64,000 nt of DNA from Nitrosopumilus sp. (lineage in GTDB: Archaea; Thermoproteota; Nitrososphaeria; Nitrososphaerales; Nitrosopumilaceae): the NCBI GenBank assembly GCA_963662625.1, contig OY759726.1, positions 416,001 to 480,000 of the forward strand, in the 5' to 3' direction. How positions within the stretch are numbered: the stretch's first letter is position 1; each line of letters begins with the position of its first letter. The position numbers were made by a program, and so were the translations under genes. Under the pieces are notes generated by a model, which did no database searches, was not told the origin of the DNA, and saw only the letters and a program-made list of their open reading frames with translations. Positions 1 to 64,000 of the stretch are shown here, in pieces.

Positions 1-504
1 GGAATGCAGTTCGTCCATGTTACCCTCGTCCCCCATCACGGCGGGGACGCGGCCCTTGATGCTCTTGACCAGCGCGATGATCCGCTTCTGGGACCTCGAG
101 TCGTCGGGCCCGGACGTCTTGACCACCACCCTCCCGGACTTGGAGATTTTGGCGGCCAGGTCCAGCGCCTTGGACAGCCTCTTGAGCTTCATTCCGTTTG
201 TGAGCACCGAGATCCTGGAACTGGGATCATAGCCGTACTGCGCCAGCTTTTCCAGTATGATGTCGTGGTCCCTGATCAGGCTGTTCAGAGAGAAGAGGCT
301 CCTGTACATCGAGATCATCCTCTTGGACTGCTTGGTCTTGCCCGATTTCGGAAACACCGAGTACGCCGCCTCCAGCCTGCGGATGGAGGTCCTGATGTCG
401 TGGATGTTCTTCTCCGACGGGTGCTCGATGTAGGATTCCAAGACAGAGTGCACCCGGCCCAACCTTGCGAAGAATACGTCTAGGAAAGACTCAGGCCGGC
501 TCAT
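1..504 (-). CDS. CHAD domain protein (polyphosphate-binding), 3' end beyond window
   Basis: Manual translation MSRPESFLDVFFARLGRVHSVLESYIEHPSEKNIHDIRTSIRRLEAAYS...RDHDIIL...DELHS shows CHAD-type HxxRxxxRRL and RDxD motifs; ATG overlaps upstream TGA (ATGA at 501-504). Not in ORF track. Confidence 0.85.
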   Translation of the reverse strand, partial: MSRPESFLDVFFARLGRVHSVLESYIEHPSEKNIHDIRTSIRRLEAAYSVFPKSGKTKQSKRMISMYRSLFSLNSLIRDHDIILEKLAQYGYDPSSRISVLTNGMKLKRLSKALDLAAKISKSGRVVVKTSGPDDSRSQKRIIALVKSIKGRVPAVMGDEGNMDELHS

Positions 505-1241
505 GCCACCTTTGCCAGGAATCTGCTGATCCGTCGCTGCAGCATGACGTTTACCTGCTCCTGCGTCCTGTTCCCGTCCATCGAGATCAGGTTGTATTTC
601 TGCTGCAGGTGCTGGAACTCTTTTGCAAGCTTCCTCTGGTATAATATGAAGGACTCGAACATGTCTTCGGACAGCCCCATGTCGGCGCCCGACTCGTAAT
701 AGTCGAGCGACCGCTTCTTCTCAAACACCCTGTGGACCAGCTTGAAAGGATCCACGTCCAGGTAGAACACCAGGTCGGGCACCAGCGCGAAGCTGTACAG
801 GTTTGAGGACCACCCCCTCTGGATCCCGCGTACCGTGTTCCTGGCCATCAGCGTGTAGATGTACCTGTCGGCCAGGACCACGTATCCCGCCTGGAGCGCC
901 GGGATTATCTTCTGCTCCAGCTGGTCGGCAAAGTCGGCCGCGTAGAACAGGGCGCTGGTCCTCTTCCCCAGGGAGACGTTCCTCTTTGCCTCCAGGATCC
1001 CGCCGCCTATGAGCTCCGAACGCTTCAGCCCCGTGTTCAGCACCGCGAATCCGTCGGCCTCCAGCTGCGTGGTAAGCATCTCGATCTGCGTGCTGCGGCC
1101 GGACGCGTCGGGCCCCTCGATCACTATCAGCCTGCCGCTGATCTCGAGGTCCTGCATGTACGGGATCCCGCCGAACTTGGCGGAGCCGTACCAGACCAGC
1201 TTGCGGTTTTTCCAGTGGCGCGTGAGTCCCGTGCGCATCAT
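501..1241 (-). CDS. Thymidylate-kinase-fold protein, paralogue 2 (atypical P-loop)
   Basis: LIVIEGPDASGRSTQ P-loop with K->R, ADRY motif, PDLVFYLDV; ATGA-coupled to paralogue 1. Confidence 0.85.
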   Translation of the reverse strand: MMRTGLTRHWKNRKLVWYGSAKFGGIPYMQDLEISGRLIVIEGPDASGRSTQIEMLTTQLEADGFAVLNTGLKRSELIGGGILEAKRNVSLGKRTSALFYAADFADQLEQKIIPALQAGYVVLADRYIYTLMARNTVRGIQRGWSSNLYSFALVPDLVFYLDVDPFKLVHRVFEKKRSLDYYESGADMGLSEDMFESFILYQRKLAKEFQHLQQKYNLISMDGNRTQEQVNVMLQRRISRFLAKVA

Positions 1242-1954
1242 GGCACCTCCAGCATCGCCTTCTTCATCTTCGGGGTGAGCAGCTGCATTATCCTGCTCCG
1301 CATGATCTTCTGCTGCTCCTGGATCCCGAACGTCGCGTCGATGACCGCGAAGTTCTCCCTCTTGGCCATGGACTCGTACTGCTCGATTATCTTGCTTTGG
1401 AATATCCTGTAGCTTTCGTAGATGTCGTTGCTCAGGTTCAGGTCCATGCCCGCCTCGTAGTGCTTCAGCTTCGGCCTCCCGGACAGGATCCTGTCCATCG
1501 ATATGTCTATCGGCACCCTGAAATAGAATGCCAGGTCAGGCTTTAGCGCAAAGTCATATATCTTCCTCACCCACTGCGGGTTGCACCCCCTCGTGACGTC
1601 CCTCGCGTACGCCGTGTAGACGTACCTGTCTGCCAGCACAAAGTACCCGGCGCGCAAGAGCGGCAGGATGTTCCTTTCGAACCGATCCGCAAAGTCGGTC
1701 GCGTGCAGCAGGCTGAACGTGGTGGGCGTGAGGTTCGCCTTCTTCTTTCCCTTGGAGGTCACCGACTTTACCATGTTAGACGAGTTCCATTCCGTGAGGA
1801 ACACCTCGAAGTTGTTGAAGCGGAGCCATTTTTCCACCAGGCGCAGCTGTGTAGACTTTCCCGAGCCGTCGATCCCCTCCACGACGATCAGCTTCCCTGG
1901 TATGTCGTATTTTTTAATGGACTGCTTCGAACTGGACAACGCTATGGTTACCAT
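1238..1954 (-). CDS. Thymidylate-kinase-fold protein, paralogue 1
   Basis: LIVVEGIDGSGKSTQ, ADRY, PDLAFYF; start trimmed to MVTIALSS (TTG at 1939 also possible). Confidence 0.85.
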   Translation of the reverse strand: MVTIALSSSKQSIKKYDIPGKLIVVEGIDGSGKSTQLRLVEKWLRFNNFEVFLTEWNSSNMVKSVTSKGKKKANLTPTTFSLLHATDFADRFERNILPLLRAGYFVLADRYVYTAYARDVTRGCNPQWVRKIYDFALKPDLAFYFRVPIDISMDRILSGRPKLKHYEAGMDLNLSNDIYESYRIFQSKIIEQYESMAKRENFAVIDATFGIQEQQKIMRSRIMQLLTPKMKKAMLEVP

Positions 1955-2099
1955 GCCAATGACGGGTATAAATTCCCTATGCAACCCGGCTCGAGTCCGG
2001 GCCGGGCGGCCCCCCCCCCCCCGAATCTGGCGGCGGCCGGTCTTGCGCGTGCCGCGTCGGCGCGCCCCGGGGGCCGCCGGGCCGCGGGATCGTGCGGCC

Positions 2100-3632
2100 C
2101 TACCCGCTGCGGATCGTGAACTTTGCGGATATCCCGAGCGCGTCCTCTGCCCGCGAGCACGCCCGCCGCAGCAGGGACTCGGGGAACGTGCCGCCTGCAG
2201 TGCAGACGTCCATGCTGAGCGAGCGGGGGGCCCCGGATGCAGGCCTGGCCGTCGTTCCGGCCTTGTGGAAGACGTCGCAGAGGGATACCGCCGCAGAGAT
2301 TTTTTCGACCGTCTTCTCGTCGGACGGTTCCAGGATGCCCCCATACCGGGAAAGCAGGTTCCCCGCCTCCCCCGGCGCCCCGGCACATGCAACCGACAGC
2401 GCCACTATGAGATGATCCCTGTGGGACAGCGGGCCGTCGTCGTCCAGGATCGATCTCAGCGCGCCGTCGGCGCCGCCGGGCGCTGGCGGCATGCCGATTT
2501 GCGCGACTGCCTCCGCCAGCAGCGCCCCCTCGCGCTCGGTGAACAGGCCCATCGAGAGCAGCAACCGCGCCAGTTCCTCGGCGTGCCTTGGAAAGGCCGC
2601 GGGCCGGCGTGACAGGCGGATCAGTTCCCGCACGTGTCCGTCGCCGATCTTGTGGGCGGCAAACTCCCCCGGGAACCGGAGCGAGAGGGACAGAGCTCCC
2701 TCCCGCAGCGCCCGCGTGCTCATTACCAGCGAGCGGAACCCCAGTTTTTTCACGAGTTCCGAGATCACCGTCAGGCCGGCGTGGACGACGTGGGCCCGGC
2801 CCGGCCCTATGGGCCCGATCGCCGCCAGCTCGTCCTGGGTCTTCGGCACGAGGTCCCGCAGGATCGACTCCACGGACTTGGACGTCATGGCGTAATTGTG
2901 CAGCTTCGGCAGGGGGTAGCCTGCCGTCGTCTGGTCGTACTGCACCATTGCGCGCAGCGTGCCCCCGACTCCCACCAGGACCGGATCGTCGGAGCCCGAC
3001 AGCCCGAGGGACTCCCTGGAGGGCAGGCGCCCTGCAACGTAGGAGCGCATGGACTCGAGGCCCTCGGCGGAAAGCGCCCCGCCCGCCGAAAACCTCTGCG
3101 TGAGGCGGATGGCGCCGAGCGGCAGGGAGGACACGCTCAGGATTTCAAAGTCCCTCGAGGACACGATCTCGATGCTCCCTCCCCCGATGTCAAAGAACAC
3201 CACCGACGGGAGGTCCATCGAGCAGATCGCGCCGGCGTAGGAATAGAGGGCCTCCTCGCGCTCCGACAAGACCTTGAAGTCGATGCCGGTCTCACGGCGG
3301 ACGCTGCCGAGGAAGGCCTCCCGGTTCGAGGCTTCCCGCACTGCGCTGGTGGCGATCGCGACGACGTGATCGATCCGGTCAGAGCCCATGGCACTCTTGA
3401 AGGACTCGAGCGTCTCGATGGTGTGCGCCAGGCGGCTGTCCGAGATGGCGCCGTCGGCCATCCCGGCCGCGAGTTTTACCGCTACCGACTCGTGGTGGTA
3501 CGGCCTGTACGAGCCGTGCATGCCGGCGGAATAGCTGACCATCTTCAGGGTGTTTGATCCGAGGTCTATCACCGACGCCTTTGCGGGCATGCCGGCGGCG
3601 CCCGGGCCACCCGGTCGGGGCGTTTGTGCCAT
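2100..3632 (-). CDS. ppx: Ppx/GppA exopolyphosphatase family
   Basis: IDLGSNT, ATSAVREA, EEA, DIGGGSIE, GVGGT, LREG motifs. Confidence 0.9.
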   Translation of the reverse strand: MAQTPRPGGPGAAGMPAKASVIDLGSNTLKMVSYSAGMHGSYRPYHHESVAVKLAAGMADGAISDSRLAHTIETLESFKSAMGSDRIDHVVAIATSAVREASNREAFLGSVRRETGIDFKVLSEREEALYSYAGAICSMDLPSVVFFDIGGGSIEIVSSRDFEILSVSSLPLGAIRLTQRFSAGGALSAEGLESMRSYVAGRLPSRESLGLSGSDDPVLVGVGGTLRAMVQYDQTTAGYPLPKLHNYAMTSKSVESILRDLVPKTQDELAAIGPIGPGRAHVVHAGLTVISELVKKLGFRSLVMSTRALREGALSLSLRFPGEFAAHKIGDGHVRELIRLSRRPAAFPRHAEELARLLLSMGLFTEREGALLAEAVAQIGMPPAPGGADGALRSILDDDGPLSHRDHLIVALSVACAGAPGEAGNLLSRYGGILEPSDEKTVEKISAAVSLCDVFHKAGTTARPASGAPRSLSMDVCTAGGTFPESLLRRACSRAEDALGISAKFTIRSG

Positions 3633-3699
3633 TACACCCTTGCGGGGCCGCACAAAGCTAAAAAAAGTATCTGCCGCGCATCCCGTGGCGGGCCCGGGG

Positions 3700-4206
3700 C
3701 TACTTGCAGAGCCTTCTGAGCTGCTTCGGGGTCAGTATGCTCCGCAGGATTCCGGTGACCGCGGAGTTAGTGGCGGAGCCCTGCATGTGCGCAAAGCCGC
3801 CTTTCTTAAGGGAGATGGAGACCTCGTGGCTCCCCTGTGATATTATGGCGCCGATCAGATCGCTGAGGAGGGGCTCGTGGCCCACCAGCATGACGGAGGC
3901 GTCGGGGTTCAGGGTCGAGAGCTTTTGCAGGATTGCGCCGGCGTCGAACTCGGGCTTTAGCTCGTCCCAGTACGCGATGGGGCGCTTCTTCCTTTTCACG
4001 TACTTCGAGGCGATCTGGGCTGTCTGCTTTGCCCTCAGCAGGGGGCTGGACGCTATGTAGTCCAGTTCGAGGTCCATGTCCTTGATTGCCTTGGAGATGC
4101 AGTGGAGCTCCTTCTTTCCGGCCTCGGTCAGCTTCCGGTTGGAGTCGCTTTTTACCGTCAGCAACCGTTCCTCCGCCTTGCCGTGCCTTAGAATATAGAT
4201 ATCCAC
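3700..4206 (-). CDS. sixA: Phosphohistidine phosphatase SixA
   Basis: ILRHGKAE, SSPLLRAKQT, LVGHEP. Confidence 0.9.
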   Translation of the reverse strand: MDIYILRHGKAEERLLTVKSDSNRKLTEAGKKELHCISKAIKDMDLELDYIASSPLLRAKQTAQIASKYVKRKKRPIAYWDELKPEFDAGAILQKLSTLNPDASVMLVGHEPLLSDLIGAIISQGSHEVSISLKKGGFAHMQGSATNSAVTGILRSILTPKQLRRLCK

Positions 4207-4318
4207 AACAACATATTATATGTTCATTATTTATTTAAAATGACAATATTTTGCATAATCTATATAGAAAATGGCCCGGTGCCGGAAAACGCGGCCGGCC
4301 GGGTTCCCCGTGGGCGGC

Positions 4319-5125
4319 CTACCGGCCCGACAGCGCCGCCCCCAGCGTCTCGAAGGAGCCAGCCACGGTGTGCACCCCGGAGACGGCGTGGTCCACGTGA
4401 AACTTTGCAAGCTCGCCTGCGGTGAACGGGCCTATGGCCACCACGTGCATCCCGGACAGGGCGTCTGCGAGGTCGGCCTCCGCGTGATCCCGGGTCATGA
4501 TCTCGAAGAAGCCGCGCACTGACGAGGCGCTCGTGAACACTATGCCGTCCACCCCGCCCCGCGAGAAGAGCCCGCGGAACTCGTCCCACTGGGACGTGTC
4601 GCGGAACGCGCGGACGTCGTAAAGGTGGAGCTCCAGCACGTCGATCCCGATCTTGTTCAGCAGGTCCTTCAGGAACGGCGTGGACGCCCCGCTGCGCGGC
4701 ACTATCGCCTTCTTGCCCACCGCGTTGATCCTCGTGAACACCTCCCCTACCCCGACCGAGGAGAACGTCCTTTCTGGCATCAGGTTCACCCTGATCCCCT
4801 CGCCCTCCAGGGCGTCCCGGGTCTTGGGGCCCACCGCCACCACGGTCGTGTTGGCCACCGCCAGCCGGAGCTCCCCCTCCCGCGACGACTCCCTCGCGGT
4901 GTCGAACAGCAGCCTTGCGGCCTTGGAGCTCATGAACACCGAATAGTCCGGGGCGTATTCGTCCATCGAGTCCAGGAACTCGTCCACTATCCCCGGGCCC
5001 TTGCTGACCAGCTCGATGGCAGGGATTGGCAGCGGCCTCACGTTGTTGCTTTTGGCCAGCTCTATGAACTCGCCGGCGTCCTCCCTGGAACGCGTTATCG
5101 CGATCGTCTTTGCGCCTGCAGTCAT
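4319..5125 (-). CDS. hemD: Uroporphyrinogen-III synthase
   Basis: AITR, AVGPKT, FTSASSV, AIGPFTA; ATGA-coupled to cobA. Confidence 0.9.
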   Translation of the reverse strand: MTAGAKTIAITRSREDAGEFIELAKSNNVRPLPIPAIELVSKGPGIVDEFLDSMDEYAPDYSVFMSSKAARLLFDTARESSREGELRLAVANTTVVAVGPKTRDALEGEGIRVNLMPERTFSSVGVGEVFTRINAVGKKAIVPRSGASTPFLKDLLNKIGIDVLELHLYDVRAFRDTSQWDEFRGLFSRGGVDGIVFTSASSVRGFFEIMTRDHAEADLADALSGMHVVAIGPFTAGELAKFHVDHAVSGVHTVAGSFETLGAALSGR

Positions 5126-5862
5126 CTCCACCCGATCTCCTTGGACAGGGTGACCACGTTGCCGATTATAATGTTTGCAGGGGGCCTGATCTTGCCCGCC
5201 CTCACCCGCCTCCCGATGTTCGACACCGTCCCGGTCACCATCCTGTGCCGCGGCGTGGTACCGTTCTGGATGACCGCCGCCGGCGTGTCCTTGTCCATGC
5301 CCCCCTCCACCAGCTGGCCGCATATGTAGTCAAGCCTCGACAGGCCCATCATTATGACTATCGTGTCGACCGACTTTGCAAGGCGCTTCCACCTTACCGA
5401 CCTGGACCCCTTTCCGGGATCCTCGTGGCCCGTGACGAACGCCACCGACGACGCGTGCCTCCTGTGGGTGAGCGGGATCCCCGAATACGTGGCGGAGCCT
5501 ATGCCGGAGGTTATGCCAGGCACTATCTCGTACCTTATGCGGTTCTTCCGGAGGAACTCGGCCTCCTCGCCCCCGCGCCCGAAGATGATCGGGTCCCCGC
5601 CCTTGAGGCGCACCACGTGCCGCTTTGACCTCGCATGCCGCGCCATCAGCTCGTTCGTGACGTCTTGGTGCGCGGCGTCGTCGCCCACCGCGCGTCCGAC
5701 GTATACCTTCTCGGCGGTCTTCGGCACCATCGAGAGTATCTTCTTGCTGACCAGCCGGTCGTACAGGACCGCGTCGGCCTTTTGTATCAGCTCCACCGCC
5801 CTGACCGTGATGAGCTTCGCGTCGCCGGGGCCGGCGCCCACGAGGTACACCTTGCCCGTCAT
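5122..5862 (-). CDS. cobA: Uroporphyrinogen-III C-methyltransferase
   Basis: VYLVGAGPGD, RLKGGDPIIFGRGGEE, VPGITS. Confidence 0.95.
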   Translation of the reverse strand: MTGKVYLVGAGPGDAKLITVRAVELIQKADAVLYDRLVSKKILSMVPKTAEKVYVGRAVGDDAAHQDVTNELMARHARSKRHVVRLKGGDPIIFGRGGEEAEFLRKNRIRYEIVPGITSGIGSATYSGIPLTHRRHASSVAFVTGHEDPGKGSRSVRWKRLAKSVDTIVIMMGLSRLDYICGQLVEGGMDKDTPAAVIQNGTTPRHRMVTGTVSNIGRRVRAGKIRPPANIIIGNVVTLSKEIGWR

Positions 5863-6794
5863 CCCCCGTTCCACTCCTCGAGCCGCTCCCTCCAGTTCAG
5901 CGCGAGATCGCCGAGGCCCCTCTCGCGGAGCTCCCTGCCGGCCAGGACTCCCAGCGACGCGGGATCCGACTTGGGCCCGGTCTTCTCCACTGCCAGCGAC
6001 CTCGAGCCATCCACCGAGAACGCGGATGCCCTGAGCGTCAGCTCCCCCCCTCCGGCCCTGGCATAGGCGCCCACCGGAAAGCGGCACCCGGAATCCACCG
6101 CGGACGACAGCGCCCGCTCCGCCTCCGCCTCCAGGCGGGAGTCCGGATCCTCTATGCCCCCGAGCATCGACGCCGTCCCGGCGTCGCCCTCCCGCGCCAC
6201 GACGGCCAGCGCGCCCTGTCCGGGGGACGGCACGAAGTCGTCTAGCGGCAGCACCTCGTGCCTTACGCCGAGCCCCAGCCGCCCGATCCCGGCGGCGGCC
6301 AGGATTACCGCGTCGTAGTCGGGGCCGCCAACCTTCCCTATCCTGGTCCCTATGTTTCCCCGCACCGGCTTGACGGCGATGTCGGGCCTCTTTCTCGTGG
6401 CCTGGACTGCGCGCCTCAGGCTGCTCGTGCCGACCGTCGAGTTCGGCGGCAGCCCCTCCAGCGTCGAGCCGTCGGCCGAGACCAGCACGTCGTTGGCGGG
6501 CGCGCGCTTTGGGACGCACGCCAGGCGCAGGCCGGCCGGCAGGCCGGAGGGCACGTCCTTCATGCTGTGCACCGCAAAGTCCACCCTTTCTTCTGCCACG
6601 GCCAGGTCCACCTCCCTTTCGAACATCCCCCTCTGGTCTATCGCGAACAGCGGGCGCGCGTCGGTGTCGCCCCTCGTGGTTATCCGCACCACCTCGTAGT
6701 CGCATCCCGGGTTTGCCTCCGCCAGCCGGCGAATCACCCATTCCGTCTGTGCCAGGGACAGCGGGCTTCCCCGGGTACCCACGAGGTACTTCAA
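5859..6794 (-). CDS. hemC: Hydroxymethylbilane synthase (porphobilinogen deaminase)
   Basis: GTRGSPL, AVHSMKDVP, GTSSLRR, RGNIGTR, GC cofactor Cys. Confidence 0.95.
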   Translation of the reverse strand: MKYLVGTRGSPLSLAQTEWVIRRLAEANPGCDYEVVRITTRGDTDARPLFAIDQRGMFEREVDLAVAEERVDFAVHSMKDVPSGLPAGLRLACVPKRAPANDVLVSADGSTLEGLPPNSTVGTSSLRRAVQATRKRPDIAVKPVRGNIGTRIGKVGGPDYDAVILAAAGIGRLGLGVRHEVLPLDDFVPSPGQGALAVVAREGDAGTASMLGGIEDPDSRLEAEAERALSSAVDSGCRFPVGAYARAGGGELTLRASAFSVDGSRSLAVEKTGPKSDPASLGVLAGRELRERGLGDLALNWRERLEEWNGG

Positions 6795-8068
6795 TTCCTT
6801 ACCGCCTTGAGCGCGTCCCCGTACGCGTCAAGCGCCCTGGCCAGGTCCTCCCCGGTGTGCGCCGCGGAAAAAAACACCACCTCGAACTGGGACGGCGCCA
6901 CGAATATGCCGTTCTTGAGCAGCGCGGAGAACAGCCTCCCGAACTTCTTGGCGTCGGCCCCCATGGAGGACGCATAGTCCGTGACCGGCGCGTCGGAGAA
7001 AAAGATCTGCATCATCGAGGAGGTGAAGTTGACCTGGTGCGGTATCCCGCAGTCGGCGGCCAGATCGTCCACCCCCCTGGAAAGCCTCTCGCAGTAGCGC
7101 TCCAGCCTCGGGTACATCCCGGCCTTCAGCCTGTCCATCGTCCTGACCGACGCCAGCGCGGCGCTGACTGATACCGGGTTTCCCGCGAACGTGCTTGCCT
7201 GGTAGACCCTCCCCCCCGGGGCCAGCTGGTCCATGATCCGCCTGCTGCCGCCCACCGCCGCGATCGCAAACCCGTTGCCCAGCGCCTTCCCTAGCGTGGT
7301 GATGTCAGGCCTTATGCCAAAGCTCCGCTGCGCCCCGCCCGGGGAGACCCTGAACCCGGTGACCACCTCGTCGAAGATGAGCGGGACGCCGTGCTCCCTG
7401 GTGACCTTCCTCACGTGCCGCAGGAAGTTTTTTTCGGGCAGGACGAGCCCCATGTTCGCCATGATCGGCTCTATGATCACGCCGGCGACGTCGTCGTCCC
7501 CGGCGAGGATCCCCTCGATGTCCCCGAAGTCGTTGTACTGCGCCACCAGCGTCTGCCTCGAGACGCTTGCCGGGACGCCGTCGGAGACCGAGATCCCGTT
7601 GTGCGCGGAGCCCGAGCCGGCCCTGACCAGGACGGAGTCGTGGGCGCCGTGGTAGCACCCCTCAAACTTGACGATCTTGTTTTTCTTGGTGTGGCCCCTG
7701 GCCAGCCTGATGGCGGTCATCGTGGCCTCGCCCCCCGTGTTCACCAGCCTTACCCTGTCCACGGAGGGGAAGCTGCCAGCTATCGCCTCTGACAGCTCGA
7801 CCTCCTGCTCCGTCGGGGCGCAGTAGAGCGTCCCGCGGCCCAGCTGCCCTGCGGCCGCTGAGACCACCTCCCTGCGCCGGTGCCCCAGCAGCAGGGCGCC
7901 GTAGCCGTTGCAAAAGTCCACCAGCTCCCTCCCGTCGGCGTCCCAGACGCGGCTGCCGCCGGACCTGGCCACGAAGAACGGGTACGGCTCGAAGTGGCGC
8001 ACGGGGCTGGTCACGCCCGAGGGCATCACCTTCCTTGCCCGGGCGAACAGTCTTCTGGACTTTGGCAA
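6791..8068 (-). CDS. hemL: Glutamate-1-semialdehyde 2,1-aminomutase
   Basis: GVTSPVR, FEGCYHG, FDEVVTGFR, TLGK PLP lysine; start trimmed to TTG (LPKSRR). Confidence 0.95.
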   Translation of the reverse strand: MPKSRRLFARARKVMPSGVTSPVRHFEPYPFFVARSGGSRVWDADGRELVDFCNGYGALLLGHRRREVVSAAAGQLGRGTLYCAPTEQEVELSEAIAGSFPSVDRVRLVNTGGEATMTAIRLARGHTKKNKIVKFEGCYHGAHDSVLVRAGSGSAHNGISVSDGVPASVSRQTLVAQYNDFGDIEGILAGDDDVAGVIIEPIMANMGLVLPEKNFLRHVRKVTREHGVPLIFDEVVTGFRVSPGGAQRSFGIRPDITTLGKALGNGFAIAAVGGSRRIMDQLAPGGRVYQASTFAGNPVSVSAALASVRTMDRLKAGMYPRLERYCERLSRGVDDLAADCGIPHQVNFTSSMMQIFFSDAPVTDYASSMGADAKKFGRLFSALLKNGIFVAPSQFEVVFFSAAHTGEDLARALDAYGDALKAVRN

Positions 8069-8201
8069 CGCCGTACTTGGGGGCCCGTCATTATTATTCG
8101 TACATCTTCGGTTCACGGGCCCCGCGGCAAGCTCCGCCGCGGGCGCGGCCGGGCACGGGAGGGGGACGCCCGGCACTGCGGGCAGCCGCCGCGGGCGCGG
8201 G

Positions 8202-8885
8202 TCACCGCGGCCGGCGCGTCCCCGGCCTCATGCGCCGGATGGCAAGCGCCGCCGCGGGCGCGGCCGAGCCCAGGAACGGGGCGGTCCAGTACAGCCAGAG
8301 GCCGTCGTAGATGCCCGTCACCGCCGCCGGCGCCAGCGAGCGGATTGGGTTCATCGACGCGCCGGAGACATGGCCGAAAAAAAACACGTCCAGTGCCACT
8401 ATCCCTCCGACCACCGCACTTACGACCAGCGGGGCGCTCTTGGCGCTGATGGCCAAGAGTATCCCCCCCATCAGGAAGGCGGTCGCGAGGGCCTCGATGC
8501 CGAAGACCGCGGGCAGCGGGTATCCCGGGTCGGGCGCGTTCAGCCCCAGCTTTGCGAAGTTTCCCACCGCGTACCGGACGAACAGGCTCCCAGATATCGC
8601 CCCCGCCGCCTGCGCGGCAAGGTACAGCGGGATGAGCCCGGGCCGGAGGTAGCCGGAGATCGCAAACCCGACGGTCACCGCCGGGTTGAAGTGGGCCATG
8701 GAGTACCTGCCGAATGCCAGGACCAGCACGAACAGGCCGACGAAGTGCACCAGCGCCACGAAGGGGGCGCCCAGGGAGAACCCCACCGAGCCGTCGTACG
8801 CGATGGATCCGGTGGCCGCCACCACCAGCCCGAAGGTGCCGACCATCTCCGCGACGAATATGTTGACCCGCCGTGCGCGCGTCAT
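8202..8885 (-). CDS. MIP/aquaporin family channel in ars locus
   Basis: HFNPAVT and SMNPIRS motifs, six hydrophobic segments; overlaps arsC stop. Confidence 0.9.
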   Translation of the reverse strand: MTRARRVNIFVAEMVGTFGLVVAATGSIAYDGSVGFSLGAPFVALVHFVGLFVLVLAFGRYSMAHFNPAVTVGFAISGYLRPGLIPLYLAAQAAGAISGSLFVRYAVGNFAKLGLNAPDPGYPLPAVFGIEALATAFLMGGILLAISAKSAPLVVSAVVGGIVALDVFFFGHVSGASMNPIRSLAPAAVTGIYDGLWLYWTAPFLGSAAPAAALAIRRMRPGTRRPR

Positions 8886-9286
8886 TGCTTCTCGAGCCGG
8901 GCCGCCAGCTCCACGACCTTGCGCTCTATGGCGTCCCTGATGATCCTGACGTCCCGCAGGGGCTTGCCCTTCGGATCGGGTATTCCCCAGTCCTCGACGC
9001 CGCCGGCGGGGAACGCCGGGCACGACTCGCCGCCCATGCACCCCATGCTGACTGCCTTGGCGGGGGGCAACACGTCCTCGCCCGTCAGGGCCTTCGGCGC
9101 GCCGGACAGCTCTATCCCCACCTCCCTCATCGCCTCCACCACCACGGGGTTCAACCGGGCGGCGGGCATGGTCCCCGCGCTGGACGCCCGGAGCGACCCG
9201 GGCGCGTGCCTCTTGAAGAACGCCTCCGCCATCTGGCTCCTGCCCGCGTTCTCGACGCATATGAAGACCACCTTGGCCCCTTCCAT
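8882..9286 (-). CDS. arsC: Arsenate reductase, LMW-PTP (thioredoxin-coupled) type
   Basis: FICVENAGRSQMAE P-loop, MGC...CP resolving cysteines, WGIPDP. Confidence 0.85.
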   Translation of the reverse strand: MEGAKVVFICVENAGRSQMAEAFFKRHAPGSLRASSAGTMPAARLNPVVVEAMREVGIELSGAPKALTGEDVLPPAKAVSMGCMGGESCPAFPAGGVEDWGIPDPKGKPLRDVRIIRDAIERKVVELAARLEKQ

Positions 9287-9293
9287 AAAATTC

Positions 9294-9318
9294 ATATAAA
9301 TCTGGATTTATATAAATC
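9294..9318. promoter_or_regulatory. Palindromic operator in divergent arsC/arsR promoter
   Basis: ATATAAATC-TG-GATTTATAT (9294-9313) is a perfect 9-2-9 inverted repeat overlapping a second palindrome GATTTATATAAATC (9305-9318). Confidence 0.65.
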
Positions 9319-9327
9319 TAGGTTAAT

Positions 9328-9627
9328 ATGAATGGGGTTACCCTGCTGAGGTGCATCTGCGACGACACCAGGTTCGAGATCCTGGAGCTGCTCGGGAAGA
9401 GGGGGGAGATGTGCGTCGGCGACCTCGTGTCGGCCGTGAGGAAGGGCCAGCCACTGGTGTCGCACCACCTGGGGACCCTGAGGCGGTGCGGGATAGTGAG
9501 GTCGAGGGCTGACGGGAAGAGGATGCTGTACGCGATATCAAGCAGGGAGCTGCGCGACCTGATCAGGGGCGTCACGGCCGCGGGCAGGAAGATCCCCGTC
9601 CTGTGCGACGGCGCGGGCTGCTGCTAG
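9328..9627 (+). CDS. arsR: ArsR/SmtB family transcriptional regulator
   Basis: DDTRFEIL, CVGDL, QPLVSHHLGTL winged HTH; C-terminal CDGAGCC. Confidence 0.85.
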   Translation: MNGVTLLRCICDDTRFEILELLGKRGEMCVGDLVSAVRKGQPLVSHHLGTLRRCGIVRSRADGKRMLYAISSRELRDLIRGVTAAGRKIPVLCDGAGCC

Positions 9628-9639
9628 GGCGGCCGCCCC

Positions 9640-10425
9640 TCAGAACGGCTTGTTGACCTCGCGGGTGAAGACGTAGCCCGCCAGCACCACCATCGCCGCC
9701 ACGAACGCGGCGATTATCCCGACGCTGAGCAGCGCCGGGACGTCGGCCTCGGAGACCCCTGTCATCATCTCCCGCACGAGCAGGACGGTGTAGGTCACCG
9801 GGTTCAGCCTGGCCGCCGCCGCCAGCCAGTCCGGCATCAGCTCCAGCGGGAACAGGGCCGGGCTCAGCATGAACAGCGGCATCCCGAGGAAGTTTATCAC
9901 CCCCCAGAACGTCTCCTGCGACTTCGCGGTGGCCGCGACAACCACGGAGATCCCGGAGAAGCCCAGCGAGAACAGTATGACTATGGCCATGATCGGCGCG
10001 ATCATGAGGGGGTTGGGGAAGCTCACCCCTATGGCCAGGGCGATCCCCAGTATGAGGCTGGCCTGGAGCGCCGCGATCAGTGATATGGCAGACATCTTCC
10101 CGAGCGCGATCGCCGAGCGCGACACGGGCGAGGTCAGCGCCTTGTTCATGAACCCGTAGCGGCGGTCCCAGAGCGTGTTGACGCCGCCGAAGATGCTCGT
10201 GAATATCGCGGTGAGGATTATCACCCCGGGCGCCATGAACTCTATGTACTGGCCGTCGAACCCCACGGACTGGATCAGGGGCTCGGTCCCGGCAAACGTG
10301 TTCCCTATGACGACGATCCATATGGCCGGCTGTATGAGCCTGATCAGGACGCCGCTGCGGGACTTTTTGTACCTCTTCAGCTCGCGCCAGAACACCGTGT
10401 ACGCGTCGTACGCCAGGGCGCTCAT
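9640..10425 (-). CDS. ABC-2 type transporter permease
   Basis: Hydrophobic; EFMAPG, DRRYGFM, LNPVTY. Confidence 0.9.
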   Translation of the reverse strand: MSALAYDAYTVFWRELKRYKKSRSGVLIRLIQPAIWIVVIGNTFAGTEPLIQSVGFDGQYIEFMAPGVIILTAIFTSIFGGVNTLWDRRYGFMNKALTSPVSRSAIALGKMSAISLIAALQASLILGIALAIGVSFPNPLMIAPIMAIVILFSLGFSGISVVVAATAKSQETFWGVINFLGMPLFMLSPALFPLELMPDWLAAAARLNPVTYTVLLVREMMTGVSEADVPALLSVGIIAAFVAAMVVLAGYVFTREVNKPF

Positions 10426-11420
10426 AGCCGCAGCCTCCTCATCCTTGCGCGCCCGGATCCACGGTCGTAGCCGGCCCCGCCGTCGCGGATCTGGCGTCCC
10501 GTGTACGAGATGAAGACGTCGTCCAGCGTCGGCTGCGTCATCGAGATGGACCTTATCTTGACTCCCATGCGCGAGGAGATCCGGAAGATCTCCGGTATGA
10601 CCTCGGCGCCGTGGGACGCAAACAGGGTCATCCGGCCCGCGTCGTCCGTGGCCTTTGAGATTTGCGGGAGCCGCCCCAGCTCGGACAGGAACTCCCCGCC
10701 GGAGCCGTCCCCCTCGTAGCTCAGGGAGATCACCCCGCCCCCCAGGTCTCTCTTCATTCCATGTGGCGAGCCCATGGCCTGGATCGTCCCGTCGTCGATT
10801 ATCCCGACCCGGTCGCACAGGCGGTCGGCCTCCTCCATGTAGTGGGTGGTGAGGAATATGGACATGTCAAACTCCCCGTGGATACTCCGGATGTACTCCC
10901 AGATCTTCCTCCTGGTCTGGATGTCCAGGCCGACTGTAGGCTCGTCCAGGAACAGGACCTTGGGCCTGTGGAGCAGCCCGCCCGCTATGTCGAGGCGCTT
11001 GCGCATCCCCCCGGAGTACGTCAGCACCGGATCGTTTTGCTTCCCCTCCAGCTCGATCAGCCCCAGCACCTCGTCGATCCGCCCGTCGATCAGGCCGCGC
11101 GGGATGTGGTTCAGCCTGGCCTGCAGGACCAGGTTTTCCCGGCCGGTGAGGTACTCGTCCACGGCGGTGTCCTGCTGGACGTACCCTATGTTCTGCCGCA
11201 CCCGGTCGGGCCTCGCGAGCACGTCGTGGCCGGCTATCAGGGCCATGCCCGACGTGGGCTTGAGCAGCGTGGTGAGCATCATCATCGTGGTGCTCTTGCC
11301 GGCGCCGTTGGGCCCCAGGAAGCCGAAGATCTCGCCGGATTCCACCTCGAATGACACGCCGTCGACTGCCTTCGTCTCCCCGAAGTGCTTTGAGAGCGAC
11401 CTTACCTCTATGGAATGCAA
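10422..11420 (-). CDS. ABC transporter ATP-binding protein (DrrA-like)
   Basis: GPNGAGKST, YSGGMRKR, LFLDEPT; start trimmed to TTG downstream of TATA-like TTTATA. Confidence 0.92.
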   Translation of the reverse strand: MHSIEVRSLSKHFGETKAVDGVSFEVESGEIFGFLGPNGAGKSTTMMMLTTLLKPTSGMALIAGHDVLARPDRVRQNIGYVQQDTAVDEYLTGRENLVLQARLNHIPRGLIDGRIDEVLGLIELEGKQNDPVLTYSGGMRKRLDIAGGLLHRPKVLFLDEPTVGLDIQTRRKIWEYIRSIHGEFDMSIFLTTHYMEEADRLCDRVGIIDDGTIQAMGSPHGMKRDLGGGVISLSYEGDGSGGEFLSELGRLPQISKATDDAGRMTLFASHGAEVIPEIFRISSRMGVKIRSISMTQPTLDDVFISYTGRQIRDGGAGYDRGSGRARMRRLRL

Positions 11421-11539
11421 CAGCTTGATCGCTTCTGGCAATTATAAATTGCTAAGTTTTTCGGGCCGGGCCGGGGGCGCCGGGCGATCCGGGCCCGCGT
11501 GGAAAAACCAATTTAAGGAACGCCGCCGGGCGTGTATGC

Positions 11540-11635
11540 ATGAGGGGGCTTTGCCAGAAGTGCTTTTCTACCAACATGGAGACCTTCATACAGGACGGCA
11601 TCCCAGTCTGCGCCGCGTGCAGGAAGGCAGGGTAG
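11540..11635 (+). CDS. 31-aa zinc-ribbon microprotein
   Basis: MRGLCQKCFSTNMETFIQDGIPVCAACRKAG, two CxxC; TTTAAG with upstream A-run ~25 nt before ATG. Confidence 0.65.
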   Translation: MRGLCQKCFSTNMETFIQDGIPVCAACRKAG

Positions 11636-11646
11636 CTCCGGGGGCG

Positions 11647-12099
11647 TTACTCGGACGCCTTGAACTCGTCCCGGGTCATCTTCAGGATGACCTGCTCGCC
11701 GACCCCCCAGATCTCCGACTTTGGGAGCATCCTGGAGTGCATCATGCCGGTGCCCACCTCTATGGACTCGATCTCGTTAGTGGCGTGGTCCCTGTGGATC
11801 CGCTTTAGCGTGCCCAGCTTGTGCTGGTCGATGTCGACCACCGGGATCCCGGTCCTGATGGGGGGCCTGCTGAGCAGCAGGGTCTCGCCGGTAAACTTGT
11901 CGACATAGTCCGTGGGCAGGAAGTAGTCCTTGTGGAACCCCTGGTGCACCGTGACGCCGGAGACCGTGAGCGCGTCCCGGTCGATGTGGACGTGCTTTAC
12001 CCTGCCGTACTCGATCCCCTCCCTGTCTATGACCTTGTTTCCCACAAAATCATCGGCCGCCGTCACGTTTCCGGGCATGCCTTCCAGGCTGGATGACAT
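11647..12099 (-). CDS. Tandem PRC-barrel domain protein
   Basis: Two copies of G..V.D..G...G.V..I pattern (GNKVIDREGIEYGRV; GIPVVDIDQHKLGTL). Confidence 0.75.
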   Translation of the reverse strand: MSSSLEGMPGNVTAADDFVGNKVIDREGIEYGRVKHVHIDRDALTVSGVTVHQGFHKDYFLPTDYVDKFTGETLLLSRPPIRTGIPVVDIDQHKLGTLKRIHRDHATNEIESIEVGTGMMHSRMLPKSEIWGVGEQVILKMTRDEFKASE

Positions 12100-12186
12100 G
12101 TACGATGCTGGAGGGATTCGCTTATCATACCGGGTATCATAATTTGCCACCAATGGGGTTAAATTACTTGACGCGGGACAACGTGC

Positions 12187-12510
12187 ATGGGGGGCGCCGC
12201 GGTGACGTTCAGGGCCACGCTGGGCACGACCGGGAGGAGGACCTCGAGGGCGCACTCCGTTACGCTGCGGGCCGTGAGGTACGGCGGGGAGATATACTTT
12301 TCAAGGCACAGGCCGGACTCCGACTGGTTCAAGAACGCGCTGGCAGACCCCGAGGTCACCGTCCGGTACGGCGGCAGGACGTACGCCGGGAGGGCCGAGG
12401 CGGTGGAGGACGAGGGGCTGAACCGCGAGATATCCCGGCTAAAGTACCCCGGGGAGGCCAGGGCCTCCGAGAGGAGGGTCTCGATAAGGGTCACACTATA
12501 TGGACGATAG
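12187..12510 (+). CDS. Deazaflavin(F420)-dependent nitroreductase-like split-barrel protein
   Basis: TTGRRTS, SDWFKNALADPEV motifs. Confidence 0.7.
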   Translation: MGGAAVTFRATLGTTGRRTSRAHSVTLRAVRYGGEIYFSRHRPDSDWFKNALADPEVTVRYGGRTYAGRAEAVEDEGLNREISRLKYPGEARASERRVSIRVTLYGR

Positions 12511-13135
12511 TGCTCAGCCCCCTCCTCTCGACCTCGGTGCCGCCATCGACCTCGCATACGGTGACCGTGAACGAGATGACGTCGCGCTGCCGCGCCTCCT
12601 CGGCGTGCAGCAGGAGGCGGATGTCCATAAAGTCGAACTCCCCGGCGGGCAGGTCGGCCTCGTCCAGGCGCGCGTTGCAGGTGGACTCGATCCTGAACCT
12701 GTTGTCCTTGAAGTGGAAGCCCAGCCGCATCTTCCTCCCCTCCCTTCCGCTGGCCTTGACGTTTACATCGATGGCCCCGGGGCCGGCCTCCGTGTAGCCG
12801 GACTTGCCGTTTACGAACACCCCGACCTCCAGCGGCTTCCCGGCTGTCGACTCTGCCATCTTCTGTATGCCGTCGTTCATCACCACGTCGACTGCCTTGA
12901 TCGTCTGGGCCACCTTGGCGATCCAGTCGTTGGTCCGCCGGATTATGGCCCTTACCCCGGAGCGCCTCCTCCTGTCCTCGTCCTCCGGGAGCTTGTAATA
13001 GTCCACCCACGCCTCGTAGTCGCGGGAGATGTCCCTGATGAAGTCCATGCATGTCCTCTTGTACTCGTTGACGTCGTCGGTCCTCTCCGCGGCGTCGTCG
13101 GTCCGCATGCCGTCGTAGTCCATGGGCATCGCCAT
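12491..13135 (-). CDS. Hypothetical protein
   Basis: 214-aa ORF with normal composition. Confidence 0.65.
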   Translation of the reverse strand: MAMPMDYDGMRTDDAAERTDDVNEYKRTCMDFIRDISRDYEAWVDYYKLPEDEDRRRRSGVRAIIRRTNDWIAKVAQTIKAVDVVMNDGIQKMAESTAGKPLEVGVFVNGKSGYTEAGPGAIDVNVKASGREGRKMRLGFHFKDNRFRIESTCNARLDEADLPAGEFDFMDIRLLLHAEEARQRDVISFTVTVCEVDGGTEVERRGLSTIVHIV

Positions 13136-13218
13136 GGGGTGGCTCCGACGCCACGACTAAAAAACCAATCCTGCCGGCGGGGCCAATGGTTATAACCTGA
13201 GCCGTGGCCTGCAATGTC

Positions 13219-13695
13219 ATGATGTTCTCGGAGATGACCCGGGACCTCCAGGATCGGCTGAGGAGCGACCTGGCTCAGATACGCTTCCTGCTGAAGAAGA
13301 ACCCGGCCATGGGCTACTCCAGGATAGTGGAGATCGGCAGGGAGGTGGGCAGGAGGTACGGCGTCAAGCTGGTGGTCAACTTCCCGAAGGAGGGCAGGAT
13401 AGAGGAGTTCGACATGTACGGCAGGAGGGACCTGAGCCTGATCGTGGACTATGACAGGAAGCGGTTCCCGATAGACAGGGGCCTGATCAAGGCCAAGGCC
13501 GTGGAACTGCTCGGGGACGTGCAGGTGTCGGACGCCTACATGTACGAGAACAAGGAGGGGGTGAGGGTGTCTGCGGACGACTGGAAGATAGACATACTGC
13601 CTCACTCCGTCCACGTGTGGACGGAGTTCACCGACGGGGTCACGGAGTTCTGCGACTGGCTGCTGGAAAACGCGTACGGGATGAAGGGCGGGTAG
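13219..13695 (+). CDS. Hypothetical protein (thaumarchaeal conserved type)
   Basis: Normal composition; TTATAA ~25 nt upstream. Confidence 0.7.
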   Translation: MMFSEMTRDLQDRLRSDLAQIRFLLKKNPAMGYSRIVEIGREVGRRYGVKLVVNFPKEGRIEEFDMYGRRDLSLIVDYDRKRFPIDRGLIKAKAVELLGDVQVSDAYMYENKEGVRVSADDWKIDILPHSVHVWTEFTDGVTEFCDWLLENAYGMKGG

Positions 13696-13697
13696 GC

Positions 13698-14057
13698 TCA
13701 GGCGTCCTCCAGCCGCTCAAGCAGCCCGTGCGCCTCGTAGTTCTCGGGCTCCAGGTCCAGTATCTTCCTGCAGCAGTCGATCGCCTCGTCCCTCTGCTGC
13801 AGGGCCAGGTGCGCGTTTGTCTTCAGCTTCAGCGCCTCCGCGTCGCCGGGCTCCAGGCGCAGCGACTTTTCAAAGTACGGCAGCGCCTTTTCCGGCTCCT
13901 CCACTATGAAGTAGATGCTGCCCATGATGAACATGAAGTTCGAGTCGTCCGCGTGGTCCTGCTCGATCCTGTGGCCCAGCTCCAGGGCCTCGGCGTACTC
14001 GCCGTCCCTGACCAGCTTTTTCAGGCGGCGCTTTGGATAACTAAAGAGCCCCGTCAT
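13698..14057 (-). CDS. Tetratricopeptide repeat protein
   Basis: ALPYFEKSLRLEP and AIDCCRKILDLEP TPR signatures. Confidence 0.8.
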   Translation of the reverse strand: MTGLFSYPKRRLKKLVRDGEYAEALELGHRIEQDHADDSNFMFIMGSIYFIVEEPEKALPYFEKSLRLEPGDAEALKLKTNAHLALQQRDEAIDCCRKILDLEPENYEAHGLLERLEDA

Positions 14058-14084
14058 CGTCGATCAAAGCGTCATTGCGGGGGC

Positions 14085-15578
14085 TCATCCGAGCCATAAC
14101 GGCGGCGCCCCCGTGGTGCCGGAGTCGTTCTGGCCCGGGATCTTCACGATCCCCTCCTGGATCAGGTACTGGATCCCCTGCACGAACGACGCGTCGTCTA
14201 TCTGGCCCTCCGCCCACCAGCCCGCGTTGGTCTTCACCCACGACGGGATCTGGTTGTTTCCGGCGCCCGTGCTCGGCGCGGTCGGCGGAATGTTCATGAT
14301 CCCCTCCCGGATCAGGTACTGGAGCCCCTGCACGAACGACGCGTCGTCTATCTGGCCCGTAGCCCACCAGCCCGCGTTGTTCTTCACCCACGACGGTATG
14401 CCCTGGCCGCCTGCGGCGGCCGGCGCGGACACCGGGATGTCTATCTGGACGTAGTCGGTCGGATCCGACGGCACTACCCCCTCAGGGGCCAGCCCGTAAA
14501 TCAGAACCACGTAGTGCGCCATCCCGGGTTCCTCGTTTACCACCATGTCCACGATGGCCTGGCCCGACGGGGAGTACAGGTGGTGGCGGCCCTCGTCGTC
14601 GGCGAGCGAGCGTATGGGGTTCAGGTCGTCGTCCACCACCAGCAGGTCGTACTGCACCTGGTTCAGGAACTCGGTGTCGTCGAACTTGCTGATGAACTTG
14701 ATCAGCCACTGCATCTCGCAGCCCTGGACCGGGTACTCCGGGCCGTAGAATACGTGGACCTGGTACTGGAAGTTCTTCGACGGCTTCTTTACGCTGACCT
14801 TCTCAAAGCTCTGCTGGCAGCCCTTTGCAAGCTGCTCGTCGATCGACGGGACGATGTCCACGAAGGGGCTCGTTTTCACGTTTTCCCTGTAGTCCACCAG
14901 CTCAAACCTGTATTCGGGCGGAGGGGTCCCCTCCGAGACGTGCGTGTACGTGTAGGCCTTTATCGGGAATGGGAAGTAGTCAGCCACCCAGACTTGGCTG
15001 GTATAGCCTCCTGTCCTCCAAGAGATTACCACGGTGTCCCACGTCCCGGCCTGGACCGTCACGGTCTCTACGGAAGTCGGGCGAATCTGCTCGCCGCCTA
15101 TGTTTGCGATCTTGCCCCATGATACGTCGCGGAATGCCTTCGGTCCCTTCTTGCTGCCGTCCTCCAGCGCTGTCGCGAAGGCGGACAGCCATACGATCGA
15201 TGACTTGAACGCATTCCTGTAGGTGCCCAGGTTGTCGCTGCCGCCGGTAGGCTCCGGCGCGATCTTGCCCAGCTCCATGTCGCCGACGATCGTCTTGTTC
15301 CCGTCGCGCACGACGACCTCTACGAGCCACTTCTCCTCAGTTCCGACAGTAATCACGCCCTGGATCCAGAAGCTCATGTCGAAGGCGACGCACTCCTTAT
15401 AGTCCACGTGGCACATCCTGTAGGAAAAATAATCGCCCTGCTTGAGCCCCTCGCCCGCGTACCATTCGCCGTCCTTGTCAACGCCGCCTGACTGGTACTG
15501 CGCAAATGCTGCGGGCACCGAGATGGTGACCGCAAGCAGGATCACTGCCAGTGGGATCGCGGCATGCGGGGCATTCAA
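14085..15578 (-). CDS. Secreted protein with two C-terminal WVKxNAGWWA domains
   Basis: N-terminal signal peptide (..VPAAFAQ); two IPSWVKxNAGWWAxGQIDDASFVQG.QYLI.EGI copies. Confidence 0.8.
   Translation of the reverse strand: MNAPHAAIPLAVILLAVTISVPAAFAQYQSGGVDKDGEWYAGEGLKQGDYFSYRMCHVDYKECVAFDMSFWIQGVITVGTEEKWLVEVVVRDGNKTIVGDMELGKIAPEPTGGSDNLGTYRNAFKSSIVWLSAFATALEDGSKKGPKAFRDVSWGKIANIGGEQIRPTSVETVTVQAGTWDTVVISWRTGGYTSQVWVADYFPFPIKAYTYTHVSEGTPPPEYRFELVDYRENVKTSPFVDIVPSIDEQLAKGCQQSFEKVSVKKPSKNFQYQVHVFYGPEYPVQGCEMQWLIKFISKFDDTEFLNQVQYDLLVVDDDLNPIRSLADDEGRHHLYSPSGQAIVDMVVNEEPGMAHYVVLIYGLAPEGVVPSDPTDYVQIDIPVSAPAAAGGQGIPSWVKNNAGWWATGQIDDASFVQGLQYLIREGIMNIPPTAPSTGAGNNQIPSWVKTNAGWWAEGQIDDASFVQGIQYLIQEGIVKIPGQNDSGTTGAPPLWLG
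14143..14397. repeat. Two near-identical ~105-bp copies (150-bp period) encoding the WVKxNAGWWA domain
   Basis: gatcaggtactgga..ccctgcacgaacgacgcgtcgtctatctggccc... occurs twice. Confidence 0.85.
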
Positions 15579-15766
15579 ATCAAAAAAAATGAACGGTACG
15601 GATAGTTAAACGTTGTTCAGGCGCGGCCTCCCCGGCCAGCCCCCGCCCCCCACGCGCCCGGGCCGCGCTCCCGGGGGTACCGCGGCGGGCCCCCGGCACG
15701 GGGGCCGCGCGGCGGGGGAGACTATTGCGTAGGCAAATATAGAGGAAAAACCACCCGGATCTCAGT

Positions 15767-15937
15767 ATGTGCGAGTGCACCAAGGTCCACCTGTACGAAG
15801 TGGAGTTCAAGCTGGACGGCATGATAGTTGTCCCCACCCACAAGAACTGCGGGTTTGCCTTGGACGAGAAGCAGTCCGAAAAGTTTACCAAGGAACTGGT
15901 AAGGACGTGGGGAATCGAGGAAGAGGACGAGGAGTAG
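15767..15937 (+). CDS. 56-aa small protein, possible metal binder
   Basis: MCECTKVHLYEVEFKLDGMIVVPTHKNCGFALDEKQSEKFTKELVRTWGIEEEDEE; CxC...HxxC; AAATATA upstream. Confidence 0.7.
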   Translation: MCECTKVHLYEVEFKLDGMIVVPTHKNCGFALDEKQSEKFTKELVRTWGIEEEDEE

Positions 15938-16139
15938 GCAGCCGCGCGCCCTTCCGGCCGCCCGGAACCCGTCCCGTCGCGCGTCATGGAACCGGCGCAA
16001 CGTCCCCCGTACGGCCACGCGCGACCTGAAAAAACGTCCCGTCGCGCGACCCGGCCTTCAGGCACAAAAAGCGGCACCGCGAAGGCAGGCTCGGGCACGG
16101 TCATGCAACAGGCTACAAAAAAAGAAAGAGAGTTATGTG

Positions 16140-16274
16140 TTAATGTTCGGTGTTCTTGCAAACATCCAACCTGCAATCACATGTAGCGTCACAATAACAC
16201 TCACCTTGCATCGTGCAGTCACATTCAGTGTTATTTTCTGCCTGTGCCGCACAACCGCATGCTGCGTCTGACAT
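16140..16274 (-). CDS. Metallothionein-like Cys-rich peptide (44 aa, 9 Cys)
   Basis: MSDAACGCAAQAENNTECDCTMQGECYCDATCDCRLDVCKNTEH; four CxC; TTTTAAAA box ~25 nt upstream, T-tract downstream. Confidence 0.75.
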   Translation of the reverse strand: MSDAACGCAAQAENNTECDCTMQGECYCDATCDCRLDVCKNTEH

Positions 16275-16425
16275 AGTATAATATTATCACTACTTGTTTT
16301 AAAAGTTTGGTACAAAAACGCGCGTTCCCCCGGGCCCCGGGTTTGGGCCCGATCTTGGCCGCCCGGGGCCCGCGGGCCGGCCATCCGGGGGCCCTGCCGG
16401 CACCTCCCCCGGGCCCCCGCGGCGA

Positions 16426-17310
16426 TCACCCGCGCGGCGCCAGGCCTAGGATCTCGTGGCACGCGTCCCGCGTGCGCCGGGCGTGCTGGGAGACCAGCAC
16501 CGGGTCCGCCTCCAGGTCAAAGGCCGTCTTCAGGACGTGGATCAGATCGGGCCGCCGCGGGAGGGAGGCCTTCATCCTGAGGAAGTTGTCCCGGTTCACG
16601 CACCCCAGGTAGAAGTAGCAGTCGGAGAACATGGAGTTTTCCACAAAATAACCGTGCTTGCGCCCGATGGCCCCCGGGTGGCCGTTGCCCTCTGCCATGT
16701 CAGAAAAGCCGATGGTGGACTTGAGCATCCTCTCCAGCAGCGGGGGGGAGGCCCTCTCTATCCCCAGCGTCTGGGCAACCACGGACATCTTCCCGTTGAT
16801 GGCGTTTTTTTCAAACCTGCGCGCGATCTCCAGCGCGTGGGAGGGGCTCGGGGGCCTCTGGTTGAGCGCGAGTATCGCGTCTGCCAGCATGTGGGAGGCG
16901 CATTTTTGCCAGCACGCGGAGAACGCCCCGGATTCCCGCGGCCCGCGCAGGCATTTTTCGCAGCAGAGCAGGGATCCCACGAGGCAGTTCCTGGCATAGT
17001 CCCGGAACAGCGCGGAGCGCCTCTGCCTGAGCCCTGACAGGAGCATCCCCAGGTCCCACGAGCCGTCCAGTACGATCCGCATGCCGTCCAGGTGCACCAG
17101 CGAGTCGGTGCGGGTCGCGTCTATGGGGCAGTGGTGCAGGTTGACGAACTGGCCCTCGTGGGGGAGGAACCGGTTGCCCTGCCGCCCGCCGTCGAACACG
17201 ACCACGTCGTGATCGCACGAGTCGAACTGGTCCCCGTGCGCCCTGCACCCGCCTAGGCCGGCGGGGTGGCCTTGCAGGCCGCGGTCGGCCAGGAATTTTT
17301 CCAGGTCCAT
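16426..17310 (-). CDS. Conserved hypothetical protein, possible nucleotidyltransferase-like N-terminus
   Basis: GGCRAHG...CDHDVVVF resembles hG[GS]...DxD. Confidence 0.65.
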   Translation of the reverse strand: MDLEKFLADRGLQGHPAGLGGCRAHGDQFDSCDHDVVVFDGGRQGNRFLPHEGQFVNLHHCPIDATRTDSLVHLDGMRIVLDGSWDLGMLLSGLRQRRSALFRDYARNCLVGSLLCCEKCLRGPRESGAFSACWQKCASHMLADAILALNQRPPSPSHALEIARRFEKNAINGKMSVVAQTLGIERASPPLLERMLKSTIGFSDMAEGNGHPGAIGRKHGYFVENSMFSDCYFYLGCVNRDNFLRMKASLPRRPDLIHVLKTAFDLEADPVLVSQHARRTRDACHEILGLAPRG

Positions 17311-17407
17311 ACGGGATCCTCAGGCCGGTTTTTTGTATAAACCGTCCAACCGACAATTGTTTACAAGGCAGTTCCTTTAAATTGAGACCGGGGCTGTTTT
17401 TCATCAA

Positions 17408-17483
17408 GCTCCTGTGGTGTAGTCCGGCTAAGCATACTGCCCTCTCAAGGCAGTGATCTCGGGTTCAAATCCCGACGGGAGCA
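17408..17483 (+). tRNA. tRNA-Glu(CTC)
   Basis: GCTCCTG/CGGGAGC acceptor, CTGCC-CTCTCAA-GGCAG anticodon arm, GGTTCAAATCC T-arm. Confidence 0.95.
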
Positions 17484-17765
17484 CTACCATCTGTTCGGCG
17501 GGCCCGCACCCCCGCCAGGCACCCGCAACGGGAAGCCCCCCGCCATCGCGTCCCCGGGCAGGAAGGCCGCACGGGCGATCGTGGAAGGCATGGCCGGGGA
17601 CTGCCGGGGCGGGACGCCCGTGCCGCCGGAATGGCGCGCCGCCGGATCCCGTGTCTGCGCCGTGGCCCGGCCCGCAGGGGGCGCGCGGGGCGCCCACGCC
17701 TTACGGGATCCTCCCCGGCGGGAGGGTGTCGTTTCCTTAAATACGAAGGCCACGACTGCAATCCA

Positions 17766-18416
17766 TTGGGCTTACGGGACATCGACCTCAAGGAGGAGTA
17801 CCGCTCAGACAGGGATGACATAATTGGGGAGTTCATCTTCCCGTGCCTTAGAAACTGCACCGAATACGACCGGTGCGTCGACTTCCTGTCGGTGGACTCG
17901 CTGGTAACGCTCGCGGAGGATTTTGACAGCTTTGCCCCGGGCAAGGCAAGGCTGCGGATGATTACGGGCCACAAGTTCAAGACCAGGGACCTCGCGACGC
18001 TGACGAGGCTCTTCGCGGAGAGGCAGGGGAAGATCTTCGATGGGGCCAAGAAGGACCTGAGGCTGCAAAAGCTGCAGGCGTTTGAAAAGGGCCAGATCAG
18101 GATAAAGATCGCGCTGCCCAACTCCGAGCAGGTGACGGGGACGTTCTCGGAGAGGATCGGGATCTTCCGGGACGGGGACGGCCAGGCAGTCGCGTTTACC
18201 GGCATAGCCAAGGAGTCGTTCCCGACGCGCGAGATGGACTTTGAGTCGGTGGACGTCTTTACGTCATGGAACGACGGATCCAGGGTGGAGGCCAAGCAGA
18301 GGGGCTTTGAGAACCTGTGGGCCAACAGGACGGAATACGTCGAGGTGTGCGACTTTACGGTGGCGGAGGGCAACAACCTGCTCAAGTTCTCGACCGACTG
18401 GGTCTTCAAGATCTAG
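17766..18416 (+). CDS. Stand-alone PLD-like domain (resembles N-terminus of PLD-SF2 helicase fusions), degenerate HKD
   Basis: YRSDRDDIIGEF.PCL..YDR..F; FSERIGIFRDGDG..AFTGIAKES; FENLW. Confidence 0.65.
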   Translation: MGLRDIDLKEEYRSDRDDIIGEFIFPCLRNCTEYDRCVDFLSVDSLVTLAEDFDSFAPGKARLRMITGHKFKTRDLATLTRLFAERQGKIFDGAKKDLRLQKLQAFEKGQIRIKIALPNSEQVTGTFSERIGIFRDGDGQAVAFTGIAKESFPTREMDFESVDVFTSWNDGSRVEAKQRGFENLWANRTEYVEVCDFTVAEGNNLLKFSTDWVFKI

Positions 18417-18979
18417 GTTGGGAAGGGCTCGCCCGCGCCCGCCTTGTTTTCGTAAAAGTTCATCCGGTTGATCTTGTAGTAGATCACCTCCCCCCGCCGC
18501 TCGATCACCGCGACGATGGGCTCCTTTCCCATCTGCGTGATCTGCTCGACGTTCTTCTGCATCGAGCCCATCTTCTCCTGCTGGCCCTCGCCGAGGCCAA
18601 ACACCAGGAACTTGGCCGCCTTCGACCCGAACTGCCCCCGCTCGTACACCCGGAAGTCGGAGCCGAAGCCGAAGCCGTCCTTCACCACGTAGCCCCGGTT
18701 TCTCAGGTCCCTGTAGATGAGGAACTTTGTCAGGATCGCCGGGTCGGTCTTTTGGCACATCCGCATGAACTCGTTGAAGCCCACCTGCCTGCTCCCCCTG
18801 TCCAGGGTCAGCTTCTCCAGGTACAGAAGGTAGAGCGACTCGAACGGCTTTAGGAGCAGCCCCTTCCCCTCCTGGTCCCCATACCCCTTGAGCCCGAGCT
18901 CGTGGATCATGTCCTTGTCGGAGACTAGCGCCTGCCCGGACTGCAGCACTCCCCTTACCGCCGGGGCCTCGTCCATCAT
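18413..18979 (-). CDS. endA: tRNA-intron endonuclease subunit
   Basis: ESLYL, YRDLRNRGYVVKDGFGFGSDFRVY; no obvious catalytic His, possibly the structural subunit. Confidence 0.85.
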   Translation of the reverse strand: MMDEAPAVRGVLQSGQALVSDKDMIHELGLKGYGDQEGKGLLLKPFESLYLLYLEKLTLDRGSRQVGFNEFMRMCQKTDPAILTKFLIYRDLRNRGYVVKDGFGFGSDFRVYERGQFGSKAAKFLVFGLGEGQQEKMGSMQKNVEQITQMGKEPIVAVIERRGEVIYYKINRMNFYENKAGAGEPFPT

Positions 18980-19072
18980 GACGGGGAGACCACGGGTTTC
19001 AATATATAAGCATTGGAACCGGGATCAGGATCTTCTAACCGTTAAAATATGGGCGACCGGGTCTGAGGTATC

Positions 19073-19579
19073 ATGCACGGCGCCAACTACAGGAAGGGGA
19101 CGGGGCAGCCTTTCTGCAGAAAGGAGTACATCAAGGGAAAGCCGCAGATCAAGATTGCAAAGTTCCAGGGCGGGAAGCGGGCAGAATACCAGTACTGCGT
19201 CCAGCTCCTCATAAACGAGAAGATCCAGATCAGGCACATGGCGATAGAGTCGTGCCGGCTGGCCGCCAACAAGACGCTGGAAAAGACCACGGGCGAGGCG
19301 GGCTATTATTCCAGGCTCCGGATCTACCCCCACAACCTGCTCAGGGAAAACAAGATGATCGCCACGGCGGGCGCCGACAGGCTCCAAGAGGGGATGCGAA
19401 GGGCCTGGGGAAAGGCCACCAGCCTCGGCGCGCGGGTGAAGCAGGGCCAGTGCATAATGGAACTGTACGTAAACGAGGCGCACGTGGAGGCCGCCAAGAA
19501 GGCCCTGAGGGGCGCGTGCGTCAAGCTGCCAGGGACGCCCACCATCAAGGTCGCCAAGTGGGGAAAGCCGTCACCATAA
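19073..19579 (+). CDS. rpl10e: 50S ribosomal protein L10e (uL16)
   Basis: RENKMIATAGADRLQEGMRRAWGK. Confidence 0.95.
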   Translation: MHGANYRKGTGQPFCRKEYIKGKPQIKIAKFQGGKRAEYQYCVQLLINEKIQIRHMAIESCRLAANKTLEKTTGEAGYYSRLRIYPHNLLRENKMIATAGADRLQEGMRRAWGKATSLGARVKQGQCIMELYVNEAHVEAAKKALRGACVKLPGTPTIKVAKWGKPSP

Positions 19580-19834
19580 GTCCGCGAACTTTTCGGCCTT
19601 CAGCAGGTCCAGGAACTCCCGGAATTCGGCCCCCGTGGGGTCCCGGCCCAGGATCCGCCTGGTCTGGTAGTAGAACGCGTTGTACATCCTCCCTACCGCC
19701 ACGCCCAGCACGAACTGCCTCGAGCCGTCGATCTCCGACATCGACCTGGCGAGCTCCCTGATCTCGTCCTTGTTTGAGACCGTCTCCCGGATTTTCTGCT
19801 CCAGCTTGTCCTGCAGGGCCCTGTCCACAGTCAT
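19571..19834 (-). CDS. Hypothetical protein
   Basis: GRMYNAFYYQTRRILGRDP; normal composition. Confidence 0.7.
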   Translation of the reverse strand: MTVDRALQDKLEQKIRETVSNKDEIRELARSMSEIDGSRQFVLGVAVGRMYNAFYYQTRRILGRDPTGAEFREFLDLLKAEKFADLW

Positions 19835-19891
19835 GCTTGGGCCGGATGGTTAAAAACAATTTAATAACGAAATTTTTGCCTTATGGTTATT

Positions 19892-19968
19892 GCAGTTATA
19901 GTACAGTTTGGTTAATATGCGAGCTTGCCAAGTTCGTGACCCGGGTTCAAATCCCGGTAACTGCACCA
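19892..19968 (+). tRNA. tRNA-Gly(GCC), encoded CCA
   Basis: GCAGTTA/TAACTGC acceptor, CGAGC-TTGCCAA-GTTCG anticodon arm, GGTTCAAATCC, ACCA end. Confidence 0.95.
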
Positions 19969-20399
19969 TCATTCTTGGCGGCGGAGCCCAGGCCCGTCTT
20001 GATGATCCGGAGCGCGTCCTCTGCCTTGTCGGGCCTCGGAAGCTGGATCAGGAAGACGTTGTCCTTGCCGTAGCTGGACTTGGGGGAGGACAGCGCGATC
20101 ATCGACGTCGCTGCGAGCGACTCGAAGAAGGCCAGGTTCCTGTTGGCGTTGATCAGGATCCTTTCGGCGATGCCCCCCGCGGAAAACCTCAGCGACACCT
20201 CTACGAACACGTGCCCCAGGCCGTCCTGCAGTATGTTGAGGTCGGTGTCGATCGCAAGCGGCTTCCCGGCCACCTTGGAGAGGATGTGGTCGTAGCGGCC
20301 CCCGTCAAACACGATGCACGGGACGTCCCTCCCGTCAAGGTCAAACGAGGTGATTCCGTCGTGGGACCTCCCGAGCAGGTCGTCCAGTTCGTCAGGCAT
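19947..20399 (-). CDS. Hypothetical protein
   Basis: 150-aa ORF coupled to the antiporter; 3' end overlaps tRNA-Gly. Confidence 0.7.
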   Translation of the reverse strand: MPDELDDLLGRSHDGITSFDLDGRDVPCIVFDGGRYDHILSKVAGKPLAIDTDLNILQDGLGHVFVEVSLRFSAGGIAERILINANRNLAFFESLAATSMIALSSPKSSYGKDNVFLIQLPRPDKAEDALRIIKTGLGSAAKNDGAVTGI

Positions 20400-21717
20400 C
20401 TTTCTCGTTCAGCCTTGAGACGATCCTGTCGCTTGCCTTCACCATGAATGGCGAGATGAACGCCGTGATTATGGATATGATTCCGATCAGCGGGAAGAGG
20501 AACGCGCTCACCGCGCCGGCGTCGATCCCGGTCTTCACTATCACGATCGAGAACTCCCCCCGGGGGGCGCCCAGCGTGAACGCCGAGCGCAGGGAGGTCC
20601 CCCGCTTCTGCCTGAACAGGAAGTTTCCCAGCATGTTGCCCCCGAACTTCATGCCGGTGGCCACCGCGATCAGCACCAGCGCCACCAGGATGTAGTTTTC
20701 CACGTGCGAGATGTCCATCAGGGCACCCACGGAGATGAAGAACACGGCCACGAACATGTCCTTTATCGGGCTGGCAAGCAGCTTCGACACCGCGGCAGAC
20801 TTGGATTCGGCGACGAGCACCCCCGCCAGGAACGCCCCGATTGCGACCGAGAGGCCCACGAGGTTTGCGAGCAGCGAGTACCCGAAGCACAGCCCCAGCA
20901 CGCTCAGGAGCAGGATCTCGCGGTGTTCTGCGGCCGCCACCCGGTCAATCAGGTGCGGGATCGTCCTGGTTCCGACGGTAAACGTGCCTATGATCAGCCC
21001 GGCGGCGACCAGGATCACCACGACGATGGACTCCACTGACACCGTGCCCACCAGGGCGATGGACTGCAGCGACGAGATCAGGATCACGGCCACTATGTCT
21101 TCTATGATCAGGATTCCCAGGATCAGGATGGACGACTTTCGCTGGATCGTGCCCATCTCCTCGAGGATCTTTACGATGATGGCGGTACTGGAGATGGAAA
21201 GCGCGGCGGCTATGAACAGCGAGTCCATGAAGTTCAGCCCCAGCGCGGTAGCCGTGTAGAACACGACTCCCAGCGCGGAGAACAGGCCGATCGTGCCCAC
21301 CCCGATTGCCACCCTGCCGATGCTCTTGATCTTCGGGTAGGGGAACTCGATCCCTATAACGAACAGGAGCAGTATCACGCCGATTTCGGAGAACAGGTTC
21401 AGGGCGGTGATGTCAGACAGGATCCCGGCTCCCTCGTGCGCGGCGTCCCCGGATCCGCCCTCCGGAAGCACCCACGACCACAGCGGGGACAGCGGCCCGA
21501 TCAGCATCCCGGCAAAGAGGTACCCTATGATCAGCGGCTGCCTGATCTTGAAGAAGGCCAGTGTGATGGCCGCTCCGATGATCATGATCAGGGCCAGGTC
21601 GGTGACAAAACTGGTGTGCGGCAGTTCCGGGATCACGTGCGCAAGCAGGTTGTCCAATGCGTCGGCGAGGTAGTTTTGAATCGATGACTGGTCTGCCTGC
21701 AGCTGAAAATTTTGCAT
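20392..21717 (-). CDS. Cation:proton antiporter (CPA2/Kef family)
   Basis: QPLIIGYLFAG, GVILLLFVIGIEF, SISSTAI, IEDI, GAFLAG, RGEFS. Confidence 0.9.
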   Translation of the reverse strand: MQNFQLQADQSSIQNYLADALDNLLAHVIPELPHTSFVTDLALIMIIGAAITLAFFKIRQPLIIGYLFAGMLIGPLSPLWSWVLPEGGSGDAAHEGAGILSDITALNLFSEIGVILLLFVIGIEFPYPKIKSIGRVAIGVGTIGLFSALGVVFYTATALGLNFMDSLFIAAALSISSTAIIVKILEEMGTIQRKSSILILGILIIEDIVAVILISSLQSIALVGTVSVESIVVVILVAAGLIIGTFTVGTRTIPHLIDRVAAAEHREILLLSVLGLCFGYSLLANLVGLSVAIGAFLAGVLVAESKSAAVSKLLASPIKDMFVAVFFISVGALMDISHVENYILVALVLIAVATGMKFGGNMLGNFLFRQKRGTSLRSAFTLGAPRGEFSIVIVKTGIDAGAVSAFLFPLIGIISIITAFISPFMVKASDRIVSRLNEKDA

Positions 21718-22196
21718 GATATCCTTGAGCAAGATCGTTTAAAAACAATTGCGCATGGCGTGCCGCCAGAATCCCGGTCCGGGCGCCCTGCCGGGCGGGT
21801 CGTGGCGGCAGTTCTCCCGGGCCCGGGGGCGGCCCTGACGCGCGCTGGGCGGCGCCGGGCGGTGGCTGCGGCGGCGCGGCGCATCCCATGCCGTCCGGCA
21901 GGATCGGCGGCCCGATCCAGCCAGAATCGCGCCCGCGGCCGGCCGGCAGCGCATCCCATGCGGCGGGGCGGGACCGGCGGCCGGGCCGCCCGTGATCCCA
22001 GGATCCCGGGATGCCGCCCTCCTTCGTCTGGGGGAACGGCGCGTGTGGCGCGCCACCGCGCGCGGCACAACGCGGGCCTTCCGGGAGGACGGCGGCGCCG
22101 GGGTCCCCCGCGCCGCGTGCGCGGGCCCGACTCGGGCGCGGCGCCCGGGAGGTTTTTATCCGGTCGGGCGCCCTTATGGCTGGAGGGGCCTCCAAG

Positions 22197-22260
22197 TGCA
22201 GGGTGATGAGTAGGTCGGCTGAAGATTGTGTGGAGAGATGACCTGGGGTATCTGACTGCA
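22197..22260 (+). ncRNA. C/D-box guide sRNA
   Basis: Box C GTGATGA (22203), D' CTGA (22219), C'-like AGATGA (22236), D CTGA (22252), terminal stem TGCAG/CTGCA. Confidence 0.7.
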
Positions 22261-22263
22261 TTT

Positions 22264-22313
22264 GGTAATGTAGTCATTACCCGGGCGTTAATAGTACGGT
22301 ACCATACCGTACT
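22264..22313 (+). promoter_or_regulatory. TATA-like box flanked by two perfect inverted repeats
   Basis: GGTAATG-tagt-CATTACC (22264-22281), TTAATA (22288), AGTACGGTA-cca-TACCGTACT (22293-22313), then ATG. Confidence 0.55.
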
Positions 22314-22315
22314 TT

Positions 22316-22423
22316 ATGATTCAGTGCGAATACTGCCCAAGGGGGTTTGCCGAGACGGCAAACGGCCTGGTGGAGAAGACCTTCCACGAGCTGCTCCACG
22401 AACCAAAAGTCGTGAACAAGTAA
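22316..22423 (+). CDS. 35-aa C2H2 zinc-finger microprotein
   Basis: MIQCEYCPRGFAETANGLVEKTFHELLHEPKVVNK, CxxC...F...HxxxH; followed by T-rich tract. Confidence 0.75.
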   Translation: MIQCEYCPRGFAETANGLVEKTFHELLHEPKVVNK

Positions 22424-22476
22424 CTTTATTTTTTATTTTACCCAACTTTTTTATCACTAGTTTTAATTTGGAAGGC

Positions 22477-24108
22477 ATGGTCGCAAAGCCTGCAAAGAAA
22501 AAGCCCGCGGGGCGCGTGCCTGCTGGGAAGGCCACGGGGCGCGTGCCTGCAAGGAAGGCCACGGGGCGCGTGCCTGCAAGGAAGGCCACGGGGCGCGTGC
22601 CTGCTGGGAAGGCCACGGGGCGCGTGCCTGCTGGGAAGGCCACGGGGCGCGTGCCGACGCCCGCGGCCGTGCTAAAGAAGGTGGCCGCGGTGTCGGACTC
22701 TACCAAGGCGCTGCAGAAAGAGATCAGGGGGATGTCAAAGATCTTCGCGGAAAACCAGAAGGTCTTGGTTTCGATGAAGGGCATGATCGACACGCTGGCC
22801 TCGACGCTGGAGGCCATCCAGAAGCAGTCGAGGCAGATCAGCATCCTGGAGGAGGACGCGCAGAAGCTCCACGCCGGGCTCAGCCAGGTCAGGTCCCAGT
22901 CCGGCATGATTACGAAGATAGGCGACCAGGCCTCGAAGCTCGAGGAGGAGGTGGCCAGGATCAGCAGGCTGCAGAAATCGGCGCCGGACGCCGAGCAGCT
23001 GCACAGGCAGATCGAGGACGGCGTGAACGCGAACAAGAACAACTCCCACATGATCATAAAGATAGCCCAGAGGATTGACGAGGTGAGGGACGACCTGAGG
23101 AAGGTCTCCGGGAAGACCGACTCCTTCCTGGAGGCCGGGAAGGAGATAGACCGGTTGAAGAACAACGTAGACCAGATCGCCGGGAAGACGAACCGGATCA
23201 AGGCCAACTCCCAGATCATCGAGAAGCTAAAGCAGGACCTGGGGGGCATGAGCAGGAGGATGGCGTCGGTCTCAAGCGTGAACTCCGAGCTTGACGCCAT
23301 AAAGTCGGCCATAGACTCCATAGCGGACAAGTCCTCGAAGATCGACTCGCTCGGGGGGGTCATGGACGGCCTGAAGCGGCAGTTCGAGGCCATATCGTCC
23401 AGGGCCGACGCCGCGAGCGCCAACGTGGAGTACCTCAAGGGCATGACCGGCAAGATCGACAGGATCGAGTCCGAGATCGGCGCGCTGGCGCAGAGGGCAG
23501 ACGCGACGGCGTTCGTGGGCGAGGGGCTGAAATCCGTCCAGGACGACCTCCTGGACTTCAAGCGGGACGTCTCCGACAAGACCGGCAACATCGAGCAGAA
23601 GATCTCCTCGGTGTCGGACATCCTCAAGAGGCAGGGCGAGTCCGTGATCGAGTTCCACAAAAAGTCTGACAGGGTGTTCTCGGAGCTCCGTTCCGTGAAG
23701 GGCGCGGCGGGCAAGGCGTCAGGCGACTCGTCAAAGGAGATGATGGCGCTGCTGAGGCTCTCCGAGTACCAGTCGACGGTCAGGATGCTCGCAGAGTCAA
23801 AGTACGGCGGGCCGAAGGACCTGGAGGCCATGGCGTCCCAGACCGCCGACATCGCGAACCTGTTTGACGGGGTCTCGGCAAGCACCGGCAGGGAGGTCCC
23901 GCTGCCGCGGGAGGTCATGCGGTGGGCGGTGGGCAAGATCCTCGACTGCGCGGACAGGTGGGAGATCAGGTTCGCCGACGCGTACTCCGTCCTGACCAAC
24001 GCCATAGGCAGGGACATGCTGAAGGAGTCGATCAGGATCCAGCAGGTCCGCGACATTTACGGGATCAGGGCGGTCGACGAGATCAGGGGCGACCTGAAGG
24101 CGTCCTAG
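22477..24108 (+). CDS. Long coiled-coil protein with basic repetitive N-terminus
   Basis: Heptad-rich body; KATGRVPA(G/R) repeats; no Walker A and no TM seen. Confidence 0.8.
   Translation: MVAKPAKKKPAGRVPAGKATGRVPARKATGRVPARKATGRVPAGKATGRVPAGKATGRVPTPAAVLKKVAAVSDSTKALQKEIRGMSKIFAENQKVLVSMKGMIDTLASTLEAIQKQSRQISILEEDAQKLHAGLSQVRSQSGMITKIGDQASKLEEEVARISRLQKSAPDAEQLHRQIEDGVNANKNNSHMIIKIAQRIDEVRDDLRKVSGKTDSFLEAGKEIDRLKNNVDQIAGKTNRIKANSQIIEKLKQDLGGMSRRMASVSSVNSELDAIKSAIDSIADKSSKIDSLGGVMDGLKRQFEAISSRADAASANVEYLKGMTGKIDRIESEIGALAQRADATAFVGEGLKSVQDDLLDFKRDVSDKTGNIEQKISSVSDILKRQGESVIEFHKKSDRVFSELRSVKGAAGKASGDSSKEMMALLRLSEYQSTVRMLAESKYGGPKDLEAMASQTADIANLFDGVSASTGREVPLPREVMRWAVGKILDCADRWEIRFADAYSVLTNAIGRDMLKESIRIQQVRDIYGIRAVDEIRGDLKAS
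22501..22655 (+). repeat. In-frame 27-bp tandem repeat, ~5.7 copies
   Basis: aaggccacggggcgcgtgcctgc(tg/aa)gg units. Confidence 0.95.
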
Positions 24109-26147
24109 ACCCCGGCCGCGTCGTCAAGCAGCCGGAGGTGCTCCTTCTTTCTCCTCAGCGCGGCGAATATCCCGATTATGGCGGCGACCCACATCGAGGC
24201 AAACACGATGTTCCAGTAGCTGACGAACATGTAGGGGGTGGCGTCCATGACGTTCTCCTTGAGGATCTGGGCCCTGCTGTTGATGTCCAGCATCCCGGTA
24301 TGGTACGTGGAGCTGTCCTTCGGCACCGCGGAGATCTGCTCCACGCTGCTGATCATGGTGTCGACGTCGCCCTGGATGCGCAGGAAGTTGGTGGAGTCGG
24401 TCGGGAATATCCAGACGGGGTTCTTCGTGGCGTCGAGCTTTTCCATGACCGTCGCCAGGTGGACCTGTATCTCGGCCAGGTGCGCCCGGATGACCTCCGG
24501 GTCAGACGAGCTCGTGATCCCGTCGAGGTGGCCGCGCGTCTTGTCCAGCGGGTATATGGACTCGCCGTACCCCACGAACGCCATCACGCAGCCGAACACG
24601 ATCAGTGCGAGGATTCCCCCCACGGAGACCTTGTAAACGTTGTTCGCCATCTTTTCCCTCTTCGAGGTGACTCTGGGCCGGCTTGATTTATTTCTTTTAA
24701 ATCTGGTGTGGGAGAGGCTCATGTAGGCTATGTAGAAGAAGCCGAGGGCCTGCAGGCCGATTATGGGGGCAAATATCGGGTTGTTGGAGAATATCGAGAC
24801 CGAGATCCCCAGGATCCCGTACACGCCGAAGAAGAGCTCGAGCAGCGTGGTCTGGGTAAACGGCAGGTTGTAGGCCTTGTCCCGCCAGTCGTCGCGCTTC
24901 GTGATTATGCCGTACTTGGGCGTCCTGAGGAACTCGTTCTTCTTCCCGAACAGCGCGTCGAAGACCGCCACGGTGTTGTTAACCGACATCCCCGCGTTGT
25001 ACACCAGCAGCGCGGGCAGTATCTTGGCCTTGGACTTCCACGACTGGTGGTACATGCTCTGGATTATCATGATGTACGCGCCCGGGCCCATCGCGAGGTA
25101 CGCGGCGATGGTCAGGGCAGGGATGAAGCTCACCACGTACAGGTTCACCTGGCCCGCCAGGAGCAGCGGCAGCGTCAGGAACTGCACCAGCATCAGCGGG
25201 TAGACTATGTGGCGCGTGAGCTGGACGAACGCCTGGATCTTCGTCTCCAGCGAGACCTTGCGCTTGGCGAGGATGCCCGGGAGCAGCTTCACCGCGCACT
25301 GGATGGAGCCCTTGGCCCAGCGGAACTGCTGCCTCTTGGCAGCGTTCATCTGCACCGGCAGTTCCGCGTCGACCACGATGTCCGGCAGGAAGACGCACTT
25401 CCATTCCTTCATCTGGGCCCGGTAGCTGAGATCCAGGTCCTCCACGAGGGTCGCGGTGTGCCAGCCGCCGGCGTCCTCGATGCAGCTCCGCCGCCATATC
25501 CCGGCGGTCCCGTTGAAGTTCATGAAGAGGTGGGAGTTGCTCTTGGCCTTCTGCTCTATGAGGAAGTGGAAGTCGAGGCTCAGCGCCTGGACCTTGGTGA
25601 TCGCCGAGTAGTTCTCGTTGACGTGCCCCCAGCGGCACTGGACCAGGCCGATGCCCGAGTTCGCAAAATGCGGGATCGCCCGCTTCAGGAACCAGTCGGG
25701 CGGGATAAAGTCCGCGTCAAATATCGCCACGTACTCGGTGTCCGTGGTCTGCATCGCGTGCTTCAGCGCGCCGGCCTTGTAGCCGGTCCTGGTGCCGCGC
25801 CTCACGTGCTCTATGTCGAACCCCTGCCTCTTGTACGACTCGACCACCCTGCCCAGCAGATCCACCGTGTCGTCGTCCGAGTCGTCCAGCACCATTATGC
25901 GCATCTTGTCCCGCGGGTAGTCCATGTCGCATACCGAGTCCACCAGCCGCTTTGCGACGTACTTCTCGTTGTAGATCGGGAGGTGGATGGTGATCGACGG
26001 GGTGCTCATGTCGGCGGTCTGCAGGGGCGTCCTCCTCTGCCGCGACAGGTACGCCAGGTAGTAAAAGTTGCAGGTGTACAGCGTGATGACGACGGCCGAC
26101 AGCAAAAACAGGTCGAAGACTAGTTGGGTGAACGGGTTTACTGGCAT
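24105..26147 (-). CDS. Processive GT2 glycosyltransferase (cellulose-synthase-like)
   Basis: LPIYNE, DDS, YKAGAL, FDADF, VEDLD, QQFRW (D,D,D,QxxRW) plus TM segments. Confidence 0.9.
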   Translation of the reverse strand: MPVNPFTQLVFDLFLLSAVVITLYTCNFYYLAYLSRQRRTPLQTADMSTPSITIHLPIYNEKYVAKRLVDSVCDMDYPRDKMRIMVLDDSDDDTVDLLGRVVESYKRQGFDIEHVRRGTRTGYKAGALKHAMQTTDTEYVAIFDADFIPPDWFLKRAIPHFANSGIGLVQCRWGHVNENYSAITKVQALSLDFHFLIEQKAKSNSHLFMNFNGTAGIWRRSCIEDAGGWHTATLVEDLDLSYRAQMKEWKCVFLPDIVVDAELPVQMNAAKRQQFRWAKGSIQCAVKLLPGILAKRKVSLETKIQAFVQLTRHIVYPLMLVQFLTLPLLLAGQVNLYVVSFIPALTIAAYLAMGPGAYIMIIQSMYHQSWKSKAKILPALLVYNAGMSVNNTVAVFDALFGKKNEFLRTPKYGIITKRDDWRDKAYNLPFTQTTLLELFFGVYGILGISVSIFSNNPIFAPIIGLQALGFFYIAYMSLSHTRFKRNKSSRPRVTSKREKMANNVYKVSVGGILALIVFGCVMAFVGYGESIYPLDKTRGHLDGITSSSDPEVIRAHLAEIQVHLATVMEKLDATKNPVWIFPTDSTNFLRIQGDVDTMISSVEQISAVPKDSSTYHTGMLDINSRAQILKENVMDATPYMFVSYWNIVFASMWVAAIIGIFAALRRKKEHLRLLDDAAGV

Positions 26148-26201
26148 GTCCCTAGTATCCCAAGGCCGCCCCTCGATATTTATACTTGCAAGAACGCCGG
26201 G

Positions 26202-27149
26202 CTACTTTTGCTCGAATATCTTGATCGCCTGGGGCGGGCAGACGCCCTCGCATGCCAGGCAGAAGATGCAGTCCGGCTCCTTGGACATCAGCGGCTTCTT
26301 CTCGGAGCCGGGGTTTCCCGGGGTGTCGAACCACTCGTATACCCCCACCGGGCACGCCTCTATGCACGCGCCGTCGGCGACGCATATGTCATAGTCCACC
26401 GAGACGAACTCGCCCCACACCCCCATGATGGCGTTGCTCGTGCCCCTCCGGCCCCACGTCTTGATGGTGTGCTCCGGCGCCGAGTAGGGCGTGGACGGCT
26501 TCATCTTCGCCTTGTACTCTATGTCGATGGGCCCGGGCTTGGCTCCCTCCGGCATCTCGACCTCGCCCTCGTCCTCCTCGTCGGCGTCCTCGGCCGCCTC
26601 GATGGGCTTTGGCTTTGCGTTGAGCACTATCTTGGCGAGCGGGGTCAGCTCCTCGAGCCTCTTGATCGCCCCCGCCTCGGATATCTTCTCGGCCTTTGCG
26701 AGGTACTTTACCATCTTGTCGGACAGGATCGTGTTGCGCAGGATCGTGTCGATCACCATCTTTGCAAAGTGGTCGGCCTTCTTCCGGTAGTCCTTGACCC
26801 AGTTCGGGTCGCCGAACTTCTCGATCGGGAATATCTGGTAGATGATGTCGACCACCTCGCCGCTTACGATCTCTACGGTGACGGACAGCTCGACCTCCTC
26901 GTACCCCCTTGCCGCGGGATCCCTCATGTTCTGCTCCTTCCAGCGGTACGTCGCGAAGATCCTGTCCGCATATGCGTCCATCTCAAAGGCCCCCTTCAGG
27001 CCGTCGTGGACCGACTTTATCTCCGCCGGATCCTCAAGCGTTATCGGCAGCCTGTAAAGCCCGAGCTTGAATCCGTGCAGTGGGTACACGCCGCGCTTGG
27101 CGGTAGGGGCCTCCATGGACCACACGCGGTCTTTTAAAAGCAGCGACAT
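26202..27149 (-). CDS. Protein with C-terminal dicluster (7Fe-type) ferredoxin domain
   Basis: CVADGACIEACP and CIFCLACEGVCP. Confidence 0.85.
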   Translation of the reverse strand: MSLLLKDRVWSMEAPTAKRGVYPLHGFKLGLYRLPITLEDPAEIKSVHDGLKGAFEMDAYADRIFATYRWKEQNMRDPAARGYEEVELSVTVEIVSGEVVDIIYQIFPIEKFGDPNWVKDYRKKADHFAKMVIDTILRNTILSDKMVKYLAKAEKISEAGAIKRLEELTPLAKIVLNAKPKPIEAAEDADEEDEGEVEMPEGAKPGPIDIEYKAKMKPSTPYSAPEHTIKTWGRRGTSNAIMGVWGEFVSVDYDICVADGACIEACPVGVYEWFDTPGNPGSEKKPLMSKEPDCIFCLACEGVCPPQAIKIFEQK

Positions 27150-27252
27150 CAGTTTTTGTAGGGCGCGGTTCGCTTAAAAATGTTGTCCAGCACCGGCGGA
27201 TCGGCGCGCCGCCGGGGGCATTCCCACGGATCCGCCGCCCTTGGAAACCGCG

Positions 27253-27555
27253 CTAGTCCGGGCACGTTAGCCCGCGCAGCCTGGCGTACTTTTCCTCCAG
27301 TTCCCCGGCGCGCTCCATGACCTCGTCGAGGCCAAAGCCGGACTTGGGGAAAAACCACCTGACTGCCACGGGGTGGCCCGTCCCGTCCATCCCGTGGATC
27401 ACCCCCATGTCGGCCCTGACCCCCGGCCCCCCGTCCGGGCGCGTCTCCCGCACCTCCAGTCCGCGCTTGGTCATGTCTTCCAGGACGAGATCGTCGCCGC
27501 CGTCGACGACGCGGTAAAACGAGCCTTCCTTCAGCACTGGGGGATCCGGGGGCAA
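27253..27555 (-). CDS. Hypothetical protein
   Basis: 100-aa ORF directly downstream of rhodanese. Confidence 0.6.
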   Translation of the reverse strand: MPPDPPVLKEGSFYRVVDGGDDLVLEDMTKRGLEVRETRPDGGPGVRADMGVIHGMDGTGHPVAVRWFFPKSGFGLDEVMERAGELEEKYARLRGLTCPD

Positions 27556-27556
27556 C

Positions 27557-28402
27557 CTACCTTTCCACGGGGTTCCCTACCATGTTGCCCCACTCGGTCC
27601 AGGAGCCGTCGTAGTTCCTGACCCTGGAGTACCCCAGGAGGTACTTTAGCACGAACCAGCTGTGGGACGACCTCTCCCCTATCCTGCAGTAGCATATGAC
27701 GTCCTTGTCCGGGGTGACCCCCTTCGGCTCGTAGTTCTGCCTGAGCTCCTCGGCCGACTTGAACGTGCCGTCCGCGTCGTTCACGGCGGTGGCCCACGGG
27801 ATGCTGTTGGCGCCCGGGATGTGGCCCCCTCGCTGGGCGTTCTCCGTCGGGTATTCCGGCGGGGCGGTCACCTCCCCCGAGAACTCTTTTGGCGAGCGGA
27901 CGTCCACCATCACGGTGTCTTCCTTGCTCAGCGCCCTGCTCACGTCGAACAGGTAGGCGCGCAGCCCCTCGTCGGGCGGCTGGGCGACGTAGGCAGAAGG
28001 CTGCACCTGCGGCTCGTCGGTGGCGTAGTCCCTGCCCTCCAGCTCCCATTTTTTCCTGCCGCCGTCCATGATCTTGACGTCCTTGTGGCCGTAATACTTG
28101 AATACCCAGAACGCGAATGCCGCGAACCAGTTGTTAAAGTCGCCGTAAAGGACCACCTCCGACTCCGGGGTGATCCCGTTTTTCGACATCAGCTCCTCGA
28201 ACTGCTTCTTGTTGATGATGTCCCTCGTGAGCGGGTCGTTGATGTCCCGCTTCCACCATATGAGGGTGGCCCCGTCGATGTGCCCATTCCGGTAGCCGCT
28301 TGCCGGATCATAGTCGACCTCGACTATCCTCCGGTTCCCGCCTGGCGGGCGGCTGGATACCCATTCAGTGTCGACCAGCACCTCCGGATGAGCGTAACCC
28401 AT
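27557..28402 (-). CDS. Thiosulfate sulfurtransferase (tandem rhodanese)
   Basis: GHIDGA, GHIPGA, CYCRIGERS active loop, YDGSWTEW. Confidence 0.95.
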   Translation of the reverse strand: MGYAHPEVLVDTEWVSSRPPGGNRRIVEVDYDPASGYRNGHIDGATLIWWKRDINDPLTRDIINKKQFEELMSKNGITPESEVVLYGDFNNWFAAFAFWVFKYYGHKDVKIMDGGRKKWELEGRDYATDEPQVQPSAYVAQPPDEGLRAYLFDVSRALSKEDTVMVDVRSPKEFSGEVTAPPEYPTENAQRGGHIPGANSIPWATAVNDADGTFKSAEELRQNYEPKGVTPDKDVICYCRIGERSSHSWFVLKYLLGYSRVRNYDGSWTEWGNMVGNPVER

Positions 28403-28528
28403 GGCCTGTGTGGCGCGGCCAGCATAATTAATTGTTTAGGCGTGGGAGGCCCGGGCGGGGCGATCGGGCCGGGGGGCGCCCCGCCAAAGAAAACGGTTTT
28501 TAAGTAAACGCCGGTCAGGAAAACGGGC

Positions 28529-29344
28529 GTGAATCTGAGGAGGGTGGCGATAGTAAGCAAGTTTGGCTCGAGGGAATCGGAGGATGCCGCGAGGGCCGTC
28601 GCCAAGAAGTTTCTCGCCATAAAGTCCAAGGTGCTCACTGTCTCGCCGGCCAGGGCCGAGGGGGCGGCGGTGGTCGAGTCGCTCGACGAGCTGGGCAGGG
28701 AGAGGCCGGACCTGGTGGTGACCCTCGGCGGCGACGGCACCACGCTGCGCGTCTTCAGGCACCTGAAGAACGACACGCCGATCCTCACGATCAACGTCGG
28801 GGGCAACAGGGGGATCCTGTCGGAGATAACGATGGACGGGGTGGACCACGCGATAGGCCAGATCACGAGGGGCAAGTTCTTCCTCGACAAGAGGACCAGG
28901 GTGGTGGCCTCTTGCGGCAAGGCAGAGTTCCCGCCGGCGCTGAACGAGATCTACATCAGCAGGACGAACCTGACGAAGACGGCGGAGATCGAGGTGAAGT
29001 TCCAGAACGACACGATCAGGCAGAAGATGGACGGGGTCATAGTGGCCACGCCGAGCGGGTCGACCGGCCACTCGTTCTCGCTCGGGGGCCCGATCCTCCA
29101 CGAGAGCCTCGACGTGCTGATAATAACCCCGGTGGCGCCAGTATACAGGCTGGAGTCGATCGTGGTCCCGGACGAGAAGATCGAGATCATCTCCTCGCAC
29201 GACTGCAACATCGCGATGGACGCGCAGGTGGTGAGATCGGCCGGCTACGGGGAGCCCATAACCATCAAGAAGTACAAGAAACCCGCCGTGTTCGTCAGGC
29301 TGAAGAAGCGCGGCCTGAGACAGATGAGCAAGCTTGGCTTTTAG
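28529..29344 (+). CDS. nadK: NAD kinase
   Basis: LGGDGT, ALNE, DGVIVATPSGSTG. Confidence 0.93.
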   Translation: MNLRRVAIVSKFGSRESEDAARAVAKKFLAIKSKVLTVSPARAEGAAVVESLDELGRERPDLVVTLGGDGTTLRVFRHLKNDTPILTINVGGNRGILSEITMDGVDHAIGQITRGKFFLDKRTRVVASCGKAEFPPALNEIYISRTNLTKTAEIEVKFQNDTIRQKMDGVIVATPSGSTGHSFSLGGPILHESLDVLIITPVAPVYRLESIVVPDEKIEIISSHDCNIAMDAQVVRSAGYGEPITIKKYKKPAVFVRLKKRGLRQMSKLGF

Positions 29345-29813
29345 GGTGCTGGACGCTAGCGCGTTCTACGCTGGGGTGCCGTTCGGGTCGTCGGCCGAAT
29401 GCTGCACGACGCCGCTGGTCTACGAGGAGGTGAGGCACATCAAGAGGGACCACGACGCGCTGGGAGTGCTGATCGAGACCGGCAGGCTCAGGATAATGGA
29501 GCCCGGCCCGGGATCCACGGAGGCCGCCGAGAGGGCCGCTAGGAAGACGGGCGACCTGCGGCAGCTCTCGAGGCAGGACGTGTCGGTGGTCGCGCTAGGG
29601 CTGGAGGTCGGGGGGGACATCGTCACCGACGACTTTGCGGTGTCCAACGTCGCGCGCAGCCTCGGCATAGTGGCGTTGCCCGTGATGACCGGCGGCATCA
29701 GGGACGCCGGCAGGTGGATCCACTACTGCCCCGGCTGCAGGAGGAGGCAGGGCCGGGGAAGTGAGTGCGACAGGTGCGGGACGCCGCTCAGGAGGAGGCT
29801 CGTCAGGGGGTAG
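29334..29813 (+). CDS. nob1: NOB1 family PIN endonuclease
   Basis: VLDASAF, LSRQD, TDDFAVSN, C-terminal CxxC...CxxC. Confidence 0.9.
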   Translation: MAFRVLDASAFYAGVPFGSSAECCTTPLVYEEVRHIKRDHDALGVLIETGRLRIMEPGPGSTEAAERAARKTGDLRQLSRQDVSVVALGLEVGGDIVTDDFAVSNVARSLGIVALPVMTGGIRDAGRWIHYCPGCRRRQGRGSECDRCGTPLRRRLVRG

Positions 29814-30495
29814 GGTCGTGCAGGGTCTTCTGGCCCGGCCTTTTCGCGCCGCCTCCCCTGGATCCCAGCATCCTCCTGATCCTCGCAGCCCTCGCCCTGC
29901 CGAGGCCCTCCACCTTGGCGAGCTCGGCAGCCGTCGCGTTGAACACCCCGATCGGCGTGCCGAACCTCTCCAGCGCCCGGGCCGCGAGCTTCTCGCCTAT
30001 GCCCGGCAGGCTGCACAGGGAGGCCAGCTGCTGCTTTTGCAGGTCGTCTGACTTTTTTATCTTCTTGAGGAACGGCCCCCTCGGGCGCTCTTTTCTGGCG
30101 CACATGGAGACGAGCAGCTTCGCGGTGTGGGACGCGTCCGGGGTGGGGATCACCGGGATCCTGAAGTCGAGGACCACGGTGGAGACCGCGCCGTAAAAGA
30201 CCAGGGGGTTGTCCGTGATCTCGTCGACCTCGTCGGCGTCGCCCTCCAGCAGCAGCACGGGGGTCTGGAAATGCTCCTTGAGCCTCGAGCACTGGTCGAA
30301 CAGCCTGCCGTCGAACACTGAGGACACAAAGTCGTGGGTGCTCTTCCTTTCCACCACCGTCTCCGGCGCCACGATATAGTCCCCCACCGCGAGGGTCTTC
30401 ACCTCCATGTTCAGCCCCACCGACCTCAGCAGGTCCGGGATCCCGCTCTTCCTCTCCCGCTCGTCCACTATGATCCTGAGGCTCTTCAGATCCAA
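29803..30495 (-). CDS. xpf: XPF/ERCC4 nuclease
   Basis: IVDERE, GDY, VERKS, two HhH (LPGIG, VEGLG). Confidence 0.9.
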   Translation of the reverse strand: MDLKSLRIIVDERERKSGIPDLLRSVGLNMEVKTLAVGDYIVAPETVVERKSTHDFVSSVFDGRLFDQCSRLKEHFQTPVLLLEGDADEVDEITDNPLVFYGAVSTVVLDFRIPVIPTPDASHTAKLLVSMCARKERPRGPFLKKIKKSDDLQKQQLASLCSLPGIGEKLAARALERFGTPIGVFNATAAELAKVEGLGRARAARIRRMLGSRGGGAKRPGQKTLHDPTP

Positions 30496-30554
30496 CAATA
30501 GTGTCTGGCGCGGTTTGTTAATATCTTGTGTGGAGGCGCGGCGCGCTGGTAAAG

Positions 30555-30629
30555 AGGGCTCGGGGGGCTTCGATCCCCCGACCTGGCAGTCCGGAACCGC
30601 CCGCACTGTCCTGACTGTGCTACGAGTCC
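30555..30629 (-). tRNA. tRNA-Arg(CCG), atypical
   Basis: GCAC/GTGC D-stem, GGCGG-TTCCGGA-CTGCC anticodon arm, GGGGG-ATCGAAG-CCCCC T-arm; A3-C70 mismatch; TTTTTA ~25 nt upstream. Confidence 0.8.
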
Positions 30630-30684
30630 GGCTTTTTCAGCACGCTCCATTCTAAAAACCTATCAGCCCCGGGACGCGGCGCGG

Positions 30685-31092
30685 CTACCGCCTTGGATCG
30701 TCGCCCGCGGGCTTGCCCGCCCCGGGCGGCGCGCCTCCCTGCTGCCCGCCCTTCATCATCGCCGTGATCTTTGACTCCTGCTCCTTCAGGGCCTCCTTGA
30801 GCCTGGCCTCCTGCTTTTCCAGCACGGTGAAGCGGGTCTTTGCCATCTCCCTCCTCTCCTCGAGCTCGGCGATCAGGTCCTGCCTCGTGGACCGCACCAT
30901 GATGGAGCCGGCGTGCTTGTACACGCCGTCAGAGTCCCCCGCCTTTTGCAGTTCCTCGAGGGCCCTGTCGTTCTCGGCCCGCTCCATCTCGAGGTGCTGC
31001 TTTTGGGCCATCACCGACTGGAGGTTCTGCTGCGACTGCTGCAGCTTTGCCAGCTGTTCCTGGAGCCACGGCGGCACCTGCGGGGACGACAT
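30685..31092 (-). CDS. pfdB: Prefoldin beta subunit
   Basis: ALEEL...VYKHAGSIMV between coiled coils. Confidence 0.9.
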   Translation of the reverse strand: MSSPQVPPWLQEQLAKLQQSQQNLQSVMAQKQHLEMERAENDRALEELQKAGDSDGVYKHAGSIMVRSTRQDLIAELEERREMAKTRFTVLEKQEARLKEALKEQESKITAMMKGGQQGGAPPGAGKPAGDDPRR

Positions 31093-31153
31093 GCAGGTAC
31101 CTAGTACGGGTTTCGTTATATCTCTTACCAAAACGGGTTCCCCGGGGGCGGGG

Positions 31154-31411
31154 CTATTCTGGGGCGCGGGTGGCCCGCACGGACTCGATCGAGTCGTGGC
31201 TCGCCTGGATCAGCCGCAGCAGGGAGTTCAGGTTCGCGCGTAGGTGCGGCAGGTGGTCGGACTCGACCCGGACGGTGATGCCCCCGTCCATGGACATCCT
31301 GGTCCTCGTGGGGTTCTCCGGGTAAAAGTCGTTGTCGGTGCTTATCGAGTCGAATATGGCCCCGGTGTTCCCCCCGGCGTCCACCGCGACCTCTGCCTCA
31401 AAGCTTGACAT
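31154..31411 (-). CDS. pcc1: KEOPS subunit Pcc1
   Basis: LRANLNSLLRLI; conserved position after rpl37ae. Confidence 0.85.
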   Translation of the reverse strand: MSSFEAEVAVDAGGNTGAIFDSISTDNDFYPENPTRTRMSMDGGITVRVESDHLPHLRANLNSLLRLIQASHDSIESVRATRAPE

Positions 31412-31610
31412 CGTACGCGGTCCCGGCGATCTTGAAGCCGCACTTCTTGCACGACCAGATCCCCACGGCGTCCCTGCCGAACTTCCCGGAGCCGCACTCG
31501 GGGCACGTCCGCTTCTCCTTCAGCTTCATGTGGACCTTGGTGTACTGCTTCCGGATCTTGATGCCGTACCGGGCGCCCAGCCCCTTCAGCGACTTTTTCT
31601 TTTTTGCCAA
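31398..31610 (-). CDS. rpl37ae: 50S ribosomal protein L37ae (eL43)
   Basis: GARYG, CPECG, GIWSCKKCG. Confidence 0.95.
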   Translation of the reverse strand: MAKKKKSLKGLGARYGIKIRKQYTKVHMKLKEKRTCPECGSGKFGRDAVGIWSCKKCGFKIAGTAYDVKL

Positions 31611-31611
31611 C

Positions 31612-32418
31612 TCAGCGGCCGCCCGCCTGCCTCAGGATCTCCCTCAGCCCCGCGCCCACGCGGACAGACGTCTCGCCGCAGTTCACGACCTCGTCTAGCG
31701 TGAACCCGCCTGCGCCGCCCTTCTGCAGGGCGCATATGTTTCCGTCGGAGTTGGTGGTGATCGTGATCCTCGCCTCCATGCAGGCCCACTCGTCGGCGTC
31801 GGGATCCACCACGATGTGCCCCCCGATCTTCCCCATGGTCACAGATACCGGAACGGTGGTTATGGGCACGGGTGCCTCCTCCCCCTCCACGAGCGTCGGG
31901 ACGTCGTCCCTCATCTCCCACCTTGGCGACGTTGACGACATCAGGGCGGCCGTCGCGGCATAGGAGCAGGCGTCAAAGAGGTTGCCGCCATAGTCGACGA
32001 CGACGTTGTCCGCAAACACGCCCACGACCGACTTGTTTTTCTCTATCACCATCTGGGACAGATCCACCATGTGGCTCTCCCGGATTCCACGGTCCACGAC
32101 CCTGGCCAGCTCTATGACGTCGGGGTTGGGCGGGCCCGTCTCCACGCTGGGGTGCGACAGCGGGAGGAGCTCGGCGGTGCATATGAATATCCCCTTGTCG
32201 CCCATGTCCGGGAACGGCCTGTCCGGCTGGATCTTCACGCCGCACACGACCTCGCTGTCCCCGAGCCTGACCTTGGCGGAGCCGTTGGCCTTCGGCACGG
32301 CGTTGGTGTCAATCACCAGCTTCCGCGGCTCGTCGAGCGCCCTGCCGTCGGCGCGCTTTCCCTGCTCGAGCAGGGCCAGGATCTGCGTCTTCTTGAGGTC
32401 GTCGAGCACCGAGGCCAT
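31612..32418 (-). CDS. rrp42: Exosome complex component Rrp42
   Basis: RADGR, ELARVVDRGIRES. Confidence 0.95.
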   Translation of the reverse strand: MASVLDDLKKTQILALLEQGKRADGRALDEPRKLVIDTNAVPKANGSAKVRLGDSEVVCGVKIQPDRPFPDMGDKGIFICTAELLPLSHPSVETGPPNPDVIELARVVDRGIRESHMVDLSQMVIEKNKSVVGVFADNVVVDYGGNLFDACSYAATAALMSSTSPRWEMRDDVPTLVEGEEAPVPITTVPVSVTMGKIGGHIVVDPDADEWACMEARITITTNSDGNICALQKGGAGGFTLDEVVNCGETSVRVGAGLREILRQAGGR

Positions 32419-33156
32419 CTACTTCCTTCCCCCGTTCTTGAAATACTTGTCGTTGAGAGCCTTCTTCTGCAGCTCGTAGACGAGCTTGCAGCCCTCGATC
32501 CCGGTCTGGACGCACTTTTTGTACTCCTCGGCGGAGAGCACGCCGTCCAGCTGCAACAGGGTGATCTTGTCGAGGCTCGGCATGTAGCCGACGGGCATGT
32601 CGGCCTGGCCGGCCTGGTCTTCCTCGTTGTTCACGTCGAGTATGACCGTGTCTGCCACCTTGCCGGCGGCGCACGCTGCGACCAGGTCCCTCATCGGGAT
32701 CCCGGCGTCCGCAAGCGCGACCGACGCGGCTGACAGCGCCGCGCAGCGGGTGCCCCCGTCTGCCTGTATCACCTCTATGAACACGTCCACGGCCGTCCGC
32801 GGGAACTGCTCCAGCATTATCGCCGGCGCGAGGGCCTCCTTGATGACCTTGGAGATCTCGATCTCCCTCCGCGAGGGGGCAGGGTTCTTCCTCTCGGTCA
32901 CGGAGAACGGCTCCATGTGGTACCGCACCCGCAGTATCCCCGTGTCGGTGTCGGACATGTGCTTCGGGTGGACGTCCCTGGGCCCGAACACCCCGACGAC
33001 GATCTTGTTGTCCCCGAACTCGATGTACGCGGAGCCGTCGGCGTTCTTCAGCCCGCCCGCCTTTATCATGATCCTCCTGGGCTCGTCGACCTTCCTCCCG
33101 TCGCACCTGACGCCGTTCTCGTCCAGCAGCACCATGGTGGATTCCCGTCCGCCCAT
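32419..33156 (-). CDS. rrp41: Exosome complex exonuclease Rrp41
   Basis: RCDGR, ADGSAYIE, PSRREIEIS, QADGGTR. Confidence 0.95.
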   Translation of the reverse strand: MGGRESTMVLLDENGVRCDGRKVDEPRRIMIKAGGLKNADGSAYIEFGDNKIVVGVFGPRDVHPKHMSDTDTGILRVRYHMEPFSVTERKNPAPSRREIEISKVIKEALAPAIMLEQFPRTAVDVFIEVIQADGGTRCAALSAASVALADAGIPMRDLVAACAAGKVADTVILDVNNEEDQAGQADMPVGYMPSLDKITLLQLDGVLSAEEYKKCVQTGIEGCKLVYELQKKALNDKYFKNGGRK

Positions 33157-33837
33157 CTACGATTCGCTCCTTGATTCTAACATCGCCTTCACCTTCTCAG
33201 TCAAATTTGCAACGTGCGCATTCTCGTCAATCATCCTGATGGCCTTTTTGGCCTTTAATAATCCCTCTGTAGACTCGCAGGCGGCGACCACCCAGCCGTT
33301 CTGCCCTATGGTGACGGCCGCGTCGGTGGCCATCTCTATGGCCTGGATCATGGATCCCCTCTTCCCGATGAGCCGCGAGATGTTGCTCGGGGATATGGAC
33401 ATCAGATCGCCGGAGTCGATCTTGCCGAGGTCCCTGTCAGACACGGTCACCAGCGGGTCACGGGTCCTGTCAAAGTTGGCGATCCTGGCCGCGACGAGGT
33501 CGCCCGTCTTCAGCTTCGAGGTCAGCTCGTCGGCGTACGCCGAGAAGTTCCGGCCAAAGACGTCCTGGGCGGGCAGGAACCCCACATAGCACGAGTTGAT
33601 GTCGAGTTCCCAGGAGAGGGAGTTGTGGGAGATCACCTTGCCGACCACGAGGTCGTTGATCTTGGGCATGTACTTCCCGGCCATGGGTATCACCCTCACG
33701 GTATCGTCGTAGATTTCTGACACGCCCACCGCGGTGGATATTATCTTGCTGCCCTCGAGCACCGCGTTCTGGTCGGGCCTGAGGGAGTCGGTGGTTATTA
33801 CGTCCCCGGGCATCACGTACTTGCGCCTCATCTCCAT
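33157..33837 (-). CDS. rrp4: Exosome RNA-binding protein Rrp4
   Basis: YMPKINDLVVG S1 domain, RLIGKRGSM KH domain, GQNG. Confidence 0.92.
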   Translation of the reverse strand: MEMRRKYVMPGDVITTDSLRPDQNAVLEGSKIISTAVGVSEIYDDTVRVIPMAGKYMPKINDLVVGKVISHNSLSWELDINSCYVGFLPAQDVFGRNFSAYADELTSKLKTGDLVAARIANFDRTRDPLVTVSDRDLGKIDSGDLMSISPSNISRLIGKRGSMIQAIEMATDAAVTIGQNGWVVAACESTEGLLKAKKAIRMIDENAHVANLTEKVKAMLESRSES

Positions 33838-34523
33838 TACTCTACCACCTCTACCGTGGCCGAGCCCTTCGTTATGGAGCCCAATCTGTCTATCACGTTT
33901 GGCCTTGACGCAGCGGGTATTTCAAGTATTGCTTTTAGGGAGCCGTCGTTTTGCCACGTTTCCCGCGACAGGGATCCCACGGACTTTAGGACCGCGTAGG
34001 ACTGCCCGGCGTACTGGGCCGGCACTACGATCTCGAGCTGGAGGTTCTCCGACTTTAGCGGGATTATGGAACGCAGCTTTTCCACGACTTCCTTGACCTG
34101 CACGTCGGCGCCCTTTTGCGGGTCCACCGACACCCTCGCGTCCTTCATCGCCTGCTCTATCCTGAGAGGGGGGTGCGGCAGGTGCGTCTTGGGGTCCACG
34201 TATGTCTTGGCGATGGACTCGACGATCTGCCTCCTCTTCTCGTCGATCATCCTCCTCCTCTGGTCGGTGGTCAGGTTCAGGTCCCCCTTCTGGAGGATCT
34301 GCGCGGCGATCTGGGAGTGATCCTCCGTTTTGAACGCCCTGAGCAGCTTCTCGGCGGGAGGCTTCGTCCCCTTGCCGGAATCCGTGTAGATCTCGTCGGA
34401 GACCAGCACCGAGGAGACGTCCTTCTTCCTCCCGAGCTTGTATTCCAGCGCCGGATCGGGCTTTACCAGGATCTCGAACTTGTCCCCCTCGAAGGAGTAC
34501 CTCGCCACGGTGACTTCTGCCAT
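33837..34523 (-). CDS. sbds: Ribosome maturation factor SBDS
   Basis: FEILV, LTTDQRR, PHPPLRIE. Confidence 0.95.
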   Translation of the reverse strand: MAEVTVARYSFEGDKFEILVKPDPALEYKLGRKKDVSSVLVSDEIYTDSGKGTKPPAEKLLRAFKTEDHSQIAAQILQKGDLNLTTDQRRRMIDEKRRQIVESIAKTYVDPKTHLPHPPLRIEQAMKDARVSVDPQKGADVQVKEVVEKLRSIIPLKSENLQLEIVVPAQYAGQSYAVLKSVGSLSRETWQNDGSLKAILEIPAASRPNVIDRLGSITKGSATVEVVE

Positions 34524-34739
34524 TCACGGGATAGTGTGCACGGCCGTATTTATCTATACGTGGGAGTGCCGGCGCGCCTCCAGGCGCCGGGGGCGGGCGG
34601 CGGCGCGCGCAAGCGCGGGTCCCTCGGCGCGGCAGGCGCGGGCATTCCCCGGCCAGGCGCGGGGCCGGCGCGGGCCCGGACTCGTACGCAGGCATCCCAG
34701 CTAGATTTTTATTTGGACTTTGGAGATTTTGTTCAAGAT

Positions 34740-35375
34740 TTGCCCTCCCTAGAAGTAGTTGACAAGGACGACAAGAAAATGTCGGTCAAGCTCAAGGGCG
34801 TCCCGCTGCAGTATGCAAACGCGCTGAGGCGCGTCTGCCTGAACGGGATCCCGGTGTTCGCGATAGACACCGTGGACATCGTGGAGAACTCCTCGGTGTT
34901 CCCCGACGAGGGACTGGCGCACAGGCTGGGGCTGATCCCCCTGAGGACCGACCCGTCCGGGTACAGCGAGCCCGGAAAGTGCGAATGCCAGAAGGAGACC
35001 GGCTGCTCCAACTGCAAGGTGATGCTGATGCTGGACTCGAGGGACTCCGACGTGACGAGAACCGTCCTGTCAGGCGAGCTGTCGTCCGAGGACGAGCGCG
35101 TGGGGCCGATCTCGGGCCAGATCCCGATAGTACAGCTGGCCCCGGGCCAGAGGGTCAAGGCGGAGTGCTACGCGAGGCTCGGGAGGGGGACCGAGCACTC
35201 GAAATGGAACTCCTCGACAATCGCGACCCTGACGGAGACGGACAGGGAGGACGAGCGGATCCTGACGGTGGAGTCCACCGGCGCCCTTGCCCCGGAGCGG
35301 ATAATCCTTGCCGGGGTCGACGAGTTGAGCAGCAAGATTGCCGAGTTCAAGGGCATGATAGAGGCCATCGGCTAG
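34740..35375 (+). CDS. rpoD: DNA-directed RNA polymerase subunit D (Rpo3)
   Basis: ANALRR, ENSSVFPDEGLAHRLGLIPL, EHSKW. Confidence 0.95.
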   Translation: MPSLEVVDKDDKKMSVKLKGVPLQYANALRRVCLNGIPVFAIDTVDIVENSSVFPDEGLAHRLGLIPLRTDPSGYSEPGKCECQKETGCSNCKVMLMLDSRDSDVTRTVLSGELSSEDERVGPISGQIPIVQLAPGQRVKAECYARLGRGTEHSKWNSSTIATLTETDREDERILTVESTGALAPERIILAGVDELSSKIAEFKGMIEAIG

Positions 35376-35459
35376 GCGCGCGCCGCGGGGCAGGACTTGG
35401 GCGGATTCCGGCCGGCGCAAGCACAGACATTATATTTGGGTTTCAAACCGCAGTATCAC

Positions 35460-35807
35460 ATGGCTAACCGGGTCGTCCTGCGCATGGCTAGGGAGCTCAG
35501 GAAGGCGTCTGCCAGGAACAAGGCGCCCATATGGGCAAAACTGGCAGAATACGCGCTAAAGCCGTCGTCCGCAAGGCGGGACATCAACCTGTACAGGATC
35601 GGCCAGCTTACCAAGGAGGACGACACCGTCGTGTTTCCGGGCAAGGTCCTGGGGGTGGGCTCCATCGGCCACAAGATCACGCTCTGCCCGTTCTCGATCT
35701 CGAGCGCGGCGGCAAGCAAGGTGCTCGAGAGTGGGGGAAGCGTCGTCAGCCACGCGGAGCTGATCGGGCGGAACCCTACCGGGAAGGGGGTCGTGATGCT
35801 TGGCTAG
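35460..35807 (+). CDS. rpl18e: 50S ribosomal protein L18e
   Basis: APIW, INL.RI, PGKVLG. Confidence 0.95.
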   Translation: MANRVVLRMARELRKASARNKAPIWAKLAEYALKPSSARRDINLYRIGQLTKEDDTVVFPGKVLGVGSIGHKITLCPFSISSAAASKVLESGGSVVSHAELIGRNPTGKGVVMLG

Positions 35808-36258
35808 CGGGCAGAAGGCGGAGACCGACAGGCCGATCGTGGTGGATGCCACGAACCACGTGGCGGGGAGGCTGTCCGCGAACGTGGCGAAACTGCTGCT
35901 GGACGGGAACAGGGTCTCGGTGGTAAACTGCGAGAAGATAATGATCAGCGGGACGCGGGCAAACATCATCAAGGAGTACAGGGAGTTCCTGGAGGTGGCG
36001 AGCATACTCAACCCAAAGCACGGCCCGTTCCACCCGAGGAGGCCCGACACCATCATGAAGAGGATGATCCGCGGCATGCTGCCTAGGAAGAAGCCGTCCG
36101 GGGTGGCGGCCCACAAGAGGCTGAGGACGTACATAGGATCCCCGAGGGAGCTGGGCGCCTTTGAGAAGATCCAGTTCGAGAAGGCGAAGATAACGAGGGT
36201 CCCCGCAGACTACACGACCATGGCCGACCTGGGAAGGACCGTGGGGTGGACGGAATGA
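35800..36258 (+). CDS. rpl13: 50S ribosomal protein L13
   Basis: GRLSANVAK, GPFHPRRPD, RGMLP. Confidence 0.95.
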   Translation: MASGQKAETDRPIVVDATNHVAGRLSANVAKLLLDGNRVSVVNCEKIMISGTRANIIKEYREFLEVASILNPKHGPFHPRRPDTIMKRMIRGMLPRKKPSGVAAHKRLRTYIGSPRELGAFEKIQFEKAKITRVPADYTTMADLGRTVGWTE

Positions 36259-36704
36259 CGACGCCCAAGACGGAGATCTACTTTGCCACCAGGAAGACGG
36301 CCAGCGCGCACGTCTACATCACGAAGGGCAGGGGGAAGGTGAGGATAAACAACGTGCCTGTGGAGATGATCCCGCAGGAGACCGCTAGGGAGGCGATGCT
36401 GGTGCCGCTGGAGATCACGGGCGACCTGAGGGACAAGGTGGACATCTCGGTGCGCGTGAGGGGCGGCGGGTACATGGGCCAGGCAAGCGCCGCCGCCACG
36501 GGCATCGCGAGGGCGCTTACCGGGTGGACAAAGTCCAAGAAGGAGCCGAGGGACCACCCGTTTCCAAAGTCCACCAGGAAGGACCTGCGCAACAGGATTT
36601 CAGATTTCGACAAGTACCTCATCAGCGGGGACGCCAGGAGGAAGGAGCCGAAGAAGTTCGGCGGGCCCGGCGCGCGCAGAAGGAAGCAAAAGTCCTACCG
36701 TTAG
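36255..36704 (+). CDS. rps9: 30S ribosomal protein S9
   Basis: GGGYMGQA, EPKKFGGPGARRRKQKSYR. Confidence 0.96.
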   Translation: MTTPKTEIYFATRKTASAHVYITKGRGKVRINNVPVEMIPQETAREAMLVPLEITGDLRDKVDISVRVRGGGYMGQASAAATGIARALTGWTKSKKEPRDHPFPKSTRKDLRNRISDFDKYLISGDARRKEPKKFGGPGARRRKQKSYR

Positions 36705-36707
36705 GCC

Positions 36708-37430
36708 GTGAAGGCTGTAATTCTGGCAGGCGGCAGCGGCACCAGGGGAAGGCCCTACACGGACTACTTCCCAAAGGCCATGACCCCCGTGTTCGGCAGG
36801 CCGCTGATCGACTACATCGTGGAATACCTGGGCAGGTTTGACTTTGTCGGCGAGGTGATCGTCGTGGCGGACCTCGAGGGCCTCGGAGGGCAGATAAGCA
36901 ACTACTACCAGAACCATTCCGGGGCGCGGCTGTCCTTCGTGCAGGACGCCGGGTGCGGCACCGGCGGCGACCTGCTGCACGTGGAGGGGGCGATCGGCGG
37001 CGACTCCGAGTTCGTCCTCTGGTTCGTGGACAACCTGTGCGCGGTCGACCTGGGGAAGATGAGGGACGTGTTCAGGGAGAAGCGGAGCGCCGCGTGCATC
37101 GCCACCAGGACCCGGAGGAGGGAGGAGACGGGCTTTGCCGTGGTGGAGGACGGCGTCGTCAGGAAGTTCATGGAAAAGCCCGTGGTGAGCCTGCCCATGT
37201 CCGAGTGCCTCGGGGTGTACATCCTGGGCAGGGAGGTGTTCGGCATGGTCAGGGCGAAGAAAAAGGGCGAGGTCAACCTGTCATACGACGTCCTGCAGGA
37301 GCTGTCGGGGGAGGGCAGGATCAGCGCGTTTGACGTCGGAAAGTCGGACTGGATGGACGTCGAGTCCCCCACGGTCCTGGAGAGGAACCGGAGGACCGCC
37401 AGGCGGATCATAAGGCAGATGGGGCTCTAG
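36708..37430 (+). CDS. Sugar-phosphate nucleotidyltransferase family
   Basis: KAVILAGGSGTR..P.T...PK, GTGG, F.EKP. Confidence 0.88.
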   Translation: MKAVILAGGSGTRGRPYTDYFPKAMTPVFGRPLIDYIVEYLGRFDFVGEVIVVADLEGLGGQISNYYQNHSGARLSFVQDAGCGTGGDLLHVEGAIGGDSEFVLWFVDNLCAVDLGKMRDVFREKRSAACIATRTRRREETGFAVVEDGVVRKFMEKPVVSLPMSECLGVYILGREVFGMVRAKKKGEVNLSYDVLQELSGEGRISAFDVGKSDWMDVESPTVLERNRRTARRIIRQMGL

Positions 37431-37992
37431 GCCCCCGCTCGAACCGCGCGATCTCACCCTCGTGGCGCATGGTCTGCGCGATGTCGTCGAGGCCCTCCAG
37501 CAGGATCCGCTTCTTGTGGGGGTCGATCTCGAACCTGATCCGCTCCGGGCCGGCCGCCACCACCTGGCCCTCCAGGTCCACCTCCACCTGCCCCCGCCAC
37601 GACATCAGCCGGCCCACGGCATCGCGGTCCAGCGCCACCGGCAGGAGGCCGTTCTTGAAGCAGTTGCTGTAAAAGATGTCCGCGAAGGACGGGGCCACTA
37701 CCACCGAGAACCCGTAGTCCAGCAGGGCCCACACGGCGTGCTCGCGGCTGGAGCCGCACCCGAAGTTCTCGCCTGCCACCAGGATCCTGGAGCCCTCGTA
37801 CCTCGCGTCGTTGAGCACAAAGCCGGGCCGCGGGTTCCCCTCCCCGTCGTACCTCCAGTCGTGGAACAGGTACCTGCCGAAGCCGGACTTTTGCACCAGC
37901 TTCAGGAACTGCTTGGGGACGATCTGGTCGGTGTCCACGTTGACCTTGTCGAGCGGGGTTGCGACAGTCCTGACGCCGGCAAACGCTTCCAT
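37408..37992 (-). CDS. leuD: 3-isopropylmalate dehydratase small subunit (bacterial-type)
   Basis: [30 protein letters not shown]. Confidence 0.93.
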   Translation of the reverse strand: MEAFAGVRTVATPLDKVNVDTDQIVPKQFLKLVQKSGFGRYLFHDWRYDGEGNPRPGFVLNDARYEGSRILVAGENFGCGSSREHAVWALLDYGFSVVVAPSFADIFYSNCFKNGLLPVALDRDAVGRLMSWRGQVEVDLEGQVVAAGPERIRFEIDPHKKRILLEGLDDIAQTMRHEGEIARFERGPRAPSAL

Positions 37993-37993
37993 G

Positions 37994-39409
37994 TCAGCCC
38001 AGGTCCAGTTCCCTCACGTCCACGAAGCGCCCCTCGGTGGCCGCGGCGGCTGCCATGACAGGGCTCACAAGGTGGGTCCTGCCGCCGGCGCCCTGCCTGC
38101 CCTCAAAGTTCCTGTTGGACGTGCTCGCGCACCTCTCCCCCGGGGCCAGTATGTCGGGGTTCATCCCGAGGCACATGCTGCACCCGGACTCCCTCCACTC
38201 AAAGTTCGCCTCGGTGAAGATCCTGTCGATCCCCATCCCCTCTGCCTGCCTCTTGACCATCTGGGAGCCGGGCACCACCATCGCCCTCACGCCAGGCGCC
38301 ACCTTCCTGCCCCTCACGGCCCGCGACGCCTCGACCAGGTCCTCCAGCCTGGCGTTGGTGCAGGAGCCGATGAACACCCTGTCGATCTCGATCCCGGTCA
38401 TCGGGGTGCCCGGCTCCAAGCCCATGTACTCGAGGGCCTTCTGCGCTCCCCTCTCCCGGCCCTCGTCGCCTCCCCCGAACTCCTCTGGGGTGGGCACGGA
38501 GCCCGTCACGTCGCAGGTCATCGCGGGGCTCGTCCCCCAGCTCACCTGAGGCGCGATCCCGCCGACGTCCATCGCGTAGCTCCTGTCGTAAGAGGCGCCG
38601 CCGTCGGTCACCAGCTCCTCCCTCCAGCGGTCCACCATGGACTCGTAGTCCCTCGGGGTGTACTGCCTCCCCCTGAGGTACTCGAAGGTCTTCTCGTCGG
38701 GGGCGACCATCCCGGCCCTTGCCCCGGCCTCGATCGACATGTTGCACACGGTCATCCTCTGCTCCATGGAGAGATCGGACACCGCCCGGCCGCGGTACTC
38801 GAGCACCGTGCCGGTGCCGCCGGCGGTCCCGATGTTCCTGATCACGGACAGGACGATGTCCTTTGCCGTGACCGCGTGCGGGTTGCTGCGCCTCCCCTCG
38901 ACCCTGATCTCAAACGACCTCGGCTTTTCCAGCCACAGCGTCTGGGACGCGAGGACGTGCTCCACCTCGCTGGTGCCGATCCCGAGCGCCAGGGCGCCGA
39001 ACGCTCCGTGCGTGGAGGTGTGGCTGTCGCCGCACACTATGGTGGAGCCGGGCAGCGTGATCCCCAGCTGCGGCCCGATGACGTGGACTATCCCCTGGTT
39101 CGGGCTGCGCATGTCGAACAGCGTTACCCCAAAGTCCCTGCAGTTCCTTTCCAGGGCCCTCACCTGGATCGCCGACGTCTGGTCCGCCATCGGGAGGCCG
39201 CGGTCGCCCGTGGGGACGTTGTGGTCCACCGTGGCTATGGTGAGGTCGGGCCGCCGCACGGTCCTGTTGTTCATCCGAAGCCCGTCAAACGCCTGGGGGG
39301 ACGTCACCTCGTGGACCAGGTGCCTGTCGACGTAGAGCAGCGACGGGCCGCCGTCCCCCTCCACCACCACGTGCGAGTCCCAGATCTTCTCGAAGAGCGT
39401 CCGTCCCAT
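37994..39409 (-). CDS. leuC: 3-isopropylmalate dehydratase large subunit (bacterial-type)
   Basis: [41 protein letters not shown]. Confidence 0.95.
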
Positions 39410-39410
39410 C

Positions 39411-39902
39411 CTAGCCCCGGCCCGCCCCGTACTTGAATAGCCCGCCCGCGGCTATGATGTCCCCGATGATGCCCGGGAACGGCCTGGTCTTGTACGTCTG
39501 GCCCGTCGTGACGTTCCTGATCTCGTTTGATCCGGCGTCGACGTCTAGCTCGTCCCCGTCAGATATGCCGCGGTACGCGTCCTCCCCGATCTCTATCGGG
39601 AGCAGGAACGCCCCGTCCACGGCGTTCCTGTAGAATATCCTCGCGAAGGAGAGCGCGAGCACCGCCCTCACGCCGGAGGTCGACAGCGCGATGGGCGCGT
39701 GCTCCCTCGACGAGCCGCACCCGAAGTTCTTCCCGGCGAGCACGAAGTCTCCCTCCCTCACCTTGGAATGGAAGTCGGGATCGATTCCCTCCATCGCGTG
39801 CGTCGCGAGCTCCTCGTAGTCGTGTATCTTGAGGTACTGCCCGGGGATTATGACGTCCGTGTCGATGTTGTCCCGCTCGTACTTTATGGCGCGCCCCCTC
39901 AA
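39411..39902 (-). CDS. Archaeal-type IPMI/homoaconitase small subunit
   Basis: [34 protein letters not shown]; TTG overlaps upstream stop. Confidence 0.88.
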
Positions 39903-41170
39903 TCCAGGTCCCTCGGGTCGGTGATCGTGCCCGTTACCGCCGACGCCGCGGCGACGAGGGGCGAGGAGAGGTACGTCTTGGACTCCACGTGCCCCATCCT
40001 TCCCGGGAAGTTCCTGTTGGTGGTGCTGATGCAGACCTCGTCCTTTGCCAGCACCCCCATGTGCGCGCCGCAGCACGCGCCGCATGTGGGCGGGCCCACC
40101 GTCGCGCCCGCGTCCAGGAAGACCCGGAGCAGCCCGTTCTCCATGGCGCGCCTGTAGATCGATATCGCGGCCGGGAGGATCTCTGTCCTGATCCTCACCT
40201 TCCTTCCCTTGAGCACCCTCGCGGCAGCCTCCAGGTCCTCGTACTTGGCGCCAGTGCAGGATCCTATGTACGACTTGTCCAGCTCCACGGACCCTACCTC
40301 CCTGACCACGGCGGTGTTCTCCGGCGAGAACGGCTTGGCGACCACCGGCTCCATCTCGGCCCCCTCGTACTCCAGGGTCTCGGAGTACCCGGCGTCGGCG
40401 TCCCCGTGCACCGGCCGCATGCCCGAGGCGCCCCTGGATGCCAGGTAGTCCTCGACCTTCCGGTCCGGCTCCACTATGCCGTTCTTGGCGCCGGCCTCGG
40501 TGGTCATGTTGCACAGCGTCAGCCTCCCCTCCACTGACATCTCCTCGATGCCCGTCCCGCCGAACTGCATGGCCCTGTAGGCGCCGCCGTCCGTGCCTAT
40601 GTCGCCGATTATCCTCAGGATGAGGTCCTTTGCCATCACGTGGTCCGGCAGCCTGCCGTTGAGCTTGAAATACGCCGTCTCGGGCACCCTGAACCAGATC
40701 TCCCCGTTCAGCAGCACGTACGCGATGTCAGTGTGGCCCAGGCCGCACGCGAACGCGCCCAGCGCCCCGGTGGTGTTCGTGTGCGAGTCCCCTCCGACGT
40801 AGACGTCGCCCGGGAGCACCATTGCCTCCTCGTGGGACAGCGTGTGGCAGATCCCGTACTGGCCCATGCCGTACTTGAAGTGCCTCTCAATCCCGTAGTC
40901 CCTGGCAAAGTTCTGCAGCTTCACGATGTTCTCGGCAGAGATCTTCTCGGCCGACGGGACGAAGTGGTCCTCGGCCACCCACACCCTCGAGGGATCCCAC
41001 AGCCTGTCTGTGGCGATCCCCTGCTCCCTTAGCTTGTCGAACACCTTGATCACCCCCGGGCCCGACACATCGTGGACCATCACCTTGTCCACCTTGGCAA
41101 ACACCACGTCGCCGGGATCCACGCGGTCCCGCCCCGAGGCCCGCGCGAGGATCTTCTCCACTATGTTCAT
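39899..41170 (-). CDS. Archaeal-type IPMI/homoaconitase large subunit
   Basis: GDSHT, IGSCT, CGACCG, TTNRNFPGRMG. Confidence 0.9.
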   Translation of the reverse strand: MNIVEKILARASGRDRVDPGDVVFAKVDKVMVHDVSGPGVIKVFDKLREQGIATDRLWDPSRVWVAEDHFVPSAEKISAENIVKLQNFARDYGIERHFKYGMGQYGICHTLSHEEAMVLPGDVYVGGDSHTNTTGALGAFACGLGHTDIAYVLLNGEIWFRVPETAYFKLNGRLPDHVMAKDLILRIIGDIGTDGGAYRAMQFGGTGIEEMSVEGRLTLCNMTTEAGAKNGIVEPDRKVEDYLASRGASGMRPVHGDADAGYSETLEYEGAEMEPVVAKPFSPENTAVVREVGSVELDKSYIGSCTGAKYEDLEAAARVLKGRKVRIRTEILPAAISIYRRAMENGLLRVFLDAGATVGPPTCGACCGAHMGVLAKDEVCISTTNRNFPGRMGHVESKTYLSSPLVAAASAVTGTITDPRDLD

Positions 41171-41214
41171 AACCGAGAAGGCCAGTCCTGTGGATTAAAA
41201 GCTTTTCAGGGGCA

Positions 41215-42782
41215 GTAGCTGTATGAGGTCACGCGTGCTGACCCTTTAACCAGCAAGGCGCGATCACGCTGATCCTTACTGCAGGGGGTGCCAGTGCGTG
41301 CGTGGCAAGGCGCAGAACGACCAGGCAGCCGGGGGGCCTGCTGGCACTCGCGCCCGGCGATATCGACTCACTCAAGTCAAAATACGGGGAGGCGGTGGCA
41401 GAGAACAAGAGGCTCCAGGCCCGCCCCGCTTACTGCGGGAACGCCCACTCCCCGCCGTCGGCCAAGTCGCCGGGACGGGAGGAAGCCAGGCGGGCGAGGA
41501 GGAAGGCCCGGAGGGCGGCGGCGGAGGGCGGCGGCGCCCCCGCGGGGAGGCCCGGCGGGCAGCCGGGGCACCGCGGGGCGTCCCGCAGGCACGCGCCTGG
41601 ACGCACGGTGCGCCACGGGTTCAAGGGGGGCGTCCCGCCAGAATGCGGCCGGTGCGGCCGCGGGACCGTGCCGGGCAGGCCCGTCACGCGGGACATCCCG
41701 GGCTTCGAGGTTACCGTGACGGAGACGCGCCGCGCCGCCCGGGCCGACATCGGCCTCGAATGATTTCGATTCGATGCTCGCGGTTACCGTGACGGAGACG
41801 CGCCGCGCCGCCCGGGCCGCCGCGTGCCCCAAGTGCGGCAGGGGGCACGTGGCGCCAAGCGGCCTCCCGGCGCGCGGGGGCCGCGGCAAGAACACGGCGG
41901 CCGCGGCGGCCGCGGCGGCCGCGCTGCGCCACGCGGCCGTCCCGTTCGGGAAGACAGCGGGTGCCGTGCGGGAGATCACCGGGGCGAGGATCGCGAAATC
42001 TGCGGCCATAAACGTGGCGGGGCGCGCCCGCGGCGCGATGCGCGGGCAGTTCCGGGACATCGCGGGCCGCGCCGGGAGGCCCGAGAGGGCCGGGGCCGAT
42101 GAGACGCGCGCCAGCCTGGCGGGAGAGGGCGGGCGGGCGCGGGTCACCCGGTCCGGCAGGAACGCCGTGACCGTGCACGGCCGGAACAGGGGGCCGCGGG
42201 TGCCAGGCAGGCACGTGGACTGGTACCGCGGGACCGCCGCGCCCGGCAGGCCCTCCGCGCACGGGAGGTCCGGTACGGGCGGGCGCCGCCGGCCGTGCCG
42301 GTCCCGCGGGCTGCGGTAGCTGCGGCACGCGGCGGAGAGGAAGGGGGCGGCGCCGCGCGCCGGGGTGCCGCGCCGGCGGGCGTCCGGCGCGTGCGCCGGG
42401 GCGCTGGCGGCCGCCGCCTCGGGCAGGCACTCGGCGCGCCTGCGCCGCGCCTCCGGGTCTGGGATGCGCAGGCTGCCGTTCGGGCACGGGGACGCCGGGG
42501 GCACCGCGCCTGCCCCCCTGGCGGGCAGGCTGCAGGCGCCGCCGCCCCGCCCGTCCGCGTTCCCGGGGCACGGGGGGGCGGGCCCACGGACAGCGCCCCC
42601 GGGCGCGGCCTGCGGCACATGGCGGTGTCCCGAAAGACAGGCGGCCAGACCAAGGGCGGGAAGCCCTGGAGGGACAGGCGGTCCCGCTCCATGGCGTGCA
42701 TGATCACGTGGGAGAGGCACGGGAAATCCCTGTCAGGCGGGGTACCCAAGACAGTGTAGGGGTGGTGACCTCGTACCACCAC
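41215..42782 (+). mobile_element. Degenerate IS66-family (single-ORF type) element
   Basis: Fragments NAHSPPS, PGGQPGHRG, CGRCG, CPKCG, ADET across broken frames; imperfect TIRs GTAGCTGTATGAGGTCAC / GTGGTGGTACGAGGTCAC (14 of 18 match). Confidence 0.75.
41709..41819. repeat. Perfect 38-bp direct repeat flanking a 35-bp insertion
   Basis: GGTTACCGTGACGGAGACGCGCCGCGCCGCCCGGGCCG at 41709-41746 and 41782-41819. Confidence 0.92.
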
Positions 42783-42824
42783 CTGCGCTTAAAAGGTTAA
42801 ATAAAAAAGCCCGGTTGCTGTACC

Positions 42825-43049
42825 ATGGACGAGGTTCCAATCACCGGCAACCAGCAGTGCCTGGAGGACGCCATATTCCGGGAGGACAAAAAATACGTCG
42901 GGGAGTGGGTGCTGATTGTCGACGAGAGGGTGGCGTACCACGGGCCTGACGGGGACGAGCTGCTGGCCGAGGTGAGGAAGGCCCAGAAACGCGGCGTCTC
43001 CCCGCTGGTGCATTATGTCGGGGACGAGCACGACGCATTCCTGCTGTGA
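42825..43049 (+). CDS. DUF5678-like small protein
   Basis: KYVGEWVLIVDERVAYHG pattern; precedes an aspartyl protease. Confidence 0.7.
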   Translation: MDEVPITGNQQCLEDAIFREDKKYVGEWVLIVDERVAYHGPDGDELLAEVRKAQKRGVSPLVHYVGDEHDAFLL

Positions 43050-43059
43050 GGCCCGCGCC

Positions 43060-43473
43060 ATGTCTGCCACATTCAGGTACATTCCTTTGACTTACGGCGA
43101 CCAACGTCTGAGGAGGCCTGCATTGGAGGTACGGCTTACCCACAAGTACAGCATCAACATTCACGCATACGTGGACAGCGGCGCATCGCACACATTTGTC
43201 CCACAAAGGTACGCAAAACTTGCCGGGCTTTTAGATGAAGGCAACGCAGTGAAGGTTCAACATATTGAGGGATCATACGAGGCCAGGATGGTAGCTGTCA
43301 GGTCAATGGAGATAATGCGGGGCCAGGAAGTGTTTGAGAACATGCGTGGCCAGACGGTGCTGGTTGGAGAGAGCGACATCCAATTCTGCATTCTTGGCCG
43401 GAATTCGGTCTTTAGGTATTTTGACATCACTTTCTCTGAAAAGCGCAGGAGGGTTACGCTGACCCGTGTTTAG
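43060..43473 (+). CDS. Retropepsin-like single-domain aspartyl protease
   Basis: RP...AYVDSGASHT and ILGRNSVF motifs; lower GC than core. Confidence 0.8.
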   Translation: MSATFRYIPLTYGDQRLRRPALEVRLTHKYSINIHAYVDSGASHTFVPQRYAKLAGLLDEGNAVKVQHIEGSYEARMVAVRSMEIMRGQEVFENMRGQTVLVGESDIQFCILGRNSVFRYFDITFSEKRRRVTLTRV

Positions 43474-43861
43474 TGGAGACGTCAGTATTTGGCGGAACGG
43501 GCTGGCCGCTGGCGGCGCAGGCATTCCGGGGCGCATGAAGGGTCCGGCCTGTCCTGGCAGGTCCGGCGGGGCGCCGCTTGGGGAGCCCCTGCTTCGGCTT
43601 GCGTGCGGGGGTTTTTTGCGGGCTTTGTGCTGCCGGGCCGCCCCCGCAGCCGTCTGCAAACTCTTCCTTGCTTATGTTGGCATACCGCAGTATGGAAAAC
43701 AGGGGTTTGATCCTCAGTTTTTTGTTCCCTGCGGGCACAACTGTGACTTCACTTCCCCTTCTTAGCGTTGCGTGGATTCCTTTCCTGCGGGTCACGGCAA
43801 ATCCCCTGCCTTGCAGGTATCTTGTCATTTGATTGCCGGATATTCTTGGGAACTTTGGCAT
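43454..43861 (-). CDS. hicA: HicA family toxin (aberrant 3' extension)
   Basis: ISGNQMTRYL..GF....KGIH...VVP....L....L.SIL..A; low-complexity tail after ~aa 70. Confidence 0.7.
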   Translation of the reverse strand: MPKFPRISGNQMTRYLQGRGFAVTRRKGIHATLRRGSEVTVVPAGNKKLRIKPLFSILRYANISKEEFADGCGGGPAAQSPQKTPARKPKQGLPKRRPAGPARTGRTLHAPRNACAASGQPVPPNTDVSTKHGSA

Positions 43862-44073
43862 TATTGCTCTATTATAAGCATGTTAAAGTCTGTCGGGCTC
43901 CCACGTTCCTCGGCTGCCAGCCCCACCGCCTCTTTCATGCTTTCGGCCACAGCCCCAAACGTGCCTCCCTCCGAAACTGCGTGCAGCTCGTCGCATGTGC
44001 CGACGAACCCCCCGTCCTCGAGATCCTTGGTTATTACCACCGCATACGTTTTCTTTTGTATGGTTGTGGTCAT
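43861..44073 (-). CDS. hicB: HicB family antitoxin (short)
   Basis: YAVVI.KD.EDGGF...C.EL..VSEG.T......MKEA; TAATG coupling to hicA. Confidence 0.75.
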   Translation of the reverse strand: MTTTIQKKTYAVVITKDLEDGGFVGTCDELHAVSEGGTFGAVAESMKEAVGLAAEERGSPTDFNMLIIEQ

Positions 44074-44168
44074 GGCACTACCAGTCGTCAATTGTACGGA
44101 AAGTCGGTCCGCGCCGGATCAAGAGGACGGTAGCCGGCCATTCTAGGCCGTACCGATCACGGAAGGCC

Positions 44169-44898
44169 ATGACAGGAAGACTTGCTGAGGGGTCCCGGAA
44201 GTGCCCGGTCAGGCAGCGAGAGAAGGGCGTGCCGTCATCCCGGGTGGCGGCCGACCTGGGAATCACCGCCAGGCACGTGCAGGGGCCGCGGGCGGGGTTC
44301 CCGGGGACCGGAACGGCGGCGGCGGGCCGACGCGGCAGGCGCGGTTGCGCGCGCAAGGAGGCGCAAGACGGTGACAGTGGTGCAGGACGGGCCCGTCTTC
44401 GTCAGGATGGGCACCAACGGCAGGAGGCTGTGGTCCCGCGTCGGGGAGGGGGTCGCCGTCAGCAGGTCCGGCAGGAGGGACAGGGTGGTAGTGTACGGCT
44501 CCCTCGCGGCCGACGGGACGAGGCCGGTGCGGCCGTGCGGCAGGTCCGGCGGGGATGCCTTCCTGGCGTACCTCAAGGAGATCCGGCGCGAGCGGGGGCG
44601 CGCGCCGGTGATAACGGGCAACGCGGGGCAGCACAGGACGGCGGGCGCGGGGGAATGCCTGCGGGACCACCGAGAGATCGGGGTGCCGTGCCTTCCCGCC
44701 GCCGCGCCGAAGCCCGGCGCGGCGGGGGCCGTGTGGAAGGAGGCAAAGCACGGGCTGGTCACGCCCGGGCACTACGAGACGCTGGATGGACTGAAGCGTG
44801 CGGTCTCGGAGTATTTCAGGACGTGCCCGATCAGGGCGGGCACCTGCAAGTTCCTGTACCGCTCCATCTGAGACGAAATTTTCAATGATCGTCACTAA
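44169..44898 (+). mobile_element. Degenerate IS630-family transposase remnant, preceded by an HTH fragment
   Basis: VVQDG..F, ITGNAGQH (DNAxxH), LPAAAPKPGAAGAVW (LPxxSPELNxIExxW); right end ...GATCGTCACTA. Confidence 0.7.
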
Positions 44899-44948
44899 AG
44901 GCAGGCAATTTCACGGTTTTGGGGCGCGGCCGAAGGGCAGGAATGGGA

Positions 44949-45668
44949 TCAGTGCCCCTCCACGACCGATATCACGGCGTTTGCCATCCTGACCGCGTGC
45001 TCCTCGGTGAGGTGTCCCAGTATTGAGTAGTGGTTGGACTCTGTCAGGAACAGCATTTTCAACGGCGAGATTACTCCGAGCGTGCCGTCAGGGTACACCG
45101 TTTGCGCCATTTCCATCATCAAGGCCTTTCCCAGGGAGTCGCTGACGTCGGTCAGCCTGTACATCGGGTTCGTGTTGTTGTTGTAGAGGTTCAGCGGTTC
45201 GCCCTGTCGTGGGGCAAAGCTTACGGTTATGTAGTTCTGGGAGAAGAGCAGTTCCAGGTCGGTGTTGTCCTCCGTCAGGGGGACCTTTCCAAGCAGGAGC
45301 ACGGTATTGTCCGGGTGGCGGTACACCTGCAGGTGGGAGTACTCGCTGCCTGCCGCCTTCAGGAGCGGGACATACTGGGAATACTGCGGGTTCGGGATCC
45401 TGGGGCCGCCGGCACCCGTGGCGTTTATGAACGGCGTCACCTCGTCGTCGAAATAATGCCCCCTGGACAGCTTTGAGGCGGGGGGGATGCCGCCGCCCAT
45501 GACCCTGGGAAGATCCGCGGTCACGGGCACTGCCGGATCAGGCGATTCCGTGTGGACGCCGCCTTCCGGAGACTCGTCTGAAGCCCAATATGTACCGGCA
45601 AAGAGCACTACTATGGCCACAGCTATTCCGGCCCCGCCCACGGAGATCGCCGCCCTCCTGTCTAGCAT
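44949..45668 (-). CDS. Membrane-anchored hypothetical protein
   Basis: N-terminal TM (GAGIAVAIVVLFAG); start overlaps upstream gene stop. Confidence 0.65.
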   Translation of the reverse strand: MLDRRAAISVGGAGIAVAIVVLFAGTYWASDESPEGGVHTESPDPAVPVTADLPRVMGGGIPPASKLSRGHYFDDEVTPFINATGAGGPRIPNPQYSQYVPLLKAAGSEYSHLQVYRHPDNTVLLLGKVPLTEDNTDLELLFSQNYITVSFAPRQGEPLNLYNNNTNPMYRLTDVSDSLGKALMMEMAQTVYPDGTLGVISPLKMLFLTESNHYSILGHLTEEHAVRMANAVISVVEGH

Positions 45669-47450
45669 GGGGGTGATGCCCCCTTGCCGGTTTTGGTGTG
45701 CCGGTACGGCTCGTCGCCGGTTCCGCACTCGTATACCTTGTAGTGGTCTCCCTCCTCCCGGATAATTGTGGTGCTGAAATCGGTCGAGACTACGTCCGTC
45801 GAATCCATCTCAAGGTCATTCCAGTCGTGCTGGTATAGCGGGTTGGTGGGCCTCGTGGCCTCGCTCCCGATGGTGAATTTGGTTATGGACACTGGCATTT
45901 CCGTTACATATTCGCACTACGCCTCCTTCCCGCCACTGTGCGTCGCGGTCACCGTCCATTTTTTTCCACTATCGTCTGATTTCTCCACCCTGATGCTGAA
46001 TACGTCGCCGTCGGAAACCGCGATGGGCGTTTTATTCTGTAACATGCCGTGGGCCCCGCACCCCGCGCTTTCTTCGGCGTGACTGTCAAGGAACCCGGCC
46101 TCGATAAATCGATCGTTGCTGAAATGTACCCACATGGGGTTTTGGATAAAGCCGGAGCCGTAAGGGACGCCTATGTCGCCCACGGTCAAGTCCACGTTGA
46201 CGCTTGATGGCGGTGTCTTGGGAACGTAGGTCTTGATCGCATAGCACCGCTTTTCATTGTTGATGCCCGACGCCGGGCACTCGGTAGCCGTGTCGTCCAG
46301 CCCGATGGTGATGGAATGCGTGCTGGCCGGAAGGGGGTCATCAAACACCTTGGCCCCAAGAACCTTCACTCCGTTGGGGTAGGTGATGACAGGCGTGGTT
46401 GCCTCAAACCCTGCCGACGGCGCCGCCTGGGCAAGAAAGTCGGCAGGCATGAGGTCCGTCTTGGACGCCTTGCCGTCCGCCCCGGTGGTTGCAGCCTCCA
46501 GCTCGTTTGTGGTGTACGTGTGGACATGCACGTTTTCCCCGTATATTGGCGGTTCCCCGGCGTCCTTCACGCCGTCCCCGTCCACGTCATGAAACACGTC
46601 GATGTCCAGCGTCACCTGCTTCTCGGGTGGCACCGGGTAAAACCCAACCTTAAACTCATTTCTGGAACCGGTGTTTGGCCTCACCACGTATTCGTAGAAC
46701 TCGCCTGACGTGATGGTGTGATCAAACGGAAAATAACCGGTCTGGACCAGCGTGCTGCCCGGGGTGGGGGCGACCAGGCCGAATTCGTAGCTGCCGTCGC
46801 TGCCGGTGGTTCTGCTCCTTTGTTCTGACGTCAGCAGGTCTATGACGTACATGGCGTACCCCTGGATTCCTGGCTCCCCGGCGTCCTTCTTGCCGTCGCC
46901 GTCGGTGTCTGAGAACACGGTTCCGTGGATCGTGGCGTCGTTGTCCTCGGTCACGTTTCGCAGGGCAAATTCGTCTGGGTGTGGCGGCCCTGTGGATATC
47001 CTCACGTCGTGGAAGTAATGGCTGTGGGTTGACGGCACCATCCCGGTCGGGACGTCTACATGGATCCTATACGTCCCGGGCTCTAGACTTAGGGCGTACG
47101 CGCCGTCATTATCCGTTTCAGAGCTGAATTTCGCAGAGTCGGCGGTCCTGGTTGCGTGCACCCCTGTCTTTATGCCTCGCTCCGTATCCTCCTTGCTGCT
47201 GTTGTCGTTTTCATCCAGAAACACCACCCTTTGCTTCCACCGTGAATGTGGAGCCCCCGGTCTGGCTGCTTGTAACGACGCGGTGTCCCTCCCCAAACCC
47301 CATGACACCGCTGTCTGCAAACGCGCCGTGCCCGCCTCCGGCCTGCGGGGATGCGTCCCTTGCCGCGGAATGGTCGGTGGCCGACAGCGCGGCCAGCGCG
47401 ACGAGTGTCCCCGCGGCGGCCAGCAGTGTGGCGGCTCTTCTGTTTTTCAA
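45662..47450 (-). pseudogene. Secreted SdrD B-like domain surface protein, disrupted by a frameshift and an in-frame TAG
   Basis: Signal peptide in ORF 47211..47450; frameshift near 47228; three VFxDxDxDG..D..E..I units; TAG at 45917-45919 with the frame continuing to 45662. Confidence 0.75.
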
Positions 47451-47591
47451 TGGTGCTTTTTTTGACTCCCGGCCTCCATTTAAGCATGCGTGGCACAGTG
47501 CTCCAAGACTGTGACATGGTCACGCCTTCCTTGAAGGTGGGGCCCCCGCCCAAAAAACCGCGATTGCCGGCTTCTGGAGTGGTGCAAGCCC

Positions 47592-47770
47592 CCCGTGAAG
47601 ATGGTGCCGGAAAGATCGCTTTTGAATTGAGGTCGCGTCCCCTGTTGTGGTGCAGCCCCACTCCCCGTGAAGATGGGGCCGGAAAGATCGCTTTCGAACC
47701 CGATAGGCGCAAGTGGGTCAGCAGGTGTTTTTTGCCCGTGAAGATGGGGCCGGAAAGATCGCTTTTGAAC
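47592..47770 (+). CRISPR. Orphan CRISPR-like mini-array (3 repeats, 2 spacers)
   Basis: 36-bp repeat CCCGTGAAGATGGGGCCGGAAAGATCGCTTTTGAAC at 47592, 47664, 47735 (0-2 mismatches); spacers 36 and 35 bp; no cas genes in window; orientation uncertain. Confidence 0.55.
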
Positions 47771-47936
47771 AGTGGTGCACCCGCCCAGCTCGTCATTGAA
47801 CGGGGGCGGCCGCCCCTCCCTGGGCGGCCAGGACAGGAGATGATCCACAAGGCACGCTTTGGAACGGCAGGGAGGCCACATCACCCTGATTGAACAGGGC
47901 CTCAGGGGCAGAACAGTAAAAAAGAAAGCGGTGCGC

Positions 47937-48737
47937 ATGATGGCCATGCCGCTTACCGTGATCCCCCTGCGTTCCCGGAGGATGGAGGGGAGGTTCGACG
48001 TGTTCGGGTCGCTCTTGGAGGCGCTTGGGGAGAACCGCGAGGCGCTGGAGGACGGCGACGTCGTGGTGGTCTCCGCGAAGCTCGTCTCAAACGCCCAGGG
48101 GAGGCTGGTCCGCGCGGCGGGCGTCAGGGCGTCGGGGGACGGGGGCAGGGTCTCGAGGAGGTTCCGGCTGGCCCCCAGCATCGCCGAGATAATCCTGAGG
48201 GAGTCCGACGCCATATTCGGCGGGGTGGCCGGGTTCGTGATAACGTCGTCGGGCGGCATCATGGCGCCAAACGCCGGCATCGACAGGTCCAACGCGGCGG
48301 AGGGCACGGTGATCCTGTACCCGAACGATCCCTACCTGGCTGCCGAGCAGCTCCGCAGGAAGGCATTCCTGGAGCTCCGGGTCCACGTCGGGATAGTCCT
48401 GGCGGACAGCAGGCTGATGCCCGCGCGGGTGGGCACGTCCGGCGTGGCAATCGCGTTCGCGGGGTTCGAGCCGGTGCGGGACATGAGGGCCAGGAGGGAC
48501 CTGGACGGGAACCCGCTGAAGGTGACGTTCCAGGCGGTGGCAGACAACATCGCGGCCATCGCCAACCAGGAGATGGGGGAGGGGTCAGAGTCAAGGCCGT
48601 TCGCGATAGTGAGGGGCTCTGGGGCAAGGCTCACCGGCAGGAAGGCGGGGCCCGGCGAGACGGCGGTGCCCCCCGGGCAGTGCGTGTACGTGAGGGGCCT
48701 GTCGGGCGCCTCCCCGTTCCGGGCAGGCGGCGCCTAG
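47937..48737 (+). CDS. cofE: Coenzyme F420-0:L-glutamate ligase
   Basis: DGDVVVVSAKLVS, NAGIDRSN, DLDGNPL.VT..AVAD, MGEG.E..P. Confidence 0.9.
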   Translation: MMAMPLTVIPLRSRRMEGRFDVFGSLLEALGENREALEDGDVVVVSAKLVSNAQGRLVRAAGVRASGDGGRVSRRFRLAPSIAEIILRESDAIFGGVAGFVITSSGGIMAPNAGIDRSNAAEGTVILYPNDPYLAAEQLRRKAFLELRVHVGIVLADSRLMPARVGTSGVAIAFAGFEPVRDMRARRDLDGNPLKVTFQAVADNIAAIANQEMGEGSESRPFAIVRGSGARLTGRKAGPGETAVPPGQCVYVRGLSGASPFRAGGA

Positions 48738-48820
48738 CGCCGGCTCTGGGGGCCGCGCCTGCCGCCCCGGCGTGGCGCGGGGGCCCGTGTTTTAAATAGA
48801 AGTCCCTTCAGGTCTCAGTT

Positions 48821-49369
48821 ATGGAATACCGCACCACGTACCCCAAGACCGTCTCGTTCCTGGACGGCCTCAGGCACAGGATCGACGTCGACGGCCGCGG
48901 CGTGGAGCAGCTCCACATCGTGGTGAGGAGGAGCTTTGACGACCTGGCCAGGATCTTCGCCTCCGAGGGGTTCACCAAGGTGAAGTTCGAGCACAGGCAG
49001 CCGGGCCAGATCGGGAGCGGCCTGAACCTCAAGCTCAAGAAGCCCTGGGAGATGCACGTCAGGATGGTCGACCTGAAGAAGGGCCTGATCGGGATCCACG
49101 CCGAGGTAGAGGTGTCGAGGGACTACCTGCAGCACCTCTTCTCGCAGAGGACCCCCGTGATCTACGAGGTGGAGGAGATCCTCAAGAAGTACCAGGTTGA
49201 CTACCGCATATGGCACGACAGGATCAAGAAGGACGTCCACGCCGTCATCGACAACTACAGGGTGAAGCTGGCGATGCCCGGCCTCCCGGTGTTCGCGTGG
49301 AAGCCGATGCTGTTCATGATCGCCACGGTGGGCGCCCTCTATGGCTGGAAGTACCTAAACACGATCTAG
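48821..49369 (+). CDS. Hypothetical protein with C-terminal TM
   Basis: Normal composition; TTTAAATA upstream. Confidence 0.7.
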   Translation: MEYRTTYPKTVSFLDGLRHRIDVDGRGVEQLHIVVRRSFDDLARIFASEGFTKVKFEHRQPGQIGSGLNLKLKKPWEMHVRMVDLKKGLIGIHAEVEVSRDYLQHLFSQRTPVIYEVEEILKKYQVDYRIWHDRIKKDVHAVIDNYRVKLAMPGLPVFAWKPMLFMIATVGALYGWKYLNTI

Positions 49370-49371
49370 TA

Positions 49372-49698
49372 TCAGACGCCCAGCGCCTCCGCCTTCGTGA
49401 GCTCCAGGAACACCTTGTCCCCCACGCCGAGCCCCATGTCCTTGTACTCGTGCATCTCCAGCTTGAGCTGGGTGACTCCCCCCTGCACCCCCATTCCGCC
49501 CATGCCCGAGAGCATCTTGTTGAGGTCCTTCATCATGTCGTTCATGTTGGTGAACCCCATCACCTTGGGGCTTCCAAACGGGGAGGGGGGCGACGCGGAG
49601 CCCTCGTTGAGATCCTTGATCGATGACAGCGAGACCACCACGTACGGCGCGCCGTCCGGGGCCGCGTCGATGCTGCGGACGACGAACTCTTTCTTCAT
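49372..49698 (-). CDS. Hypothetical protein
   Basis: 108-aa ORF with TTATAA upstream. Confidence 0.7.
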   Translation of the reverse strand: MKKEFVVRSIDAAPDGAPYVVVSLSSIKDLNEGSASPPSPFGSPKVMGFTNMNDMMKDLNKMLSGMGGMGVQGGVTQLKLEMHEYKDMGLGVGDKVFLELTKAEALGV

Positions 49699-49826
49699 GG
49701 TATAACTGGCCGGGGTCTTTACTTATAATTTTGTTTTTGGGCCCTCCCGCCGCGCGGCGCCCGCGCGCGCCGCCGCATTGAAGACTTAATTACAATTTTT
49801 CGGAACAGTCAGCATTGGGCAACCAG

Positions 49827-50351
49827 ATGCTGGCCGCGACGCTCCGCTACTACGGGGTGTCGCCGTGGGAGATAGAGGTGCTGTACGGGTACATGGTGGG
49901 CAGGTTCTCCATCAAGCAGGTGGAGGTGGAGCCGGACGACGACGACTTTGTGAGCTTCCTGGGCATCGAGATCCCGCTGGCGTTCAACGAGGGGTTCTTC
50001 CAGTGGTTCGAGTACAGGCGCTGGGAAAGGGTGAAGGCGGTGTTCAAGGAGATGAAGAGGAGGCGCGGTTCCCGGAACGCGCTGAAGGTGAGGATCAGCT
50101 TCGCGGGCAGCCCGGGCATAGTCTTCGTGGTGGACACCGACGACAGGCAGTGGTTTGACAACGCGGTGGAGAAGATCGACTTCGTCCTGGAGCTTCTCCC
50201 GTACCACCTGGATCCGGCGAAGATCCCCGCCGGCGTGGAGGAGATCAGCTACAGGTTCCACCCGGACGCCGCGAGGTGGCGCCTCCACGGGGCAAGGGCC
50301 GGGGGCGCCTCATACGCGTTCAGGGGGGACGGCTGGAAGGCCGTCACCTGA
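49827..50351 (+). CDS. Hypothetical protein
   Basis: Normal composition ORF. Confidence 0.7.
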   Translation: MLAATLRYYGVSPWEIEVLYGYMVGRFSIKQVEVEPDDDDFVSFLGIEIPLAFNEGFFQWFEYRRWERVKAVFKEMKRRRGSRNALKVRISFAGSPGIVFVVDTDDRQWFDNAVEKIDFVLELLPYHLDPAKIPAGVEEISYRFHPDAARWRLHGARAGGASYAFRGDGWKAVT

Positions 50352-50781
50352 GGTCCTTTTGCAGCGGCTCGAGCATCCCGTGGAGCTCCCTGTACTTGGA
50401 CTCGAGGAACCTCAGGGCGGCGCCGAGCCTCTTGGACTTGCCGTACTTGTAGCGGATCAGCTCGCGGTGGTGCCAGAACGTCTTTTCGCCTGCCGCGACG
50501 GTGGTAAAGTAGTCGGGCCCCTTCAGACCGTCGGGCAGCCTCATGTCGTACGGGAACAGCAGTTCCACGATGAACCACTCGTCGCCGTCGGGATAGTCGG
50601 AGCCGGTATCCACGTCGAAGAAGACGTGCAGCAGCTCCGACTGCATCAGGCCGTCGTCGCGGATGGCCGGGTGCCTCACCTGAGACCTCTTGAAGTCGAG
50701 GTCGACCAGCTGCGGTTCGAAGTATCCCTTGATTATGGACCTGCGAAATACCTTGTTGGTCTCGACTATGTTCAACTGCAA
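50344..50781 (-). CDS. Hypothetical protein
   Basis: Normal composition ORF. Confidence 0.7.
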   Translation of the reverse strand: MQLNIVETNKVFRRSIIKGYFEPQLVDLDFKRSQVRHPAIRDDGLMQSELLHVFFDVDTGSDYPDGDEWFIVELLFPYDMRLPDGLKGPDYFTTVAAGEKTFWHHRELIRYKYGKSKRLGAALRFLESKYRELHGMLEPLQKDLR

Positions 50782-50825
50782 GATGATATATGATCAGACT
50801 AGCCTATAACCCATTTGGTCGCGCG

Positions 50826-51788
50826 CTATACCCGGAGCGAGTCCAGGATGCCGGAGACGTCGGTGGTCGGGGAGCCGCCCTCGGAGATCTTCTGCTTGGC
50901 CGGCGGGTTTTCCAGGTAGTTCGGGATCTTGTCGACCAGCCTGACGGCGTACGGGGAGACAGTCTCGTTCTGGTAGAACACTCCTATGGGGATCTTGCTG
51001 TCCCACTCCAGCGACTTTATCAGGGCCTGCGACATTTTGTCGTCCACCTCGGCCACGTCGTTGTAGTGGACCACGGGATCAAAGTGCGAGTCCTCCAGCT
51101 TGTATATCCGGGAGTGCCTGGCCATCGACTCGTCTGCCAGGTCGGCCCCGGCGAACCAGTCCCTCGTGTTGATGTCGTTGTACGTGGGGCAGGGCTGCAG
51201 CACGTCAAGGAACGACAGGCCCCTGTGCCTCACGGCCTGCATGATCATGGACTTGAGGTGCCTGACGTCGTAGGAGTACCCGCGCCCGATGAACGTGAAC
51301 CCGCTGGCCACCGCTAGCCCGATCGGGTTGACGTGGGAGTTCGAGTTGGGGGTGGGGAGCGACTTTGTCTTCTCCCCGAGCTTCAGCGTCGGGGACGCCT
51401 GCCCCTTGGTGAGCCCGTAGACCCCGTTGTTGAATATGATGTAGGTCATGTCCACGTTGCGCCTCCCGGCCGCGACAAAGTGCCCCGCGCCGATTCCCAG
51501 GCCGTCCCCGTCCCCGCCAACCGCGACCACGGTCATCTCGGGGTTGGCGAGCTTGCACCCCTGGGCAAACGTCAGCACCCGCCCGTGGAGCGTGTGGACG
51601 CCGTAGGTGTTGATGTAGTGGGACGTCTTCCCGGAGCAGCCTATCCCCGAGAAGATGGCCGCCTTGTCCCGCTGGATTCCCATCTCCGCGAGCGCCATCT
51701 GCAGCGCGTTGACTATCCCAAAGTCCCCGCACCCCGGGCACCAGTCGTTGTGCACGTCGGTCTTGTAGTCTGCGAGCTTAAGCGCCAT
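50826..51788 (-). CDS. 2-oxoacid:ferredoxin oxidoreductase beta subunit
   Basis: WCPGCG, SGIGCS, HGR, GGDGD...NN TPP motif, QPCPTY. Confidence 0.95.
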   Translation of the reverse strand: MALKLADYKTDVHNDWCPGCGDFGIVNALQMALAEMGIQRDKAAIFSGIGCSGKTSHYINTYGVHTLHGRVLTFAQGCKLANPEMTVVAVGGDGDGLGIGAGHFVAAGRRNVDMTYIIFNNGVYGLTKGQASPTLKLGEKTKSLPTPNSNSHVNPIGLAVASGFTFIGRGYSYDVRHLKSMIMQAVRHRGLSFLDVLQPCPTYNDINTRDWFAGADLADESMARHSRIYKLEDSHFDPVVHYNDVAEVDDKMSQALIKSLEWDSKIPIGVFYQNETVSPYAVRLVDKIPNYLENPPAKQKISEGGSPTTDVSGILDSLRV

Positions 51789-53688
51789 GTTCCAGTATCT
51801 CCCTCCTGTCAGCGGTATTGCTTAATATTTTTTTCAGGGACGCGTGGATCTCCGTGCTCGTCATCCCGCGCCCAGTGTACTTTAGGATGTAGTAGTCGAT
51901 GTCCCTCAGGACGTTCTGCTTGAAGATCGCCCCCATCTGGGCGGAGTAGTTGGCCTCCACGTCTATCAGTACCCTCGCGTCCTTCAGGAGGGACCTGACG
52001 TACTCGGCCGGGAACGGGTGGAGGAGCTTCAGCTGCACGAACCCGACGCGGATCCCCTCATCCTCCAGCATGGCCAGGGCGTCGAGTATGGGGCCCTTGG
52101 TGGAGCCCCACGACACTATGGTGAACTCGCTGACCCCGAAGGACACGGCCTGCTCGCGCTCCGGGATGTTCCGCAGCGCCAGGTCCAGCCTGGACATCCT
52201 CTTGTCCATCATCGTGATCCTCACCTGCGGATCCTCCGTGATGTGGCCGTACTCGTCGGACTCGTCACCGGTGTTCCAGAAGACCCCGTTGTCCATCCCC
52301 AGCCTGGATCGCGGGGATATCCCGTCCTCGGAGGGCGCAAACCTCCTGTAGTCCCCCTCGACCCTGTCCAGCAGCTTCCCCCTGTCGATCGTGATCTTCT
52401 GGGGGTCGAGCATCCTGCACGTGATGACGGAGCTCGAAAGGAACTTGTCCATCATGTGGATGACTGGGATCTGGTACACGTCGGAGTAGTTGAAGCACCG
52501 CCCGGTGTCGTAAAAGCTCTCCTCTATGTCGCCGGACGCGTAGACGATCTTCGGAAAGTCGCCGTGCCCGGCGAACACCGTGAACAGGAGGTCGTCCTGG
52601 CCGTGCCTCGTGGGCAGGCCGGTGGACGGCCCGCTCCTCTGGTACAGCGTGATCACCACCGGCACCTCGTTGATCCCGGCCCAGCCCAGGGCCTCGGTCA
52701 TCAGCGCAAACCCGGGGCCGGAGGTGGAGGTCGACGACCGGGTGCCGGTCAGCGCGGCGCCGATCATCATGCCAATCGCTGAGATCTCGTCCTCCGTCTG
52801 TATCACGGCGGTGGATCCCGGCCTGTCGTGGCGGACGGACAGGATCTCGTTGGACTCCATGTAGATGCTCTCGTCGGACGCGGGCGTGATCGGGTAGTAC
52901 GACTGGAAGCGGCAGCCGCTCACCATCTTTCCCAGGGCGGTCCCGAAATGCCCCTGCAGCAGGACGGTGTCCGGGGCCTTCTCGGTGCCCGGCAGGCCGT
53001 ACTTGAAGTTCTCGAAGTTTGACGCGGCGTGGTCGTAGGAGTAGCCTGCCGCGTGCCTGTTGATCTCCGCGACGCGCGGCTTGTGGGAGAAGATTGAGTC
53101 GATGGAGCGGAACAGGAAGTCCGTCGGCACCCCGAGCATTCCCAGCGACAGGGACACGCCGATCACGTTGTACATCCTGACCATGCCGCGCAGCTTGGGA
53201 TCCCCGTTCTCCTTTGCGAGCGTCTCCAGGATCCCCTTGAAGGACACAGGGTAGAGCGACGCGCCCTTCTCCCTCGCGATCTCCAGCGCCCCCTCGACCG
53301 TGAACGGCTTGCCCTTGGATTCCAGGTACTCGTGGAGCCTTTCCCTGAACGGCGGGTCGAGCGTGCGGACGTCGTCGGTGGACTGCTTTGCGAGGTTCGA
53401 GTCGTAGATGATCGCGCCGTCGGGCGAGACCCCGTCGAAGTGCCTGAATATGGTCTCCGCGTCGTAGGAGACCATCATGGTGGCGTCGTTGAGGTTGGAG
53501 CGCACCTGCTTGTCCGCCACGCGCACCACGAAGTAGCTGTGCTCCCCCTTGATGTTCGAGTAAAACTCCCTCTTTCCGAACACGTGGTATCCCATCTCCG
53601 CGGACACCTTGGAGAAGATGTTCGCGCCGGACTCCACGCCGCTCCCCTGCGGCCCCCCGATCATCCACGTAAAGTCAACCGCGCTCAT
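51778..53688 (-). CDS. 2-oxoacid:ferredoxin oxidoreductase alpha subunit
   Basis: GGPQGSG, YPITPAS, QTEDE, TSGPG, QRSGPSTGLPT. Confidence 0.95.
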   Translation of the reverse strand: MSAVDFTWMIGGPQGSGVESGANIFSKVSAEMGYHVFGKREFYSNIKGEHSYFVVRVADKQVRSNLNDATMMVSYDAETIFRHFDGVSPDGAIIYDSNLAKQSTDDVRTLDPPFRERLHEYLESKGKPFTVEGALEIAREKGASLYPVSFKGILETLAKENGDPKLRGMVRMYNVIGVSLSLGMLGVPTDFLFRSIDSIFSHKPRVAEINRHAAGYSYDHAASNFENFKYGLPGTEKAPDTVLLQGHFGTALGKMVSGCRFQSYYPITPASDESIYMESNEILSVRHDRPGSTAVIQTEDEISAIGMMIGAALTGTRSSTSTSGPGFALMTEALGWAGINEVPVVITLYQRSGPSTGLPTRHGQDDLLFTVFAGHGDFPKIVYASGDIEESFYDTGRCFNYSDVYQIPVIHMMDKFLSSSVITCRMLDPQKITIDRGKLLDRVEGDYRRFAPSEDGISPRSRLGMDNGVFWNTGDESDEYGHITEDPQVRITMMDKRMSRLDLALRNIPEREQAVSFGVSEFTIVSWGSTKGPILDALAMLEDEGIRVGFVQLKLLHPFPAEYVRSLLKDARVLIDVEANYSAQMGAIFKQNVLRDIDYYILKYTGRGMTSTEIHASLKKILSNTADRREILEHGA

Positions 53689-53734
53689 CCCGCGGCACCG
53701 CCCTCGCGCGTGGGAGCCGTTCGTGCCGCCAAGG

Positions 53735-53884
53735 TCATTCCCCTCCCGTGGCCGCGTCAAACAGCGCGCACTCGCACTTGTCCCTCTCGCCGCAGTAGGG
53801 GCAGACGCAGACGCACTTCTCTATCGCGTTCCCGCATTCCACGCATAACGCGAACTCCTCCTCGCTCCCCGGCTCAAAAGACAC
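53735..53884 (-). CDS. 49-aa Cys-rich microprotein upstream of OFOR alpha
   Basis: MSFEPGSEEEFALCVECGNAIEKCVCVCPYCGERDKCECALFDAATGGE (GTG start, 8 Cys); TTTATA ~25 nt upstream. Confidence 0.7.
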   Translation of the reverse strand: MSFEPGSEEEFALCVECGNAIEKCVCVCPYCGERDKCECALFDAATGGE

Positions 53885-53936
53885 ACGGTACCTAAAATGA
53901 AATCGTATAAATTGTTTGGCGTGGCCCGTACTAGCA

Positions 53937-54899
53937 GTGAGGGTGTTTCTTACCAGGAGGCTGCAGGACTTTGCGATAAGGGAGCTTGAAGAGAGGTACG
54001 ATCTGGAGATCCACTCCGGCAGGATTCCCGTGCCGAAGGCAAAGCTGCTGTCGAGGATCGGGGACGTCGAGGGGCTGATCTGCCACCCCTACGACACGGT
54101 GGACCGGGAAGTGATCGACGCGGCGGGGAAGCTCAGGGTGATCAGCACGTACAGCGTGGGCTTTGACCACATCGACGTGGCGCGCGCCAGGAAGAGGGGG
54201 ATCCGCGTGGGGTACACGCCGGAGGTGCTGACCGACGCCACGGCCGACCTGGCGTTTGCTCTGATCCTGGACGTGACCAGGAGGGTGACCGAGGGCGACA
54301 GGATGATCAGGGCCGGGGAGTGGGTCCTGGACGGCGAGGGGGACGGCTATGTCGGGCACGACATGCGGTCAAGGACGCTCGGGATACTCGGCATGGGCAG
54401 GATCGGCGGGGCGGTAGCGAAAAGGGCCGGGGCGTTCGGCATGGACATAGTATACCACAACAGGCACCGCGTCGCCGAGAGCGCGGAGAGGGCCCTCGGC
54501 GCGAGATACGTGGGCCTGGAGGGGCTGATCGCGGGCAGTGACGTCATATCGATCCACGTCCCGTACACGGGGAAGACGGACGGGATGTTTGACGCCGCCG
54601 TCTTCGCCAGGATGAAGAGGACCGCGATCCTGGTAAACACGGCGCGCGGGCGGATCGTCAACGAGCGGGACCTGGTGTCGGCGCTGAGGAGGAAGGCGAT
54701 AGCGGGGGCCGGCCTGGACGTGTTTGAGACGGAGCCGATCAGGAGGAACAGCCCCCTGACAAGGATGCAAAACGTGGTCCTGGCGCCCCACATAGGGAGC
54801 TCCACCGAGGAGACGCGGGCAAAAATGGCCCGGATCACCTTGGACAACCTGCACCGGGGCATGGCAGGCAGGAGGCCGGTCTACTCGGTGGGGCGCTAG
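53937..54899 (+). CDS. D-2-hydroxyacid dehydrogenase (glyoxylate/hydroxypyruvate reductase-like)
   Basis: VGFDHID, GMGRIG, NTARG, LDVFETEP, PHIGS. Confidence 0.92.
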   Translation: MRVFLTRRLQDFAIRELEERYDLEIHSGRIPVPKAKLLSRIGDVEGLICHPYDTVDREVIDAAGKLRVISTYSVGFDHIDVARARKRGIRVGYTPEVLTDATADLAFALILDVTRRVTEGDRMIRAGEWVLDGEGDGYVGHDMRSRTLGILGMGRIGGAVAKRAGAFGMDIVYHNRHRVAESAERALGARYVGLEGLIAGSDVISIHVPYTGKTDGMFDAAVFARMKRTAILVNTARGRIVNERDLVSALRRKAIAGAGLDVFETEPIRRNSPLTRMQNVVLAPHIGSSTEETRAKMARITLDNLHRGMAGRRPVYSVGR

Positions 54900-54967
54900 G
54901 CCCGCGCACGGCGGGGACAGCGGCGAAATGTGCAGTTTTTATACCAAGGGGACAGAAGGCTAGCAGA

Positions 54968-55051
54968 TTGAAAAAGTTCAAGCACACCAATGAAGAGTTA
55001 GAGTTGGCAAAGCTGCAGACTGAAAAGGCAAAGAAGAAGAAATCGCAGTGA
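54968..55051 (+). CDS. Possible 27-aa basic microprotein
   Basis: MKKFKHTNEELELAKLQTEKAKKKKSQ (TTG start); TTTTTATA ~25 nt upstream, T-tract after stop. Confidence 0.45.
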   Translation: MKKFKHTNEELELAKLQTEKAKKKKSQ

Positions 55052-55085
55052 GGTTTTTCCCCTGCCCCTCCCGGGCAGGTTTTTT

Positions 55086-55463
55086 TTAAAATTCGACCCT
55101 GGGGCCGAACTTTCGGCTCAGCCTGTCGTACGCGCCCTTCCTAGCCGGATCGAGGTTGTCTGACCCGTCATACATCCGGGTAAAGAACGCGGCTAGCACG
55201 CGCTCGTTCCCGCCGTCGAAGAACCTGACGCTGTAGCTCGTCCGACCCGGCCTTTCCTCCACGACGAACTCGGCGGACCTTACCCGCTCAGAGTCCACGT
55301 GCATGTGCGCGGGGCCGTCGTTGGAGCCGATCGTGATCCACCTGTCCTTCTGCCTGACGGCAAGCGAGTTGCTGCGGATCTCGCCCACCGCGCCGTTGCC
55401 CCTCACCACCAGCAGCACGTCGTCGACCTTTACGATCTCCGAGAGGATCTCAAGCAGCAGCAC
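55086..55463 (-). CDS. ChuX/HutX-like heme-binding protein
   Basis: VRGNGAVGE, HMHV, SYSVRFFD...LAAF. Confidence 0.65.
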   Translation of the reverse strand: MLLLEILSEIVKVDDVLLVVRGNGAVGEIRSNSLAVRQKDRWITIGSNDGPAHMHVDSERVRSAEFVVEERPGRTSYSVRFFDGGNERVLAAFFTRMYDGSDNLDPARKGAYDRLSRKFGPRVEF

Positions 55464-55488
55464 AGTGTTGGGGGGAGCCGAAATTATT

Positions 55489-55764
55489 TCAGTCTTTCCC
55501 GGCCCCTATCCGCACAAAGTCGTCTGGGTCTGCGTTGATGCAGTCGGTGCCCACCGCCTTCAGCCTGGAAAACCCGATCCGGCCTTCGGGCACCTTCCCT
55601 GCCTCCTGCAGGGCCCGGGTCTTGCCGGACACTGCCAGCCTGTGCCTGTCGCAGGCGACCCCCACCATGTACTCGCCGTCCTCAACCACCACGGACACCA
55701 CGAACTCCGGGGGGTTCGCGCACTGCTTTCCGGACTCTACCACGGAGCACCTGTCAGGTAGCAT
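55489..55764 (-). CDS. Hypothetical Cys-containing protein
   Basis: MLPDRCSV..C.NPPEFVVS..EYMVGVACDRH..GTDC. Confidence 0.7.
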   Translation of the reverse strand: MLPDRCSVVESGKQCANPPEFVVSVVVEDGEYMVGVACDRHRLAVSGKTRALQEAGKVPEGRIGFSRLKAVGTDCINADPDDFVRIGAGKD

Positions 55765-55789
55765 ACAGTGTGGGGGCAGGTGCCGGATA

Positions 55790-57088
55790 TTAAGATTGAT
55801 CCAGTACGGCGCCAAGGTCCCACACGGACTCCTTGCGCGATTCCGGGTAGTCCAGCAGCCCCCTTTCCCGCAGCCCGCTCACGAGGAACGCAGAGTACGC
55901 CGGCGCGCCGGTGGCCCCGGGGGAGTTGTAGTTTATGACGTGGAGGGATCCGTCGCCCTCGACCTCCAGCACGTCTGGCAGGAACCTCCCCTCGGGGGTC
56001 ACGACGGGCGAGCGTATTCCCGCGGTGCCCCTGGCCGAAAAGAACTCCGGCCTCGCCTTCGGGACGAACTTCCGGACGCGCGCTATCATGGCGGTCTTGG
56101 AGATCGAGCTCAGCCACTCCCTGGACGCAAGCGAGAGGAACTCGGGGTCATAGAGCAGCTTCAGCGCGTTGCCTGTGAGCACCTCCTTCAGTTTTGCGAC
56201 CGACGTCGCCGCGTCCCCCATGTAGCCGGAGTACACCTCGGGACCGGGCACCGGCACCGCGTTGGGCCCGACCTCCGTGCCGCCGTCGGCCTTCTTTACC
56301 CAGTGGGGATCCAGGAACGGGTACCCCTTGAACTCGGCAACCGTGTAGACGGTCGATCTCACCAGGTCCCGGTGCCCGGGATCCGCCACCCAGTACTCGC
56401 CGCGAAAGTGGAGGTCGGCGTACTCCGTGGCAAGCCCCATCATGTGCGCTATGTCCAGCGAGTTCCCCCCGGCGCAGTTGATCACGAGGCCCGCTGACGT
56501 CCCGGAGCCGTCCTCGAATGCCAGCCCGTACCCGGACCCGGACTCCTCGACGCCCGTTACGTTTCGCTTCAGGAGGAAGTCCGTCCCGTTCCGCGCCGAC
56601 TCGCCTTTCAGCGCCCCGGTGAACTCGGCGAAGCTCGTAGAGACCTCGCGGTCGCAGTAGAGCGCGGAGTGGCACCTCACGTTCGGCTCGGCCCGCGACA
56701 CCTGCCTTGCGTCCAGCAGTTCGAGGGATCCCTCCGGGATGCCGTTTTTCTGCCCCCATTCCATGTACTCCTCGAGGCTCTTGTGCTGCCCCTCGTCTAG
56801 CGCGAGCTCTAGCACGCCGGTGGTCTTCCACGGGATCCCGCGGTCTCTTGCAAGGGACTCCCACATGCCGCGGGAGACCAGGGCCGATTTCGCGAGCGTC
56901 CCCTTTGTGTCGGGATCTAGGTAAAAAGGCGAGTGGACGACCCCCGTGTTCCTGCCGCTGGCGTGCATTGCCACTGCGGGTTCCTTCTCGATCACGCACA
57001 CGCTCGCGTCAAAGAGGGTCGATATCCAGTACGAGACGCTGGTTCCCAGGATCCCGCCCCCGATTACCGCGACATCGTACTTTGGCAA
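55790..57088 (-). CDS. FAD-dependent oxidoreductase (L-2-hydroxyglutarate oxidase-like)
   Basis: VIGGGILG, HASGRNTGVVH, FRGEY, GPNA, SPGAT. Confidence 0.88.
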   Translation of the reverse strand: MPKYDVAVIGGGILGTSVSYWISTLFDASVCVIEKEPAVAMHASGRNTGVVHSPFYLDPDTKGTLAKSALVSRGMWESLARDRGIPWKTTGVLELALDEGQHKSLEEYMEWGQKNGIPEGSLELLDARQVSRAEPNVRCHSALYCDREVSTSFAEFTGALKGESARNGTDFLLKRNVTGVEESGSGYGLAFEDGSGTSAGLVINCAGGNSLDIAHMMGLATEYADLHFRGEYWVADPGHRDLVRSTVYTVAEFKGYPFLDPHWVKKADGGTEVGPNAVPVPGPEVYSGYMGDAATSVAKLKEVLTGNALKLLYDPEFLSLASREWLSSISKTAMIARVRKFVPKARPEFFSARGTAGIRSPVVTPEGRFLPDVLEVEGDGSLHVINYNSPGATGAPAYSAFLVSGLRERGLLDYPESRKESVWDLGAVLDQS

Positions 57089-57309
57089 CGCGTATTGTAT
57101 GCGCGCGGCGCAATTAAGGGATTGTGCGCGGGCCGGGCAGGCGGGGGGCGCCCCGGCGTGGCCCGCCTGGGCGGAGCCGGCACCCGCGCGCTGCCCCGGG
57201 CCGCGCGGGGACGCGATCGTGTGATGGGCATGAGAGGATTTGGTGCCGGGGCTTACAGGTATTGGGCTGGCGGGGAAATTATTAATTATTTGTTTGTGCA
57301 AGTAATGGC

Positions 57310-57753
57310 GTGGAAGCCGACGAGATCGACTCGAAGATCGTGAAGAACCTGCTTGTCGACGCCAGGCTGTCATCGAGGCAGCTTGCATACAGGCTGGGGC
57401 TGTCCACGGTTACCGTAATCAACAGGATAAAGAAGCTGCAGAAAAAAGGCATAATCAGGGGCTACACGGTGCGCCTTGACCACGAGCTCCTGGGGTACGA
57501 CATAACGGTGATAATCGAGATAACCGTCAGGAGGGGGAAGATGGCGGAGATCGAGGGCAAGCTGTCGGAGCACGAGAACGTCTGCGGGGTCTACGACATC
57601 ACGGGCAGCAGCGACATCATGGTGGTTGCCAAGTTCAAGACCAGGGAGGAGCTCAGCGGGTTCATCAAGGGCATCTCCAGCATACAAAACGTGGAAAACA
57701 CGATAACCCACATGGTGCTGAACACGGTGAAGGAAGACTTTAGGCTGATGTAG
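57310..57753 (+). CDS. Lrp/AsnC family transcriptional regulator
   Basis: DEID.KI..L..DAR HTH, GIIRGYT, ITGSSD. Confidence 0.92.
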   Translation: MEADEIDSKIVKNLLVDARLSSRQLAYRLGLSTVTVINRIKKLQKKGIIRGYTVRLDHELLGYDITVIIEITVRRGKMAEIEGKLSEHENVCGVYDITGSSDIMVVAKFKTREELSGFIKGISSIQNVENTITHMVLNTVKEDFRLM

Positions 57754-57802
57754 CAGGCGGCATCCTCCAGCCGGGCGGCGCCACGGGACACGGCCCGCTC
57801 CC

Positions 57803-58330
57803 TCACCTGGTGAATCCCTGGTCGCCTACGACGTTGATCGTCATGGTGGATTTGATCATTCCGAGCTTCCGTATCTTTTGCCCGACGATGCCCGATATGT
57901 CGTTGTAGGTCGGCGCGACGATCTTGCATATGACGTCGTGGGATCCCACAAGGCAGTCTGCCCCCGTGATTTCGGGGATCCTCTCCAGGTTTTCTGCCAC
58001 CGCGGGCTCGTCTGCCTTGCCGCACTGGATCATGACGAATGCCCGGGCCATGTGCTTCTCCAGGACATCGTCTTCCTCCTTGGTCGTCTTGCTGAACATG
58101 GGCACCCCGTCCACGGGCAGCGTCAGCGTGGAGCGGATCTGCGAGACGCTTCGGATTTTTTTGACGTCTTCCCGGATTGCCGCCTCGTCGCCTGCCTCCA
58201 GCACGGAAAGGATGTCGTACGGGCCGAACGTCCCGTATGCCGACCGGATGTTCGGGATTTGCTTGAGGTTTGCCAGCACCGAGTCGTCGGTTCCAGACTC
58301 GTTGCACAGCAGGACGTAGGCCTTAGGCAT
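57803..58330 (-). CDS. Tandem Lrp/AsnC ligand-binding (RAM) domain protein
   Basis: Two A[YF]V...G.[YH]D.....IR...I.ST.T units, no HTH. Confidence 0.8.
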   Translation of the reverse strand: MPKAYVLLCNESGTDDSVLANLKQIPNIRSAYGTFGPYDILSVLEAGDEAAIREDVKKIRSVSQIRSTLTLPVDGVPMFSKTTKEEDDVLEKHMARAFVMIQCGKADEPAVAENLERIPEITGADCLVGSHDVICKIVAPTYNDISGIVGQKIRKLGMIKSTMTINVVGDQGFTR

Positions 58331-58737
58331 GGTGCCTACAGCACCGTCCGTCGACTCCCATCAATGCAGACAGGTGCCGGACGCGGCCTATATTCCTTAT
58401 GCTCCGGCATCCGCCGCACGCGGCCTCCCCGGCCATGCGCCCGGCAGCCGCGGGCCCGCCGCGCGCGCCGCCGGCCTTCCGGGCAGGGCAGGCTTGCTCC
58501 GGGCCCGCGCCATCGGTTCGCCCCGCCGGGCCGCCGCCGGCAAAGGCGCCCGAGGAAAGCCCTGGCATGACCGTGCCGGGCAGTTTGGGCGGCCCCCGAT
58601 CCCGGCGCGCGCCGCGGCGGGCCGGCGCGGGCCCTGCCAGCGTCCGCCCGGGGGCCCGCATTCACGGGGATTCAGTAGCTTGATATACGCATGAGGGCAA
58701 GTTTTTGTCAAAGTCCGCATTTTGGAAATGATGAAAG

Positions 58738-60405
58738 ATGAGATGGAAAACGCTAGAGCACAACGGGATACTGTTTCCTCCCGAATACGAATCGCAGGGA
58801 ATCAAGGTGGGGATAGGCGGGAAGGCGGTGGATCTGAACCAAGGCCAGGAGGAAATGGCGTACCAGTGGGCAAAAAAGAAGGACACCCCGTATGCCCAGG
58901 ACGCGGTGTTCCAGAAGAACTTCACCTCTGACTTTGTAGCTGCCTTGGGCGAGGGATTCGAGAAGATCAAATACGCGGAGATCGATTTTTCCGAGGCCTA
59001 CGCCGTGGTGGACAGGGAAAAGGACCGCAAGGAGATGATGACAAAGGAGGACAAGAAGGCCCTCGCCGCAGAAAGAAAGAAGCTGCGGGAGCAGCTCAAG
59101 GAGACGTACGGCAAGGCGGTCATCGACGGAAAGGAGGTGGAGGTCGCAAACTACATGGCGGAGCCCCCCGGGATCTTCATCGGGCGGGGGGATCACCCGC
59201 TGCGCGGAAGGTGGAAGCCCAGGGTCGCTGGGAAGGACGTGACGCTGAATCTCGGAAGAAAGGCCAAGGTCCCGGAGGGGGAATGGGGAAAGATCGTCCA
59301 CGACAGGGACTCGATGTGGCTGGCAAGCTGGACAGACGAGCTGACGCAAAAAAGGAAGTACGTGTGGCTGGCAGACACCGCGGGCCTCAAGCAGGAGCTG
59401 GACAAGGCAAAGTACGAGAAGGCGGTGAAGCTTGCGGGCGAGATCGGGAGGGTCAAGGACGGCATCGTGAGGGACATGAAGAGCAAGGACAAGAAAAGGA
59501 GGAAGATCGCCACCGCGTGCTACCTGATTTGCAGGACGGCTATGAGGGTGGGCGACGAGAAGGATCCCGACGAGGCAGACACGGTAGGTGCGACTACCCT
59601 GAGAAAGGAGCACGTCCGGATGAAGCCCGGCGCGATAGAGTTTGATTTCCTCGGAAAGGACAGCGTGAGGTGGCAGGAGAGCGTTCCCGTTGAGGGGGAC
59701 GACAGGCAGTTCCAGGAAAACCTGGCGGAGCTCATGCGCGACAAGAAGCCAAAGGACGAGATCTTCGACGGGGTAACCTCGAGGAACGTCAACGCGTACT
59801 ATTCTGGAATAGTGGAGGGGCTCTCGGCCAAGGTGTTCAGGACGTACCTGGCGACCACGGCGGTAAAGGACTTCCTGAAACTGCACGACGGCATCAAGGA
59901 CAGCTCCCCCACCGCGAAGATATACTATGCAAAGCTGGCCAACCTGGAGGCCGCGGTCATGTGCAACCACAAGCGGACCATCCCCAAGACGTTCGAGGGA
60001 TCCCTGCAGAAGAAGAAGGACAGCCTCAAGAAGGTGGAGGCCAGCAGGCCCTGGGCAAGCGCCGAGGAGGCGCTGGGCAGGGCCAGGAAGGCCAAGCCCA
60101 AGACTAGCAAGCAGAAGGAGAGCAGGAGAAAAAGGATGAAGGCCCTGAGGGAGAGGATCGAGAGGCACAGGGGGAAAAGGGAGGAGAGGCTGGAGAAGAT
60201 GAGGCTGCAGATAGACCTGACTGAAAAGACCAGGGACTACAACCTCGGAACGTCCCTCCGGAACTACATAGATCCCCGTGTATTCAAGGCCTGGACTGAC
60301 GAGGTGGGCGCAGAGTGGGAGAAACTCTACACTGCGGCGCTGCAGAGGAAGTTCCTCTGGGTAAGGGCCGAAAACGCCCCCTGGAGCGAGATCGGGGGGC
60401 GGTAA
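58738..60405 (+). CDS. DNA topoisomerase IB (eukaryote-like)
   Basis: WKTLEHNG, EPPGIFIGRGDHP, RVGDEK, FLGKDS, AKVFRTY, CNHKR, GTSLRNYIDPR catalytic Tyr. Confidence 0.96.
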   Translation: MRWKTLEHNGILFPPEYESQGIKVGIGGKAVDLNQGQEEMAYQWAKKKDTPYAQDAVFQKNFTSDFVAALGEGFEKIKYAEIDFSEAYAVVDREKDRKEMMTKEDKKALAAERKKLREQLKETYGKAVIDGKEVEVANYMAEPPGIFIGRGDHPLRGRWKPRVAGKDVTLNLGRKAKVPEGEWGKIVHDRDSMWLASWTDELTQKRKYVWLADTAGLKQELDKAKYEKAVKLAGEIGRVKDGIVRDMKSKDKKRRKIATACYLICRTAMRVGDEKDPDEADTVGATTLRKEHVRMKPGAIEFDFLGKDSVRWQESVPVEGDDRQFQENLAELMRDKKPKDEIFDGVTSRNVNAYYSGIVEGLSAKVFRTYLATTAVKDFLKLHDGIKDSSPTAKIYYAKLANLEAAVMCNHKRTIPKTFEGSLQKKKDSLKKVEASRPWASAEEALGRARKAKPKTSKQKESRRKRMKALRERIERHRGKREERLEKMRLQIDLTEKTRDYNLGTSLRNYIDPRVFKAWTDEVGAEWEKLYTAALQRKFLWVRAENAPWSEIGGR

Positions 60406-60445
60406 GCCCTGCCCCCCGCGCCCCCGGGCACGGCCAGGGGCGCCT

Positions 60446-61859
60446 CATAGTTTGTTGAACACATGATAACCACCCAGGCGTAGTTGCCCCGATGGACCGG
60501 CCCCTGGTAGCGCGTGGGCCTGGCGCCCTTTCTGTTGAATGGGGCAATCCGAGCTGCCGTGTCACTGGGCTTCGCGCCCTGATGGGCGTGTGCAGCTTCC
60601 GATCCGTCAGACATCCGAAAGGAGGCGATAGGAAAGGATGAGAAAGACAAGCATGGGGACAGGCATGGGGAAGAGAAAGCGCGGCGCGTGCGTGGCGGGC
60701 GGGAACGGGAAGGTTCCCGGGAGGGGGCAGTACCCCAACACCCGGGACGGCGCGGCGAAGTTCGCAGGGGTGATGGCGCGCAGGTACCTGGGCGGCGGCC
60801 CCTGCAGGGCCGCCCGCGGGACGACTGGCAACATGCGGGACAGGACGTTTGACGCCTTCGAGGCGGCCGGGACCGGCATCAAACTGGCCAACACGTACAG
60901 GACGGCCCTGATAGCCAGGACCGCCAAGAAGACCGACAGGATTGACGCAGAGAAGATAGCGCAGGTGCCGGGGACGGACATGATACCGGAGCGCTGCGTC
61001 CCCCCGGGCCACACCAGGGGGATGCGCGCGATGGCCGGGCAGAGGGTGAGGCTGGCCCGGGACAGGGCGCGCGTGACAAGCCGCGCCCGCAGCCTCCCGG
61101 GCCGCCACGACATCCAAATGGACGCCCCCGCCATGCACTCCGAAAAGGCCCTGGGGCAGCTGGAATCCGCGGGGCCGGGCTCTGGGCACGACGGGTTGGT
61201 CCTGGGCCAGTGCGCCCGGCAGGCGGGGCACCTGACGGAGGAGATCTCCGTGACGGGGGGGCTCCCCGGGACGGGGGCCGCCCACAACGGTGACGCGAGG
61301 CTGCCGGCCAGCACGGCCGGCGTCGGCACGTTCACCGCGGTGCTGATGGCCCCCGGGATCGGGGACGTCTCCAGGTTCAGGGGGCCAAGGCAGATGGTGT
61401 CGTGGGCCGGGCTGTGCCCGGCGGCCTGCCAGTCGGGGAACCAGCCGTACGCGGGGAGGATCAAGAAGATCGACCCCGGCAGCCTGGTCAACTGGGCCAT
61501 GCGCGAGGCCGCGGACACCGCCGTGCGGCACGACGCCAGGATGGAAGCCGTGTATGCGTCCGCGCGCCGGAGGCACGCGGACAAGCATGGGCCGGCAACC
61601 ATGGTGGTGGCCCACAAGATGGTCACCATGATGCGGCACATGCCGGCCACCAAGGCACCCTACGAGTCCCGCAACGAGGGGCCGTGCCGGCGCAAGCTGG
61701 CCGGGACGGGGAAGGCGCGCCGGGGGCGGCCCCCCGCGCTGCCCGCATCCCGGACCGTCTTGCCAGCGCTGGCCATGAATCCCATGCCATGCAACCCAGT
61801 CACGGATCGGAAAAACCGCTGGATGCATTGCGGCAACTACGCCTGAGTGGTTAACATAG
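60446..61859 (+). mobile_element. Degenerate IS110-family element (recombinase ORF 60638..61846, ~190-nt 5' non-coding end)
   Basis: KKTDRIDA, GVG..TA, AGLCP..QSG motifs; first two RuvC acidic residues appear lost; CATAG at both ends (60446, 61855). Confidence 0.8.
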
Positions 61860-61979
61860 GTGCGCGACCCGGTTTAGAGGCACGAAAAACAACCCCATAA
61901 AGGCGGGTTCGGGCAGGGTTGTGCAGCAAACTAGCGCGTCAGAATCATTTATTTTCTCAAAGATACCGGCATATACTAT

Positions 61980-62095
61980 GCCGGGGTAGCTCAGCCTGGT
62001 TAGAGTGCCAGTTCGCATGGTAAACTCTGCCGGTTCTTCCATAGAAGGCAACACTCATAATCTGGAGGTCGTGGGTTCGAAACCCACCCCCGGCA
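61980..62095 (+). tRNA. Elongator tRNA-Met(CAT) with 41-nt intron at non-canonical position 30/31
   Basis: Removing 62012-62052 gives CCAGA-CTCATAA-TCTGG; GCCGGGG/CCCCGGC acceptor; relaxed BHB with central helix TGCC/GGCA. Confidence 0.85.
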
Positions 62096-62153
62096 TGGTA
62101 TAGTCCGGATGCGGCCCGAGTGCCGGACCGGCCCTGGCGGCGCGGGCCGGACC

Positions 62154-64000
62154 CTACCTCCCAAGGTAGAGCAGCCATTCCACGGGGGCCAGGCCGACCC
62201 TGACGTAGTGGACGGAGCCCGGCTCCGGGTCCACTATGGCCGGCAGCCACGGCACCTCGACGCCGCCGGGGCCGGCGTACGCGTATTCCGTGGGGGCGTA
62301 CCCGCGGAGATCCGGCAGCACCGCAAAGTCTGACGGGACGATGTCCCGCATCTCGAGGGCGCCGCCGGGGCCCGTCTCCGCCACCGCGTCCCCGGAGGCG
62401 TACGTGTGGACCGCGACCCGCAGGCCCCCGGCGCCCGCCTCCCCGGCGTCGCGGGCGCCGTCCAGGTCGGCGTCCAGGTACGCCTCGAGGCGCAGGGTGA
62501 CCATCCCGTCCGGCGGGACTGGGTAGAGCCCCAGGTCAAACGTGGCGCCGGACCCCCCGGGGGGGCTCGCCAGGACGGACCACCCGGGGGGGTCCGCCGC
62601 CACGTGGCCCGGCGGGAGCGGCCCGGTCTGCACCAGCGTGGAGGCCGGGCCCGGGTCGAGCCCCGCGAACCTGTACTGCCCGCCGGCGTCCGTGACGGCG
62701 GCCATCGCCGGGGCGCCGGGCCGGAGGGCGAGCATCACGTGCCCGGCGACGCCCCCCTCGCCCGGATCCCGCACGCCGTCGCCGTCGGCGTCGCGGAACA
62801 CCGTCCCCGAGACCGCGGCCGCGGCTCCCGCCGCGCCGCCCGCCACCCTGACGGCCACCGCCCCCTCGTTGCCCTCCCCGACGCCGAACCCGTCCGCCCT
62901 GACGGTGACCTCGTAGGAGCCCTTCTCGTACGGGAGGGACTTTAGCTGGAGGATCCTGCCCCCGGGCCCGCCCATCTGGAACAGGTCCCCGTCGCCCCCG
63001 GGCACGACGGCGTATGACGCCTGGCGCCTGTCGAGGGCGGGGCTCTGCACCGTGATGGTGGTGACGTCGGCCCGGCCGGGGGCGGGGACGGCGTGGCCCG
63101 GCACGACCAGCCAGCTTCCGAGGTTCTGGCCGGAGTCGGCCCCCTCGAACATCCCCTCCATGTCCGTCACGCTTGACACGTCCCAGGGGCCCAGGGGCTG
63201 GTCGAAGGAGGCCGCTCCCGAGAACATCCAGCTCATGTCCGTCACGCTTGACACGTCCCAGGAGTCCAGGGGCTGGTCGAAGGAGTCCGCGTCCGAGAAC
63301 ATCGCCCTCATGTCCGTCACGCCAGACACGTCCCAGGAGTCCAGGGGCTGGTCGAAGGGGGTATGGCCGAACATGCCGGACATGTCGGTGACGCTCGAGA
63401 CGTCCCAGGAGTCCAGGGGCTGGTCGAAGGAGGCGTTATGAGCGAACATCCTCTCCATGTCCGTCACGTTTGACACGTCCCAGGATGAGAGGGGCTGGTT
63501 GAAGGGGGTATGGCCGAACATGCCGGACATGTCGGTGACGCTCGAGACGTCCCAGGAGTCCAAGGGCTGGTCGAAGGAGAAGCCGAACATGTAGGACATG
63601 TCGGTGACCGACGACACGTCCCAGTGGGCGAGGGGGTGGTTGAAGGGGGTTATTGAGAACATGAAGGACATGTCGGTGACCGACGACACGTCCCAGGAGC
63701 CGAGGGGCTGGTCGAAGGCACGGGCAAAATTGAACATGTCGGACATGTCCGTCACGCCGGAGACGTCCCAGGAGCCGAGGGGCTGGTTGAATTCCCATGC
63801 ATTTCTGAACATCCCGGACATGTCGGTGACGCTGGAGACGTCCCAGGAGCCGAGGGGCTGGTTGAATTCCCATGCTTCTCTGAACATCCCGGACATGTCG
63901 GTGACGCTTGAGACGTCCCAGGAGCCGAGGGGCTGGTTGAAGTGGAAGCCGGTGTCGGAGAACATCCCGGACATGTCGGTGACGCTTGAGACGTCCCAGG
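62154..64000 (-). CDS. DUF285/BspA-like repeat surface protein with C-terminal SdrD B-like domains (5' end beyond window)
   Basis: Repeated F[ND]QPL.SWDVS.VTDM..MF units; GTVFRDADGDG and AYLDADLDG units. Confidence 0.9.
   Translation of the reverse strand, partial: WDVSSVTDMSGMFSDTGFHFNQPLGSWDVSSVTDMSGMFREAWEFNQPLGSWDVSSVTDMSGMFRNAWEFNQPLGSWDVSGVTDMSDMFNFARAFDQPLGSWDVSSVTDMSFMFSITPFNHPLAHWDVSSVTDMSYMFGFSFDQPLDSWDVSSVTDMSGMFGHTPFNQPLSSWDVSNVTDMERMFAHNASFDQPLDSWDVSSVTDMSGMFGHTPFDQPLDSWDVSGVTDMRAMFSDADSFDQPLDSWDVSSVTDMSWMFSGAASFDQPLGPWDVSSVTDMEGMFEGADSGQNLGSWLVVPGHAVPAPGRADVTTITVQSPALDRRQASYAVVPGGDGDLFQMGGPGGRILQLKSLPYEKGSYEVTVRADGFGVGEGNEGAVAVRVAGGAAGAAAAVSGTVFRDADGDGVRDPGEGGVAGHVMLALRPGAPAMAAVTDAGGQYRFAGLDPGPASTLVQTGPLPPGHVAADPPGWSVLASPPGGSGATFDLGLYPVPPDGMVTLRLEAYLDADLDGARDAGEAGAGGLRVAVHTYASGDAVAETGPGGALEMRDIVPSDFAVLPDLRGYAPTEYAYAGPGGVEVPWLPAIVDPEPGSVHYVRVGLAPVEWLLYLGR
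63150..64000 (-). repeat. Tandem ~69-75-bp coding repeats (DUF285), about 12 copies in window
   Basis: acgtcccagga...ggggctggt[tc]gaa...aacat...catgtc units. Confidence 0.9.

Follow-up and report, generated by a model that had tools for sequence, protein, structure and literature searches.

Positions 41221-42776 (+ strand) of the window, by which we mean the whole 64,000-nt stretch analyzed here (G000:C1:416001-480000, from a genome of one contig, 1,858,698 bp, 63.4% G+C), hold a decayed copy of an IS66-like element that carries an insertion. A blastn search of the genome with window positions 41000-43600 revealed that this element of about 1.5 kb is present in many copies, with at least six paralogs at 80-97% identity. 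The description as IS66-like rests on PF03050 (DDE_Tnp_IS66), which matched a 456-aa frame of one paralog (L008:540-1910) with 37.2 bits at a cut-off of 23.1; a second paralog (L009) reached only 20.8 bits and remained under that cut-off. The six open reading frames of the window copy gave no Pfam match, and the copy is therefore regarded as decayed. At least one further frame break is present in it near 42319.

Within this copy, a 38-bp segment of IS66-like coding sequence at 41709-41746 (VTVTETRRAARA) recurs at 41782-41819 with 38 of 38 positions matching (GGTTACC...GGGCCG), and the two copies enclose a spacer-like insert of 35 nt at 41747-41781. When one mismatch is allowed, the repeat grows to 42 nt (41705-41746 versus 41778-41819). 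The insert has a G+C content of 51%, compared with 82% in the 38-mer repeat and 63.4% in the genome, where the insert occurs once and the 38-mer exactly twice. Compared with the adjoining 35 nt, it is 29% identical on the upstream and 31% on the downstream side, which is chance level, and it is thus unrelated to its flanks. In translation, an N-terminal transposase fragment (41302-41763, + strand) passes through copy 1 as ...FEVTVTETRRAARA-DIGLE-stop and ends at an in-frame TGA (41761-41763) inside the insert. The transposase frame is continued at 41783-42319 (+ strand), where it begins in copy 2 as VTVTETRRAARAAACPKCGRGH... and matches the paralog ...VTETRHAVQTAVCPKCGRGHVAPSG; it is shifted by +1, as 73 equals 24 x 3 + 1. 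The first-pass annotation had described a perfect 38-bp duplication around a 35-mer of lower G+C content that adds a stop and a frameshift, and all of these features were confirmed.

The six IS copies that cover the insertion site were aligned to the window copy. All six lack exactly these 73 nt and contain the 38-mer once, and therefore represent the empty site for which other IS66 copies were to be inspected. None of them has a counterpart of the 35-mer, so that an insert ancestral to the IS, one of the circumstances that would have overturned the earlier reading, does not apply. Substitutions specific to the window copy are common to both of its 38-mers and missing in the paralogs, which makes the duplication younger than the divergence of the IS copies. 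Three short-read runs from one study contain parts of the window; stretches without cover, as well as the small share of words from run X3, were not used. Unitigs of the other two runs, X1 (record 2, depth 2) and X2 (record 12, depth 25), cover 41717-41811 with no differences, a span made up of the complete insert and 30 nt of each repeat copy. Both junctions are thus spanned by short-read unitigs; reads that fail to span the structure had been named as a refuting condition. As X1 and X2 come from one study and may include the source sample, they do not constitute independent support. A contig of run X3 skips 41708-41782 but shows seven other differences and is probably a paralog.

The genome contains a single CRISPR array, at 1683977-1693742, with 135 perfect 36-nt repeats, 134 spacers of 34-40 nt (mean 36.6) and hence a period of 70-76 nt. 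It is flanked on one side by cas2 and the gene for a 554-aa Cas4g/Cas1g fusion and on the other side by cas7g, csb2, cas3g and cas8g. The genes cas8g/csx17, cas3g, csb2 (cas5-6), csb1 (cas7g), cas4g/cas1g and cas2 all scored above the NCBIfam/Pfam cut-offs, the fusion with 727.6 bits for NF049935 (cut-off 560), Cas2 with 63 bits for PF09827 and the type I-G genes with 462.8, 703.9, 149.9 and 98.6 bits for TIGR04113, TIGR02621, TIGR02165 and TIGR02570, respectively. With the full gene set beside the array, the system can be attributed to type I-G. PF01867 found one match in the genome, which is the sole Cas1 homologue and lies within the cas operon. The D/ExK residues and the four cysteines of the Cas4 domain are invariant over four orthologues, as are many positions of Cas1. 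Judged from open frames and conserved residues only, the adaptation module is predicted to be intact; its activity is inferred. A comparison of sizes with true arrays and a search for cas1 had been suggested beforehand, and the genome offers a single type I-G array (36-nt repeats, 34-40-nt spacers) together with a single Cas4/Cas1-Cas2 module.

To place the unit in its genomic context, the whole genome was scanned for isolated, non-tandem direct repeats with at least 31 of 34 positions matching, at each period from 40 to 160 nt. This genome-wide scan, also envisaged in the first-pass annotation, returned 23 pairs at periods of 69-75 nt versus 10 at the other 114 periods. Two entries were dropped, one at 1083416 (a tandem repeat whose repeat measures 56 nt) and one at 1368692 (a 75-nt protein repeat), and two at 1478675 and 1479016, which the isolation filter had removed (distance between them 341 bp), were added. 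The final set comprises 23 events with a period of 69-74 nt (mean 71.96, sd 1.37) in the 1.86-Mb genome, and 18 of the 23 repeat pairs are perfect. Their repeats measure 34-42 nt (mean 37.1) and their inserts 31-38 nt (mean 34.8). Like the 38 + 35 + 38 nt of the unit in the IS66-like element, they combine a spacer-length insert with a repeat-length duplication, and their 69-74 nt compare with the 70-76 nt of the array. The inserts all differ from one another and have neither a common sequence nor terminal repeats. The duplications vary in length, as opposed to the strict 36 nt of the array repeat, and chance extension accounts for only part of this spread. A looser scan yielded about seven more candidates with two or three mismatches or an indel, which suggests that such events accumulated over time.

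Gene context was assessed with a heuristic based on open reading frames and GC1/2/3, without a gene call. By the ORF and GC3 values, 13 of the 23 events are intergenic, in the sense of lying outside coding-like frames, and about three lie in IS-like sequence. In four events the overlap with a coding-like frame is limited to 53 nt or less at its start or end, and six, the IS-like ones included, are located in frames of atypical composition. None of the 23 was found by this heuristic in the middle of a typical gene. This placement looks like the outcome of purifying selection and not like that of a device aimed at mobile elements, and the suggestion that the insertions serve to inactivate mobile elements finds no support. 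Measuring open frames after removal of the units was also tried and proved uninformative, as spurious long frames abound at 63% G+C. Around two clusters of events (395-396 kb and 1478-1482 kb), Pfam searches of the ORFs detected SMC and PIN genes and nothing that would explain the clustering.

For 10 of the 23 inserts, a donor of 28-37 nt is observed elsewhere in the same genome, at 100% identity in seven cases and with one mismatch in three. Among the 134 array spacers only two have such self donors (Fisher P = 3e-8), and a search of all of them against the genome with up to five substitutions revealed no self matches beyond these two exact ones. The contrast fits autoimmunity that purges self spacers from the array alone. 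If self spacers killed the cell when placed in the array but did no harm in a unit without crRNA, an excess of self donors among ectopic inserts would be expected. TTN stands directly 5' (on one strand) of 4 of the 10 self donors versus 7-11% in random controls (P = 0.003-0.02), and is absent from the other six. The two self-matching array spacers show TGA and GGC at the place of the PAM, not TTN. According to the available part of a study on Geobacter, TTN is the PAM selected by a type I-U/I-G Cas4/1 (PMC6547450). The native PAM is not derivable here since a megablast of the whole array against phage and plasmid collections gave no match.

The donors are unevenly distributed. Three of the 11 single-locus donors fall within 5.7 kb (837999-843614), beside cdc6/orc1 and the PolD small subunit, and five of the 11 within 88 kb; another donor is a multi-copy IS481-like gene. 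The region 837999-843614 is likely a replication origin, an assignment that relies only on cdc6/orc1 being next to PolD, and the cumulative GC skew of the genome defines no origin. In Pyrococcus furiosus, most new spacers are chromosomal, with hotspots at OriC and at active transposase genes, as far as the accessible text of the source goes (PMC5737086). The donor of the insert in the window could not be identified. The 35-mer has no self match in the genome (blastn-short), and its 24-nt core has no exact match in viral, metagenome and genome contig collections, so that the search for a source proposed in the first-pass annotation gave nothing. The cores of three other non-self inserts were likewise without a match in viral contigs.

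Little can be said about how the target sites are chosen. The first duplicated base is G at 29 of the 46 ends, read on either strand, versus a background of 31% (P = 9e-6). The likeness of the 23 sites to the leader plus repeat was not above random or GC-matched controls (z = 1.2-1.4), and no enrichment of hairpins was found in the repeats relative to GC-matched 34-42-mers (mean z = -0.13). At 7 of 20 junctions, the match to the donor does not stop at the insert but continues for 2-4 nt in the repeat, where about 1.4 such junctions would be expected by chance (post hoc P = 3e-4). The geometry would permit base pairing between the 3' end of the prespacer and the flank next to the bond under attack, which at present is only an idea; the same microhomology could also be compatible with a replicative template switch.

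The Cas4g/Cas1g fusion scored above the cut-off in 4 of 41 genomes searched, the present one included, and the events were counted in samples from two relatives. A genome of the same genus (G002; 481,722 bp sampled), whose 36-nt repeat differs from the native one by four substitutions and has a period of 73, contains five isolated events at 72-75 nt and four at other periods. In a genome of another genus (G016; 400 kb sampled), with a 36-nt repeat only two substitutions from the native one, no event was detected at 69-75 nt and six at other periods. At the density of the present genome 4.9 events would have been expected (P = 0.007), so that the trait is one of this genus rather than of type I-G carriers in general; at the same time, G016 acts as a negative control for the scan. 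Ectopic sites were also compared with same-genus genomes, where the flanking genes were only 67-71% identical or gave no match. At this level of identity intergenic sites are not comparable.

A second locus in the window, at 47592-47769, had been noted as having the same geometry as the unit at 41709-41819. This holds for its dimensions, and the locus is in fact a mini-array of three 35-nt repeats (with one to two mismatches) and two spacers of 37 and 36 nt, the repeat of which resembles the native one: it shows a hairpin plus GGCCCCAT, and ATGGGGCCG is common to both. No further copies of this repeat and no self match of its spacers were found in the genome. Instead of a neo-array, the locus may represent the relic of an array. 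As a separate observation, an Rfam scan of the window and L001 at gathering thresholds revealed three tRNAs, one of which matched over 116 nt, and no CRISPR family, and the archaeal SSU model matched in the genome at full length with 1456 bits, which identifies the organism as archaeal.

We attribute the 73 extra bases to off-target full-site spacer integration by the type I-G Cas4/1-Cas2 of this genome, with a probability of about 0.9. Empty sites in six of six paralogs and a cas1-cas2 module in the same genome are what off-target integration calls for, and the first-pass annotation's central inference, that an integrase with CRISPR geometry had acted on a non-CRISPR site, is supported, the tests it named having come out in its favor. 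In the proposed course of events a prespacer of about 35 nt, for which no source was found, would be captured, and its two 3'-OH ends would attack opposite strands of the IS66-like pseudogene about 36-38 bp apart, a spacing equal to that which the complex normally bridges on a single 36-bp CRISPR repeat. Each target strand would remain joined to one side of the spacer, and gap filling would copy the target, giving target-spacer-target. There is no experimental evidence that Cas1 made these events; its catalysis, like the order of the steps, is inferred. The same applies to the absence of crRNA function: the unit lacks a CRISPR repeat and is therefore probably not processed into crRNA. We propose that the unit is a neutral scar, its host element being decayed in other respects too, and the best reading of the event is as a natural counterpart of the "neo-CRISPR" events produced in the laboratory.

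Several other origins have to be weighed against this assignment. In microhomology-mediated template switching, a polymerase would copy about 35 nt at a distant place and return upstream, thereby duplicating about 37 nt; the 10 of 23 inserts templated from elsewhere in the genome and the 7 of 20 junctions at which donor identity goes on for 2-4 nt within the repeat speak for such a process. It gives no reason, however, why lengths of 31-38 and 34-42 nt should always add up to the array period of 69-74 nt, nor does it agree with donors that are hundreds of kb distant and on either strand, with the enrichment of TTN beside them or with the 13 of 23 inserts that have no template in the genome, and we consider it very improbable. 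A second possibility is an unknown agent other than Cas1, either an integrase or a mobile element, that duplicates about 36 bp of its target. It cannot be dismissed outright as long as no direct link to Cas1 has been demonstrated and the target sites are unlike the CRISPR repeat. Against it stand inserts that have no sequence in common, lack terminal repeats and offer no room for a gene, and lengths of insert and duplication equal to those of the sole CRISPR array. The insert in the window, with 35 nt, no terminal ends and no genes, is not what a transposon or casposon between its target duplications would look like, and we know of no mobile element that makes duplications of about 36 bp around such inserts; an agent of this kind is thus scarcely credible.

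The remaining explanations concern the unit in the window itself and carry next to no weight. Two short words, ACATC and TCGA, are shared by the insert and the sequence upstream of copy 1, as might be left by a 73-bp tandem duplication of the ancestral IS with a diverged middle. A middle cannot have diverged alone between perfect flanking repeats, though, and this origin is ruled out by the chance-level identity of the insert to its flanks (29% and 31%) and by the lack of a 35-mer counterpart in six of six paralogs. That the structure arose in assembly or polishing is hardly conceivable: only one assembly of the genome was available and the supporting runs stem from one study, but unitigs of two runs traverse repeat, insert and repeat (41717-41811) without a difference, and an independent, fragmented congener assembly has five events of like shape. 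A true CRISPR array that decayed in place would share the geometry of a repeat-spacer-repeat unit. The "repeat" of the unit in the window is, however, transposase coding sequence that is unlike the native repeat and unlike leader plus repeat, and the six paralogs carrying a single target copy refute this last possibility.

Off-target Cas1-Cas2 integration was previously known from E. coli overproducing the enzymes and from in vitro work, and its natural occurrence, its frequency and whether it founds new CRISPR loci had been left open. With at least 23 fixed natural events and at least five in a congener, the question becomes countable. On this reading, the events reveal what the integrase takes up in the absence of selection against self-targeting, provide data on target sites and junctions for a Cas4/1 fusion from an archaeon, and show Cas1 as an enzyme that mutates the genome of its own host. 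The misfires, about two dozen in number, would record the ways in which CRISPR-like loci and insertion mutations come about in nature. A wider hypothesis, which we put forward tentatively and with somewhat more doubt than conviction, is that in this archaeal genus the type I-G module writes spacers chromosome-wide, and does so often enough to be a real source of insertion mutations, the scars being a fossil record of unselected adaptation and maybe the seeds of arrays. If this were true, the record would keep self DNA, PAM-less donors and hot spots near the origin and in transposons, spacers of a kind that true arrays lose through autoimmunity. With its three repeats, the mini-array at 47.6 kb would then be a candidate for an array grown from a scar, and the preference for G at the attacked base together with the pairing of 2-4 nt between prespacer and flank would hint at how sites are chosen without a leader.

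The closest known case is E. coli overproducing the type I-E Cas1-Cas2, in which rare off-target integration and neo-CRISPR loci have been described, as related in the accessible parts of four papers on the work of Nivala, Shipman & Church 2018 (10.1101/148544, PMC6698737, PMC7054753, PMC9456107). The events were favored near IHF-like motifs, as far as the available section of one of these goes (PMC9456107), and evidence for natural off-target integration is termed only "circumstantial" in the accessible portion of another, where it concerns two other species (10.1101/148544). The events described here resemble those in E. coli in having a spacer-length insert and a repeat-length duplication at a non-CRISPR site in a cell with Cas1-Cas2. 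They differ in that at least 23 of them are fixed in a wild archaeal genome, the enzyme is the Cas4/1 fusion of type I-G and the sites revealed no leader-like motif. To our knowledge, Archaea are not expected to have IHF. In vitro, full-site off-target integration at non-CRISPR DNA has also been reported for Cas1-Cas2 of Pyrococcus furiosus, in the part of the source available (PMC6698737). According to that part, the off-target sites share repeat features, whereas here the similarity to leader plus repeat was not above control.

With the type I-G (formerly I-U) Cas4/1-Cas2 of Geobacter sulfurreducens, as far as the accessible text describes it (PMC6547450), the present system has in common the NF049935 family, TTN at 4 of 10 donors and an array-like spacer length. 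It departs from canonical adaptation there, within the same limits of the source, in that the site is not a leader-proximal repeat, 6 of 10 donors are without TTN and self DNA is retained. The term "ectopic spacer acquisition" has been used for Streptococcus thermophilus and S. mutans for acquisition away from the leader-proximal repeat (PMC7999890, PMC5338259, PMC8265633, each in its available part). These acquisitions, as there described, took place at true repeats inside the array, whereas ours lie elsewhere in the genome. With the target duplications of IS elements and casposons the units share the principle that a staggered cut and fill-in duplicate the target. Those duplications are about 2-15 bp long and surround a whole element with ends and genes; here, 34-42 bp are duplicated around an anonymous piece of 31-38 nt. 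In the literature searched, which did not extend to subscription papers and supplements, no report of a whole series of these events in a wild genome was found. As far as we have seen, the mechanism is of a known kind, and what is new is its natural scale, its archaeal type I-G setting and its self-derived record.

Exact matches to the chromosome were found for 2 of the 134 spacers of the native type I-G array (genome 1683977-1693742). These are spacers 113 and 132, counted from the low-coordinate end of the array, with chromosomal matches at 837999-838035 and 1799688-1799725, respectively; TTN was absent at the expected PAM place in both. Three self-donors, which supply one array spacer and two ectopic inserts, are clustered at genome 837999-843614, outside the window. 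This donor cluster adjoins cdc6/orc1 (839461-840684) and the gene for the PolD small subunit, with 1.2 kb of DNA at 49.5% G+C upstream. The region is likely a replication origin as well as a hot spot of spacer uptake. Among the 20 donor junctions of the genome's 10 self-derived ectopic events, 7 showed identity between insert and donor that extended into the duplicated target by 2-4 nt, and some of the self-derived inserts carried 1-3 end bases that are absent from the donor.

The ectopic events themselves also cluster. Downstream of an SMC gene, a span of 3.3 kb holds three of them (genome 1478675, 1479016 and 1481869), and a span of 1.1 kb without a Pfam match holds two others (395288 and 396382). 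Pfam searches of the surrounding open reading frames revealed no cause for the clustering at either place, and both clusters may simply be stretches free of selection. A probable older ectopic event was located at genome 480573-480686, 573 nt past the end of the window, where a repeat roughly 36 nt long (2 mismatches) recurs with a period of 72 nt and contains a G+C-rich hairpin. In the same-genus relative G002 (42% G+C), of which 481,722 bp were sampled, five repeat-insert-repeat units were detected (loci L067:314, L070:1866, L076:9697, L089:4767 and L092:12973), with repeats of 36-39 nt and a period of 72-75 nt.

Long runs of periodic coding repeats of 75 nt (25 aa) occur at window 63147-64000 and at many other loci (e.g., genome 110871-111939 and 1434617-1436238). 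Recurring sequence words are shared from locus to locus. The runs resemble an extensive family of repeat surface proteins, and they were by necessity filtered out of the genome repeat scan. A short way downstream of the IS66-like copy lies a 152-aa plus-strand frame (window 43015-43473) with a match of 32 bits to PF13975, an aspartyl protease domain of the retroviral type. Introns are common in archaeal tRNAs, and the 116-nt length of the plus-strand tRNA match at window 61980-62095 suggests that this gene contains one.

The mini-array at window 47592-47769 consists of three 35-nt repeats, differing by 1-2 mismatches, and two spacers of 37 and 36 nt. Neither a second locus resembling it nor a self match for its spacers was found in the genome. 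The locus may represent either a relic array or a neo-array used twice. On the minus strand, its repeat carries a short hairpin followed by GGCCCCAT, and the native type I-G repeat likewise combines a short hairpin with GGCCCCAT.
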